A DNA stretch of 61,606 bases, counting the filler, from Globobulimina sp. (lineage: Eukaryota): NCBI GenBank assembly GCA_003354225.1. It is 16 parts of 16 records of this genome, joined end to end, with 100 filler letters (N's around TTAATTAATTAA, not from the genome) between each part and the next. Parts side by side here need not be neighbours in the genome. Positions count along the whole stretch, not along the records: positions 15,441 to 19,199 come from PIVH01002147.1; 15 more parts are not named here. One strand, written 5' to 3'. The translations under genes were made by a program, and so were the position numbers. The stretch's first letter is position 1, and each line of letters begins with the position of its first letter. Under the pieces are notes generated by a model, which was not told the DNA's origin, did no database searches, and saw only the letters and a program-made list of their open reading frames with translations. Positions 1 through 61,606 of the stretch are shown here, piece after piece.

Positions 1-71
1 TTGTTGACAATATTTCCTTCAACACGCAATGTTCTGATTCTTCTGAAAGTCACATTGTTGAGATACCATCA

Positions 72-941
72 ATGATTTGCGGAACACATTTTCAAGTGAA
101 TGATATGATTATATACAACGACATAATTGGAAAGATATTACAATTAACTCCAAATAAAACCGCAAAAATTAAAACTAATGATGATAATCAGACAATTAAT
201 GTACAATTAGCTGACCTTGTTCTTCATAGTATCGCTTATATGATGGTGGTTGATGCCACAAATAGAAATAAGATATTGTACGATTTACTTTTGAGCAACA
301 ATAATGATCCTGAACTCTATCAATTTTATAATTCATTATGCAATTCTTTATTAACTATTTATGAGGAGGAGGTCTATTTTGGTGCACAATGTCTAAGTAA
401 TGTGGTTGCAAGCATTATTTTTGAGTTTTTATACTGTTCCGAAGAACATATTGATGATATTATGTTTTATGATTATCAGAAATATCATATTGACTGTCCT
501 TCTCATGATGATTGTTTATTTGTGGAACCAATTTGGCAGAAATCTTTAATTACGAAATATGGAGTGGCACTTGGTTGGACTGCACAAGATTTAATGGACA
601 GCTGGGTCAATGCTTGTCAGATTTGTAACGTTGAAATATCTTGGTGGGATTTTGTGTATGCGTGTCACTATGCATTTGAGAACGATGGTAATTGTTGTTT
701 TTGTATTTCTTGCATTCATTCATTGGTCACAACACATAAAGAAATGGATATATTGCTTTCTAAATTATTGGAACATGTAGTTGGAGATGATTGCATACAA
801 GAGATTGTTGAGTATTGTGTGGGAAGAGTAAGAAGTAAAATGAATCAATCAACGAAACGAAAGATAAGTGATAGTGACAACGAAACGAAAGATCGGCGTG
901 TCGAATTCGCTGAGCCTCCATTGAAAAGAAGGCGGTTGTAG
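72..941 (+). CDS. Hypothetical protein with Cys-rich segment and C-terminal NLS-like tail
   Basis: Intact 289-aa ORF; CQIC...CHY...CCFCISC cluster; ends PPLKRRRL. No family recognised. Confidence 0.6.
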   Translation: MICGTHFQVNDMIIYNDIIGKILQLTPNKTAKIKTNDDNQTINVQLADLVLHSIAYMMVVDATNRNKILYDLLLSNNNDPELYQFYNSLCNSLLTIYEEEVYFGAQCLSNVVASIIFEFLYCSEEHIDDIMFYDYQKYHIDCPSHDDCLFVEPIWQKSLITKYGVALGWTAQDLMDSWVNACQICNVEISWWDFVYACHYAFENDGNCCFCISCIHSLVTTHKEMDILLSKLLEHVVGDDCIQEIVEYCVGRVRSKMNQSTKRKISDSDNETKDRRVEFAEPPLKRRRL

Positions 942-1175
942 CAAAAAACTTTAAAAATTAATTCTTCCTGGAGTCGGACTTAAGACCTGACTGAATTTTA
1001 ACCCACTACTATTCAAAACGTAACGATGAAGACGGTTGTAGCATCTGTGTTAATTATTTTGGGAGTAAAAGCATTCACACCATGTTTACATCGAGACCCA
1101 AATGGGCCAGTTGAACATATTTTGGATGAAGCAAGTATGACATCAGAAATCAAATTAAATTATTTGCAATAATAA

Positions 1176-1386
1176 GGAAGGAAAATAGGTTATTAATAAA
1201 ATGTTAAAGGTAACATTTAACTTTTTGCTTTTCCATTTGAAATTACTGTTTTTTACTGTAAACTCTTTGAATTACAGTTTTTTACAGATTATTCAAAATA
1301 AAAACATTGAAAGTCAAAATTGAATTGTTAAAGGTTGTGTTTCGTCGGGAACCATTAACATTTTATTATTAACCTATTTTCCTTCC
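1176..1386. mobile_element. MITE-like element with 36-bp terminal inverted repeats
   Basis: GGAAGGAAAATAGGTTATTAATAAAATGTTAAAGGT (1176-1211) and ACCATTAACATTTTATTATTAACCTATTTTCCTTCC (1351-1386) are reverse complements with 2 mismatches; interior non-coding and AT-rich; TSD unclear. Confidence 0.65.
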
Positions 1387-1820
1387 CTTTAATATTCATC
1401 TTTTCTCCCTCGGTTTTAAAATTGATTTATCCAATGGAAGCAAAAAAAATTATGCTGATATTAATTCTTAGGAGCTCCTGAGTCATTTGATTATAGAGGA
1501 GCAATCATTTAAATATTTCCCAGAGAGTGCTAAAAACAAAATATCAGATATAAAGGATGGTGCGATGACGCACGCAGTAAAAATATTTTTGTTGCAATAA
1601 ACAATCAAAAAATAATATGTATATCCAGTTTGAAATGAAAGAAATGACTGTTTGTCTGTTCATACATAATACATTTGTATTATAATTGAATGAGTTTCTG
1701 TTCGTCAAAGAAAAAAACGAATAGTTAAATATAATTACAACCACAATATTGATTGATTGATTGATATAAATTTAATTAACAATATGAATGACAAATTGAC
1801 AATGGGCTGTCAGGCAGCTT

Positions 1821-3761
1821 TTATTTCTCGTTTGACATAAAATTTGTTTTCTCAGTCAACCAAAATGCATTATTTGTCGGAGCATTTGTGAATGCAGTAA
1901 ATTTATAAAACTTGGAAGCTCGCTTACACGTATTTTTACAGCATAGTATTTTTTTATTCGCAGACTGTTCCTCTAATTTTATTGCTCTATTCAATGCATC
2001 ACCAAATACAGCATACCGTTTTGTACACTCACCCAATACCGTTCCAATAACATATCCCGTTGCTATGCCAATTCTAATCCCAATGGTGTCATCATGAGAA
2101 AATATGTTGGGATTTGTAATTAATTTCAATGCAAACTCTAAAATGGGGTCAGGTGACCCGGTAAAATTAATACAAATATATGCATCGCCGATGGTATCGA
2201 TTTTTTCTAATCCAAACGAGACACACTCAGCGTCTAATTTCATATACAAATTATTCAGAAATGATACAATTTGCGATGGTTTGCGTGTTGATGAATATTT
2301 TGTAAATCCAACTAAATCTGATTCGAATATTGTAGCATTATTAAATTTATCAATAATTTGTTGTTTATTGTTCTGTTGCGATCCAATCATTCTTTCAATA
2401 ACAAATCCTGGCAATAATGTCGATAATTCCTTGGTTATCGATATTTGATCTTTTTGATAGGCTAAATTGATTATGAATAATTCCCGTAATTTATATTCAA
2501 TTTGATACGAAAACCATGATGAGAGTACAAATGAGCCCACTAAAACGACCACATACAAAATAATCACATTTGCATCATCTACGCCTGAAAGTAACTGCCA
2601 ATAAAAAAATATAATATGACACAAACATACTATAAAACAGGTTATCATTGAATAAAAATGTGGCAATTTACTGAAAGATATACATAAAACAATGAATAAT
2701 AATAAACATAGATTATGTATTTTATCTAAATGAAAATATGAGATGCAAAATAATGATGTAATAGCGGATATTATTAATGTTATTGCTTCCAATATTTCTG
2801 TAGTTTGTCGTATCTGATAACTTAAAAATAATGAATAAAATGAATATGTAATACATGAAATACCAAATGTAGTCAATGGACACATATTCCTTATGCTCAT
2901 ATTATAATTGTATGCGGTGTATAATGCTAATGATGATAAACTAAAAATATATAAAAGAAATAGAAACCAATTCGACGATCGTTTGCGTTTTTGAAATTGT
3001 TCATTTCTGAACATTTCTTCTAATTTTATTGCTGGAATGTCTGTAATGCTGCATCTCTTATTATTGATCGCTATTTCTATTGTTTTTTCGCTTAGAACTT
3101 CATCTTTTTCCTTGTGGTCTGGAACAATTTGCAAATCTCCAAACTTCAATGTCCATTTTTCATGATACAGTTTTTGTGTAACTTCTTGCAATCGATTAAC
3201 ATAAACATTTGAGGACTGTTTCGTATTTTGCTTGACCAAAATGCTGCCTTTCACCATCCATCTCGGCATAGAATGCCTTGATTTTGCATCAGGATTTCTT
3301 GAATATAATTGTGCAGATTTAAATTTTGTATCTAATGATTTTCGCTTAGTAACACATTGGTTGTCCTGCAGCACAAAACAATTCATTGTGCCTTTGCCTT
3401 TCATTGCGATATTTTCCCGTAACTCCCATACTAACTTATTCTCAATATTCACACAGGATTTATGAGCAGTGTGTGATATATTTATTTTATATTTAATGCC
3501 AGTGCTGCATATTCGCGATGCAGTGTTCACGGTATCTCCAAATATGCGGAAAAACCTTCTTTGTGCACCAACAACTGTTCCAATCACATTCCCACAATGA
3601 ATCCCAACCGTAATTTGTATAAAATTACCATTTTTCAATCGCAATGTGGAACAAATATCTTTTAGAGCTATGCATGCCTGCAACATTAATTGTGGATGAA
3701 TGTTGTTTGGCATTTCGTTATCTAATAATCCCGCACATAACAAATATGTATTTGCAACATG
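1821..3761 (-). CDS. Membrane adenylate/guanylate cyclase with two class III cyclase domains, 5'-truncated at contig edge
   Basis: VGIHCGNVIG...IFGDTVNTASRI...MKGKG, then about 6 hydrophobic helices, then ATIFESDLVGFT...KIDTIGDAY...IRIGIATG...VFGDALNRA. Confidence 0.9.
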   Translation of the reverse strand, partial: HVANTYLLCAGLLDNEMPNNIHPQLMLQACIALKDICSTLRLKNGNFIQITVGIHCGNVIGTVVGAQRRFFRIFGDTVNTASRICSTGIKYKINISHTAHKSCVNIENKLVWELRENIAMKGKGTMNCFVLQDNQCVTKRKSLDTKFKSAQLYSRNPDAKSRHSMPRWMVKGSILVKQNTKQSSNVYVNRLQEVTQKLYHEKWTLKFGDLQIVPDHKEKDEVLSEKTIEIAINNKRCSITDIPAIKLEEMFRNEQFQKRKRSSNWFLFLLYIFSLSSLALYTAYNYNMSIRNMCPLTTFGISCITYSFYSLFLSYQIRQTTEILEAITLIISAITSLFCISYFHLDKIHNLCLLLFIVLCISFSKLPHFYSMITCFIVCLCHIIFFYWQLLSGVDDANVIILYVVVLVGSFVLSSWFSYQIEYKLRELFIINLAYQKDQISITKELSTLLPGFVIERMIGSQQNNKQQIIDKFNNATIFESDLVGFTKYSSTRKPSQIVSFLNNLYMKLDAECVSFGLEKIDTIGDAYICINFTGSPDPILEFALKLITNPNIFSHDDTIGIRIGIATGYVIGTVLGECTKRYAVFGDALNRAIKLEEQSANKKILCCKNTCKRASKFYKFTAFTNAPTNNAFWLTEKTNFMSNEK

Positions 3762-3861
3762 NNNNNNNNNNNNNNNNNNNNNNNNNNNNNNNNNNNNNNN
3801 NNNNNTTAATTAATTAANNNNNNNNNNNNNNNNNNNNNNNNNNNNNNNNNNNNNNNNNNNN
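3762..3861. other. Artificial contig linker (N44-TTAATTAATTAA-N44), first of 15
   Basis: Identical linkers at 3762-3861, 7622-7721, 11482-11581, 15341-15440, 19200-19299, 23059-23158, 26918-27017, 30775-30874, 34631-34730, 38487-38586, 42343-42442, 46197-46296, 50050-50149, 53903-54002 and 57755-57854. Confidence 0.98.
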
Positions 3862-4149
3862 TATGAGAAACATTTTGCACCCGTTATGAACATTTTTGCA
3901 TGATTATAGGAGCAGTTATGATCATTTTTATTTTCCAGATTAGCACATTATATTTACCAAAATTCAAAACAAGGTTCATGTGTAGTCTTCACGAGTTCAG
4001 TCTGGCAAAAAATACTCAGTTTCAAAATCTGATCTGGCATAACAGCAAAACGAATTGCAATATATATATAAATATTTATCACAATGAAACAAACACAATG
4101 ATGCAAACAATAGATTTTAACCACGACACAGCCTGCTATATTATGCAAT

Positions 4150-5819
4150 TCATTCATTGGCAACATTTTTATTCGGCGATGATTTTGATTCGCTTTGACT
4201 TTTTGTTATTGTCACCGCTAATTCTGTAAAAACGAGTTGTTCACGAAATCTGCTCCTTGAATCATTTAATAACGAACTTATTTCAATCACACAATTCTCC
4301 ATTGGTGGCAAAATATTTTCAATCTTTTTTGCCACACTTTCCCTTTCAAAAACATTTGTTATCGCCATTCGTTTCCGTGATGATATATTCACCTCCAAAT
4401 CTGCCGTATTCTCATTTATATATTTGTCATATATTTGATTGAGCGCATCCCACACAATCTCATTCACTTTGTTCCAATCCAACATATCAATCTCCTCAAC
4501 TTTCTCCACAAATTCCTTTGCAATCACTGACAACTACAAATTATTCAGACATTACCAATAAAAAACACACAAACGTCTTAGCTGAATAACACTTAACTGG
4601 TAACCTCGAAGGAAAATTTAAATGGTACAACAACCCCAATTCATCATTGATTTTGCGTTGAAGCTCATCCTTCTCCAACATTCTGCACTTTAATTGAACA
4701 TACTTTTTGATATAGCATATATTATTGAGCATACATTGATTTTTATTATATATATATACTTAACATACCTCAGTGATAAACAATAAATTCTCAGTAGACA
4801 GCTCTTTCTCTAAAAAATTCATAAAACTCTCATAACCATCTTTTGTAGTCACCAATTGTTCCCACCTGATCTCCAATGCCTGTGAGGCGGTGATTTTGCT
4901 TCGAATTGTTTTGGATTTACGGATTTCTGCAGTTTGTGGGTATATCACCATCACATACAACATAAGACTGGCTAATATGGCATATATTCCAACTGCGATT
5001 TGCATCAACGACACATCAATCATGGTTTGAATAAAAATGAATATTAAAAATTGTAATACAGCGATAAGTTCTATAATCAACGAAATAGCAATCTCTCTTC
5101 GAATCAACCACACATCAGCAAATTTGGGATATTTTGTCCAGAAAAATGTACCAATGCCAATTGCCACCAAGCACCAAACCACAGCGCAGCCCACATCATA
5201 TGCGTAATAAAATGGATGATAAAAATCAGAGATAATATCAAAATGAACGAGAACAAAGAATCGCACTGCGACGAATAGCACAGTGAACAAAGCGGTGCAC
5301 GGTAGTAATATATGGGTACTTATCCAGTCTTCGTCGCCATACTTTCTTTGTCTGTTTTCCAACCACCAGCTGGCCTGTTTTGGTAAACCTATTGGATTGA
5401 TTAATATTTTCCATTTATTTTTAGCTAATGTCCGATTATATTCGTGATCGTAGTACAACAAGTAAATTCTTACTAAAATGAATGCAGCGAGCCAGAATCT
5501 GGCGACATGTGTTACTGTTAAACATATATCGTATGTCAACGGAGACGCAATGTTCAATCTTCCAATGGGATAAAGTGGGACTTCGACTTAGTGTATTTAA
5601 CATATTGTGTTGATATGTTCAGATCGATGTGTATAAGTAACTTAAGATTGAATGGAATAACAGACAGCAAATAATAAGTATTGGTAGTTTGCGTCTTCTA
5701 ACCAACCACTCTTCATTCCAATTTTCTTTTAATTGATAACTGATATAAACCACAGTTGGAATGGAGATGACGCACCACACTCCATATAATGCATATGATT
5801 GTACTAATTCAAACGTCAT
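4150..5819 (-). CDS. Multi-pass membrane protein with C-terminal RGS domain (7TM-RGS-like), 4 exons
   Basis: ATG at 5819. GT-AG introns 5587-5641, 4703-4768 and 4534-4597 join four ORF pieces in frame. RGS motifs GYESFMNFLEKELSTENLLFITE, IYDKYI, LEVNISS, LLNDSRSRF. Confidence 0.85.
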
Positions 5820-6297
5820 GATCTGGCGACTAGTTAAAATACATGTAAAAAAACGCGTTTCTCGCAAAGCAAGATCAAATACAAAAACGCGTTTTAAACC
5901 AGAATACAAAATTTAGTATTGTTGAATCAGACGCGCGACGTCTAACAAACTAAACTGGACATGCAAAATAATTTTGTTATATATGTGACGGAATTTCATA
6001 TATCTTAAATAAAAATAATTGACACCACATACAATACGACACGATCGATGAGAGTACACATTTGGTTCACAACACAACACAAGCAACAAACAAACACAAA
6101 AACAACGAAACGTACACAAATGTACGAACACAATTAATAATTGGGGCTAAGGGGCGTTGGAATTTCAAAAAACAAAAAACACCAAACAAAAGGCACACGA
6201 TTGACACGAATAAGTCATTGGGTGTTTTTTGCAACACCCAATAATATCACTTTTGTTTGGATATTAAATTAATTTAATTTACATATATAAGATTTTC

Positions 6298-7002
6298 TTA
6301 TATATATTGATTATCGTTAAAAGTAGACATTGTTTCAAATTCAAACAATGGATCATATGAAGAGAAAGAATCAGTGGTTGATGCTGTATAATCACCATAT
6401 ATTTCATTATAACATTGTTGTTCCATCGCTATTGGATCTGAAAACGCATTCATTTCATCAAAACAAGGTGGTATTTCTGGAAATGGATTTGAAAACGCAT
6501 TCATTTCATTATAATATTGCTGTCCCATCGGTAGTGGATCTGAAAAAACATTCATTTCATCATTGGCATGCAGTTTATAACATTGTTGTTGTGGCATTAC
6601 TATAGTATTATTACAATACATATCATCATCATCATCACAGTCACTATCAGCAAACGCATTGCCTTTATATTTATTCTTTGCTGCTTGGATGGATGGAGCT
6701 GGTATTGGCGGGCAAATAGGCACCGTTTGTATTTGCTTCATTCGGATAGGTTTTGGAGGAGTAACTTGTTTGCTACGTTTTGGATAGACAGTGATTGGTG
6801 GCAATTTGGTGAAATCTTGAATAAATTGATTATGGCGGTTAATAAATACTGTTTGTGCCTCGGTTGGTATTATCAGGGATGGATTATTGTTTTTGATCAT
6901 GGCATTTTGTTTATGCCGTTTTCTTTTTGGATATGATATATTCGACGGATATCTTTCATTAGCTATGTCAGTGATATTTCTTTTTCTGTTGGATGTTGCC
7001 AT
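6298..7002 (-). CDS. Hypothetical low-complexity protein with NLS-like N-terminus and three internal EMN(V/A)FS(D/N)P repeats
   Basis: 234-aa ORF with RKR/KRKR motifs; the repeats are also visible at DNA level (about 6405-6565). Confidence 0.6.
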   Translation of the reverse strand: MATSNRKRNITDIANERYPSNISYPKRKRHKQNAMIKNNNPSLIIPTEAQTVFINRHNQFIQDFTKLPPITVYPKRSKQVTPPKPIRMKQIQTVPICPPIPAPSIQAAKNKYKGNAFADSDCDDDDDMYCNNTIVMPQQQCYKLHANDEMNVFSDPLPMGQQYYNEMNAFSNPFPEIPPCFDEMNAFSDPIAMEQQCYNEIYGDYTASTTDSFSSYDPLFEFETMSTFNDNQYI

Positions 7003-7282
7003 GTTGGAAATATGTGAAACAATGTATAATGTTGTGAATAATGAAGAATGTTTCTGTTCACGTTGTTTTAGTACGTATACGTGTACTATATTTTAAACAT
7101 TATCAAAATGGCAATATGCAAAAATAACCCCAAATCCGTGTAAATTTGTGTATACAAATCTCAGAGGAAACAAATAACGGATTTGCATGTTTATTTTTGC
7201 ATATTGCCATAATATATATTGTAGCTCAATATGCTTTGATTCTGAGTGACGTAGTTTTCTCTCAGTATTTTCAATTACCAAC

Positions 7283-7621
7283 ATGGCCAGCAGATTATTT
7301 AGAAATGCATTTTCTTTCAACAAAGTGACATTATATGGTACAACAACATTAATAGCAGGTGCCGCATTTTATAGATATCATTCAACGCAACCAACAGTAA
7401 TTGCATCACCAAATATTAATGCTAACAATGAAATTTTATCATATTCACGAAAACACTTTTTTTACGATTCTGCATTGTTTGCAAATAATAAACAAATGTT
7501 TGAACGTTTGACCATTCCACCGGGTGGAACTTCAGTAATTGATGCAATCAATGAAAAAGAACATATATTAATTACAATACAGGGTGAAGGTGAACTATAT
7601 TATAAAATTATCAATGGAACT
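7283..7621 (+). CDS. Putative mitochondrion-targeted cupin-fold protein, 3'-truncated
   Basis: MASRLFRNAFSF resembles a transit peptide; LTIPPGG...EHILITIQGEGEL resembles cupin motif 1. Confidence 0.5.
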
Positions 7622-7721
7622 NNNNNNNNNNNNNNNNNNNNNNNNNNNNNNNNNNNNNNNNNNNNTTAATTAATTAANNNNNNNNNNNNNNNNNNNNNNN
7701 NNNNNNNNNNNNNNNNNNNNN

Positions 7722-9300
7722 TTCATCGGGGTTGACTCCTTCTGGGTCATTCACATCAATATCCCCGGATTTATTAACTAAATTATCATTGTAATCGGAT
7801 GGGTGCTTATAAACGAAATGGTGTTTGCCATCTTTAATTTGATAACAAAATTTCAAAAAATTTTGTTGATGCTGTGATTTTAATAAGTGTTGATGTATCG
7901 TAAATAAACACCGTACGCATTTAAGAGATTGTATAACAATTTCATCTCCCATCCAATGTATATTTTTTAATTGATCTTCAATCAACTTACTTAGCCAAAC
8001 TCCCGTCCACATAATAATATCACTCACATATGATGCGTATTCATTACCGCTCAATTGTTTACATTTTAATAACCACACAATACACTCTAAAATTAGTAAC
8101 ACATTATTACGCCATTCATCCGATTGATTACATGTTGCATCGGCTCCGTTGCAATACTCGTCAAAAACCTCAAGTGTTTTATATAGAAAGGTATGACGGA
8201 ACACAACTTTCTGCAAATTCTCATCGATAGATAATGTCTCAAATATTCTAAACACTTCACACCGTAATACGACATCGGTAAATGCACTGTCATCCAATAA
8301 TAAACTCAATTTTGTTGTTATTCCAACATCACCAAACGCCCTCAGTTGATATTCCGTTGTTTGGTTTTGTGAGAGCGATGCCTGTAATATAGTCACCATC
8401 GCTAATATTTTATTATTTATACTCCACTTATTATTATGTAATATTTGATTTAATTCATCCACGGTCGCCACGCGTATATCACACTTATTTTTATAACTTA
8501 TCAAAGACGGCACCACAGTTTTTATAATACGACAGTTATTCATGTCTATCATACATTGTATTCCCATCGAGCGCGACTCTTTTGTGCCAACGGATATCAT
8601 CGATTGCAACACAATCTGGATCATATAAAGAGCACCGATTTCCAAATTCTTATTTTCATAATAAATATCACAAATTTCAGATAAGAGTTGAGCTCCTTGC
8701 TGTGGGTATTGCTGGCATAACGCGAAAAATAATTTATTTGTTTTATTTATTTCGGGTGCATCCAATCTTAGTGTTTCATGTGCGTATATTTTAATAACTT
8801 GTGCAATAATTTGTAATACGGGTGGCGATAACATGCATTTTTTTGATGTTGTAGTTGCATTGTTTAATGTGTTATAATTTATTTTTATTCTTCGATATTC
8901 TCTAAAATCAGATTGATTTATGGTTTGTCGCACAATTTCTGGGATGGGAATAAATGACTCAATGATGACGCCTAAAAGATTACCATTGTCATCTGTATCA
9001 AATAGAGATTGACGGATGATTATCTTTTCACCATTTGATAATTTATAGCTGGACTCGTCATATTTAGCTTGGACCCACATAAATTGATCATAAATGTAAA
9101 TACATTGCCCAGTATTTGTGTTTGGTGTAATGCAATTCACTGCACACCAGTCGTTTGGGTCTCGTTGTTTGCACCAATCATTTAATACGGATTTGCAATT
9201 TGTATAATTATTCAGATACTGTAATATGTTTAGTCCTTGATGATTATACGCTGGTGTTGGCGCGTTAGAATTCGCAGGTGGTGCATTATCATTTGTATTA
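7722..9300 (-). CDS. Helical (ARM-like) hypothetical protein, 3'-truncated, probably with an upstream exon
   Basis: Long ORF running off the contig, with Leu/Ile-rich amphipathic helices; start not resolved. Confidence 0.5.
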
Positions 9301-9712
9301 TCTGTTCACACCAAACAAACACCACTTTGCACTGAAAAGTAGAGATAGAAAAACCCGTAACTTGGCGTATTTGTATCGATATCTCGTATAGTTATTGCAT
9401 CACATTCTCGTTTGCTATCAATGTCGCTATGAATTATATGTTTTGATTTTGGTGAAGGATTTTGTGTTTTATTTTTATTAATGAAGTAATTTGTGTTTAT
9501 CAACAATACGAACGCAACGGCAAACCTGCTGAGTGTTTGATTGAATTCATGCACAGAATCATATAATGCGTTGAACATGATTTTCGATTTGTTTATATAG
9601 AATTCTTTTTAGTATATTTTTGTTATTTTATATCGTTTTATTTTTTAGAGAATGATTGATTAAGTAGTTTTAAAGTTTTTTCATAAAATATCAGATTTAA
9701 CATTTAATCAAA

Positions 9713-10980
9713 ATGAGTGCTGCACAAAGAAAAAGACCTTCATCAATAAGTTTGAAGCAAATAGAAATCTTCGAAACAACTGATGATGCTCTCGACTTAT
9801 CCAACAACCCATTATGTGAAAGAATGCTAAAACAACGAAGCAGTGGTCGTCATGAAAGAGAAAAAGTAATTTACAGTGAAGAATTAATGAAAATAACTAG
9901 TAATGGAAAGTTTAAAAAACGTGTGTTGTTGATGACAGATCGAGCCATATACAATTTATTGCCATCAAACGTTAGTAAATGCAAATTAAGAGTCAATTTA
10001 AAATCAATTGCATCTGTCACAGTGTCGACAATCTCGAGACAGGAATTTATAATTTACAAAAGTAACAATGATAAACTATACCGATACAAATCTATAAATA
10101 AAGAAAGATTAATAACCCTTTTAAACAAATCATACGTTAAACAAAGCAAATGCAGCAAATCATTGACAATAAACAAATTTGCAAAATCAATTCAACACAT
10201 TGTAAAAAACAAAACAGTGTCATCAAATTCATCCAATTTATTAGGTATAATTGATATAATTCTAATCCATGCAATTAATATATTCAATGTGTTAATTTCT
10301 ACATAGTTTATGGATATGTTCGAGATTGCATCGCTAAAATGGAGCAAAGGAGAAGTAATATGATCGTGAACATTAATATTATGCCAGCAGCAATATACGA
10401 TATTATGTTATTATATTGCGATGATTTTGAATGTTTTCAAAACTACAATGCGTATATATACGTCGCATTGAATGGTGGCATGAAACGTACGTTTACTATG
10501 ATGGATTATGGGCATTCCACATGTTATGGCTGCATCAGAATACCCTCCGTAAACAACAAAATAATATATCAGTGGCGATTTAAAATTGTGAAAAGAAGCG
10601 ATAGTATGGCCATTGGCATCGATGAAACTAAATATAAATGGAAAGATACCAATTTTGCGAAATGTCAAATGGATGATGAGGCCACAAAGTCATACGGTTT
10701 GTATAATGACGGGAAAAGGTCAGCGTGTGGATATATTATTGGATATTATGAGAATGAGAAAAAACGAAAAGTATTACAATATAAAACAAATGATATTATT
10801 GATATGATTTTGAATTTAAACGATAACACATTGTCATATATCATTAATGGAGCCAAGCAGTTGGAGGTGTTTCGTGGTGTAAAGAAAGAAAGAGACATTG
10901 AATATTGTCTGGCAATATATGCCTATAATAAAGGTGATAGCGTCCGCTTGTTAGAAACACGAATGTATAATTATAATTAA
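9713..10980 (+). CDS. Myosin-I tail (TH1) domain fused to SPRY/B30.2-like domain, 2 exons
   Basis: TH1: EKVIYSEELMKI...KRVLLMTDRAIYNL...VTVS. Intron 10245-10306 (GTATAA...CATAG) joins LL|VYGYVR in frame to the SPRY-like part WRFKIV...MAIGID...YKTNDIIDMILNL...LSYIING. Confidence 0.75.
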
Positions 10981-11251
10981 TTGATGTTGTTTGAAATTGT
11001 GTTTTTATGATTATTTAAATTTTGCCATTTTTAGCATCTGGTAATGTTAAAAAATTGTATCGTTTTTGTTTGTGATTTTGTGCGGCATTTATTATATTTT
11101 GTGTTGTTGTACGTTGTGTTTAATTATGGATGTCAAAGATAGATCGATATAAATTATTGTACGTAATTATAATGTGGATATTCTTCCTGGTATCGACTAC
11201 TTTGCTGAAGGAATGACTTTTGTAGAAAACTTTTGGTTCCACTGAGTACTG

Positions 11252-11481
11252 ATGACAACAAACGAAGAACTGGCAATCAAGATTCTTATGGTTGGTGATA
11301 TAGCCACAGGCAAAACATCTATAATACAACGATATGTTTACAAAGCATTCAATAGCGCATATATAAGCACATTGGGAGTGGATTTTGCTTTGAAAAAAGT
11401 GCGTGTTAAAAACATAAACCTTAAAGTACAGGTCCTGTTCTATAAATTCGTTGATTTCTTCAACAAGTCACAATTTCGTTT
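11252..11481 (+). CDS. Rab-family small GTPase (Rab32/38-like DFALK), N-terminal fragment
   Basis: KILMVGDIATGKTS P-loop; YISTLGVDFALK switch I. Confidence 0.85.
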
Positions 11482-11581
11482 NNNNNNNNNNNNNNNNNNN
11501 NNNNNNNNNNNNNNNNNNNNNNNNNTTAATTAATTAANNNNNNNNNNNNNNNNNNNNNNNNNNNNNNNNNNNNNNNNNNNN

Positions 11582-14500
11582 GAACTCAAAAATCGACATC
11601 CTAAGAAATAATGTATCAACCCTAAAGCCTTCAATCATCTGTTGCGTCGAAACGAAATATAAATCAGCTTTACAAATCGACAAAATAGAAAATTATGATG
11701 GCTTTCATAAATTTCAGACCGGAAAAGAATCCGGAGGAATAACAATCTGGGGGCTAAATTCAATCAATCCCACTAAATTAGATATTGACGGTGCCAACGA
11801 TACTATCAGTAACCTATATCAATGGATATTGATACAAAATAACGGACCTACAGCTATATGTGCAGTATATTGGAAAAATCAAACATTTCCTAAAGCTAAA
11901 GAAATCAACACAGATTTATACAAACGCCTTTTAAATCACATAGAATGGTGTACCACTAATAACTACGAAGTCATCATAATCGGGGACTTTAATGGTCATA
12001 TCGGTAATGACGAATATGGTATAGAAGGTAATCTAAATACAATCAATTCTAACGGCTTATTAGTAAGAGAATTTATAAAATCATGCAATTTGCATCTTGC
12101 CAATAACAATCCAATAACTGAAGGAAAATGGACATGGGGAATGAGACGAAACAATCCTAAAATTCTTGATCTTTTATTTCATTCTAAACTAAGCAAAACA
12201 ACTAAAATGCAGATAGACGAAGACAATTGGACATTGGGGACTGGAAACGGCGATCATTGTTTTATCTATTGCGAAATGAATATATTCCAACACAATATGA
12301 ACAAAAATCTAAATCTTAATGATAAAGTTATACCAAAATGGAATATAAATGATGATAGTGACTGGACTGGCTATAAAGAAAAACTAAAATCCCTATCTAC
12401 TAATCAAAATATCGATAATCTAACTATACACAATATCATCGAAAATATGACAATAGCTGGTGAATCAACTATTGGACATAAAAAGAAACCTGGACAAAAG
12501 AAAAGACTTTCGAATAAAGCAAAAAAAATTAAACAGAATATCACCGAAATTAGGAAGAAACTACGACATAAAGACGGTGACCAAAAAGAAAATCTTACTA
12601 AACTTTTCGAATTGACAATGGAACAAAGAATCCTTCGACGAAAGACCGAAATGGCAAGAATCGAAAAAGCCCATAACAAATGGCTAAATAATCCAAAACG
12701 AAAGTTTTCACAACTATATAGTAGTATGAAAACCTTAAAACGTGGCATACCCGAACCAGTAACATTAATAGACGAAAATAAAAAACCAATAAATGGAAAA
12801 GAAAAAATAAATACTCATCTATCAAACTTTTGGAATGATATTTTCTCCCTAGGCTTATGGCCTGAGGCTAATAACGAAATGAAACGATTAGGATTGGATA
12901 ACATCATCAAAGGTGCTGATAGAATGGAACTTGAAAATGAGATAACTATCAAAGAACTCAATAATTCAATCAAACGACTTAAAAATTGTACATCTGCGGG
13001 TACCACTAACATTCCGCCAGAATTTATCAAAAACTGGCCGGAAGAAACAAAAAATCAAACTCTAACATTATTTAATAAATGGTACAGTACTGGATTTTTT
13101 CCCGATATTGGTAAAACACAAAATGTAACGCTATTACATAAAAAAGGTTCTAAAAGCGATATCAAAAATTATAGAACACTATGCCTTGGTTGCAATCTTT
13201 GTAAAGTCTATCTTACTATATTAACTAAACGTATTGAGGAAATCACCGAAAAACGAAATTTATTAGGATATATTCAACATGGATTTCGAGCAAACAAACG
13301 AATTGAAGATTGTATATTAGTTATCGATCATACTATAAATAAAGCTAAAATAGGACGATCTCAATCTAACCAAGCTATAATAGCATTACTCGACATTTGC
13401 AAAGCCTATGATAGAGTCTGGAGAGAAGGCCTATGGAAGAAACTACGGGACTATGGATTCCCAGAACAACTAGTACGGGCCATTGAAAGTAGCTATCACA
13501 ATCCTGGTGCCATCATATCATTTCAAAATCAAAATACTGAACGACTATCAATGAACGTAGGACTTCGCCAAGGATGTACTATGTCACCCATATTATGGGC
13601 ATTATTCATAGCTGATTTAGGAAAAGAAATTGAAAAATCGAACTTAGGTATAACAATCGGACCAAATCACGAAAACAAAAATTTATCGGGTATCTTTTTT
13701 GCTGACGATATGCTACTATTTGCAGCCTCAGAATCCAAAATGGAAAAATTATTATCCATTGTCGGTAATTATGCTCAAAGATGGAAAATAGAATTTTCAG
13801 GACCAAAAAGTATGATAATTCCATTAAAACGCGATATAGACGAAACCAAAAATTGGAAAATCGGAAAAATGTACATATCCGAAAATGAAGAAAAAATTAT
13901 CAACATTCATGAACAAACCGAAGCTAAATATTTAGGAATCACAATCAACAAACACAGAGGCAGTATGTTTCAAAAACATAGAAATGATCTTAGAATAAGA
14001 ACTGAACGAGAAACTACAAGATGCTATAGACCAGCGATCGCAACTGCAAGATCTGTACTATATGGAACGAAAATATGGGAAGTATATGTGGTACCTAAAA
14101 TCCTACATGGAATATCTGCAATAACCTATTCTAATAATACCTTTACAGGAATCGAAATCCAACAACGAGAATTTATCCGAACAATATCGAAACTACCAAG
14201 ACATACACATAGAGCTGTTATATACGGCGAAACTAAACTTCTTCCTATGCAAATGGAAGCTGACAAACGAACTATGAACTATCTTCAACATCTAAAAAAA
14301 CTAAACAATGACAACATAGCAAAAATTGTTCTATTAGAACAATGGGAAACCTATATTATGGATCCAAACGTAACTACGTGGTTAAAACATACAATAAATA
14401 TTTATAATAAATATAACCTCGATCATAACGAAATACTAACCAAATCTACAATACGAAATAAAGTACGTGAAAAATGGCTATTAGAATATCAAACCATGCT

Positions 14501-15340
14501 TGAAGAATCATCAACTTTACGATTATACAAAAATAAAATAATTCCAAAGATAAACAATAAACTAAATATGAATGAAGGTGGAGAATACTGGTTAAAAGCA
14601 AAAGCCGGATCACTTTTACTAAACGATCGAACAAACAATGTATGTACTCGATGCAATCTAAATATTATCGAAAACTTAGAACATATGTTATGGACATGTC
14701 CAACGAATATGCTAAATAACGAAATTACATTTAAACTAAAATCCTTATGGGGATCACTTCCATCTACGATTAACAATGAACATAAACCATCCGAAATACC
14801 AACTTCTATAACCAATTTTATTTCAACAGCCACAAAATGGGTATTAGATGACAAAATACATGGCACAATACAAAATATGGTTGGATTTATCATTAAGAAA
14901 ATATACAGCTTACGACCTGAAATCATAGTATATAATACTATGATTCAAAGAGATACTACGAAATTGCCAAAAACAAAAATGAAAAAGAAAATACAAAAAC
15001 GAAATCATCAAAATCTACAAAATAACGATATACAAAAACAACTATCTCCTAAAAATAGAGAAGGTATAACCTGAAATCGAAAAAAAAATAAAATAAATAT
15101 ATAGTGCCAAATAACTGTATCTGTGATTAATGATAATAATAATTTCATTGTATGTAATTTTATTGTCAAAGCTATACTTATATTATAAGTGCTTATCAAA
15201 ATAAACTTTATCTTCCAAAAACTATCTTCCAAGTAACTAACTAAGTTTAAGAGCAAAACTTAGTTACTTACTAATTACTTACTAGGTTTTGTGCCGATCG
15301 CCATAACTAACTAATTACTAACTAAGTTTCGAAAATTTTC
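11582..15340 (+). mobile_element. Non-LTR retrotransposon (LINE), 5'-truncated by contig edge
   Basis: APE-RT-CCHC ORF followed by an AT-rich 3' region with TAAC/TTAC simple repeats. Confidence 0.9.
11583..15074 (+). CDS. LINE ORF2: APE endonuclease + reverse transcriptase + C-terminal CCHC knuckle
   Basis: Frame is open from the contig edge (SIICCVETK). APE motifs GDFNGH, ILDLLF, GDH; RT motifs KNYRTL, QHGFR, LDICKAYD, GLRQGCTMSP, FADD, KYLGI; knuckle CTRC...EHMLWTC. Confidence 0.93.
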   Translation, partial: NSKIDILRNNVSTLKPSIICCVETKYKSALQIDKIENYDGFHKFQTGKESGGITIWGLNSINPTKLDIDGANDTISNLYQWILIQNNGPTAICAVYWKNQTFPKAKEINTDLYKRLLNHIEWCTTNNYEVIIIGDFNGHIGNDEYGIEGNLNTINSNGLLVREFIKSCNLHLANNNPITEGKWTWGMRRNNPKILDLLFHSKLSKTTKMQIDEDNWTLGTGNGDHCFIYCEMNIFQHNMNKNLNLNDKVIPKWNINDDSDWTGYKEKLKSLSTNQNIDNLTIHNIIENMTIAGESTIGHKKKPGQKKRLSNKAKKIKQNITEIRKKLRHKDGDQKENLTKLFELTMEQRILRRKTEMARIEKAHNKWLNNPKRKFSQLYSSMKTLKRGIPEPVTLIDENKKPINGKEKINTHLSNFWNDIFSLGLWPEANNEMKRLGLDNIIKGADRMELENEITIKELNNSIKRLKNCTSAGTTNIPPEFIKNWPEETKNQTLTLFNKWYSTGFFPDIGKTQNVTLLHKKGSKSDIKNYRTLCLGCNLCKVYLTILTKRIEEITEKRNLLGYIQHGFRANKRIEDCILVIDHTINKAKIGRSQSNQAIIALLDICKAYDRVWREGLWKKLRDYGFPEQLVRAIESSYHNPGAIISFQNQNTERLSMNVGLRQGCTMSPILWALFIADLGKEIEKSNLGITIGPNHENKNLSGIFFADDMLLFAASESKMEKLLSIVGNYAQRWKIEFSGPKSMIIPLKRDIDETKNWKIGKMYISENEEKIINIHEQTEAKYLGITINKHRGSMFQKHRNDLRIRTERETTRCYRPAIATARSVLYGTKIWEVYVVPKILHGISAITYSNNTFTGIEIQQREFIRTISKLPRHTHRAVIYGETKLLPMQMEADKRTMNYLQHLKKLNNDNIAKIVLLEQWETYIMDPNVTTWLKHTINIYNKYNLDHNEILTKSTIRNKVREKWLLEYQTMLEESSTLRLYKNKIIPKINNKLNMNEGGEYWLKAKAGSLLLNDRTNNVCTRCNLNIIENLEHMLWTCPTNMLNNEITFKLKSLWGSLPSTINNEHKPSEIPTSITNFISTATKWVLDDKIHGTIQNMVGFIIKKIYSLRPEIIVYNTMIQRDTTKLPKTKMKKKIQKRNHQNLQNNDIQKQLSPKNREGIT

Positions 15341-15442
15341 NNNNNNNNNNNNNNNNNNNNNNNNNNNNNNNNNNNNNNNNNNNNTTAATTAATTAANNNN
15401 NNNNNNNNNNNNNNNNNNNNNNNNNNNNNNNNNNNNNNNNGA

Positions 15443-16207
15443 CAGGTAGTCTGCTATGATATTTATTACTTGGCGATGGCTGACCTGGGAGACATGAGCA
15501 GTTTGAAAACATTTAACAATGGATATAGATATATACTTCTGCTGGTTGATGTGCTTTCGAAAATGATTTGGACACGTCCACTAAAAAGAAAAACTGGCGA
15601 AGAAACAACGGAAGCCATGGCAAGCATATTCGACTCTCTACCCCAGGACAAAATGTTTCTAAAGCTGCAAACAGACGCTGGATCCGAATTTTACAACAAG
15701 CCTATGAAACAGCTTATGCGAAAGAACGGTATAACAATGTTCCATACTGAAAACTACGATGTCAAAGCCTCGGTCGCAGAAGTGAACATAAGAATTCTGA
15801 AGCATAGACTGTGGCGTTATATGGATGGTAAAAATACGAAGAGATGGGTGGATGTTCTTAATTCAATCACCGAGAGCAGAAATTCTACAGTATTTCCAGG
15901 TCACAAATTTAGACCGATCGATGTAAATGAGATGAATGCCAGTCAAGTCTTTCGGAGACTATATCCCAAACTGTCCCGAGGACTCAGACGATTTCCCCTA
16001 AAACATAAATATGATGTTGGCCAAAAAGTGAAACTCAGTGTTCTAAGAAATCCCTTGGTCCACGCATTCTATGGTACTTATACCGAAGAAACCTATGTCA
16101 TACGTTCGAAACTTAATACCGATCCAGTCACTTACCGCATATCTAACGACGAAGGCGATGCGATGAGAGGAACTGTTTACGAGGACGAAGTGCTTCCCAT
16201 TTATTGA
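15443..16207 (+). CDS. Polinton-type retroviral-like (rve) DDE integrase, 5'-truncated
   Basis: ADLGDM...NNGYRYILLLVDVLSK, LQTDAGSEF, KASVAE; C-terminal KYDVGQKVKLS...TEETYVI...GTVYEDEV. Confidence 0.9.
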   Translation, partial: QVVCYDIYYLAMADLGDMSSLKTFNNGYRYILLLVDVLSKMIWTRPLKRKTGEETTEAMASIFDSLPQDKMFLKLQTDAGSEFYNKPMKQLMRKNGITMFHTENYDVKASVAEVNIRILKHRLWRYMDGKNTKRWVDVLNSITESRNSTVFPGHKFRPIDVNEMNASQVFRRLYPKLSRGLRRFPLKHKYDVGQKVKLSVLRNPLVHAFYGTYTEETYVIRSKLNTDPVTYRISNDEGDAMRGTVYEDEVLPIY

Positions 16208-16210
16208 TGC

Positions 16211-16484
16211 ATGTCATCATTTTGTCATCATTTTTAAACTATTAATATCGTGAGTCAGTTTTCATCCATCATCATTAAGTTATGGATATCGAAACGGGCG
16301 GAGACATGGCTCCCAAAAGTGATAAGCCTAAAAAGATGATCGTCAAAAAGTCCAAGGCCAAGAAATCGACCGAGATTTGCGCCATTTGCCGTAATCGAAT
16401 AGCCGACCTTGTTAAGAAGCCAAAGAACAAGAAGCGAAACATCCCCAAAAAATGATGACGATGATGATGCAAAAATGATGACAT
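16211..16484. repeat. Paired inverted repeats (2x TGTCATCATTTT left, 2x AAAAATGATGAC right) bracketing a small ORF
   Basis: Left copies within 16211-16235; right copies at 16448-16459 and 16471-16484. Confidence 0.75.
16282..16455 (+). CDS. 57-aa lysine-rich basic protein with CxxC (absent from ORF track)
   Basis: MDIETGGDMAPKSDKPKKMIVKKSKAKKSTEICAICRNRIADLVKKPKNKKRNIPKK*; fills the gap between integrase and ATPase. Confidence 0.55.
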   Translation: MDIETGGDMAPKSDKPKKMIVKKSKAKKSTEICAICRNRIADLVKKPKNKKRNIPKK

Positions 16485-16489
16485 TTGTA

Positions 16490-16497
16490 TATAAATA
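16490..16497 (+). promoter_or_regulatory. TATA box candidate for the ATPase gene
   Basis: TATAAATA starting 36 nt upstream of ATG 16526; the same octamer at 17307-17314 starts 33 nt upstream of ATG 17340. Confidence 0.45.
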
Positions 16498-16525
16498 TGA
16501 TTACTGTATCGCTACATAAATAAAA

Positions 16526-17311
16526 ATGTTTGACTGTAGATTTGTACACCCTTTTTCCTTATGTTTGTTTGGAAGCACCGGCTGCGGCAAGTCTTCGGTA
16601 AGAAATATAATCAGTAAATCACAATCATCCATACATTTATTTTTTCTAGTTCATCCAAAGTATTTTATCTAAATCTCTCACATACGGCACAGTAGAATGG
16701 GATACGATAATGTTGTGTTACGGAGCCGATCAGCCCATGTACAATGATTGGTTTAAGTATGGTAAAACATTTATCTATCATCGTGGGTGGCCGGACGAAT
16801 CGATCGTAGAACGCTACTTGAAGAACGATGGCAACAACCTACTCATATTCGATGACTTAGAAGAATCTGTGATCAAAAACGTTAAAGCCTCCAATCAACT
16901 GATGAAATTGTTTACAGTATACAGGTGAGTGGGACAAGACACAAAAAAAAAACGATTCTTAAATGTATATGTTTCAGGCACCACTGGGGAGTGAGCGTGA
17001 TATGGGTAACACACCATCTGTTTTCAAAACATGACTCCAATACTTGCATACAAAGAAACACCCAGTATCTCGTGTTGATGTCAAGCCCGAGAGACAAGAC
17101 AGCCATCTCAAAACTTGGTTCCCAAATGGATGTCGGTTATGGCCCCTTCCTTTTGTCAGCCTACAAAGATGCTGTCAAGAAAGCCGGAGACTTTCTGTTG
17201 ATCGATCTGAGACCCGACACACCGGAAAAATATAGGATCAGGGAAACCGTCACAAATGAGGGATGCATTGTGCGGTATGAGATGAAGAAAAAGGATGAAG
17301 CGAAACTATAA
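16526..17311 (+). CDS. Polinton A32/FtsK-like DNA packaging ATPase, 3 exons, 226 aa
   Basis: Exons 16526-16597, 16650-16924, 16978-17311. Walker A GSTGCGKS, Walker B LLIFDD, FTVYRHH-WGVSVIWVTH, NTQYLVLMSSPRD, FLLIDLRP. Introns GTAAGA...TTCTAG (52 nt) and GTGAGT...TTTCAG (53 nt). Confidence 0.88.
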
Positions 17312-17339
17312 ATAGCCCATTAACTAGTCAATTTCAATT

Positions 17340-17651
17340 ATGTCTAGTGTAGCCGGTCATAACGTGTACGACAACTGGAACGCCTTGTTATTATTGTGTG
17401 AGCCAGGTCTAAGCAAACGCCTATATTCAACATTGTTGGATGAGAAAAAGTTGTTGGTTCAAGCATTGGCCGAACTCATAGTCAACGCCGAAGTACTCGA
17501 TCAAAAGATCAAGAAGGGTGATTTGAAAATTTTCGAAAAAGGATCAACTAAGAAGAAACGTGAACTGTTGCTCAAACATCACTATAGACTCAAAGTTGTG
17601 CCCAAAGTCTGCCAAGCCGGTGTGAAATATCTCAAAGATGGAAGCGGTTAG
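17340..17651 (+). CDS. Small Maverick-associated hypothetical protein
   Basis: 103 aa; LVQALAELIVN...KKKRELL resembles, from memory, the small ORF that follows Maverick ATPases. Confidence 0.6.
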   Translation: MSSVAGHNVYDNWNALLLLCEPGLSKRLYSTLLDEKKLLVQALAELIVNAEVLDQKIKKGDLKIFEKGSTKKKRELLLKHHYRLKVVPKVCQAGVKYLKDGSG

Positions 17652-17955
17652 AGTTGTGGAATATCCCGACAAACTCATGAAAGAAGATTTCATGGGCTAT
17701 TTAAAAAGTGAAAAGGCCAAAAAGCTTCTGGATCGGTTGTGGCCCTTTATAAAGATGGATCCTGATGGACGAATTCTCTACAAAGGTGACGACGACGGAG
17801 AATACAACCCTGGAAGTCCCTTGATCGATTTGATAGAATACACGACAGTGGATGATAGAGCCTCGGTTGATCGACCAATCGATATCAAAATGTTTTGGAA
17901 CATTTTGATGTCCAACAATATAGTTGAAAGTGATAAAAAGTGGATTAAACTGTAA
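17638..17955 (+). CDS. Small Maverick-associated hypothetical protein (GS-x-x-x-DL type)
   Basis: KAKKLLDRL...DGRILYKG...PGSPLIDLI...RPID...F.NIL.SNN...WIKL resembles a conserved Maverick ORF; 14-nt overlap with the previous ORF. Confidence 0.65.
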   Translation: MEAVRVVEYPDKLMKEDFMGYLKSEKAKKLLDRLWPFIKMDPDGRILYKGDDDGEYNPGSPLIDLIEYTTVDDRASVDRPIDIKMFWNILMSNNIVESDKKWIKL

Positions 17956-17986
17956 TCGTTTATTGAGTATAATAAAATATTTACAA

Positions 17987-19178
17987 TCACATATCTTCTG
18001 CGACAGTTGTCAATTTACGCTTTCGTTTGTTATACAGTTCTTTCCGTTTGTCGGAGAGAATGGTTCCATTTGCGTACAAGGCATCCACAACTGAATTAAT
18101 GTGCTCCGGACAAGTCAAAGCCTTGATAACATTTTGTTGAACGTCTCCAATGGTCAACAAAGCCATATCTAGACAAAAAATGAAATCGTAAGTCAAGTCG
18201 TGAAAAAACGTTTACCGGTATCCTCGGCCAACAAATCGATGAGCACAGCTTTTCTGTTTATATGTCTGTACATGTCCTTGGTAGCGACCACCCATTCGGT
18301 CTCACGCTTTTTTCCCCACTCTGAAAAAGGTATAACTAAGAAAAGAATTCGAACGAAACTGCGTACTTGCGGGATCTTGATCGACTTGAGTCAAAGTCGA
18401 GCTAACCAAATATTTTTCGCTCCACCGCTTCAAATATCTGCGGACTTCCTCAACTTTTTTCGCCTGATCCGATCTGGCGAAGCGTTTGTGCTCCTCTAAC
18501 CAAACCAATCTGTCAAACAGCCCCTTGGCCAACTTTTTCAGAGATACCAAGTTGTCGCCCAAGACAATGGTTTCGTATCGGCGTAGAGATCCTCCACCGG
18601 ACTCTGTAAGAATGAGCATATATATATATACAAACGACGTTTTTGTGGGTTGACTCACCATACATGCTTACGGTAGACAACTTGAATGTTCTTCCCTGTT
18701 TGCGCAGAATTCTTCCTCGTCTCAACGGATCGATATTCAACAAGTAATTTTCTTGTTTCGGTTTACCGTCGTCCGATACAATCAAGTTGTTCAGTTCTTC
18801 CATTTCGACCAAGTTGAGTGTTACGGAAGTATCCAACTTCTCCATGCCTCCGGCAGGTGGATCTTGGCCATTGTGAAATTGTCTGTTCCAGTACATATCC
18901 ACCATTTCGTCGATGCCGAGGCTGCCATCGGAATAAGATCCGAAGGTAACCTGAAAATCATAAATATAATAAATCAACAAAAAAAGAAAGAGTTAATTTA
19001 CCTTGGCTTCGTTCAAATGCATCAGAGTTCGAGCGTAGACACCTTTGCCGAGCGAAAAGAGAATTCCTTCCGGCCACGCAGAAACGGGCTTGTCCAGCCA
19101 AGAATCGTCGACCGGATTCACCGTCGGTTTGACACTTTCCCAAACGTCGATATTTATAATATTTGCTCGTGCCGCCAT
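17987..19178 (-). CDS. Five-exon 330-aa Polinton accessory protein, possibly PC4-like ssDNA-binding, with C-terminal NLS
   Basis: Exons 19002-19178, 18659-18950, 18367-18603, 18216-18320, 17987-18168 (993 nt in total). Four GT-AG introns of 51, 55, 46 and 47 nt; all phases are consistent. Confidence 0.75.
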
Positions 19179-19299
19179 TATTTCTAAATAAGAAACCTCN
19201 NNNNNNNNNNNNNNNNNNNNNNNNNNNNNNNNNNNNNNNNNNNTTAATTAATTAANNNNNNNNNNNNNNNNNNNNNNNNNNNNNNNNNNNNNNNNNNNN

Positions 19300-21586
19300 A
19301 TACGAAGACGACATGAAACAGGCGGTCCAGGACGCAAAGCAACGCACGAAACGGATTAAAAAAGTGAGTGATGAGATAAGTAAAATAGGGCAGCAATTAG
19401 CGGATGGTTTTAATGAGGAAGATATTGAAAACGCGAAGCGAGAGAAACACGGCATAACTAACGGACAATTAAAACAAGTGCGTCGTGAAAGAAATGCAAT
19501 CGATCACAAGTTGGGGGATGTAAATAATAAGAAACAAAACATCGACAGCAATCTGCAACAAATTGAGCAGCAATTGGAGAGTATGGAGAATGTCTCAAAA
19601 CGGAGAGATGCGCACATATTTAATTCGCATCGTGCCAACGAGAAGAGATTCAAACAATGGGTCGATTCGCACAAACATGAGTTTAAGGGCGAGGTATTTG
19701 GGCCGATTGTGAAAGAAATGACGGTTAAAAATGATTTGCACGCCAAATATTTGAATAATTTGATCTCTCAAACCACATATTATGGCTATGTCTGCCAAGA
19801 CTCCCAAGATTGGCAGCGATTATTACGCAAATCACAAGAGATGAAGCTACAATGTACCATATTTACGTCGGCCGCGGATAATAATAATCAGAATGCCGAG
19901 TATCGACCGCGGAGAGCCATGGCTGTGGACACTTTGCGTGGATTTGGAGTGGACGGATATTTAGATTCTGTGTTTGATGCACCTGCCATTATCAAAAAAG
20001 TATTGAATGACAGTCATGGTTTACATCAACGTGGCTATGCTATGGATGACATTGATAATAATTGCTTGGACTCTGTGCTGATGACACAAAAGGGAGAAAG
20101 TGGCAAATTACAGTCGTTAATTACACCAACGGCGTTTTATAATGTTCGCCAGAGTCGATATAGTAATAATATTTTGCGCGCCTGCGATAATTTGAAAGAT
20201 TGGGGAAATAGATCCATTTTAAAGAAAACGCAAGATTTCTCGCAGCAAATCCATGCAAAACAGCAACAAAGAGATGGATTATTGCAGCAATTTGACAATA
20301 TTCAACAGGAAAAAAAACAGTTAGAATATAATAAAAAAGAGTCCATCCGTAAAATCACGCAGTTGGCGGATAAAAAAAAGGCGTTGGAGGATAAAATCGG
20401 AGCCTTTGTCGCATTGAAAAAGAAATTGAAGAGAAAAGAGAGAGATTTGCGAGATTTAGAAAATAAGGAGGAAAATCCAGAGGAAATGCAGAAAAAATCT
20501 ACGGTATTAATTGAGAAAGAAAATATTGTGCGGGTTAAAATATTCAAACAGTTGGCCAATGATATTGAATCATTGACAAATTCAATGAAACAAAGCATTG
20601 TATATCGTATAAGCAAGAAATATTACAATGCGGAATCGAAATTTATTGAGACGAAAATCATAAAAATCAATAAACGAAATAAAGAGTTACGCAAAGAATT
20701 AGATGCCAGCAAAAGAGACGAAAAACAGTTACACGATCAATATGAAAATAGCATTCATTCCGCGTCTCGTAAATATCCACGAAATCGATTTGTGGCATTA
20801 TGGAGTGACGAGGATAAGGCATTGAATGTGGAGGGAATTGAGGGGAAAATAAATCATTTACAGGGAAGGATCAACATATTATTGATTGATGAAGAAAGAG
20901 TGAATCGATACAATCGATTATTAAAAACCATTGAGTCACTAAATAAGAAGTTGCAGAAATTAGAGGCTGACCAATCCAACGAAGAAACGGCGATAAAGGA
21001 CATTGAAAATCGGTGGAAACCAAAATTATTAGAGGCTGTGGAGAAAATATCTGTGAAATTTGGTGAGTTTTTCGCGCAGTTTAATAAGGCGGAGGGCAAA
21101 GTTGTTTTGGTGGAGGCTGAATTTTATAGTGATTGGTGCATTGATATATTGACCAAATTCCGAGCTGATCAGCCATGGAAACGGTTGACCTCTTCCTCGC
21201 AATCTGGCGGTGAAAAGTCTGTGTCGACCATGTTGTATTTGTTATCATTGCAGCAAGTCACGACTGTGCCATTTCGTGTGGTGGACGAAATAAATCAAGG
21301 CATGGACCCAATAAATGAGAGGCGGATTATGCAAATATTAAACTATGAATGCACGCCGAAACGAAAAGGGGTCAGCCATTTGCCACAATATTTTGTGGTG
21401 ACACCCAAATTATTACCAAAATTGGATTATTCTCCATGTTCGTCTGTTTATTTTATATTTAATGGACCATTCCAAATGGGTCAGTTTTATTGGACTCCGG
21501 ATGTATTCGTACAAACACAAAAAGCATTGATGCAAAATGAAGATGATGAGGAAACGGAAGAGGAAGAGGAAGAAGAAAGTGATTGA
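19300..21586 (+). CDS. SMC5: Structural maintenance of chromosomes protein 5, C-terminal portion
   Basis: Hinge region (GEVFGPI), coiled coils, signature QSGGEKSVSTMLYLLSLQ, Walker B/D-loop FRVVDEINQGMDPINER, QYFVVTPKLL. Confidence 0.93.
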
Positions 21587-21734
21587 TTTGATTTCTTGTT
21601 GTTTTTGTATGTTGTCAATAGTTATTAGTATTTTACAGTATTTTTTGATATGATTCATTTCTTAAATTAAACATTTAATACAGTTTTGGCGTTTTTTTTT
21701 TAAGTTGAGAGTAGAAGGAAGTATATTTTTACGT

Positions 21735-23058
21735 TCATCCGAAACAATAGGAAAAGAATGGAAATACATACTGAATTCCAAGAAAATATTCAGTAATGAT
21801 CTCAAAATAAGCAGTTAAAAATATTAATCCAATATCACTATCAACAACGTTTAGTATTTCTTTCCTGATCATATTTCTGCCATATTTCTCAAACTTTTGT
21901 CGATTGTTTATTATAGAATTATTAAACCACTTCATAAATTTATCATTATTCAGCCACAATGGAGGATGATTACCATTAATCTCAATTAAACCACAAAAAA
22001 TTTTCATTTCTTCCATTTTTTGGTGATGTAAATCTATATTTTTCAATGCATGCAACTCATGAAAAATTGGTGCATATTGACTCTCGACAAACCTATCCAT
22101 TGCATATTGAACATATCCTCCATTTGAACAATTATTTAACAGATTAAATCCTTTACAAAACTCAATCAATAAACATCTTATATAAACTTGTAAATTTATG
22201 CTCATTAATTTTAATTTTGTGATCTTATCATTTAAATCAAACCGTATCATATCAAAAGGTAATGGATATTTTGTTAATTTATTTTGAATTTGTGATTCAC
22301 GTCCTTTGCTCCATATGTTTATATTTATAATTTCTTGGCTAATTCCAATAACTTCATGATCCCATATTGGTGGAAAACCGTGGAATATAAATAATCTCTC
22401 CTTCATTTAGCACACTTTCATGGATTATAAACTTTTCCTTCATAGTATCTGACGGTAATTTTAGCGGTAATTTAAATTTCAACATTCCGTTTTTGATAAT
22501 TTGTGATTTTCTGGATTGTGGATGAAGCCATGGGAAATGATACAAATGTGAATGATATTTAGGTTCAACGAAACGAAACAACTTCTTTCCATCCATAAAT
22601 TTGAATATTAAAATTGTTTGATGCATCAAAATGAAACCTTGTTATTGTTCCTCTCGATCCCATCCATATTTTAATTGTTTGTAACTCTTCCTTTGACGCA
22701 ATGAATTGTGATAAATATTTACCATACATTTTGATAGTCATATTGTTAATGATATTGTCGGTCGGTAATATTTGAGTGGAAAATGAACGAAATTCAAACT
22801 TATTTGGATTGCCATTGGATGAGTTACAGGAATATAATGGATATAAATTATTATTATCACTTTTCTTTTCATTTTGCTTAATGAATTCCGTTTGTTTTGC
22901 AATATATTGCCAATATTGCTGCAATGATGACGTTAACTTTGTATTATTATTTGGTTTTTCCCATTTTATAATATCAATTAACGGCAATTCCTGCTCATAG
23001 TATTCAAAAACAGGACAATATCTGTTTGATTTATATTCCATGTCATTACATTGCGATG
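21735..23058 (-). pseudogene. JmjC/cupin-8 oxygenase broken by two micro-insertions
   Basis: IWMG...FHFD...QIYG; removing 4 nt (22588-22591) and 10 nt (22370-22379) restores GKKLFRFVEP and LNEGEIIYIPPIWDHEV in a single frame. Confidence 0.75.
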
Positions 23059-23158
23059 NNNNNNNNNNNNNNNNNNNNNNNNNNNNNNNNNNNNNNNNNN
23101 NNTTAATTAATTAANNNNNNNNNNNNNNNNNNNNNNNNNNNNNNNNNNNNNNNNNNNN

Positions 23159-23258
23159 TTAGGCATTTTTGCTTTATCGTAAAAATCTATTTTCTAAGGG
23201 AAAAAACTGATTTTTTCTGTTTAAAAACAGATTTTTACGATAAAGCAAAAATGCCTAA
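23159..23258. repeat. Perfect 30-bp inverted repeat at contig edge
   Basis: TTAGGCATTTTTGCTTTATCGTAAAAATCT (23159-23188) and AGATTTTTACGATAAAGCAAAAATGCCTAA (23229-23258), 40-nt spacer. Confidence 0.9.
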
Positions 23259-26200
23259 TGAAGTAATGAACTAAAAGCAAAAACCCTATTGAATCACATA
23301 CTTTTTGATCCAAATCGTTCAGTGCATTCTCTTTCAAATCGATCGATATTCTTGACATATTTTCTGTTTTTGTTTTCAAATTATTGCTTAATATGTTTTT
23401 TTGTTTGATGTAATTCTCTAAATCCAATGTTTGTTTTTGTAAACGAGGTGGAATATCGCCGTCTTGTTCACACACTCGATTTGTTAAAGCAATTAATGTT
23501 TTATTGATTTCTGTATTTAATTCTGATAATTTTGACTCTTCATTGTCCAATAAAGTCATATTTAAATCTATGTCATCGACATTATTAAAATTATCCCAAT
23601 CAATGTCAATTATCGTATCGTTCTCTGATATTTTTGATAAATTAATCCCTGTGAAAGATGATGATAATTTGCTTGTATTTTTATGAAAGAAAGAGGCAAA
23701 ATGTAGCTCTTTTTTCAATTTCGAAATCTCTTTATTTGTGTTTAATTTCTCTTTTTCTAAAATCCGTATTGTTTTATCTAATTCTTTGGCTCTTAATTCC
23801 CTCTCCAAATCCATTAATTGTTGGTCGACTTTTTTAGTAAAGTCGCGAGTAAACGTTCCTGTGTTGTTTGCATCTTTGCTGCTATTCATACCATGAGTTA
23901 TTGCACAAAATTGCGTTTGATAAAATATCTCTTGTTTACATAGATTTGCTTCCAAAACGAATCTGTTTTCACCTTTAAATTGTTTTAAAATACATGTTTT
24001 TAATAAACGTAATGGATTTCCATTGTTTAATTTGTAACAATCCGTTCCATCCAATCCTAAAACGTGTAGTACTTCGCCGGTGTAATCTTTTTTAATTCTT
24101 CTTAAAATCAATGCTAACACACCAATGTTATTCTGGATTTTGCCACTTTGATCGTAATAATTGTTATCTAATAATAATTTGTATACACTCCAAATATCGT
24201 CCACGTGCTCTCTCGTTCTTGTCTTAAATTGTCTTTTTCCATTTTTTCCTCTCCCACATTTACCAAAGTATGGTTTCCCGCAATTTTGACAAAATATTAC
24301 ATAAATTGTATCCCGGCTAAAGCACGACGATCTATTTATTTTTATCGACTGTCCGGTTATCGAAGATTTCCATTTTTTTACATTGAACATTATATCCGGA
24401 TATTTTCTACAAATACAGTCTTTTTTGCCCGGTGTAATATTTAAATCATTCAATTTTCCACAACACATAAATCCTTTCCATTTATCCAAATTATCACAAT
24501 TAATTTTATTATTATCGATTACAATCAATTTGCCGACATTGCAAAAATTGATTAAATTCTCGTCCATTAAATCTGAGTTTTGTTTCAAATCCAATCTAAA
24601 TGTATTTGGTGATAATATTTGGTCCAATTTATTATAGCATTTATAGCTAATTTTGAATTTTTCCAAAGGAAAAATTGCCGCCAATTTACGATCCGATTTA
24701 ATCCAATGATTATAAGCACGTTTGAGTAATTCATAAATATTTGGCAAATTATTGTGGTATTTCACCACAAACCAAAATAATTTGTCTTTTACCAATGATT
24801 TGAACTGTTTTTCTTCGGTTTCGCTGTCTGACTCTTTGTTCTCTTCGTCATTGTCTAAATATTTCTTTTTTCTCCTCTGTCTAATATAGAATGGCTTTTT
24901 CCATATTTTGAGTGCTTGCTTTTTTGTGATACGTCTATATTTATTAAAAATATTATTAACTTGCCATACGTCCTGGTTCCTGGCTATAAGAAAGCTCTTA
25001 TAATTTCTGAATTGATTATCAATATATTGATCATCACAAATACTTCGTATCCTTAATGCCGTCGATGATATTATACCACGTTTTTGATGCGGTACATGAC
25101 ACGAATCGTTTTCTAAAGTACAATGTGTGTCGGTTTCCTTTGAATGGACATCCACCGTAATCTCCCAACCCATAAACTGTTCATTCCCAAACGTTTTTAG
25201 TTTACGTTGAACTCGAAACTTTGTATCTAAAATTTCTAAGTATTTGCCATTTAAATCTTTGTCCCTATCTACGTAATGATAATCTAATGTGAATTGTATA
25301 TCTTTATTTATATTATTCATACCAAACAGCAAACATTTCAAATCGAAGATGTCTCCGCAACCCGCACCAAAGTAATCGTCTCGAAATCTGCCTTGCATTA
25401 ATACCTCCAATGCGGATCTCGTACGTACCCAACTTCTCTGACTCAGCAATTTGTCGTATAACGTAATCACTAAATCCGCGTAGCGACACGCCCAGCTTCT
25501 CCCCATTCCGCAGCCTCTCTTTTTAATGAAATTTTCACCGTTGCATACTACCACACCTCTCCATAATGCCTCGTTCAATAAATCTAAGATGCATTCCTTT
25601 GACGGATGCAATGTCAGCACTTCATTATATTCATTTAGTTTCTGTCTCATTTGTTGCAGTCCAAATTCGTGCTGTATAGACGGATAAAGTTTGACTACGT
25701 CAAACGACCACACAATGAAATCTTTTCTATCTTTTATCGCCCGCTGAATTTTTTCATTTTCGTTAAAATCGATTATCCGCATCACCAAATCTTTGGTGTC
25801 TTTCAACAAAAAACGTTTTTCTAACTCCGCATTCCATAAAGGCGTAATAATGTGATCTAAAAATTTATCTGTCGGCTCCCAGAAAGTCCCACAAAATGAT
25901 GAAATAAGACGTAGTGCGGGTACTTTTTTGTGCGTTTTCCATAACGCATATAAGTTCGCGTCGCGATAATGGAATTTGGCCGGAAATTGGGGCTGCAGCG
26001 CTTTGAACCATTTCTCTTTCAATTCCCCTCTATCGACCCATTTTGATAATAATTCCGCAATAAAATCAATTTCCTGCTGCCAATCGTAATTATTTGCTCT
26101 TTCAAACCCTAATTTGTTTAAAACGCCCGCTGTTGTTATCATATACGACGACCCCTTATCTTCCTTAACCATAATCCGTCGATTCACGTCGTCAAATTTC

Positions 26201-26916
26201 TGGTTTTCTTCAATTGTATCCATATACGCTTCTTCTTCTTCGTCTGTTAAATTTAATTTGTAATTTAACGTTGATTGCTTATGTAAGCATTCATCGTATA
26301 ATGAAGTCTCAAAATGTTGCAGGAAAGCCTCTAATTTTGTATTTCCTGAGTTTTTACAGTGGTATTTGCGCTCTTTGTTGTTCACTAAATACGGCTTCCA
26401 ATCACTCCATTCATTCTCCCTTTGTTTCTTTTCTTCTTTTTGTTCATAATTTGCATTGTTATAAATCTTATTGTACCACGATCTGACACTGTTTCTTAGA
26501 TTAAAAATACCCGTAAACAGATTATTGAAATCAAAATACCGGGGATTTACCACATAATTTCGACTTCGAGCGACTAATTTTTCAAAACCCGGCAAAATCG
26601 TAATATTTTCGTCTGTTTTTGGTAGTTTTTGGGCCGGGGCAATTTTCAACGCCTCAGCTTTTAGAATTATTTTGCATTTTTTTCGGAGATTTGCGCAATT
26701 TCTTTTGGTGTTTAATTTGTTTTTATACGTATTAAATTTGCTTCTTTTTACCTCCAATTTTGTCTTATTTTTCTTCCAAACTCTCCGCTTTTTATGTGTT
26801 TGGAATATTTGCTGTAAACGGAATACTTTGTTACTACTTACGATCTCTGCATTGGTCTCTAAAATGTGTCTTGTATTGATTCCATTTCCTGAAAAGTGCG
26901 ATTTTTCTTCTTCCGT
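23221..26916 (-). mobile_element. Penelope-like retroelement (Neptune-like): RT + C-terminal GIY-YIG endonuclease, 5'-truncated
   Basis: EDKG, LWKTHK...LRLISS, SFDVVKLYPSI, GCGMGRSWACRYADL, RFRDD, thumb HSKETDTH...SCH; Cys-rich linker; TIYVIFCQNCGKPYFGK...TRTREH. Frame open to the contig edge. Confidence 0.88.
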
Positions 26917-27017
26917 ANNNNNNNNNNNNNNNNNNNNNNNNNNNNNNNNNNNNNNNNNNNNTTAATTAATTAANNNNNNNNNNNNNNNNNNNNNNNNNNN
27001 NNNNNNNNNNNNNNNNN

Positions 27018-27315
27018 AATGAATGACAATATTGATATTAACATAATAAATCCTGGCTTGATTCAGAAAAGCCAATATAGCATTGATGCAAATAATAAGA
27101 CAGGTAATGATATGATGACATTGAAAAGATGTGCTCAATTATATGTTACAAATTTAGAATATTCTATTACGGAATCAATTGTATCTCGTCATCCAATATT
27201 GGCCTTTACTTATATTAAACAATATTTACCTTCACTGTATTTTTATCCAATCACAAGAATTGTGTTGCCAATATTTGATAAAACCTATAGAAAACCAATT
27301 GGGAAGAAAGAGTGA
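27018..27315 (+). CDS. C-terminal fragment of a short-chain dehydrogenase (DHRS7-like)
   Basis: INIINPG...MTLKRCAQL...HPILAFTYIKQYLP resembles DHRS7 C-termini. Confidence 0.55.
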
Positions 27316-27651
27316 TTATCATTTTAATCAAACATTATAAAAATAAACATGCAATGTTTGAATTATCCATCAATAAATTACAGAATCCGTGTAATTTAGT
27401 GTACTCTGGTATCAGAGGTCACCACCAGCAAAATTGACTAGAATAAACGTTTATGATTTTTTTTTTGATTTTTGCTCGATCTTCCGATTGTTGTGCTTTT
27501 CCTTTAAAAACGTTTTCTGTTCCGGTACGGGATGATGCTTTCATATCGAACTAAACCTAACGACATGAGTCAGAAAAGTTTTTCAAAAGGAACTTCATTC
27601 TTGGATGCAAGATCAGATTTTATAAAACAAAACAACAACAACAAAAAAGTG

Positions 27652-29685
27652 TTATGATGCAGCGCCTACATCCAATGCTAAATCCCATGTATTTTCTGCA
27701 CGAATGATTTTATAATATAAATGCATAAATTTTCGTGCTTTTAAAAACTCGATTGACGTTATTTGTATTTCACAAATCAATCGATACAACTCTGGATTTT
27801 GTTTATCAGCGTATATAACATTTAACATTACACTTCGATATCCAAACGATGCTGCACTATCTTTATGGAATCTATTTTTCATCCTTGTAATCAATGTAAT
27901 TCCACCTTTATACTCATCGCAAATGGTTTGTATCAACGATGATAATTCATGCACATTCTCAACAATCATAGCACATCGAACATAATCTAATATATACCCA
28001 GCACGCGAATAATTTTTGCTTTTGTAATCCCTTTTACATTTATTATACGATCTGTCCAATTTCTTGATTGGCGCTGCTGTCACTCCAATATCAGTCCCTT
28101 CGTGTAAGCTGCCAATCTGTTCCAGACCCATTCTAATACGATTTTTGTTGAACAATTCAACCATACTCCTTTGAAAATTATCATTTATTTTGTTTGCAAT
28201 TTGAAAATAATAATATAAACCAAAATAATCGTCAGTTAATTCCAATTCGTATTCTTTTTCTTTGGTTTCAGTTCCTTCCATCTCATGTTTCTGATAATAA
28301 TCATATAATCCATCACAACTTAACTGTTGATTCTTTAACCAATCTGACAATAACGTACATTCATAAGCCATTCTATTTTTATTTTTATATTGATATTTTG
28401 GATTAAATTGAGCTGCTTTGATCCAAATATCCATTCTTTCCTCAATCAACTGTGGATGCAAATCATTTTGTGATGCAATATCACTATTAATACAATCTGT
28501 ATCTAATTGCAATAAACTGATCAATGGTACATCATCAGATAATAATTTATCATATGCCTCAAGCAATGGTTGTTGTAATTCGTTTATAGCATCATTTGCA
28601 ATCTCTTGTAATGCACTAAATTGTGTAGCAACTTCATTTTTTGTATACCACCATCCAAGCATCGATTTTACAAATTTTTTTTCCGCAGACGTAAAATTAC
28701 CTTTCTTTGTAATTAATATATCTTTGATTGAATTGAATACGCGATCGGAATATCCCGTGTCTTTGGGGAAGAATATGTCTTTGGAGATGCCACCCAATGC
28801 CTGATTGCATACAATATACCAAGAACACCAAAAGGAATAAACTGGCTCATAATAACATATTTGTTCACTGATGGATTTATCTAATAACGGTATCATTATA
28901 TTATCCATTGCATCTCGCATCCGTTGATTTGGATATTTAAAAGCTTGAAATAAAACTGCCCAATATCTTGGTGCTCGCAATCGTTGCGGAAATGCAAGAA
29001 TTTGCGATTCAGAAACGTTTGTATGATATTTTTCAATTTCTTCACATAATATATGCAGACATTCATTTTCATCCTCAAATAAGCCATTTTTATCTTCTTT
29101 TTTATATTCATCATATCCTTCGCTTGATTGCAATGAAAATGAATAATAGCAATTATAACATACATTCCATCCACATTCGATACTATCGTCAAAGGACAGT
29201 ATACAACCTTTCATTGGCATTTCTTTCAACTGTTTTTTTTTGCAAATGTTACATAATAAGCCATCTTGACTGCAGTTAAATGATCTCAATTGATGCTTCT
29301 TTTCACATTTAACTGTATCTGTACTTGATTCATTTACGTTGCTGTTCGTGTCATTGAATGTATCGCGTGCTCTCATATAACAATTAAAACACGCATCCCA
29401 ATCACATATACGACATCCATACATTGGTGATGATGTTGCGGGAAATGAGCCATTGCACACATCACAACCCATGGATCCACGGTATAATTTTATGCCATGA
29501 TTTCCCGGACAGTTCATAAAATTTCTTCTTTTTGGTTTGATAATAACTTTGTTGACATTCGTTTGCTTTGATTCTTCTGGATTTGTTTCATTTGTTTCGT
29601 TAGTTTCTTTTTTAGGTCGAGACAGGTCAATTGCAACATGCTCGTTGGTTTTAGGATCCTCAGCTTGAGAGCAGCACACACCCAT
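27652..29685 (-). CDS. N-acylated protein with two Cys/His zinc fingers and a C-terminal RelA/SpoT-like nucleotidyltransferase domain
   Basis: ATG 29685 gives MGVCCS; fingers CPGNH...CDVC...CRICDWDACFNC and CEKKH...CNIC...C...CGWNVCYNC; synthetase-like motifs PIKKLDRSYNK, LDYVRC, KNRF, GYRS, CEIQI, MHLYY. Confidence 0.75.
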   Translation of the reverse strand: MGVCCSQAEDPKTNEHVAIDLSRPKKETNETNETNPEESKQTNVNKVIIKPKRRNFMNCPGNHGIKLYRGSMGCDVCNGSFPATSSPMYGCRICDWDACFNCYMRARDTFNDTNSNVNESSTDTVKCEKKHQLRSFNCSQDGLLCNICKKKQLKEMPMKGCILSFDDSIECGWNVCYNCYYSFSLQSSEGYDEYKKEDKNGLFEDENECLHILCEEIEKYHTNVSESQILAFPQRLRAPRYWAVLFQAFKYPNQRMRDAMDNIMIPLLDKSISEQICYYEPVYSFWCSWYIVCNQALGGISKDIFFPKDTGYSDRVFNSIKDILITKKGNFTSAEKKFVKSMLGWWYTKNEVATQFSALQEIANDAINELQQPLLEAYDKLLSDDVPLISLLQLDTDCINSDIASQNDLHPQLIEERMDIWIKAAQFNPKYQYKNKNRMAYECTLLSDWLKNQQLSCDGLYDYYQKHEMEGTETKEKEYELELTDDYFGLYYYFQIANKINDNFQRSMVELFNKNRIRMGLEQIGSLHEGTDIGVTAAPIKKLDRSYNKCKRDYKSKNYSRAGYILDYVRCAMIVENVHELSSLIQTICDEYKGGITLITRMKNRFHKDSAASFGYRSVMLNVIYADKQNPELYRLICEIQITSIEFLKARKFMHLYYKIIRAENTWDLALDVGAAS

Positions 29686-29835
29686 TCTCACAATGGTTTG
29701 ATGTTTGAGCTGCTTCTATTCCCTGCATCAAATAAACATTTTATTTTTGACTAGCTACAATATATATGTTGGATGCAGGAAATGCCAAAAAAACGTACAA
29801 AAATACATTGATTTATGTTTAATTGTGTTTATGAA

Positions 29836-30078
29836 TCAATTTTGGGAGTGAGCCACCGCAATATTCTGTCCCATTTGTATTGCTAATTGTGATTCTTGAC
29901 TATTTTTTGGTGGTAAAATTGTAAATCTTTTTATTTTATCTTTTTGAAACACCAATGCAAATGTTGACCCACCATATTGAAACATCCCTAATTCATCTCC
30001 CTTTTTCAATACATCACCTTTCTTGACACTAACCAAAACCGAAGAAACCTCTAACATTCCAACCGGAATTACAGCCAC
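29836..30078 (-). CDS. Phosphatidylserine decarboxylase family, C-terminal fragment
   Basis: VIPVGMLEVSS...KKGDELGMFQYGGST contains the GGST self-cleavage motif; the 5' part is replaced by foreign DNA. Confidence 0.8.
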   Translation of the reverse strand: MAVIPVGMLEVSSVLVSVKKGDVLKKGDELGMFQYGGSTFALVFQKDKIKRFTILPPKNSQESQLAIQMGQNIAVAHSQN

Positions 30079-30774
30079 TCAAAAAAAAGCTCTGTTTGCC
30101 GCTTTAAAAAAACTTGCCAATGAAGGAAAAAGCGTGATTCTTGTATCGCATAAGATTGATGATGTTGAATTGCTTTGCGACAGGATCACTGTTCTGAGAC
30201 AGGGAACCGTATCAGGAGAATTCAATACGCCGTTTGATTCTGATCAGGTCGTTCAGATGATGTTTTCTGATCTGCCAAACCCGGTTTCCCGCTCAAACCG
30301 AAAAACCGGAAAAGAAGCCCTTGTTTTTGACGGCATTTTTGCAACAGGCGAACACACAGGGCTCAATGACTGCAGCACATCTATAAACGAAGGCCAGGTG
30401 GTGGGTCTTGCAGGCCTTGAAGGAAGTGGCCAGGGTATATTTTTACGTGTTGCGTCGGGCCTGAAGCACCCTGTTAAGGGTTCAATATACTATAATGGAG
30501 AAAACATGTCAGGGAAAAACCACCTGCATTTTAAACATAAAGGCATAACGTTTCTACCCGGCTCCCGACTTGAAGAAGGGCTGGTTACAGGCATGACGAT
30601 TGAAGAACATGTTGCACTGAATGACAAAAGCAGTCATTTTATTGTTTCCGGCGTTGATGCATTGGATGAAGCAGAGAAAAAAATAAACCGATTCCGTATT
30701 AAAGGAACACCCAAATCATTGGTAGACTCACTTTCCGGTGGAAATCAACAGCGTCTGCTTCTTTCTCTTCTGCC
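30062..30774 (+). CDS. Bacterial carbohydrate/nucleoside ABC transporter ATPase (RbsA/MglA-like), internal fragment
   Basis: VILVSHKIDDV.LLCDRITVLRQG, VVGLAGLEGSGQ, LSGGNQQR; higher GC and intronless. Confidence 0.85.
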
Positions 30775-31144
30775 NNNNNNNNNNNNNNNNNNNNNNNNNN
30801 NNNNNNNNNNNNNNNNNNTTAATTAATTAANNNNNNNNNNNNNNNNNNNNNNNNNNNNNNNNNNNNNNNNNNNNAACACTTACACCAATTGATACTATTT
30901 GTAGTCACATACAACAAAACAATCAGGAAACGAGTGAAATATTACTGCTTTTCAGGTCGTCGTTTCTGCAAAAACTTTGAGGCTACTACTTTGAGTACTA
31001 ATTACTGAGAATGGCGCTAAGTACGAACTAAAATTACAGTTTACACATTTTGCCAGTTAAAAATACACGAATCCACGTACATCTTATCCTATCCCTCTGA
31101 ATGTGTATATTTCTCAATCTTGTTTAAAATAGGTTTATGCATAA

Positions 31145-34100
31145 ATGGCTAACCAATACTACCAACAACAACAAGGTTCATTTAATAACAATCCAAACAA
31201 CAATTTTCGAGGCGGAGGTGGACCTCCACCGAGAATGATGGGTCCTCCTATGATGGGTCCACCAATGATGAACAATCCGATGATGGGACCTCCAATGATG
31301 GGTAATCCGATGATGGGTCCTCCAATGATGGGCCCTCCGATGATGAACGGTGCAATGCTAAATATGATGAATGGTTCCATGCTAAATATGAATATGAACA
31401 ATCCGCCGCCAAACATGAATATGAATATGAACATGAACATGAACATGAATATGAATAATCCGCCTCCAAATCTTATGCAAAATCCTATGCAAAATAATAA
31501 ACCACCAAACCAAAAACCACAAAATAATAAAAATAACCCACCACCAAATAATGATTTTTCGTTAGCATTTGCACCGCCACCAATGAATAATAACAACAAT
31601 AGGAATAATATGAATAATATGAACATGAACAATATGCAAAATAATATGCAACAAAGGCAAGGTAATTTTTATCAGCCAGACCCAAACTTTGCTATGAACG
31701 TACCCATAAACGCCCCGATGAATCCACCCATGAACATCCTACAACAAATGGCCAACTCGGGCTCCTTCTATGGCGCCCCTGCTCCGCGAGGCGGACCCTC
31801 CAATAACATGTTTGCCTCCATGGGCAATATAAACAACATCAATAACATGCGTCCTGCCCCTGGCCCTGGACCCGGACCGCCACCGCCTCCGCAACCAAAC
31901 GGTGCCCGGCCACCACAACCAATGGCTGCAAACTATCAATACGACCAATCCTTACAAGCCAAAAAGAAAAAAAAGCGCAAAAAGAAGAAAAAGAAAAAAC
32001 GCAAACTCGGTGGCAATATCGCTATTTCAGTGTGTCCCGCAGATGCTGGCGACGGCGATTATAGTTTATCTGCACCGCGACCGCGCAGTGGCAGTCGGCA
32101 AAAAGTGACCGGCCGCATCCGTAACTCCTTCCTGATGACCAGCCACAGCCAGCAGGCCCTCCCTATCATGGGCAAACAGATCGGTTTCAGCGCGAAGAAA
32201 GCGCCGCAAAGCCAGCACTATTCAGAGAAACGCAAAAAAAAAGTGAAATACAGCAGGAAGGAGACGGACAAAATGAAGGCGAAGCTCATCTCTTCAGAGA
32301 AAAACATGAAGAAACTCGGCGCCATCAAGGACAAGAAGACGCAAAACAAGCTAATTATGAAAAAGATCCATCTCTGTAAATATGTGTGCGATTTCCGGGC
32401 GGCGGGCACCGGCATTATCACGTTGGACAAAGCTGAAAAGGCGCGCATTGAGAATAAGTACAACTTATTGCTGGAATTGAAGGAGCATTTACATCGCAGC
32501 GATTGGCACGATACGATGGGCGCGGACTTGTACAAATTCCTCGAGAGTCTGTTCAAAATGCTGTCGCATAATTTGTTTCGAGTGTTGCCGGACGGCTTCA
32601 TCGTAGAGACCATCAAGACCAACACCACGGGGAAGGACGCCCAGGTGACGGTGAGCAAAGAGTTGCCGGCCTGGAAGCACTTGGAATTAATCTACGCCAT
32701 CTTCGAGACGGTGCTGTTGAAAATGAAGGCGGACTCGCATGCCGGCAAAGCGATGGTGGTGGAATATTTGGAGAGCTTCAACGTGATCAGCAACATGGTC
32801 TATTTGCTAAACAGCGAGGAAGTGCGCGAAGAGGAGCGCATCGCCGCCATTTTGAGCATTTTGTACAAACACTATGCGCTGTGCCGCCTGTTTCTGTTGG
32901 GACAATTATCCAATGTCTGCTATAGTTATTTGTATATAAATAACCGCGACTTGAACATCGGCCGTACGCTGACCGAGAAGAACAAGACGCAGCGCGAATA
33001 CAGCAAGCAATTGGCGTTCGGCGTGAAGACGGTGTTGCAGATATTTCGCGAATGTCTGCAGAATTTGGAGAACAACGACGAGATCGATGGGTGGGTCGAG
33101 TTGCTGTGCAAAGTGATCATCCCGCTGCATAAGGCCATCATTGACGAGTTTACCATCTTTGACGACGCGTTGGGGCAGATTTCGGTGACGTTTTGCGAGA
33201 AATACTTCCTTTCCTTCATCTATATTTTCCAGGGCATGTTGCGGTATTGGCCGGTGACGAGCAGTAAGAAGGAACAGTTGTTTTTGCATCGCATCGGGCC
33301 GCTGTTGGGCATGGCGGATGAGGACGTGTGGGAATTTAAGGACAAATCGCAGTGCGAGTTCCGCGACGTTTTCACCAATTTGTCGCATAAGATTGTGGAT
33401 TCGATGCAGAATTACCAGCATACACATTATGCGACGGCGGAGATGGTGTACGATATGATGGAGGACGACTGTTTGCAGCGCTTTTTGGACATTTATGGCG
33501 GCAAACATTGCTGGATCAAGCTGTACAAAGCGATGCACGACATCAAGACCAAGTTCTTTTGGAAGGAGACCATCGACAAAACAGTGGATTTCATGGAGAA
33601 TTGCCGCGAAGAGGACGACATTCCCATGCAGTATTTGGCGGAGTTTGACGCGATCGACGCGGACAAATACGACAAGTATCCGAGCGGCGAAGTGAATGAG
33701 TATACCATTGAGGAGGAGAGGTTGCGCAAGAAACGGATGGAGAGGGAGCGGTATTACTCGTTTTTGAATAAGAAATACCAGAAACAGAATATTGCAAAGT
33801 ATCAGAAACATGTTTATAAGAATAATCAGCCGATGTTGCAGTTGGAGAAGGAGGAGCGGCACAGCTCGCTTAATCCGAGCATTAATTGGAACAGCACTGC
33901 GATGAAAGCGTTGACGGAGTCGATGGAGCATTTGGATAAAATTGACGGCAAAGTGGCGAAAATTGAAGGCTTGCTTAATAAGAACAAGAACAAGAATAAG
34001 AATAATAAGTCGAAGCTTAAGCGGAAGAGCAAGAATAAAAATAAAAAGCACAAGATACAAAAAAGGAAACCGTCGACAAAGAAGAATAAGCCGCTCCCAT

Positions 34101-34174
34101 TGAAAGCAAAGAAGAATAAAAATGTTAATTCTGGATTGCCACCGCCACAAATCTGGGATGATGATGATTTTTAA
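31145..34174 (+). CDS. PP2A regulatory B' (B56) family-like protein with long M/N/P/G-rich N-terminus
   Basis: KKIHLC..VCDF, NLFRVLP, AWKHLELIY, NSEEVRE, IIPLHK, LRYWPVTSSKKEQLFL; MMGPP repeats and poly-(NM) at the N-terminus. Confidence 0.8.
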   Translation: MANQYYQQQQGSFNNNPNNNFRGGGGPPPRMMGPPMMGPPMMNNPMMGPPMMGNPMMGPPMMGPPMMNGAMLNMMNGSMLNMNMNNPPPNMNMNMNMNMNMNMNNPPPNLMQNPMQNNKPPNQKPQNNKNNPPPNNDFSLAFAPPPMNNNNNRNNMNNMNMNNMQNNMQQRQGNFYQPDPNFAMNVPINAPMNPPMNILQQMANSGSFYGAPAPRGGPSNNMFASMGNINNINNMRPAPGPGPGPPPPPQPNGARPPQPMAANYQYDQSLQAKKKKKRKKKKKKKRKLGGNIAISVCPADAGDGDYSLSAPRPRSGSRQKVTGRIRNSFLMTSHSQQALPIMGKQIGFSAKKAPQSQHYSEKRKKKVKYSRKETDKMKAKLISSEKNMKKLGAIKDKKTQNKLIMKKIHLCKYVCDFRAAGTGIITLDKAEKARIENKYNLLLELKEHLHRSDWHDTMGADLYKFLESLFKMLSHNLFRVLPDGFIVETIKTNTTGKDAQVTVSKELPAWKHLELIYAIFETVLLKMKADSHAGKAMVVEYLESFNVISNMVYLLNSEEVREEERIAAILSILYKHYALCRLFLLGQLSNVCYSYLYINNRDLNIGRTLTEKNKTQREYSKQLAFGVKTVLQIFRECLQNLENNDEIDGWVELLCKVIIPLHKAIIDEFTIFDDALGQISVTFCEKYFLSFIYIFQGMLRYWPVTSSKKEQLFLHRIGPLLGMADEDVWEFKDKSQCEFRDVFTNLSHKIVDSMQNYQHTHYATAEMVYDMMEDDCLQRFLDIYGGKHCWIKLYKAMHDIKTKFFWKETIDKTVDFMENCREEDDIPMQYLAEFDAIDADKYDKYPSGEVNEYTIEEERLRKKRMERERYYSFLNKKYQKQNIAKYQKHVYKNNQPMLQLEKEERHSSLNPSINWNSTAMKALTESMEHLDKIDGKVAKIEGLLNKNKNKNKNNKSKLKRKSKNKNKKHKIQKRKPSTKKNKPLPLKAKKNKNVNSGLPPPQIWDDDDF

Positions 34175-34730
34175 TTTAGTTTTGTTTTAATCTTTTGTTT
34201 TTTTCTTTTACTTTTTTGTATTTTTTCGGATGTTTTGTTTCAACTTTTACTTTGTGAATTAAGATTGTACAAAAATAAATAATTTTATGCTGAAAAACAC
34301 GCAACTAATTATAATGCACAGCTAACACAATGGCAGACAACAATTATGTTCTCATGAATGAAATGGCTGACTTAGAGACTGCAACAAATAAAACAGATGC
34401 TGCAGCAGCTGGTGGTATGGGTTTTAAAAAATCATGTATGGCATCACCTCTATTTAAATCATGTTTTTTATCAGGAAGCAACTGTGTCATTGTGTTTCAG
34501 ATGACATTATAATTCATAATGATACTTTTTATGATTGGAATGATTATTATAGTGATTATCCTCCTGGGTAAAAAAGCAAACGAAGTGTAACGTAGTTGCT
34601 TTACTAGGAGTTTAGCACTGTTTATTTAACNNNNNNNNNNNNNNNNNNNNNNNNNNNNNNNNNNNNNNNNNNNNTTAATTAATTAANNNNNNNNNNNNNN
34701 NNNNNNNNNNNNNNNNNNNNNNNNNNNNNN

Positions 34731-34926
34731 AGTTAATTCTTCGTTTGATTTTATTATTTTTAGGTTTGATGTTATAAATTGCTCTATCTGTTAACACAAA
34801 TGTTCTTTGCTGTTTCTTGTTTCTTTTGTTGATTTTTAAAATCTTACCATATAATTTTACTTTTTCAGATTTGTTATTATTGTGTTTCGATAGTAACGCT
34901 TTAAAGTGAGCATCTGAGGAAGTCAT
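34731..34926 (-). CDS. Myosin TH1-like domain protein, N-terminal fragment
   Basis: EKVKLYGKILKINKRNKKQQRTFVLTDRAIYNI; resembles the TH1 part of the 9713 gene. Confidence 0.65.
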
Positions 34927-34964
34927 TATAATTAATAGATAAAGAGTTTTTTAGTTTAAGATTG

Positions 34965-35073
34965 TTATTTGATTATTGTTCAGTGCAGAATAATCAGTTC
35001 CTTAAATCAAGATTAGATTATTTGATTATTGTTCAGTGCAAATATCCAGATATGTTTATCAGTTCCTTAAATC
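34965..35073. repeat. Imperfect tandem duplication
   Basis: TTATTTGATTATTGTTCAGTGCA at 34965 and 35018; ATCAGTTCCTTAAATC at 34993 and 35058. Confidence 0.7.
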
Positions 35074-35871
35074 TTGCTGCAAATATGCCGGAGAGGGTCA
35101 TCGAAATTACAAAGAAAATAAAAAAAAATGATACTGCAATGTCACATATACCAAGATGATAATGGCTTGTTTTTTAGACGTGATTGAGATTCACTATATA
35201 TTCATGCTGATTAATGGTAGAAGATTTTGACTGCTCCGTTTCCGGCCTCATCCATTTCTCTTCTTATTAGCAACCCCGAGGTTAATCACACAAAGTTAAT
35301 GTACAACAAATTTTAATTTTGCTTACGCAGAACTATCAGTGTTGACCATCATCAAAGAAATTATGAGTGTGGACAATCACGAAACTGACCGCTGTCTATC
35401 TTGGCATTGTTAGCATTTGCTTTATATCATTCTTATTCAGATTGTGACGTCATTTCTTGTTTATATACATCGATAGTTTCACTGATCGTACACAGTTTAT
35501 ATGGTTTTGATGTGACGTCAAATACTTATTTTAATAATGTACAGATGCTTTATGCAAAGTTTGCAAACTGTTTACCTTTTATAACCATCGGAATTAACAT
35601 GTAATTTAACAGAATGATCAGCTTCAATTTTTGGAGTAAATCAACCACCACAATAAATTAGCTCAATAGTTGTGTGTGCAGTGTCATCGTGCCAGGAAAC
35701 TATGCACATAGCCAATCGAAAACATCTCAAAAATGCACATTTATTGAATAAATAAAAGAAACGAAAGTATCCAAACATATATTATTTCAACATATGTATA
35801 TTATTTCATGGGACAATCTAGACGATGAAATTTTTTCATTGAAAAACAATCACAGAAAATGTATATGTCAG

Positions 35872-37608
35872 TTAGGAATGAGACAAATCTCTTTCTGGTC
35901 TTGATTCCATTTCGATAATTGTAGCCATTCGATTATCAAATGTATTCCTTTCCCGCTCGACTTTCATTGTCTTTGCAGTTATCACCATAATGATACCAAT
36001 GAGACATGTAACAAATAAGCAAATATTATTCGCATAGATAACAAAATCAATTGTAAGATTCCATAAAAACCCCATTAGAAGCACTCCTATGCAAGAACCC
36101 ATAATTCCGATAGCAAAATTTACTCCGATTAATTTTTGTTCCAAATGCTCTGTTTTTAATATCATAATAGTATTCGTTGGCAACATACTTATGATACCAA
36201 TACAAAAACCGCTGCAGAATAGAACAGCCCAACCCAAATGGTAATAGGATGCAATAGTAACCCACGCCACTCCCAGAACCACACTAATACTATTTATTAA
36301 AAATAAAAAACAGTTTGCGATGATATCTTGTTGGTTATTGCATTTATGCCCTTTACCAAATAACGTATTTTTAACCAAAACCAATGCTTTGTTGAATAGT
36401 AATGTTCCAAATAACGCGCCAATCGCACCAGATGCTACAAACAATGACGACAATGCAATACTATAATTATGCCATTTTGTAATTAAATATAATAAAATCC
36501 AGCCGTTGAAAATGCCACCAGCTAATCCTTTAAAACAAGACACTGCAAAAACTAAATAAATTAACAACCAATCTTTGTTGCTTAAAATAATATCTTTTTT
36601 ACTAATTTTTGTGATGCGATTTTCTAATTCGACACTTTCTAACTTTTCAACGATTACAGTGGCTTTCTTATCATAGATCGGGAAATCTATGCACTGACTC
36701 GACGCTATATCAGTACGGCTGTCATCTGCCGCTCGGAACTTATTAGCCAATAAAAACTGTTCAGTGCTATGTCGAAAACTTGAAGTTCTTCTGTATTTAT
36801 GTGAGGGGTTTTTTAGGATTCTTTTTTTCTTTTCAACATAAAATAATTCATCAAAAAATGACAACTGTTTTTGAATTATTTTTGATTGTCTGCCTAAAAT
36901 GAAGTATAAACTGAAAAAAAATAAGAAAATATAGATCGCTGCGCAACAATAAAATAATTCTTGCATTGTAATAAATGCAATTGCTGCGGATAGAATTATT
37001 GATGCAAAAATACTGACTAATGCCCATACGACGAATATTATTTGCTCGTATTTGCCACATCTTGTTTCTGGCAAAAGCGTTGAAACGCAACTCAGCGATG
37101 TTTCAAATTTAATGTTGCAAAATGAGTTTATCGCCGCACATATTATAAATCCGCTAATCGATTTAAAGTTTGCCATTAACAGTAAGTTAATAAATGATAT
37201 TAATAATCTAATGGAGGACATTGATCCGTATGAACAATATTTTAAACATTTAAATTGTGACTCTGCTAAATATGGTACGAGTATATTGGGGATGATCTGT
37301 GCTCCGACGATAAAAGACAATGAAATGCCAATTGTTGACGATGATGCATTCAGCTCTTCTTCCAAATAAACAGGCAGTATCAATAAAATTATTTTATTTA
37401 TTAATGATGAGCCACCTTGGAGAATAATCACGTTTTTAACATAACTCTCCGATTCTGCTAAAATTGATTTTTTTTCTTCTATGGTAGTGAGCCGGTTCAT
37501 GGATGTGGTGTATAAGAAATGTTTGTGTCTAAAATTACAGCATAATTGTGCAAAAATAGCGTAATTCTGCCGATTGAGAGAATTATGCATTCGTTGATGC
37601 AGCTGCAT
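35872..37608 (-). CDS. Major facilitator superfamily-like transporter (likely start 37500)
   Basis: Two blocks of about 6 hydrophobic helices separated by a long hydrophilic loop; ILPVYLEEELNASSSTIG. Confidence 0.75.
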   Translation of the reverse strand: MQLHQRMHNSLNRQNYAIFAQLCCNFRHKHFLYTTSMNRLTTIEEKKSILAESESYVKNVIILQGGSSLINKIILLILPVYLEEELNASSSTIGISLSFIVGAQIIPNILVPYLAESQFKCLKYCSYGSMSSIRLLISFINLLLMANFKSISGFIICAAINSFCNIKFETSLSCVSTLLPETRCGKYEQIIFVVWALVSIFASIILSAAIAFITMQELFYCCAAIYIFLFFFSLYFILGRQSKIIQKQLSFFDELFYVEKKKRILKNPSHKYRRTSSFRHSTEQFLLANKFRAADDSRTDIASSQCIDFPIYDKKATVIVEKLESVELENRITKISKKDIILSNKDWLLIYLVFAVSCFKGLAGGIFNGWILLYLITKWHNYSIALSSLFVASGAIGALFGTLLFNKALVLVKNTLFGKGHKCNNQQDIIANCFLFLINSISVVLGVAWVTIASYYHLGWAVLFCSGFCIGIISMLPTNTIMILKTEHLEQKLIGVNFAIGIMGSCIGVLLMGFLWNLTIDFVIYANNICLFVTCLIGIIMVITAKTMKVERERNTFDNRMATIIEMESRPERDLSHS

Positions 37609-38182
37609 TAAATGTTTTGTAACTAAAATTACTGTATTAATAAAATTATAAATCGGACAACCACATAATAAATCAAATCAGGTTCATTGTGCAACAATAT
37701 TCATTGTTATTATTACTTTGCAGCATAAAATGAATTATTAAATGATGAATAATATGTTTAAAAAACATTCCTGACATGAATTAAAATCAAAAACAAATTC
37801 ATTCACACTATTCATTGCATACACATATGCTTTGTCACATCCTTTGCCATAACATTTTAGAAAGGCATTTGTTTGCGGATAATAAATATTGTCATAATGA
37901 CATCCATTTGCTTGGTCATAACTACATTAAACGGATAAATATGAGGAATGTGCACCATAAATGGATGTAAAATATAACGAATTATAACCAATTGCAATAA
38001 TATTAATATTATTTGCAAAATCAACCCATTTGGTTCACCACATGGATTGTAACATTTTGGTCGAAATATTGAGAGATATTGACTGTGCTGAAATATTCAG
38101 TGTTGATAGATGATGCAGACTCTAATAAGAAACATACAATCAAAAAAAATGGCCAATGTGACATGGTGCAAGGCACAGTTTT

Positions 38183-38486
38183 TTAATAGACGGTAATGTT
38201 CGGATATCTTCTTTTAAAATACTTTAAATGTCCTCTTTCAAATGTATTGCCAAGTGTTAATTGAAAAAATGCATTTCTTCGTTGTAACTTTGCTCCGTTT
38301 ACTTTCTTCAATGAACAAATGTTATTATTACATACATTTAAATATGTTATAGTTTTGGGTAAATAAAGATTGGTTAATTTATATAATTGTTGGTCATTTA
38401 TCATATTACCATCCAATAACAATATTTTTAAATATTTTGGCAAGTTAACCATTGTAAATGAAAAAATTCGATTATTTCGTAAATCC
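38183..38486 (-). CDS. Leucine-rich repeat protein, C-terminal fragment
   Basis: LPKYLKILLLDGNMI and LPKTITYLNVCNNNI. Confidence 0.7.
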
Positions 38487-38586
38487 NNNNNNNNNNNNNN
38501 NNNNNNNNNNNNNNNNNNNNNNNNNNNNNNTTAATTAATTAANNNNNNNNNNNNNNNNNNNNNNNNNNNNNNNNNNNNNNNNNNNN

Positions 38587-39775
38587 ATGGCGTCAATACA
38601 ATTTCCTCTCCCTCGTACTTCTGCATTAATCGTTCCATGAAAAGCTCTCCACCATAAACTCTTATTTGCTGCATCAAATGGATGTAACCATGAGTCATAT
38701 TTTCGTATTTGCCACCAACAGACAATCCATATCTTGTCCAACCAAATGGTTCATAATATGCTTCCTTCCCAATAATATGCGTTTTATATTTTTGAAAGGA
38801 CCCTTCATGACCGCGAGCATCAAACATTGATGCTTTGAATATCTTTCTAACTAACAATGGATGAATGGATAACTTTATTAATGGTTCAGCTCTTCCATTA
38901 CGATTATAATCAAAGAAACTACCAGGTTCTCCCCATGATGTTTTTGCCCATATTATACTTTTAATGTTATATTTGAAGCAACCTATATTTGAACTATACG
39001 AGTCTTTCACAGTATAATCATTTTTTTGATCCACGTCATCAGCAACTTTCGCCTCATCAGATTCAATAATAAATAGAGCTTGATTTTGGCAAACATCCCA
39101 GGCATATTCTAAAGTATCTGCACTATTGACAGCACCTACTTTTTTATTGGATAGCTTGACATTCTGAGGCATGATTATTGGCGAATATAACATAATCATT
39201 TTCTTGAGTTGTGTCCATTCTACATTCCAATTTATTTGATCATCATTAAATGCAGTTTCTACATTTTGACATTTTGGATATTTTTTAATAAACGATACCA
39301 ATGATTGTGGCATCCATTTAAAAACTTGCATATTATTATAATGAAATATAAAATATCTATGATTTGCAAATATGCTTTTTAATACGATTTTTATTTCAAC
39401 AGCTTTCAATGAGGCTTTTTGCTCTAAAAAAAACATTAATTGCTTTGAATCTGTGATGTGATTATTATTCTCACATATCATGACAGCTATATCTGTTGCA
39501 ATTGCATCATTTGGATTGTATCCAACGAACAATAATAATGTATTTGTGTGTCTGCGTTCAACACTGCACTTTTAAGTATCATATTGTAATTCAATCCATT
39601 TTGGTAACTTTTTTGCTGGCTTTTTTTTTGCTTTTCGTTGATTACCACACATCTCATGATCACATATCATTGTAGATGATTTGTTCTCAAACGTACAGAA
39701 TTCACACTGCCATTGTTTTGCTGCAAATCCTTCATCACCGTATCCTGCAGTGTCTATTACATCAATGAACGCCAT
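38587..39775 (-). pseudogene. RanBP2-type Zn finger + NEURL4-like ADP-ribosyltransferase domain, with in-frame stop and frameshift, 3'-truncated
   Basis: WQCEFCTFEN...C...C; YYEPFGWTRYGL.V..KY / WL...WWRAFHGT; in-frame TAA at 39572-39574; frameshift near 38700. Confidence 0.6.
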
Positions 39776-39928
39776 GTTAAAGACCGAATAAATGTTTTGT
39801 CTGACTGCAATGTTTCTGCTCCAAAATCAAATGAAATCGATATATTAACACAAAGATTTGCTTATTTGTAAATTTTAAAATAACATCAATCATTATAAAG
39901 TAGAACAACGTTTGAACAAAAATTATAA

Positions 39929-40954
39929 TTAATCGCGAATATCATTATCTATGATACAATCAATCACATTAAAACCTGGCTCATTTTCATAATTATAATC
40001 GTCAACCATATGCATCGGAGTCACATCACTTTGTGGCATACTTCCAGATAGCTCGTCAATCAAAGCATGGATATTATTTGAAGGACTCATGGCATCGTCA
40101 CCAATTACTAAATCAGCCAATGATGTTTCTGTTTTATGAGTCCTCGGTGTTGTTAAATGTGTCATTGCTCCATCATTATCACCAACAGTATCCCGGTTAT
40201 TTTCCATCATTTCTAAATTAATGCTATTATCAATCACCATCTCTCCCTTTGGCACTGTTAACTTACGTATACTATAACTCATTTTTGACACATTCTTAAT
40301 ATGTTTCCTATATTTATCGATATTCTTATGGTTGATTGCTTTATTAAACTGCTTTTTCCTTTGATAACAGATACAAACGGCACAGCATATTGCCAGCAAT
40401 ACTAATGAGCCTCCAATGAATATCAACCACCAATAATCTGTCAATAAAATACCCTCCAACGAGCCATCATCATCAATAAATGTTGGATTTAGTGTTGGAA
40501 CGAATGTAGGTTCCATTGTGGGCTCTAATGTTGGTTCAAATGTTGCGTCAATACATTCATTACAGACAAAATATTGTCTTATATCACATTGTGCCATCTC
40601 CCAATATGTCACATTATCTTTGTTTATTTGTACACAATTTTTATTTGTATTGGTGTCTCTTATTGGTTGCAGTGATGATTTCCATTTTGCGTAATCATAA
40701 TCCGATGCATCAATCCATGTCAAATGGCTCTCAGTGTTTATATATAAACCAATCCATGTGTTTTTATACGGTGATAACATGCTGATGATAGAGTCGTAAT
40801 CATCAGATGAATGAATCGAAGCTAATGTACTGTTGCAAAAAATATTGCAATATAGGTCAGCGTTGTTGAATGAGAGCGATGTTTGAGACATATAATATGG
40901 GTATGCGGATATGATGTATGTACACTGAAACAAAAGAAAATATGATGGCGTCAT
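39929..40954 (-). CDS. Type I membrane protein with C-type lectin domain
   Basis: Signal peptide; LASIHS...WIGL...WIDAS..DY..W...CV...W...C...FVCN; EPT repeats; one TM helix. Confidence 0.85.
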   Translation of the reverse strand: MTPSYFLLFQCTYIISAYPYYMSQTSLSFNNADLYCNIFCNSTLASIHSSDDYDSIISMLSPYKNTWIGLYINTESHLTWIDASDYDYAKWKSSLQPIRDTNTNKNCVQINKDNVTYWEMAQCDIRQYFVCNECIDATFEPTLEPTMEPTFVPTLNPTFIDDDGSLEGILLTDYWWLIFIGGSLVLLAICCAVCICYQRKKQFNKAINHKNIDKYRKHIKNVSKMSYSIRKLTVPKGEMVIDNSINLEMMENNRDTVGDNDGAMTHLTTPRTHKTETSLADLVIGDDAMSPSNNIHALIDELSGSMPQSDVTPMHMVDDYNYENEPGFNVIDCIIDNDIRD

Positions 40955-41064
40955 GTTTGTTAGTTACAACATTTTATAGTTTTCATAAAGTAAACATAAA
41001 TGAAATAATGGCCAAGTGGTAATAAACAAACCCAAAACAAGTTAATGATATCTTTACACTCAAT

Positions 41065-42342
41065 TTAAATAAATTCTATCATATTATTTCTTACTATGGT
41101 TTGTGCATATTCATGTGGTATCTGTGCTGTTGGGAGATTTGGGGTATAATGACGATATTTGTTTGGATCAATCACTATAACATTAGACTTATCTTTCCAT
41201 CCAATTCTTCCAATTAACCTATTGCCTTTTGCATGGGTATGCGATTTTGCCCCAACCTTATTGCCAATGGGTTCCATACAATGATAACACCTCCCACTTC
41301 CATTTGTTGCTGTACCTTTACTACCAATAAAGTAAAGATGATTATTAGGACATAACCAAAGACCATGCCCAACCATTGCATAAATAACTGATTTAAACTC
41401 TTCATTTTTAACAATGCTTGGAATACACTGTAAGCATAATCTCTCTTTTGGTTCAGCATTATCATAAAATTCATTATAGCATTCATTAAATCCGGCATAA
41501 TATGGCTCTGTACATCCATGGCATACAAATATTGAATATATATCCATTGCATATTCCGTTGGTTTTTCATAATATTCACTATTTTTGCTGCTGATTGCCT
41601 CATCATTCTCTCTTCCATCTAATTTTAACTGATACAATAACACTGCCTCTACTTTATCATGGAATGAATTTATTTTTAACAACTTACTTGGTTCGTTTTT
41701 CAATTTCATTTTTGTTCTACATATAATACAACATAATTGCTGGAGTGCTACACTTTTGCCATTGGCAATGCAATCGACCTTACTCTCAAGCAACAATTCA
41801 AAACATTTTGTGTGTAATACCAAACCACAACATTGTAAATGTATTTTTTGCCCATTTGACAATTTATGAAAACAAATGTAACACAATTCATCTCCATCAT
41901 CATTTTTCTTTTCATCATCATTGTCATTATTGGTTCTCCGCATTATTTAATTAATTGCCTTATTGATATCGTATGAATGTCTTAATGCCGCAGTTAATGA
42001 TAAAGCGGGCGGAAACCCCAAACTTTCTAATTTATTTTGTGTAGATTTAATAGATTGTTGATGATTTAATCGGTTCCGTTGTTTTTCTTTTTGGTTTGCA
42101 TGTGATTTAATATCATTATTGTTTTCAGCAATTTGCCGTTTATAATCTTCAACTTCCATTTTTAATGTGCTTATTGTTACATCGTCAAAATCAATATTTT
42201 CCTTGTTATCCATATTAAATTCTTTATTTATAATCATACCCAAAGCACTTACTTTATTTAATATTTTTTGATATGTCCCATCATTTACTTTTAAATCAAT
42301 TTGTTCCACATAATTATTATTTCTTTTCGCCATGTTTTCTAC
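41065..42342 (-). CDS. Coiled coil-UBA + MYCBP2-like RING/Cys domain + RZ-type finger; in-frame TAA at 41947-41949
   Basis: UBA LESLGFP...AL...DINKAIN*IM; CYICF...LHTKC...CIICR; YAMDIYSIFVCHGCTEPYYAG..EC; WLCPNNHLYFIG...CYHC.EPIG...H. Confidence 0.7.
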
Positions 42343-42442
42343 NNNNNNNNNNNNNNNNNNNNNNNNNNNNNNNNNNNNNNNNNNNNTTAATTAATTAANN
42401 NNNNNNNNNNNNNNNNNNNNNNNNNNNNNNNNNNNNNNNNNN

Positions 42443-43513
42443 ATTGGTTTAGTTGGGCCATGTATCGATAATATACAATGTTACATTGGTGATTACAGCG
42501 AACACAATCCACCGTATTCTAATGGATGGATAACGCCGTTGCAACAAATAAAGAAACTAACAACAAACATATTATATGCAACAGGCTGTAATTCAACATC
42601 TTGCGATGATATGACAGTCAATTCAATGAAGAATGTATTGCAAGTTGTGAATGAAAGTGATATTCTTTTTTATTTTGGTGGCATATCAGTTGAACAGGAG
42701 TCAGAAATGAATGACAGAATAAATTTACAATTACCATATAACCAATCTTTATTATTTCAAAATATCTACAATACTTTAAATGGAAAAGAAATAATCTCAG
42801 TCATCAGTTATGGTGCTCCCTTCATCGATGACTTGATGTTTTCGTCAAGCAATGCGTTGATCGGTGCTGGTTATACGGGAATGCAGATTGGTGCGGCAAT
42901 TTGGGATATTATATTTGGTGGCAAATCGCCAATGGCAAAAACTGTCATTACGTGGTATCATTCCATCAATGAGTTGCCCGCATTTACCGATTATAATATG
43001 ATACAGAAACCATTTGGGAGAACCTATCGATATTTTAATTCAACACCGTATTATCCATTTGGTTATGGACTGTCTTACACAGAATTTAAATATACAGCTT
43101 TGGCATTAAATGGAATTCCGTTATTAAGTGATAAACTTATCAGTATCACACCGTGTATGTCAGTTTCAGTCCAGGTTAATATTGAAAATATTGGTAATCA
43201 GTATACATCAGATGAGATTACACAAATTTATATGACATATCCATTGGATGCACATTCCATTGCCTCTCACACAGAAAATATAAAATTAGTAAATTTTACT
43301 CGAAGTTTGAATATCAAACCAAATATGAATGTAAATGTTTCATTGTTGATTGTAGCGCAGTCAATGGTTATTGTGACAGATTATGAATTTATTCCGGTTA
43401 TACAGCCTGGCATTTATACTATTTATGTTGGAGACACATTGGATGCAAAGAATATGTTAAATCAACAATTTCAAATTGTTGGCGATCAAACTCCAATCAG
43501 TCAATGTCAATGA
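42443..43513 (+). CDS. Glycoside hydrolase family 3 (beta-xylosidase/glucosidase), C-terminal + Fn3-like domains, 5'-truncated
   Basis: ESEMNDRINLQLP..Q, GRTYRYF, YPFGYGLSYTEFKY, ENIG...SDEITQIY, PGIYTIYVG. Confidence 0.9.
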   Translation: MGLVGPCIDNIQCYIGDYSEHNPPYSNGWITPLQQIKKLTTNILYATGCNSTSCDDMTVNSMKNVLQVVNESDILFYFGGISVEQESEMNDRINLQLPYNQSLLFQNIYNTLNGKEIISVISYGAPFIDDLMFSSSNALIGAGYTGMQIGAAIWDIIFGGKSPMAKTVITWYHSINELPAFTDYNMIQKPFGRTYRYFNSTPYYPFGYGLSYTEFKYTALALNGIPLLSDKLISITPCMSVSVQVNIENIGNQYTSDEITQIYMTYPLDAHSIASHTENIKLVNFTRSLNIKPNMNVNVSLLIVAQSMVIVTDYEFIPVIQPGIYTIYVGDTLDAKNMLNQQFQIVGDQTPISQCQ

Positions 43514-43850
43514 TACAAATAATTTACATAAATAATGTTTGTCAATTAAAAACCCATATTTTTATTTGTGTTTCATGACAACAAATCTCGGTCTTTACAG
43601 TTATTGTACATGTTTCTTTGTGTCCGATCCGCCAGATAGAACTGTAAAGAACGCTTTTTATAAACAACCGCTTTCATTTTGAAACTTTTTAACAAACTAT
43701 TTAACAAAAATGACTATAGCTAGTAGAAAAAACACAACATTGACATACACACGAAAAAGAGTTATAAATCTGATAATTACATTCAAACATTGCGTATAAC
43801 AATGTTATTATTTATTAATTATTTACGAGTTATTAATGTGATGTTTTAAT

Positions 43851-46168
43851 TTATTTAGGAGAATTAGTTCCAGCGGTGATATTATCGCCATATAAAGCTT
43901 CATCACTGTCATATAAAGCTTCATCATTATTATCATCAATATCATGCTGAAAAACATGATCTGTGATTGATAATACAGCGTCAACATGTTCATTGTTTGC
44001 AGAATATGAAGTTACTGCACTCATTTGCAACATTTTATGTTTTCCTGTATTTCTTTTTAATGCAATTTCCATTTCTCCACTTTTCTTTTTCATTGCCATT
44101 GCATTTGCAATATCCATCGTGTTACTTTCCGGCACAACAATAATATCCTCTTTTGCGCGAACTTTCCTTTTTGCTTTAACTACAAACATCTGCGTACATA
44201 ATATTATAACTACACAACACAACAATAATATAATGATTACAATAATGAATACCATCAAATTCTGTCCATTCGCCAACAATGATTCTTCATCCACTTCTGA
44301 TAATGTCTCAGCGGTCGTTCTTATCCCCACCTCTTGGTCAGCTCCATAACTTGGTGCAAATGTTGGTGAGTTCGATGGATAATTACTCGGATAATCGGTA
44401 GGCGAATCTGATGGGGCGTTACTTGGGAACAACGTGGGTGAATATGTTGGTGCATTGGAAGGATAATTCGTGGGAAACCATGTAGGAGGTTGAGACGGTG
44501 AATTTGATGGATAATTTGTTGGAGGTTGCGATGGTGAGTAGGTTGGCGGTGTTGGTGCATTTGTTGGTTGTTGGGATGGTGTAGTGGTTGGTGACAATGT
44601 AAAAGATGATATATCAAACTGTGGATAGCTTGCAATATCCATTGATGCTCCTGAAAAATATAGTGTTTTTGCAGTGATGTCTATGTTATGTATAGCAATG
44701 CCAATATATCCGGAATAATAACAACCGGGACATCCCTCTGCGAAAGTAAAAAATGAATGGGTTATGCTTGTTGATAATACACCGACAACATTGTTAAACT
44801 TGAGTGATATTGCTGTGTCTGTTAATGTTACGATCATTGTCCAATATACACCGCTTCTTGGCTGGATAGTGACTGGTTGTTCCAAATAATCAAACATCAC
44901 ACCATTGCTTATTCTAACACGGAATATGTATACAAATTAAAATGTCAATTTATGCATATTTTGAGAACATATACGAGTGTGTTGCTCAAAAATATGCGTA
45001 AATTGACAATTGAATTTGGCACAGACCTAAAGAGCACCAATCTGTCTGTAGCTGTACCGGTGGTTGCTATGCCAGCAAAATAATAATCATAAGTCGATGT
45101 AACATTAAATATCAATCCAATATAACCAACATTGTAAATTACGTTAATTTTAAATGTTAACTCCGCCACAACAACGTTATTATTAATAGTTTGTATATTC
45201 GATAATATGGCATAGCTAAATCCTTCTGGTATGACGGTAGCAATGTTATTATTAACACCATTCAATGAACATTGTGCGAGTTCAATCCATTCCCCTCCAT
45301 ATACACTATGTATATATTTCCAATTATTTTCATCATTGCATAATTGCGACGGCATCGCACATATAAAATTATGCACTTTGGTACAATAATCATCATCAAA
45401 ATAATATGGCGTCGCAGCACTCGGATACGTAAATACATGAACACAATCTTGATAACCGAATTCGTTATCATGTGCATTATTTGGTTCGTTTGCAAACCAT
45501 GGCGGTGTTGTGTACGTTTGTCCATCGACGCCATAATCAAATTGTGTACCATCTGTCCATTCAAATGTGTGTAAGCCAACACGATCAGTTGCACCAAGCC
45601 AACACGCGTCGTTGTTGCGCGCTGTGGAACATAATAAAATAACTGAATCATGATCATTATCTTTATTATGTAGGGAGGCTAATGATGTATCAAAATTGGT
45701 GTTGCAATGAAGCTCACTCGCGTCCAAAGTTAATTGTGTTTCAATCAAAATGTATTTATTTATGACGGCATAACAATGGTTGCATAAAAATCGATGTTGA
45801 ACAGAACAATCTTCACTTTCCATGCTATATTGATTGCCAGTCATTGATATGGCACCGCAACTTGTTTCAGCTGAACTCCATCCACTTAATGCGGTGCCAT
45901 CTGGCCAAACCCAGCCGTTTGTAGTGTCATAGTGGAATCCAGTCCATATATCAGTATCACTGTCAATCATTAATGTATGTTGCGATAAAATTGTAACAAA
46001 ATTATATGAATCGGCAGAAACTGGGCCATTGCTCAAGACACTTCCGCATTGTTGAATGCAGTAATTATTTGCATCTGGATGCGACAGTTTGTTTGGTGAC
46101 AAATAATATGAGTAAGATAGGTGTACTACACATAAGATGCAGAAAACACTCTGCCAATGTGATGCCAT
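43851..46168 (-). CDS. Type I membrane protein with two C-type lectin domains and P/S/T-rich stalk; junction near 44915-44975 unresolved
   Basis: Signal peptide; two CTLDs (WTGF...W.W.DGT; WLGA...EPNN...DCV...DD.C...FIC); PSxxPT repeats; TM helix. Confidence 0.75.
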
Positions 46169-46296
46169 GGTACTGTTTGACACAAAAAGTTTTTTTNNNN
46201 NNNNNNNNNNNNNNNNNNNNNNNNNNNNNNNNNNNNNNNNTTAATTAATTAANNNNNNNNNNNNNNNNNNNNNNNNNNNNNNNNNNNNNNNNNNNN

Positions 46297-48197
46297 ATTT
46301 ATTCTCATTTTTAACAGTAAGTGATTCATCATTACATCCCATTATATCGACAATAATGTTGAAAAACTTGAGTGCGAATGAAATAATGCTTAATAACAAA
46401 CTTATGCTGGAGATAGTGGTCCATTCTTGCATGAAAAACTCAGCCACGATCACTACGATTGTAATCTGTGCCATATCTAAACAAGCTATTAACAGCCCAA
46501 ATATATCAATATCTACTTTGCGAAGTCGGATCTCTTTCATTATATCAGTGTATAAATTCATATTTAACGATCTCGAGCTTTCTTGAATTTGTTGATATTG
46601 CATCAATTTCTCAGTCAAAACCAGTATTTTCGCGTATAATTTGCGCGCAACTAATAACCAACAAAAACACAACAATAAAGCAACAATACCACAAACTAAT
46701 GAGATCCATGCAATCAATGTAATATTTGATTTGGATGAATTGTTTGCAGAGATGAGTGATGCCGCAAAAATATAATCAGAAACACAATCAACAATGCAAA
46801 ATAAAACACTTATTTTGAATGAAATTGAACAATGTTTAATAAACAATATCATCGATATTTGACCAATTTCTTTTGAGCGCTGCGCTGTAAAAAATAATAA
46901 ATATACCACACAAAATAGCAATAAAGCTCCAATAACTGACGCACTGATTATACCTATTAATTTTAGGTGCGTTTGGTCCAAGTTTGATGATGCTGTATCC
47001 TGCAATTCGTTGCTGACTGTGTTAGTTGTTATTGTTGGATATGTTGAAGGATACAATGTTGGGTACACTGTTGGCTCTGTTGTCTGTGCTTCTATGTATA
47101 TAGAATACGTACATTTTGTCAAATATTTAGGTATAAAAATCTCTTCAAGAGAGTACGCGTGTTTTTTTATTCGCAATTTTGTCCAGAAACGCGACAAAAA
47201 AAAAACGTAAACACAGCACATTACCTGGCAACAAGTTGGCAATTAAACTAGTTTTAACAATTGCATATGTGCTTCGATTCCAGCCACCAAAAATAACAAT
47301 TTTGTTCTGCATATTTGCAGCAATCATATTGTTGCCTCCGATGCGTGGCAATCTCGTGTCATTGTGGATAGAATTTGTAATGGGATCGAACACATCAACT
47401 TCGTTTGAAAATACTTGTCCTCCGCCAAAACCGCCTATGATGTAAATTAAATTGCTGTTGTAATCGACCAGTGTTGACGAACCATATTTTCTTTCGGATA
47501 ATGTCGAATTCGAATAACACTCCCATTGTTGTTGAAGGATTATATATTTACAAATGCAATCAAGGTATACTACACAGACAGAATTTTCATTTGTTTGTTG
47601 GAAATAGCCCCCAAATAAAATGACTGTGTTGCGGTACGATACAATTGATGTATACCCATAGGTTATGTATGGAACAATTGATGATTTGCACCAGGAATTA
47701 GTGGTAGAATCATATATTTGTAGATATGTTTGGTTTGCGCTTAAATCGTATGATACAACGTAAATATATCGCTGATGGATATCATTTGTAACTGATACTG
47801 AATCTCCTTCGATTGGATGAAGCGGTGCGGAAATGTATCTGTTTACAAATTCGTTTTTGACAGTGTCGAAGATGTAGATTGTATTCACATATCCACTAAA
47901 TATATATATTAATGTCTGGTTGATAATTGCAGTGCATGTGTAACATTGTATTATTGACGGTGTTCTGTCGGGCAATGTGATCCATTCATTTCGTAGCATA
48001 TTATATTTGTAAATAAAATAAGAATATTCATCAATAAAATCATCATAACCTCCAAATATATACAACGTCTCTTCAGCAATGGTCGCATGTGCAGGTTTTA
48101 ATAAATGTGTTGGCAGTTCCATCCGTCCGATTTCCCATTTCAAACACGACACATTTAATGACAAACAATAGGCAGCTATAAATCTCAAAAAAGTCAT
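46297..48197 (-). CDS. Kelch-repeat ectodomain + multi-pass membrane region, 2 exons, 3'-truncated
   Basis: LYIFGG, ILFGG, IYIIGG, IVIFGG repeats; intron 47092-47224 (GTAATG...CATAG) joins LLP|EAQTTEPT in frame. Confidence 0.75.
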
Positions 48198-48347
48198 GAT
48201 TGCGTGAAAAACTATCAAAGAATTCGAAATCAAAGAACTAAAACAATTAAATAGAATGAATCATGAATGACAATAAATAAACAAACACAGATATAAACGG
48301 TTTACAAACATAATAAACAAATTAACAAAACACAACTACACAAGTCA

Positions 48348-49637
48348 TCAATCACTATTTGATACATCCTTCTTTTTCCTGTTTTCCTTCTCTTGATTTG
48401 TTTGAATCTGTTTCATTATCATTCTTTTTTTCTGATTCTCATGTTTCAATCTTAATTTATCATTAATTGCTTTCTGTTCCTTAATCAATCTCGCAATCGT
48501 ATGAGCGATCTCCTTCCTATACCCAACACCATCTGCCTTCGCATTATACCATTTTCCCAAATCAAATTTCTTTCTATTTGACGTATTTGTAAATCCTGAC
48601 TCCTTTCCAAACTGCAACACATTCCGCAATAAAAAGCATCCACAATCGTGGCCATTGGGTTGCTTTGGCACTCTACAACAAAATCCTTTGATTGATTTGG
48701 CATCAAACACCTTATTATTATCATCCTTACATTTTATAGAATTCGCAGCTTCGTGATTTAGCCATTTCCGTATCAATGCAAACTCGGAGCTTTTACGTGT
48801 CCCTAACAACGAATCTAAAATGGCAATACATGGTGTTTTCGAATCTTTTATCATTTCCTCCTGGTCCTCCGCTTTATCCTGATTTTCTATATATTTCCGC
48901 AACACTTTGCCCGGATAACATATAATAACCAGCTCCCAATGCTGGTGCTCGCATTTTGGAATAATAATATATTCCTTTTCGAATAGTTTCTTTATGTGCT
49001 TGGTCCATCGCAAAACTTGCGTCAATTCCTCGGCGCTCGCCTTTTTACTCCGCAGTTTCACCAATTTCTTCCAGAAAAACGAGGTGAAAATATACACTTT
49101 CTCCTTAAAGGCAGCAGGCCAGGACGCGAACGTATATTTCAATTGGAAATCAACAATGGTATCGTTCAAATATTCGTCTTCGATGGTTACCTTCGCATAA
49201 TCCTTGGACTCAATATGCATAACACACTGTCGATGTGCGTGTTGCGCCGGGAACACCCAATAACATTCCAATGTTTTCGAGGGGCAATCGGAGCGACTCG
49301 CGGCGTAATTTAATGAATTGGAATGGTGCGGTCGTAATAATATCTCTCCATTTTCAATATATTCATCAAAATTTATAGATCCGTCTATGGAAATACTGAC
49401 ATTATCGTCCTCATCCTTGCCATCATCGATAATATCGATGGTTTCTGCTCCCTTAATATCATCATCCTCGTCCTCGTCCTCTTGTTGTTGTTTGTCGCCA
49501 TGCAATAAACCGTCAACAAATGCATTTGTTTTCTGTCCATCGTATTTCTTCCAGCCTCGTTTAATAGCTCTACCAAAACATATGTGTCCAATCCACAAAT
49601 CTTTCTCATCATCGCTGCATATTTGTATATATCGCAA
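48348..49637 (-). CDS. Ulp1/SENP-family SUMO protease (peptidase C48, SENP6/7-like), upstream exons unresolved
   Basis: YLNDTIVDF, FTSFFWKKL, RWT, HWELVII, ILDSL, PKQPNGHDCG; His-Asp-Cys triad present. Confidence 0.9.
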   Translation of the reverse strand: MRYIQICSDDEKDLWIGHICFGRAIKRGWKKYDGQKTNAFVDGLLHGDKQQQEDEDEDDDIKGAETIDIIDDGKDEDDNVSISIDGSINFDEYIENGEILLRPHHSNSLNYAASRSDCPSKTLECYWVFPAQHAHRQCVMHIESKDYAKVTIEDEYLNDTIVDFQLKYTFASWPAAFKEKVYIFTSFFWKKLVKLRSKKASAEELTQVLRWTKHIKKLFEKEYIIIPKCEHQHWELVIICYPGKVLRKYIENQDKAEDQEEMIKDSKTPCIAILDSLLGTRKSSEFALIRKWLNHEAANSIKCKDDNNKVFDAKSIKGFCCRVPKQPNGHDCGCFLLRNVLQFGKESGFTNTSNRKKFDLGKWYNAKADGVGYRKEIAHTIARLIKEQKAINDKLRLKHENQKKRMIMKQIQTNQEKENRKKKDVSNSD

Positions 49638-50151
49638 ATTTCAAACGTTTTTCAGGTTTGAAGCCGAATTGAATACAAAAAATATATCAGTTCGGTTTCA
49701 AACTCAGTGTGCAAGGATAAGCATACTCGATATGTGCAACTTTCTCGGTTAAATCGGCAAAAAACGTTTTATTTAACCACCAATTTGTTCGCAGTGCATT
49801 GAATTCATCGGAGGCCATAAACATTGATATCCTTTCAATGCCGGGTTGTTTTAAGCTATTTGGATCGTAATACTTTGATAGCCATTGATAGGTTGCTAAC
49901 GGCGTCGTAGTTTGCATGAACATGGCTTGTATATCAGGTTTGACCTCGAAACCGTACTCTTCCTCACATTGGTCAAGAGCGGAAGGGTTAATACGCAGCT
50001 CATTGGTATTGAACAATTCTGGATTGGTCGGGATATACAATGCTTTGATNNNNNNNNNNNNNNNNNNNNNNNNNNNNNNNNNNNNNNNNNNNNTTAATTA
50101 ATTAANNNNNNNNNNNNNNNNNNNNNNNNNNNNNNNNNNNNNNNNNNNNAA

Positions 50152-51156
50152 CATTTATCAGATAAAAATAAGAGAAATCAAACTGAAATTTATGTTCAAT
50201 CGTTGTTTGATGGAAATGTTACACTCCGAATAAGACCAAAATATTTAGCAAGAATTCCTAAGATTTATATCCATAATACATCTGATTATGATGTATTAAT
50301 GCTTTATAATCTGAAAAATAAATTATTGGCTGATCCATCAAACAAAGTTATTTATTTACCATCGGTTCGTTCTTTTAATTATGGCCAGAATACGCTTACC
50401 AGCAAAAAAAGAGCCGTTGTGTTACCAACATCGGATAAATACAACGATTCATTGGATTTGGCTTCGGCAGTTTTTGCATGTCTCAACACAGTGAACTCAC
50501 TGAAGCAATATTTGAATCACTATGAACTCAATGATTTGAATCCTGCAAGGCTTAGAACATATTTTTTGGCCAATTTGCATTTTATTTGTAATGCAAAAAT
50601 ATTGAATCGAATGATGGATAAATTAGAAAAAGATTTGTGTGGATTAGACCCAAATTCGACCAGATTGAAAATGAGAATGCAGCGAAATTTAGCGGATTTA
50701 TCCAAAGTACAGCATGTTCACCATATGAATTCTCAGGAAATGGCCAATGTGACCACTTTAGATACGGATCGCGATGTTGTGGGCGTTGAATCTCTGATGT
50801 CGGCTTTGGTTACGTTGGAGCATTTGTTTTCCATTGAAGGTAATTGGACTATGTTTCTGTCACAAATGAGTGAGGTATGCGAGGCGTGGATGGATGAAAT
50901 GAATGCAATGAGAATGTTTAATGTCATACGGTCTCCACAATGCAGTCCTATACAATATTGGAAAGAGTTAATTATATCGGATATATTGGAAAATTATTTT
51001 TTGAGGACCAATAATGAACAGTTAAATTTGCATGTACTCACTCAAAATATTGACGTTGTTCGGTTGCTTATCCCCGACATAGCTGATAAATTACATGGAA
51101 TCATGAGAGACTTCACGTTGGCTGACATTGTAACAAAATTAATTAATGTAATATAA
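50152..51156 (+). CDS. Hypothetical protein, 5'-truncated
   Basis: Frame open from the contig edge for more than 330 codons; no motif recognised. Confidence 0.55.
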   Translation, partial: HLSDKNKRNQTEIYVQSLFDGNVTLRIRPKYLARIPKIYIHNTSDYDVLMLYNLKNKLLADPSNKVIYLPSVRSFNYGQNTLTSKKRAVVLPTSDKYNDSLDLASAVFACLNTVNSLKQYLNHYELNDLNPARLRTYFLANLHFICNAKILNRMMDKLEKDLCGLDPNSTRLKMRMQRNLADLSKVQHVHHMNSQEMANVTTLDTDRDVVGVESLMSALVTLEHLFSIEGNWTMFLSQMSEVCEAWMDEMNAMRMFNVIRSPQCSPIQYWKELIISDILENYFLRTNNEQLNLHVLTQNIDVVRLLIPDIADKLHGIMRDFTLADIVTKLINVI

Positions 51157-51456
51157 CTTAACGATGAGTTCCGAATTCCGATCGATATACTGAGTATACC
51201 CTATACTCACTAGTATTGTCTGTGGTTTTTAGTTACTTAGGAAGTAAGTAAGTAATGTCATGTTCATTCTTAAGATTAGGTACTTGTATATATTGCTATA
51301 CATTTTTACCATATTAGACAGATCGATGTTAGTTTCAGATTGCAGTTGTTTGCCATCTGAATCGCTATTTGTATAATTATTGCTAATATATTAAATATTA
51401 AATAAAATGCAAAACAAAACAAAAGGTAATTAAATAGTGATAGTCAATAAGTAAAG

Positions 51457-52926
51457 TTACATCGAATCGTTATGATTCAGCACAGTCTGCATTGAGTTAT
51501 ATAGCGACTCATGTTTTTGTCGCCAATAATCTCTTTCTGTTTGGATGGTATTATTTATTTCCATCAATTCCTTCCATCTCTTCCTTTCAACCACCAACTG
51601 ATTATTTAAGAACTTATTTCCATTCTCATTCTTTACTAGTTTCCCATTCCGCTGTTCATTGATTTGTATTTCATGTCTAACCAAAGAACATCCACCACAG
51701 AGACTATAATCATTACATTGCGTACAATAAAAATAAAACTCATTCTTATGTATATTATCGTGGAATATCCCATAATTTATTGCCTCCAATGTCGAATATT
51801 TCATATAATTGTATTCTTCAAAATTATCGCAACACTTAATATTTTCGGAATTTCTTTTATTTGGAAAAATCTTTTTATAAAAAAATGCCATAACACATTG
51901 ACAATGTATGCATTTCGGCATTACTTTGCGATACGTTATGTTATTTTTATTTGCTTTCATAAGTTGTAATGTCACATGGCTCTCATTATAACATTTCCAT
52001 ATTCCATGCTTATAATCAGTCATTTCATCGCCATCCATTGCTATTAAAATCTCTGTGGATTCATCGTCATCCATTGCTTGAATTGTTCCATAAACAGCAT
52101 TTCCAGATTGATATCGATGCAATGAAATCCGGTTCGAATCTTGCAAAATAGTCATTATTTGACATTTATTATTCCGATCAAATGCTGTCCAAACACCACA
52201 AAATGCCAATTGTGTGCAATCCGACGATACATATTTTTGTGGAGAATAACAGTGTGTTTCAGCACATTTAATGCATAAATAATATTGATGACTCTCTACA
52301 GATTTGTATTGTAAACAGCCATCAATGCAATGATAATAAAACGAATTCACGTTGCCTGATATTGTGTGTTTGCAGTGGTTACATCTTATCATTTGTTTTG
52401 TGCCTAAACATTGGCCATGAATACCATTCAAAAGTTGTAATGGTTCATTGCATCCAATATATGGACAATCCAAACCTAATCTAATTCGCTTCCCGTCTTT
52501 GTTTCTATAGTATTGCATTTTAGCCAATGTAACATTAGTATACGTATTAGATTTTTGCATCAATTTATCCGATTCTGTTTCTGTTTCTGTTTCTGTCGAG
52601 GTACTGGTGTCACTGTCTCGTATCACTGCTGTGGTATTTCTATGAGATACAATCAGCGGAGAAACACTGTCGGACGGTTCTGACGCTTTGAGTTTGTACA
52701 TTTTCTTCAAGTATCTGAGTTCAGTGAGTTGCGCAATATGATCTCGAATCTTTGCTTGCTTTTCAATTCTATTTTTCTTCCTTTTTTTCATATGCACTGC
52801 TATACGACTTGCTTCTTTGCGAACATTTTTTGCGTGATTTGCAGCGTCCCATCGTTTTTTGGCGGCAGCTTTTGAAGTTTTTTTAGTGAAAGGCATGATG
52901 AAAGATGAAAAGATTGTAAAGGTCAT
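51457..52926 (-). CDS. Hypothetical protein with basic N-terminus, two Cys-rich clusters and C-terminal coiled coil
   Basis: CPYIGC, CNHC, CIDGC, CIKC; CIHC, CTQC, CGGC. Confidence 0.6.
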   Translation of the reverse strand: MTFTIFSSFIMPFTKKTSKAAAKKRWDAANHAKNVRKEASRIAVHMKKRKKNRIEKQAKIRDHIAQLTELRYLKKMYKLKASEPSDSVSPLIVSHRNTTAVIRDSDTSTSTETETETESDKLMQKSNTYTNVTLAKMQYYRNKDGKRIRLGLDCPYIGCNEPLQLLNGIHGQCLGTKQMIRCNHCKHTISGNVNSFYYHCIDGCLQYKSVESHQYYLCIKCAETHCYSPQKYVSSDCTQLAFCGVWTAFDRNNKCQIMTILQDSNRISLHRYQSGNAVYGTIQAMDDDESTEILIAMDGDEMTDYKHGIWKCYNESHVTLQLMKANKNNITYRKVMPKCIHCQCVMAFFYKKIFPNKRNSENIKCCDNFEEYNYMKYSTLEAINYGIFHDNIHKNEFYFYCTQCNDYSLCGGCSLVRHEIQINEQRNGKLVKNENGNKFLNNQLVVERKRWKELMEINNTIQTERDYWRQKHESLYNSMQTVLNHNDSM

Positions 52927-53166
52927 ACTGTAAATGAAGATTGTACTGTAAAAAAGTTGACCATGAGTAAAATCAAGCCAAGGTGCCTAGGTTGAATAGA
53001 TCAACAAACATTTAAAGATATATTCCAAAAGACCCCCTGGTCGATAAGCTAGTTGTATACGGTTGCAAATCCAGATTTAAAATGATACTTTCCCTGTAGA
53101 TGTGCTGTAGATTGGTTTGGAAGGTGCTACCTTAAGCGATGATGTTGCTTTTTATCTTCTGTCCAT

Positions 53167-53709
53167 TCAACAAAGCCCAAATTGATATACATAGTAATTG
53201 ATATATTTTGGTTTATGTGCCAAGCATGGAATGCAATAACATCTCATCCGAGCTCCATGGCCATGTTTGGTTTTGTCTCTTGGTGATGGTGAATGATCAT
53301 TTGATGATGGAATATTCTCAAAATTATCCGTGTCGCTGCTACTATTTTCGAGAAACGATTTTTGTAGTTCATAAATTCTATTTTGTTGACGTTGTTGCAT
53401 TGCTTTTTCAACTTCATCCTCAATTGAATAATCCCATTGATTTGAGTTGAGATTCAATGTAATATCTTTATAAAAAAATTTACATTTGCAGCAACAGAAA
53501 CATTTTCGAATCACATATTTTATCGCATCGATTATGGTCGGTTCTGAATCAAAGTAACTGTCATGACCTATGACATCATAAAAATGTGAGCTGGATACTG
53601 ATTCTCTACGATGATACTCCACCGCTGGTTCTACGTCGACACTATGGGGAGGTGTATCGGTTAGGTTGACGGTTGCTTTCTTGTCAACGGAACTAGTGAC
53701 ATTTTTCAT
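53167..53709 (-). CDS. Hypothetical protein
   Basis: 180-aa ATG-initiated ORF with a CFCCCKC cluster. Confidence 0.45.
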   Translation of the reverse strand: MKNVTSSVDKKATVNLTDTPPHSVDVEPAVEYHRRESVSSSHFYDVIGHDSYFDSEPTIIDAIKYVIRKCFCCCKCKFFYKDITLNLNSNQWDYSIEDEVEKAMQQRQQNRIYELQKSFLENSSSDTDNFENIPSSNDHSPSPRDKTKHGHGARMRCYCIPCLAHKPKYINYYVYQFGLC

Positions 53710-54155
53710 ATTTATTTGGCTAACTGTAGTGATGACGAAGTCACTTCAAAAAAAGTTTTAAAATTGCAATTATTAATTGCATGCCAATCTATATTACGTT
53801 TATTAATTTTGTCATAATGTCAGTCAACGTGATCTCACTCAAAGTCAAAAGCTTATCCCATTCTGACAAAAAATTACGTAATTCACCAGCTATGATTGGG
53901 ATNNNNNNNNNNNNNNNNNNNNNNNNNNNNNNNNNNNNNNNNNNNNTTAATTAATTAANNNNNNNNNNNNNNNNNNNNNNNNNNNNNNNNNNNNNNNNNN
54001 NNAATGGTGATTTGAGAATTTTCTGGATTTCTTAGATTTTTGAAAAATATGTTTGTTGATGAATGAAAAAAAAAAATGAAAGAAAAAAAAATGAATGACA
54101 AAAAATATGATAACTTGGTTCATTTCCAATCACCATTTCCCAACAAAAATAAAGT

Positions 54156-54518
54156 ATGATAACTTGGCGAACCCTGTTGTCATTATTAGCATTCCTTCAT
54201 TGTCGGAAGGGGGAGTTTAGTGCATGTTTTTCATATGCAGCGCAAAGTGTGGAATTGGAGGATAAATCATTGAGATCGGCAGCAATAAATCGAGAGGCGG
54301 ATAGGATAATGGATATTGTGCAACCTCTATTAAGAGTAAGCGCTGAAGGTGAGAAATATTTTTGGGATTTAGTAGCCAAACAAAAATTGAAAAAGGAGAA
54401 TAAAAAGGATGTAGAAATTGATAATGATGAAGATGAAAAAGGCAAAGATATGGAAAAGAAAAATGAAACGGATAATAAAAAGAAAAAGAAAAATAAGCAA
54501 AAAAAATATAAGAAATAA
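54156..54518 (+). CDS. Hypothetical protein or last exon with K/E-rich tail
   Basis: 120-aa ORF. Confidence 0.35.
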   Translation: MITWRTLLSLLAFLHCRKGEFSACFSYAAQSVELEDKSLRSAAINREADRIMDIVQPLLRVSAEGEKYFWDLVAKQKLKKENKKDVEIDNDEDEKGKDMEKKNETDNKKKKKNKQKKYKK

Positions 54519-54663
54519 ATATATTTGCTGAGTCATACAAAGACAATATTAACTTTTCCATATGTGCTTGCTATTTGATATATATATATTTATAATTCAA
54601 TTGCTTAGTCATCAATATAATGAGAATAGTTGATTCAAATCAAATGAAATAATTAATTAAATC

Positions 54664-54708
54664 AACATATTAAAACATATTAAAACATATTAAAACATAT
54701 TAAAACAT
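54664..54708. repeat. 10-bp tandem repeat (AACATATTAA), about 4.5 copies
   Basis: Seen directly. Confidence 0.85.
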
Positions 54709-54779
54709 GATTTAATAGATCAACAACTCATTGCAAATAAAGTAGTAGTATCAATATTATTTTTTGTCTTTTTTTCTTT

Positions 54780-55822
54780 TTAATCTGAATGATATTCTCC
54801 ATCATCCATTATACCGGAACAAATATCAGCCCACTCTTTTAACATGATATTCTCTAACATATGTGGTGGGATTTCGTCGCTATTATCCCATTTAAATTCC
54901 TTTTCTCTTTCCACTAATTCATGTGGTGGGGTTTCGTCACTATCATCCATTATCCCACAATGATCTATTGATTGGAATGTGGTGGAATTCCTTTTTTCAT
55001 TAATTTCCGATAAAATGTTTTTTGTGCCTCAATATAGACCTCTTTCTGCAAAATGCCATTCGATGTCAGTATTTTGGTGATATTATCGCAATGCACGTGA
55101 TTTATTTGCTTTGTCGGGATCTCATTGTCATTGTTGACTGTGCTAAATATAAATTGTTGAACTTGCCATTGTTTCTCCCATCGAAGGTCCACAACATTCC
55201 AATTGTTGTGTTTGCAGGGAATACAGTCGCACGATTCGATAATGTTTATGTTTCGTATATTTCCCAGATGCAAATTATTATTATTGGCTATCAGATATTG
55301 ATGTATTGTTTGTTGAGGAAATGCCTTTTTTGTGATGAGCATTGTTATACAAAACTCGTCGTTCCATCGCGTCGACGTAACAATATCATGATCGTTGTCA
55401 TTATCCGGGTGATAGTAATATGCATCGTCGATCTCCTCTGATTTGCTGTCGATGTCACTGATATTCACTTTGTTTATTGTTTGGTTGAAAACATTCGCCG
55501 GCGTTAACCCATCGTGTTCAACCTCCAATAAATCACAACCATTTTCAAAATCCAATGAGCCAATATATGGATCAATGCACGAGTTCACTGTGCAGATTGA
55601 TTGCCGTTTAAAAGATGCCTCGATGCCGCATAACGACTCCCTCTCTCTCTTCTCATTTAAGGACTGCAATTGTTTGAATTGGTTCACCGATATCGAATGA
55701 AACAACATCGGGGTCTCTGCCACATCAAATGTGAGTCGCTGAGCCGGACACGGCGTTTCCAACAGCATCATTGAATCTCGTTTAGACTTTACTGGCGTTA
55801 TCAAGTAACTTATCATTGTCAA
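54780..55822 (-). CDS. Hypothetical protein, apparently frameshifted near 54965
   Basis: The ORF ends IPPHSNQ*; another frame continues with DETPPH and DEIPPH repeats to a TAA at 54780-54782. Confidence 0.45.
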
Positions 55823-55902
55823 TTTGCTTGCAAGGAATGTTAGTTTGGGATTGGGATTAGGATCGGATTAGTAAACTAAAAAACTTTTAAAAGTGTCTAA
55901 TA

Positions 55903-57236
55903 ATGATGACAGCAGCACTTCACACTTTACTGCATTATTGGCTAACAGCCAGGGTTTGCTCTTTATGGAAGGAAAGTGGACAATGGTTGCCCAGGTCAGA
56001 TCGCAATATGGCAATTGCACAATGGAACGACACCATTTATTTGCTTGGGGGACAAGTCTATCCCAATCAATTGGTGACCTATCACTATGTCACTGACTCC
56101 ATTGGTAATCCTTTTGTTGATCTTGGAAAAACTAAATTATATTATGATGTTTATGGCGATGGAGGACAATATTACTCCCAAATTGACAATATATTGTATA
56201 TGATTCGTGCGGATGGCGATGGATTGTCCATATTCAATATGAAAACTGATATGTTGACCAATGACTGGAAGAGTCAAGAGATGCCTACCAATGTGGATTC
56301 ATATTCTTGTTTAGCCGCAAGTGCAGAATATCTGTTCATTGTTGGCGGCTCGTATGTTAACGTCGGCGGATGCGGCATGTTTTGCTCTTTGAATACAGTG
56401 CAGAGATTAGGTTTGGTTTCATTGCTATGGGAAAACTCGTATATGCAAGAAGCCAGACGCAGTCATTCATGCATTATCGATGCAGAAACAAATTCTTTGT
56501 ATGCGATTGGTGGATATGATGGTTCAAAGCTAATAGCAACCATAGAACTATACCGCATTGGAAATAACACACAATCATTGTGGCTCTACACCAATGGCAG
56601 TTTAATTATGCCTGCATCAGGGACACGGTGTGCAATTTACAAACAGCAAATCTATATTGTCGGTGGCTATATCGGTGATAATAAATATCTCGATACAGTG
56701 CATATAATCGATACTAAAACCAACATTGTGTCGTTAATGTTGGGTGTGTTGCCATATAAGGTGCAGCAAGCTGCGATTATTATATTTGACGATATGCTCT
56801 ATGTAATGGGAGGGAATAATGAAACTTCTGGCGGTTCTGATGGGTTTATTTTAAATACATTTATGTAGCAGCCTACCTCTACACAGACTGAGCAACCAGC
56901 TTCTACACCGACTGAGCAGTCATTCTCAACAACAAAAAAAGCATTATCAACCACAAAAAATCCATTCTCATCAATATTAATTGTTATTATTGTTGTTGTA
57001 TTTATAATTTGTTGTCTGTGGAAACGGCATCGTTTCAATAAATACAATAAAGTTTGGAAGAAATCAGTTTGGATATTCCAGTTTGTAGAGATGAAGCTGA
57101 CAATTTACAAATTGGTCGACATTCAATAAGTTTAGAGGTTAAGTTCTCTGCTGCAGCTATTGTAAATATTATGTATCACTATTTCCGTACGTTCAGAGTA
57201 TGGAAGAAAGTAAAAATAGACTGGTGTCGGTATTGA
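55903..57236 (+). pseudogene. Kelch-repeat type I membrane protein with in-frame TAG and probable later frameshift
   Basis: Kelch GG repeats; TAG 56866-56868 is followed in frame by a QPTSTQTEQP stalk and TM ILIVIIVVVFIICCLW; frameshift near 57053. Confidence 0.65.
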
Positions 57237-57511
57237 CTAAATGTTATCCGAGCAAAGCAATTGCAGAGTCTATTTGCAGTGTTGGATGTATGTTCTGTGT
57301 TGTGATTGCTTGATTAAAAAAGTATGGAATTTAAAATGTATATTTAAAACGCAAGTCTTATGTAAAATTTGAAACGTAGTTCTTCCTCGCAAAAGAAAAG
57401 TAGTTCTTTATTTAGGGTGCCAAATTGGCTCAAGATAAGGATTTCTCAAAACAGTAGACCATTTCTTGCCATTGCTCAGAATTGCTAGAAAGCCGATGTA
57501 TCAAGCAACTA

Positions 57512-57590
57512 TTTTCCGCTTAAAAAAACGACTTTCAGCCTTAAAAAAACGCTTTTCGGCTTAAAAACCGTTTTTCAGCGTCAAAAACGA
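57512..57590. repeat. Four approximately 20-bp degenerate tandem repeats (TTTTCxGCTTAAAAAAACG)
   Basis: Seen directly; alternating T- and A-tracts about 10 bp apart. Confidence 0.7.
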
Positions 57591-57856
57591 TCTCAGTATG
57601 CAAATAATTTACTAAAAAAATTATTGATGGCTGGTATTTGGTGGCATGTTTGCCGTTGACGTTATTACCGCAGCATTCCCAACAGGAACACAAGAAAGAG
57701 CGACACATTCGGAATAGCAATGTGTAGAAAGCGCATAATAGCAAGAAAGGGAAGNNNNNNNNNNNNNNNNNNNNNNNNNNNNNNNNNNNNNNNNNNNNTT
57801 AATTAATTAANNNNNNNNNNNNNNNNNNNNNNNNNNNNNNNNNNNNNNNNNNNNAC

Positions 57857-59902
57857 GAACTAATCATTATTAAGAATAATTTATTCAAATATCATTCCAT
57901 AATCCCATATTCCCAGAGATATCTATTTAATTTTCAATCATTTACAACTCCGAAATTTGCATTAAAATTAGCAAAATTTGGTAAAAATTGTGTTTTGGAT
58001 AATATTGACATTGATTTATATATTAAACAACTTAAAAATGCATCAAAATCAATAAAACGGCAAACAACAATCCATTGTAAGTCTTCATCATTAGATCCAA
58101 ACACAATTTCCTATGCATATAAAATTTATGACATTAAAATGAAAAATTATTACAAAAACATTAAAAATTATTATTGGAAACACAAAAATGCGATAAAGTC
58201 CGATATTAATTTCAGTCAAATCACTAAATATCAATTTGAACAATTTAAAGCAAACAATTTTGTGTTTGTAGAATTAGACAAAAATATGGGCCTTGAAATA
58301 ATGACAAAATCCCAATTATATGAGAGTTCATATAAATTATTAGACGGCGAGAATTTTATTACTATCTCCAACGAAGAATGGGAGGTTTCAAGGTGCCTTA
58401 TGCTAAATATTTATGAATTTCACTGGAAATTCAAGAAAAATTACAATGAAATCTGGCAATTACAAAAAGAAGCAGGTTATTGGTCGTTCGTTAATGGCTT
58501 ATTTGATATTATAAACAGCAAAATTTATCCAAAAATTGCTGTTATTGGCGCTCTCCACAAAATTCATAAAGGAAAACCATTTTCGTGGCGTCCAGTTTTA
58601 TGTCTTGGTAATCATCCAACTAATTTCTACCAAACTGTTTTAAACAAAAAGTTAAAAGGATATCTTGCAATTTTTCGATATAAAACAAACTATAAAATTA
58701 TTCTTGAAAATTCATTTCAACTCAAATATAATTTGGATCGCATTGAACAGAATTACAAATTTAAAAATCATGAAATTTTCCAAAGAGCGAGTGATGTGTC
58801 AAAAATGTATGAATCTCTGGGTTTATCTGATATTATTACTTCGCTTCGTTGGTTAATGGATTACATTGAAATAAATATTGTTTTTCAAAATGGTGTGATT
58901 GATATTACAAACGTTGTTTTCTTGAATACATTTATCCATTTTCATGGCAAAATAGTTAAATTAAAAAGTGTTTTTGCAACCGGATGGATTATTTCGCCAA
59001 ACATTGCAAATATTTGCCTATTATTTATTGAATTTAAGTCGAAATCAAATTGGATAAGAAACGTTTTTGAAAATAAATTAAGTTTATACAAAATAAATGA
59101 AATTAATATTTTGATTGAATTCCGATATATCGATGATTTATATGAAGTATTTGAATTAAATATGGATGTTTTAACAATCGATGATAAGAATTTAATTAAA
59201 TATATCTTGAAAAACGACGATGGAATGAGATATAATGTGAATTACATTGAATCAAACATAAAATTAAAATGCGAGATTAAATATAATGTGATTTATTTGG
59301 ATTTAATAATCAGTTTAAATGAAATCAATTATAAAATTACCACACAAATCCATTTCAAAAAAGGCAAATTAAATACTTTATTAGATAACAATTCGAATAA
59401 TTCTTCAGATCATTTTCACGGAGTCTACGCATCGGAGTCATTCCGATCAATTGTTTTGAATGATAATGAAGTGGATCATCGTATAGCTCATCATGACTTA
59501 TTGTGTAAATTAAGAGAAAGAGGCTGGCATTTTGCGAAGATTCGTATTATCAAAAACAAATTCAAATTAATTTATAAACACAGATTAAAATATTTAGAGA
59601 AAATCAATCAAAATTATCTGAATAAACAAGAAAAATTAATAATTAAATATTTACATAATTCTGATAATCCATTTAATTTGATTGATGAAAATGAATTATT
59701 ATTTATAACAAAAAAACATAAAATAGAGAAAGAATCAAAAATAATCTATTTTAAGAAAGTAACCAATCGATTTTTTGATGATGACCAATATATTCGGGAT
59801 AATCTACGTGAATTAGTTGAAAATTTAGGTTTGTTAGATTTGAAAATTACTGTTTGCAATAAAATAAATAGTAAATTATCCAAAATTATATTAACGAATT
59901 AA
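57857..59902 (+). mobile_element. Penelope-like reverse transcriptase without C-terminal endonuclease, 5'-truncated
   Basis: Frame open from the contig edge; LDKNMG, LHKIHK...WRPVL, SDVSKMYESL, FATGWIISPNIANI, RYIDD, YLDL, thumb HFKK...N.S...G...SE..R...LRERGW; stop directly after the thumb/linker. Confidence 0.82.
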
Positions 59903-60386
59903 TTTTTTAACTGTATTATGAATAAAATCATTGTCTCAATTTTATTATTTAATTTTTATATATTTTTGTGACTTTGTGATTGTTTGTGTTTTATTTCTTT
60001 TATTTGGTTGACATTTTGTTCAAACAAATAATAGCTAATAAGTATCTATCGGGTTATTTGTTTTTTTCTATATTTTGTTGAGTAGTATTATTGTTATTGT
60101 ACTTCTCTAACTTATTTAAGTGTTTTCTTTAATTCAAAAAACTATTTCCTTGTGCTTAGAGTCTCAATTCTATAGAGACGAGGTACCACATTAAATATAA
60201 TCAATTCATATTAGATTAATTGAATTGTGTATCAACGAGTCTCCTAAAATACTTTATTGTATTTTCCCTTTTATATTTAGATTAACCGACTCTGTCATTC
60301 TGACAACCGGTATTATCACAAACCGTTGTATTCAAACACAACATCAAAACTACGTCTATTTCTATAGCGTAACCCGTAAATATAAT

Positions 60387-61067
60387 ATGTCATATCGTGG
60401 GAAATCACCACGAAGATATCAGCGCCTCTCACAAAATCGTGACAATCATAATAATTCACGGAAGAGAAAATATAGCTCGCCGCCAATGAGACGGATCAAA
60501 TATAATTTGGACGAAAACGAGTTATTTGATGATAAGCAAATTAATGATATTCCATCAAATTTAGCTGAAATTAATGACATTTTAAATCAGTCATCACTCA
60601 AACTACACAGTCTATTCTTTACGTCATTGAATGTGATTAAAAAACTGAATGAAAAATTGATTAAAATCAGATTACAAAATAAAAAACGCGATTATGAGAT
60701 GCAATTATTGCAAAACATCGATAATTATGACAACTGTGCGGCAAACATTCATTGGTTCACGTCATCGATTGGAAAATTGCAATTACATCATCCCATCGCG
60801 CAAGAAACATTCGATGATAATCTACGTTTATTAGATATGGTAAACGCGCAAATTGTAATTAAAATATACAAAGATATACAAACTCAGACAACTGAATGTA
60901 TTCAATCCGATATTAAATCAATTATTGAAGTCACAATGAAAAATTATGACAGCTATTTAGTTGGCATTGCAAATGAATTTGAGAATGTCGATTGGTGTCC
61001 GGATAAAATGAAACCTGAATTAGCAAAATCAAAGAATGATTTAGATGAACATTGCAAATCATCGTAA
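60387..61067 (+). CDS. Basic N-terminus + coiled-coil protein (candidate retroelement ORF1)
   Basis: ATG 60387: MSYRGKSPRRYQR...RKRKYSSPP; heptads LNVIKKLNEKLIKIRLQ. Confidence 0.55.
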   Translation: MSYRGKSPRRYQRLSQNRDNHNNSRKRKYSSPPMRRIKYNLDENELFDDKQINDIPSNLAEINDILNQSSLKLHSLFFTSLNVIKKLNEKLIKIRLQNKKRDYEMQLLQNIDNYDNCAANIHWFTSSIGKLQLHHPIAQETFDDNLRLLDMVNAQIVIKIYKDIQTQTTECIQSDIKSIIEVTMKNYDSYLVGIANEFENVDWCPDKMKPELAKSKNDLDEHCKSS

Positions 61068-61606
61068 GTCATTAGAACATAGATTTTCGTCGCTCAAAAT
61101 TGAGGATTATATCTCGGTGGATTTATCACAGAGTTTTATCATTAAAAATAATAAAAATTCATTAAACAAACTCACAAAAAAACGTAATCAGAAAAAATTG
61201 TGGATCAAAAATATCGCGATTTCGAAATACAAAAATAAATTAAAATGCATTGAAGATCGATTATATCTAAAATTAAATGATAACATTATAAATATTTGTC
61301 CGTCATTTAAATTAATCAGAGCACGAAGAGAAGAAATCAAATCACGTATAAACGGTGAAAACGTGAATTTGAAGAAAATTCATATTAAGTTATTACGTGC
61401 GAAAATTAAGAAAGTTTTAGAATTTTCAAATCAAATCCAGTTAAATGATAGAAACGAAATTAAAAACAATGAAAACGATGACAAAATGGAAGAAGATGAT
61501 ATCGATAATGACCAAGCCATCGTAGTCAATAAAAATAAGATTAAAACAATATGGAAAGCGCATGATATTACGGACCATTTTGAGTTCGCAAGAATGAAAT
61601 TGTGAC
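61045..61606 (+). CDS. Lys-rich ORF overlapping the previous ORF, 3'-truncated
   Basis: 23-nt overlap in the +1 frame; composition resembles the RT ORF on the same contig. Confidence 0.5.

Follow-up and report, generated by a model that had tools for sequence, protein, structure and literature searches.

To our knowledge, virus-like elements of the Polinton kind are normally treated as intron-free, and six introns on one fragment of such an element are unusual for that reason. In the accessible parts of the respective reports, core genes are called intronless for vertebrate Polintons (PMC8097293), nematode Mavericks (10.1101/2022.07.12.499685) and protist Polinton-type elements (PMC10120064, PMC9356565). 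Dinoflagellate Maverick-polinton-like proviruses carry introners, copies of repeated introner transposons, which are mostly thought to have been inserted post-integration; whether core genes are interrupted is not stated in the available part of that report (PMC11957031). Nematode Mavericks, as far as the accessible text describes them, harbour cargo genes with introns, while the core, including the ATPase, is intronless (10.1101/2022.07.12.499685). Ginger1 DNA transposons possess a Gypsy/Polinton-like integrase gene interrupted by 1-4 GT-AG introns, which indicates that DNA-copied elements can carry introns; in the part of the report available, Ginger is a transposase only, with no packaging ATPase (PMC2836005). 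Within the main text of the papers searched, we found no account of core genes of Polintons being split by spliceosomal introns. The feature presented here, predicted spliceosomal introns splitting a Polinton-type core gene (the ATPase), can be regarded as moderately novel, and some early Repbase invertebrate Polinton entries may include multi-exon gene models, which could reduce this novelty.

The locus lies in a window of 61,606 nucleotides (the whole stretch of Globobulimina sp. DNA analysed), which mapping of the N runs resolves into 16 contigs of ~3.76 kb each joined by N spacers. Positions 15441-19199 make up one entire contig of 3759 bases, and its GC content of 0.409 versus ~0.30 in neighbouring contigs agrees with the raised GC reported in the first-pass annotation. 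The layout is compact, with some overlapping genes, spacers of 28-74 nt (GC 0.16-0.29) and both contig ends falling within or right beside genes. Two genes have an upstream TATAAA 33-36 nt 5' of the ATG, and AATAAA signals occur in the spacers. Matches to the contig were found in 63 contig pieces of run X1, 40 of which are <90% alike. Run X1 is possibly the source sample.

The plus strand opens with the C-terminal 254 codons and TGA of an integrase (15443..16207; Pfam rve, 3.8e-8), of which ~70 N-terminal codons are cut off by the contig end and the visible part is intronless, a point of difference from the related Ginger1 integrase (PMC2836005, as partly available). Relatives of 321-327 aa are 81, 79, 79 and 67% identical to it. 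The catalytic residues D14, D78 and E113 are invariant in the alignment with D,D35E spacing, and comparison with the integrase cluster of Polinton loci gives an hhalign probability of 100 (E 3.6e-52); this evidence supports its assignment as a predicted rve-type, D,D35E integrase of the Polinton type. It is without a C-terminal chromodomain. Five of the six more distant relatives aligned continue into this domain, detected by Pfam in four (P0015, P0017, P0019, P0020) and represented by just a short tail in P0012; P0014 likewise ends early.

Downstream on the same strand, an ATPase gene is predicted in three exons, namely exon 1 (16526..16597; 24 codons with Walker A GSTGCGKS), exon 2 (16650..16924; Walker B LLIFDD) and exon 3 with its TAA (16978..17311), separated by intron 1 (16598..16649; 52 nt, phase 0, GTAAGA...TTCTAG, GC 0.23) and intron 2 (16925..16977; 53 nt, phase 2, GTGAGT...TTTCAG, GC 0.32). 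An HMM built from Polinton-locus ATPases matches the three exon fragments (2.9e-4, 2.2e-4 and 1.6e-23, respectively), each in a different frame. The spliced gene has 226 codons and no internal stop; unspliced, it meets the first stop at codon 49. It is colinear with three intronless proteins of 224-226 aa (P0001-3; PF04665), to which it is 33-34% identical, with 31% identity across 214 columns of the alignment. At intron 1, where exon 1 is colinear with the same proteins and Walker A spans the junction, homologue residue 34 pairs with position 16650 and junction column 34 is gapless. At intron 2, homologue residue 119 lies at 16916 and residue 123 at 16979 in another frame, and junction column 126 is gapless. 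Judged by sequence comparison, this colinearity with intronless A32-type ATPases proves both predicted introns. The spliced product matches the Polinton-locus ATPase cluster with an hhalign probability of 99.9 (E 4.7e-37) and is classed as an FtsK/HerA-type, A32-like, predicted genome-packaging ATPase. Across 80 related metagenomic loci, tblastn matches to it occur in 41, and in all 20 loci with both exon-1 and exon-3 matches the gene is a single unbroken ORF; with intronless homologues elsewhere, the predicted introns are specific to the present lineage.

A second intron-bearing gene of 330 codons occupies 17987..19178 on the minus strand (stop at 17989-17987), with exons at 19178-19002, 18950-18659, 18603-18367, 18320-18216 and 18168-17990. 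Its introns are intron 1 (19001-18951; 51 nt, phase 0), intron 2 (18658-18604; 55 nt, phase 1), intron 3 (18366-18321; 46 nt, phase 1) and intron 4 (18215-18169; 47 nt, phase 1). Once spliced, the frame has no internal stop, the first being at codon 62 if unspliced. Exon 2 has relatives at 52-62% identity (P0028-31). One of them, P0029, has a 20-residue insert (first V, last Q) precisely at junction 1, that is, a read-through, and P0029, P0030 and P0031 terminate one residue past the junction-2 glycine; the donor sequence in these relatives is a putative one deduced from the protein ends. Introns 1 and 2 are thereby supported as candidates shared with relatives, while introns 3 and 4, with the weak donors GTACGC and GTAAAC, are only predicted, from frame and composition. 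In one related contig, 18605-18681 is swapped for 74 other letters.

The 330-aa product itself appears to be an orphan, with no detectable relative beyond its own small family. Its exons had no match in Pfam or PHROGs, a word-indexed search among longer proteins with exon 3 gave nothing, and a full HMMER search with exon 2 returned just four family fragments and two repeat proteins, the latter regarded as spurious. A PDB profile search reached a best E of 0.9, the ESM Atlas gave no usable match, and AlphaFold2 on a 6-row alignment modelled the relative P0029 at pLDDT 39.6, too low for a fold prediction. No tblastn match was found in the 80 related loci. Against the 22 ORF clusters with four or more members each (from 634 ORFs of these loci), the best hhalign probability was 0.7, and hhalign detected no similarity to the capsid or the 255-aa protein of the related loci. 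The first-pass annotation had spoken of two virus-like genes, a description that holds for the ATPase and fails for the 330-aa gene. As an intron-bearing gene inside the element, this orphan could resemble the intron-bearing cargo of nematode Mavericks; going by the accessible part of that report, only the present element has a core gene split as well (10.1101/2022.07.12.499685).

The six GT-AG introns and their lengths (52, 53, 51, 55, 46 and 47 nt), as described at first pass, are confirmed in the sequence, where their removal restores frames of 226 and 330 codons. Comparative evidence supports four of the six as probable real features, and GC is 0.448 in exons versus 0.289 in introns. It might be argued that they are never spliced, the genes being pseudogenes with AT-rich GT...AG insertions or the whole an assembly artefact, a reading to which the two weak donors lend something. 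A chance control, taking the longest ATG-to-stop frame permitting 45-56-nt GT-AG introns over 60 dinucleotide shuffles, gave 226 codons for the ATPase versus 84 +/- 23 shuffled (maximum 153) and 331 codons for the second gene versus 129 +/- 36 (maximum 245). Since a spliced frame of up to 277 codons also arises on the other strand of the second-gene region, which suits the unspliced reading too, this statistic is weak by itself and the case rests on homology. Nevertheless, the frame is restored at every one of the six intervals and is otherwise free of defects; at two junctions the alignment with intronless homologues is exactly colinear, and a further two are found again in the relatives 52-62% identical. 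The same sequence, moreover, is present in separate contig pieces of run X1, possibly the source sample. Among the 40 of 303 differences that are listed, codon position 3 takes 22 of the 33 coding ones (p = 9e-5); this bias shows the annotated frames to be under purifying selection, as far as sequence comparison can. Taken with these observations, the unspliced reading is highly improbable. Seven of the 40 differences cluster within 21 nt of intron 4. Comparison of the contig with four runs gave matches to contigs and showed no splice joints, and the single run that is possibly RNA extends over no more than 248 nt of the integrase and 50 nt near 17266-17315.

Polinton affinity was assessed against elements recovered in a JGI metagenome scan, in which 80 loci (L001-L080) were kept of 551 confirmed; their integrases are 34-39% identical to the one described here, the scan having returned no closer relatives, and integrase and ATPase together are 34-42% identical to their counterparts in such elements. 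The related elements carry pPolB (PF03175, 1e-43), an A32 ATPase, rve and chromo domains and Peptidase_C5. Their 435-aa protein has a predicted double jelly-roll capsid protein fold (pLDDT 76), for which Foldseek gives 4e-15 with iridovirus and PBCV-1 capsids, 5e-14 with Sputnik and 9e-13 with mavirus. Because the integrase and the ATPase resemble those of elements with pPolB, capsid and adenain-type protease, a Polinton affinity is supported for this contig on sequence grounds, as a 3.76-kb fragment that does not extend as far as a polymerase or capsid gene or a terminal repeat; the Polinton-type integrase and ATPase proposed at first pass stand, with the hhalign probabilities of 100 and 99.9 given above. 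With Polintons/Mavericks (for example, L057 and L072) it shares the rve D,D35E integrase, the A32/FtsK-type ATPase and compact, partly overlapping genes. It differs from L001-L080 in having two of six genes with short introns, where their ATPase was unbroken in 20 of 20 loci, and in its lack of a chromodomain, its extra orphan 330-aa gene and its gene order, integrase to ATPase here versus pPolB, ATPase, small ORFs and integrase there. Polymerase, capsid, protease and terminal repeats were not seen on this fragment. HMMs of pPolB, capsid, the 255-aa protein and protease from the related loci found no match in the whole window, the contig being cut at 3.76 kb, and neither did five accessory-gene cluster HMMs; among the related-locus HMMs, only the integrase and ATPase profiles match the window, both on the 15441-19199 contig.

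These differences bear on whether some other integrase-plus-ATPase element is at hand, such as a polinton-like virus or virophage-like provirus whose replication module differs, or an element of a new type. The fragment shows only two of at least six defining features, its gene order is unlike that of related Polintons, which have no counterpart to four of its six genes (the 330-aa gene among them), and the closest intronless ATPases (P0001-3) come from contigs <2 kb, all of which would fit. Both recognisable genes, however, have relatives in pPolB- and capsid-bearing elements, and IMG/VR viral contigs hold no relative of the integrase or of the exon-2 family, which makes this alternative quite improbable. 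A wider search with the same two queries likewise found no close relatives with DNA in IMG/VR or in GTDB genome contigs.

In our reading, the contig probably comes from the interior of a Polinton/Maverick-type DNA element that integrates, is present in multiple copies and depends on host splicing. Such an element would reside in the nucleus of a eukaryote with very short introns and would encode a D,D35E integrase, an A32/FtsK-type packaging ATPase, the 330-aa protein and three small ones, with each gene forming a compact RNA polymerase II unit of its own. For translation, the host spliceosome would first have to remove two introns from the ATPase gene and four from the 330-aa gene, all 46-55 nt long. 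Dependence on the host nucleus and spliceosome is familiar from adenoviruses. As the element would be copied as DNA, any intron that the lineage acquired would pass to each new copy, and this inheritance would explain positions common to relatives ~55% identical. Splicing, nuclear transcription, ongoing mobility and polymerase and capsid genes past the contig ends are what we infer. The dinoflagellate proviruses, as partly described, share the condition of integrated Polinton-like elements containing intron-type sequences (PMC11957031); in contrast to their introners, the introns here are mutually unrelated, 46-55 nt long and split the ATPase frame, with two positions common to relatives ~55% identical. 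An introner origin of the six introns was ruled out, as they have no common repeat family beyond short A/T runs.

Sequence comparison shows that several diverged copies of the element are present, under purifying selection. Such selection would fit equally well with an old endogenised or domesticated remnant, its genes kept for a host function, its introns gained in the manner of host genes and its mobility lost. A density of ~3-4 introns per coding kb resembles that of host genes, the order of the genes has changed relative to intact Polintons, the chromodomain is absent, and polymerase and capsid gene were not seen with HMMs in the window. Against this, one sample holds many diverged copies (63 pieces, 40 <90% alike), and the integrases form at least 11 clusters at 62-83% identity. 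Furthermore, the genes are closely packed, with overlaps and spacers of 28-74 nt, and an intact D,D35E integrase adjoins an intact packaging ATPase, a pair serving element propagation. Domestication is therefore unlikely, if less so than a different element type. The fuller claim, of a still-propagating Polinton-like lineage with introns in its packaging ATPase and an accessory gene, their positions kept to ~55% identity, dependent on nucleus and spliceosome and hidden from ORF-based pipelines, is advanced tentatively.

Such concealment has a direct counterpart in the data, as none of the three ATPase exon fragments and none of the five second-gene exon fragments reaches Pfam at a meaningful level (PF04665 is missed by the ATPase fragments taken singly), in line with the earlier expectation that ORF-based searches miss these genes. 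Because the three pieces of a split core gene each fail Pfam, surveys would miss or misjudge the lineage; if the reading is true, an intron-bearing share of Polinton diversity may lie hidden in short-intron eukaryotes. In a mobile element that is copied as DNA, conserved introns would mark long residence within one host group and would help in working out the site and mode of its expression. Coming from one fragment, the finding carries moderate weight.

Apart from the larger genes, three compact ORFs are present on the plus strand (57, 103 and 105 aa), where the first-pass annotation had counted two. ORF_A (17340..17651; 103 aa) has no family match in Pfam, PHROGs or hhalign against the related-locus ORF clusters, and codon position 3 takes 8 of its 11 listed differences versus a related contig. 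ORF_B (17638..17955; 105 aa), which overlaps it by 14 nt, weakly matches a 241-279-aa protein (hhalign probability 31-41, E 3e-4 to 5e-4) that some of the related loci encode between their ATPase and integrase genes. A single spliced gene comprising both was ruled out, there being no plausible GT-AG interval of fitting length between them. The small lysine-rich 57-aa ORF (16282..16455) has no match in Pfam or PHROGs. It is flanked by an imperfect inverted repeat with two 33-nt arms (16199-16231 and 16464-16496; 79% complementary, with a second pair nested). In one related contig, the stretch from 16421 to 16517 is skipped and small indels are numerous across 16243-16279.

Stretches of N around a constant linker (N44-TTAATTAATTAA-N44 as the spacer between contigs) show the window to consist of 16 contigs of about 3.76 kb each, arranged in descending length, and features on different contigs are therefore without physical linkage. 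The finding coincides with a single contig of 3759 bases (15441-19199), whose GC of 0.409 against about 0.30 in the adjoining contigs bears out the higher value reported in the first-pass annotation. Its plus strand carries an integrase gene (15443-16207; 5' end cut off by the contig start), a lysine-rich 57-aa ORF (16282-16455) flanked by a 33-nt imperfect inverted repeat, an ATPase gene of three exons (16526-16597, 16650-16924 and 16978-17311) and two overlapping ORFs, ORF_A (103 aa, 17340-17651) and ORF_B (105 aa, 17638-17955). Convergent with these, a 330-codon gene of five exons runs on the minus strand from 19178 down to 17987, its ATG lying only 21 bases from the contig end on the upstream side. 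Spacers on the contig measure 28-74 nt, and the standard code applies because all three stop codons serve as stops. TATAAA occurs 36 nt 5' of the ATPase start codon (at 16490) and 33 nt 5' of that of ORF_A (at 17307). AATAAA lies on both strands within the 31-nt convergent spacer (17959-17976), after ORF_B and after the 330-aa gene. These candidate signals suggest separate compact transcription units. The inverted repeat around the 57-aa ORF (16199-16496) is rich in ATGATGA motifs, and a related contig skips from 16421 to 16517 with numerous small indels immediately upstream; ORF and repeat together may be regulatory in nature or form a little cassette that was inserted here.

The observation of introns in this contig is confirmed at the sequence level: all six have exactly the lengths first noted (52, 53, 51, 55, 46 and 47 nt) and run GT...AG, with acceptors of TTTCAG (three of six), CTAG (two) and TTACAG (one), and with a GC of 0.289 versus 0.448 in exons. 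Without splicing, the first stops fall at codon 49 of the ATPase and codon 62 of the 330-aa gene; with it, the two proposed genes emerge as frames of 226 and 330 codons. As a chance control, dynamic programming allowing GT-AG introns of 45-56 nt was run against 60 dinucleotide shuffles, giving 226 codons for the ATPase region versus 84 +/- 23 shuffled (maximum 153) and 331 codons for the 330-aa gene region versus 129 +/- 36 (maximum 245). The opposite strand of the latter region reaches 277 codons under the same control, so that the spliced-frame statistic is only a weak filter.

For the predicted ATPase introns, homology supplies the proof. Exon 3 alone retrieves three uninterrupted proteins (P0001-3; 224-226 aa, 33-34% identity) that Pfam recognises as PF04665 Pox_A32. 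On the contig, tblastn of these proteins places the start of residue 34 at 16650, the end of residue 119 at 16916 and the start of residue 123, in a different frame, at 16979. The spliced ATPase aligns globally and colinearly with them (214 columns, 31% identity); both junctions are free of gaps, and the Walker A loop crosses junction 1. Furthermore, an HMM of the ATPases of related metagenomic elements matches each of the exon fragments, in three different frames (1.6e-23, 2.2e-4 and 2.9e-4), and hhalign places the spliced protein, as had been proposed as a check, in this Polinton-locus family (probability 99.9, E 4.7e-37). Since the ATPase is a single open frame in all 20 related loci with both gene ends detected, its introns are specific to this lineage.

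The description of two virus-like genes holds for the ATPase (A32 family) and is too strong for the 330-aa gene, which has no match outside its own family: Pfam, PHROGs, PDB profiles and the ESM Atlas gave no family match, and hhalign none among ORF clusters built from related loci. With exon 2 as the query, full HMMER searching yielded only four relatives (P0028-31; 52-62% identity), all metagenome ORF fragments. One of them, P0029, holds the exon 1 counterpart, then a 20-residue insert (V first, Q last) and then the exon 2 counterpart; the insert falls exactly at junction 1 and is what one would expect of a GT...CAG intron of 60 nt in frame. P0029, P0030 and P0031 end one residue past the glycine split by intron 2, which, judged from the protein ends, is compatible with a stop after a GTAAGT-type donor; P0028 continues into a tail rich in phenylalanine and proline. 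A related contig from sequencing run X1 matches on both flanks but has 18605-18681 swapped for 74 unrelated letters. Introns 3 and 4 are without the support from relatives that introns 1 and 2 have. AlphaFold gave no usable model of P0029. Two tandem-repeat proteins (P0032 and P0033; 1000 and 536 aa) also matched exon 2 (4.7e-9 and 2.6e-5) via short repeated stretches and were regarded as spurious.

The integrase fragment is recognised as rve by Pfam, and its D14, D78 and E113 are retained with 35-residue spacing; its close relatives (81, 79, 79 and 67% identity; 321-327 aa) come from metagenome sources only. Among JGI metagenome contigs, 551 relatives were confirmed, of which the top 80 were retained (34-39% identity); 41 of these 80 loci additionally carry an ATPase that matches exon 3 (30-42% identity). 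Two long examples, L057 and L072, carry pPolB and a rve-plus-chromodomain integrase by Pfam; L057 adds Pox_A32 and Peptidase_C5, while the L072 counterparts, without Pfam match, were identified through ORF clustering and through tblastn matches to exon 3. A conserved 435-aa protein of such loci (e.g. L057:11559-12863) has a predicted double jelly-roll capsid fold (pLDDT 76, pTM 0.81), for which Foldseek gives hits to the capsids of iridovirus and PBCV-1 (4e-15) as well as to those of Sputnik and mavirus. As relatives of the integrase and the ATPase sit in such pPolB- and capsid-bearing elements, both genes belong with bona fide Polintons, in line with the affinity originally claimed.

The contig departs from these relatives in several respects, which speaks against simple membership. 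Their common order is pPolB, ATPase, two or three small ORFs, integrase, a 255-aa protein, a 134-aa protein, the capsid protein and protease, whereas here the integrase precedes the ATPase; its integrase lacks the chromodomain present in L057 and L072, and four of the six contig genes have no counterpart in related loci. In some of them a protein of 241-279 aa (e.g. L057:8015-8851) lies between ATPase and integrase, and its C-terminal region is weakly matched by ORF_B in hhalign (probability 31-41, E 3e-4 to 5e-4). Polymerase, capsid and protease genes and terminal repeats were found neither on the 3759-base fragment, which is cut at both ends, nor elsewhere in the window. The weight of the finding is moderate, limited by the short fragment and by splicing being predicted.

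The lineage is most likely Polinton-like, copied as DNA and resident in the nucleus; it would have acquired introns, and its packaging ATPase would now depend on host splicing. In published work, ORFs of intact vertebrate Mavericks are intronless, "in agreement with Kapitonov and Jurka (2006)" (PMC8097293), nematode Mavericks have introns in cargo only, with intronless core genes (10.1101/2022.07.12.499685), and two protist element surveys state that such viral genes lack introns (PMC10120064, PMC9356565). Introner transposons are reported as frequent in dinoflagellate Maverick-polinton-like proviruses (PMC11957031), and Ginger1 integrase genes as having 1-4 introns (PMC2836005). No description of short spliceosomal introns within a Polinton core gene was found in the literature covered, the founding 2006/2007 papers and supplements falling outside it.

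Run X1, possibly the source sample itself, gave 63 contig pieces aligning to the contig (6 at >=99% likeness, 2 at 95-99%, 15 at 90-95% and 40 below 90%). Of the 303 differences, the 40 listed were analysed: coding frames hold 33 of these 40, with 22 of the 33 in third codon positions (binomial p = 9e-5), and intron 4 of the 330-aa gene holds 7 within 21 nt. This pattern points to several diverged copies with reading frames maintained by selection, a signal that fits an active element and a conserved gene family alike and does not separate them.

On the adjoining AT-rich contig, a 1163-aa ORF (11583-15074, plus strand) with RVT_1 (2.2e-32) and the AP-endonuclease-type domain Exo_endo_phos_2 (7.1e-6) is, by its domains, a non-LTR retrotransposon. 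Other adjoining contigs hold very long uninterrupted ORFs of 761 aa (19301-21586, plus strand) and 1231 aa (23221-26916, minus strand), both without Pfam matches at E <= 0.001; by eye, the former looks like a coiled-coil protein and the latter like a retroelement. An ORF fragment at 22565-23056 (minus strand) carries a Cupin_8 (JmjC-like) domain (9.3e-8).
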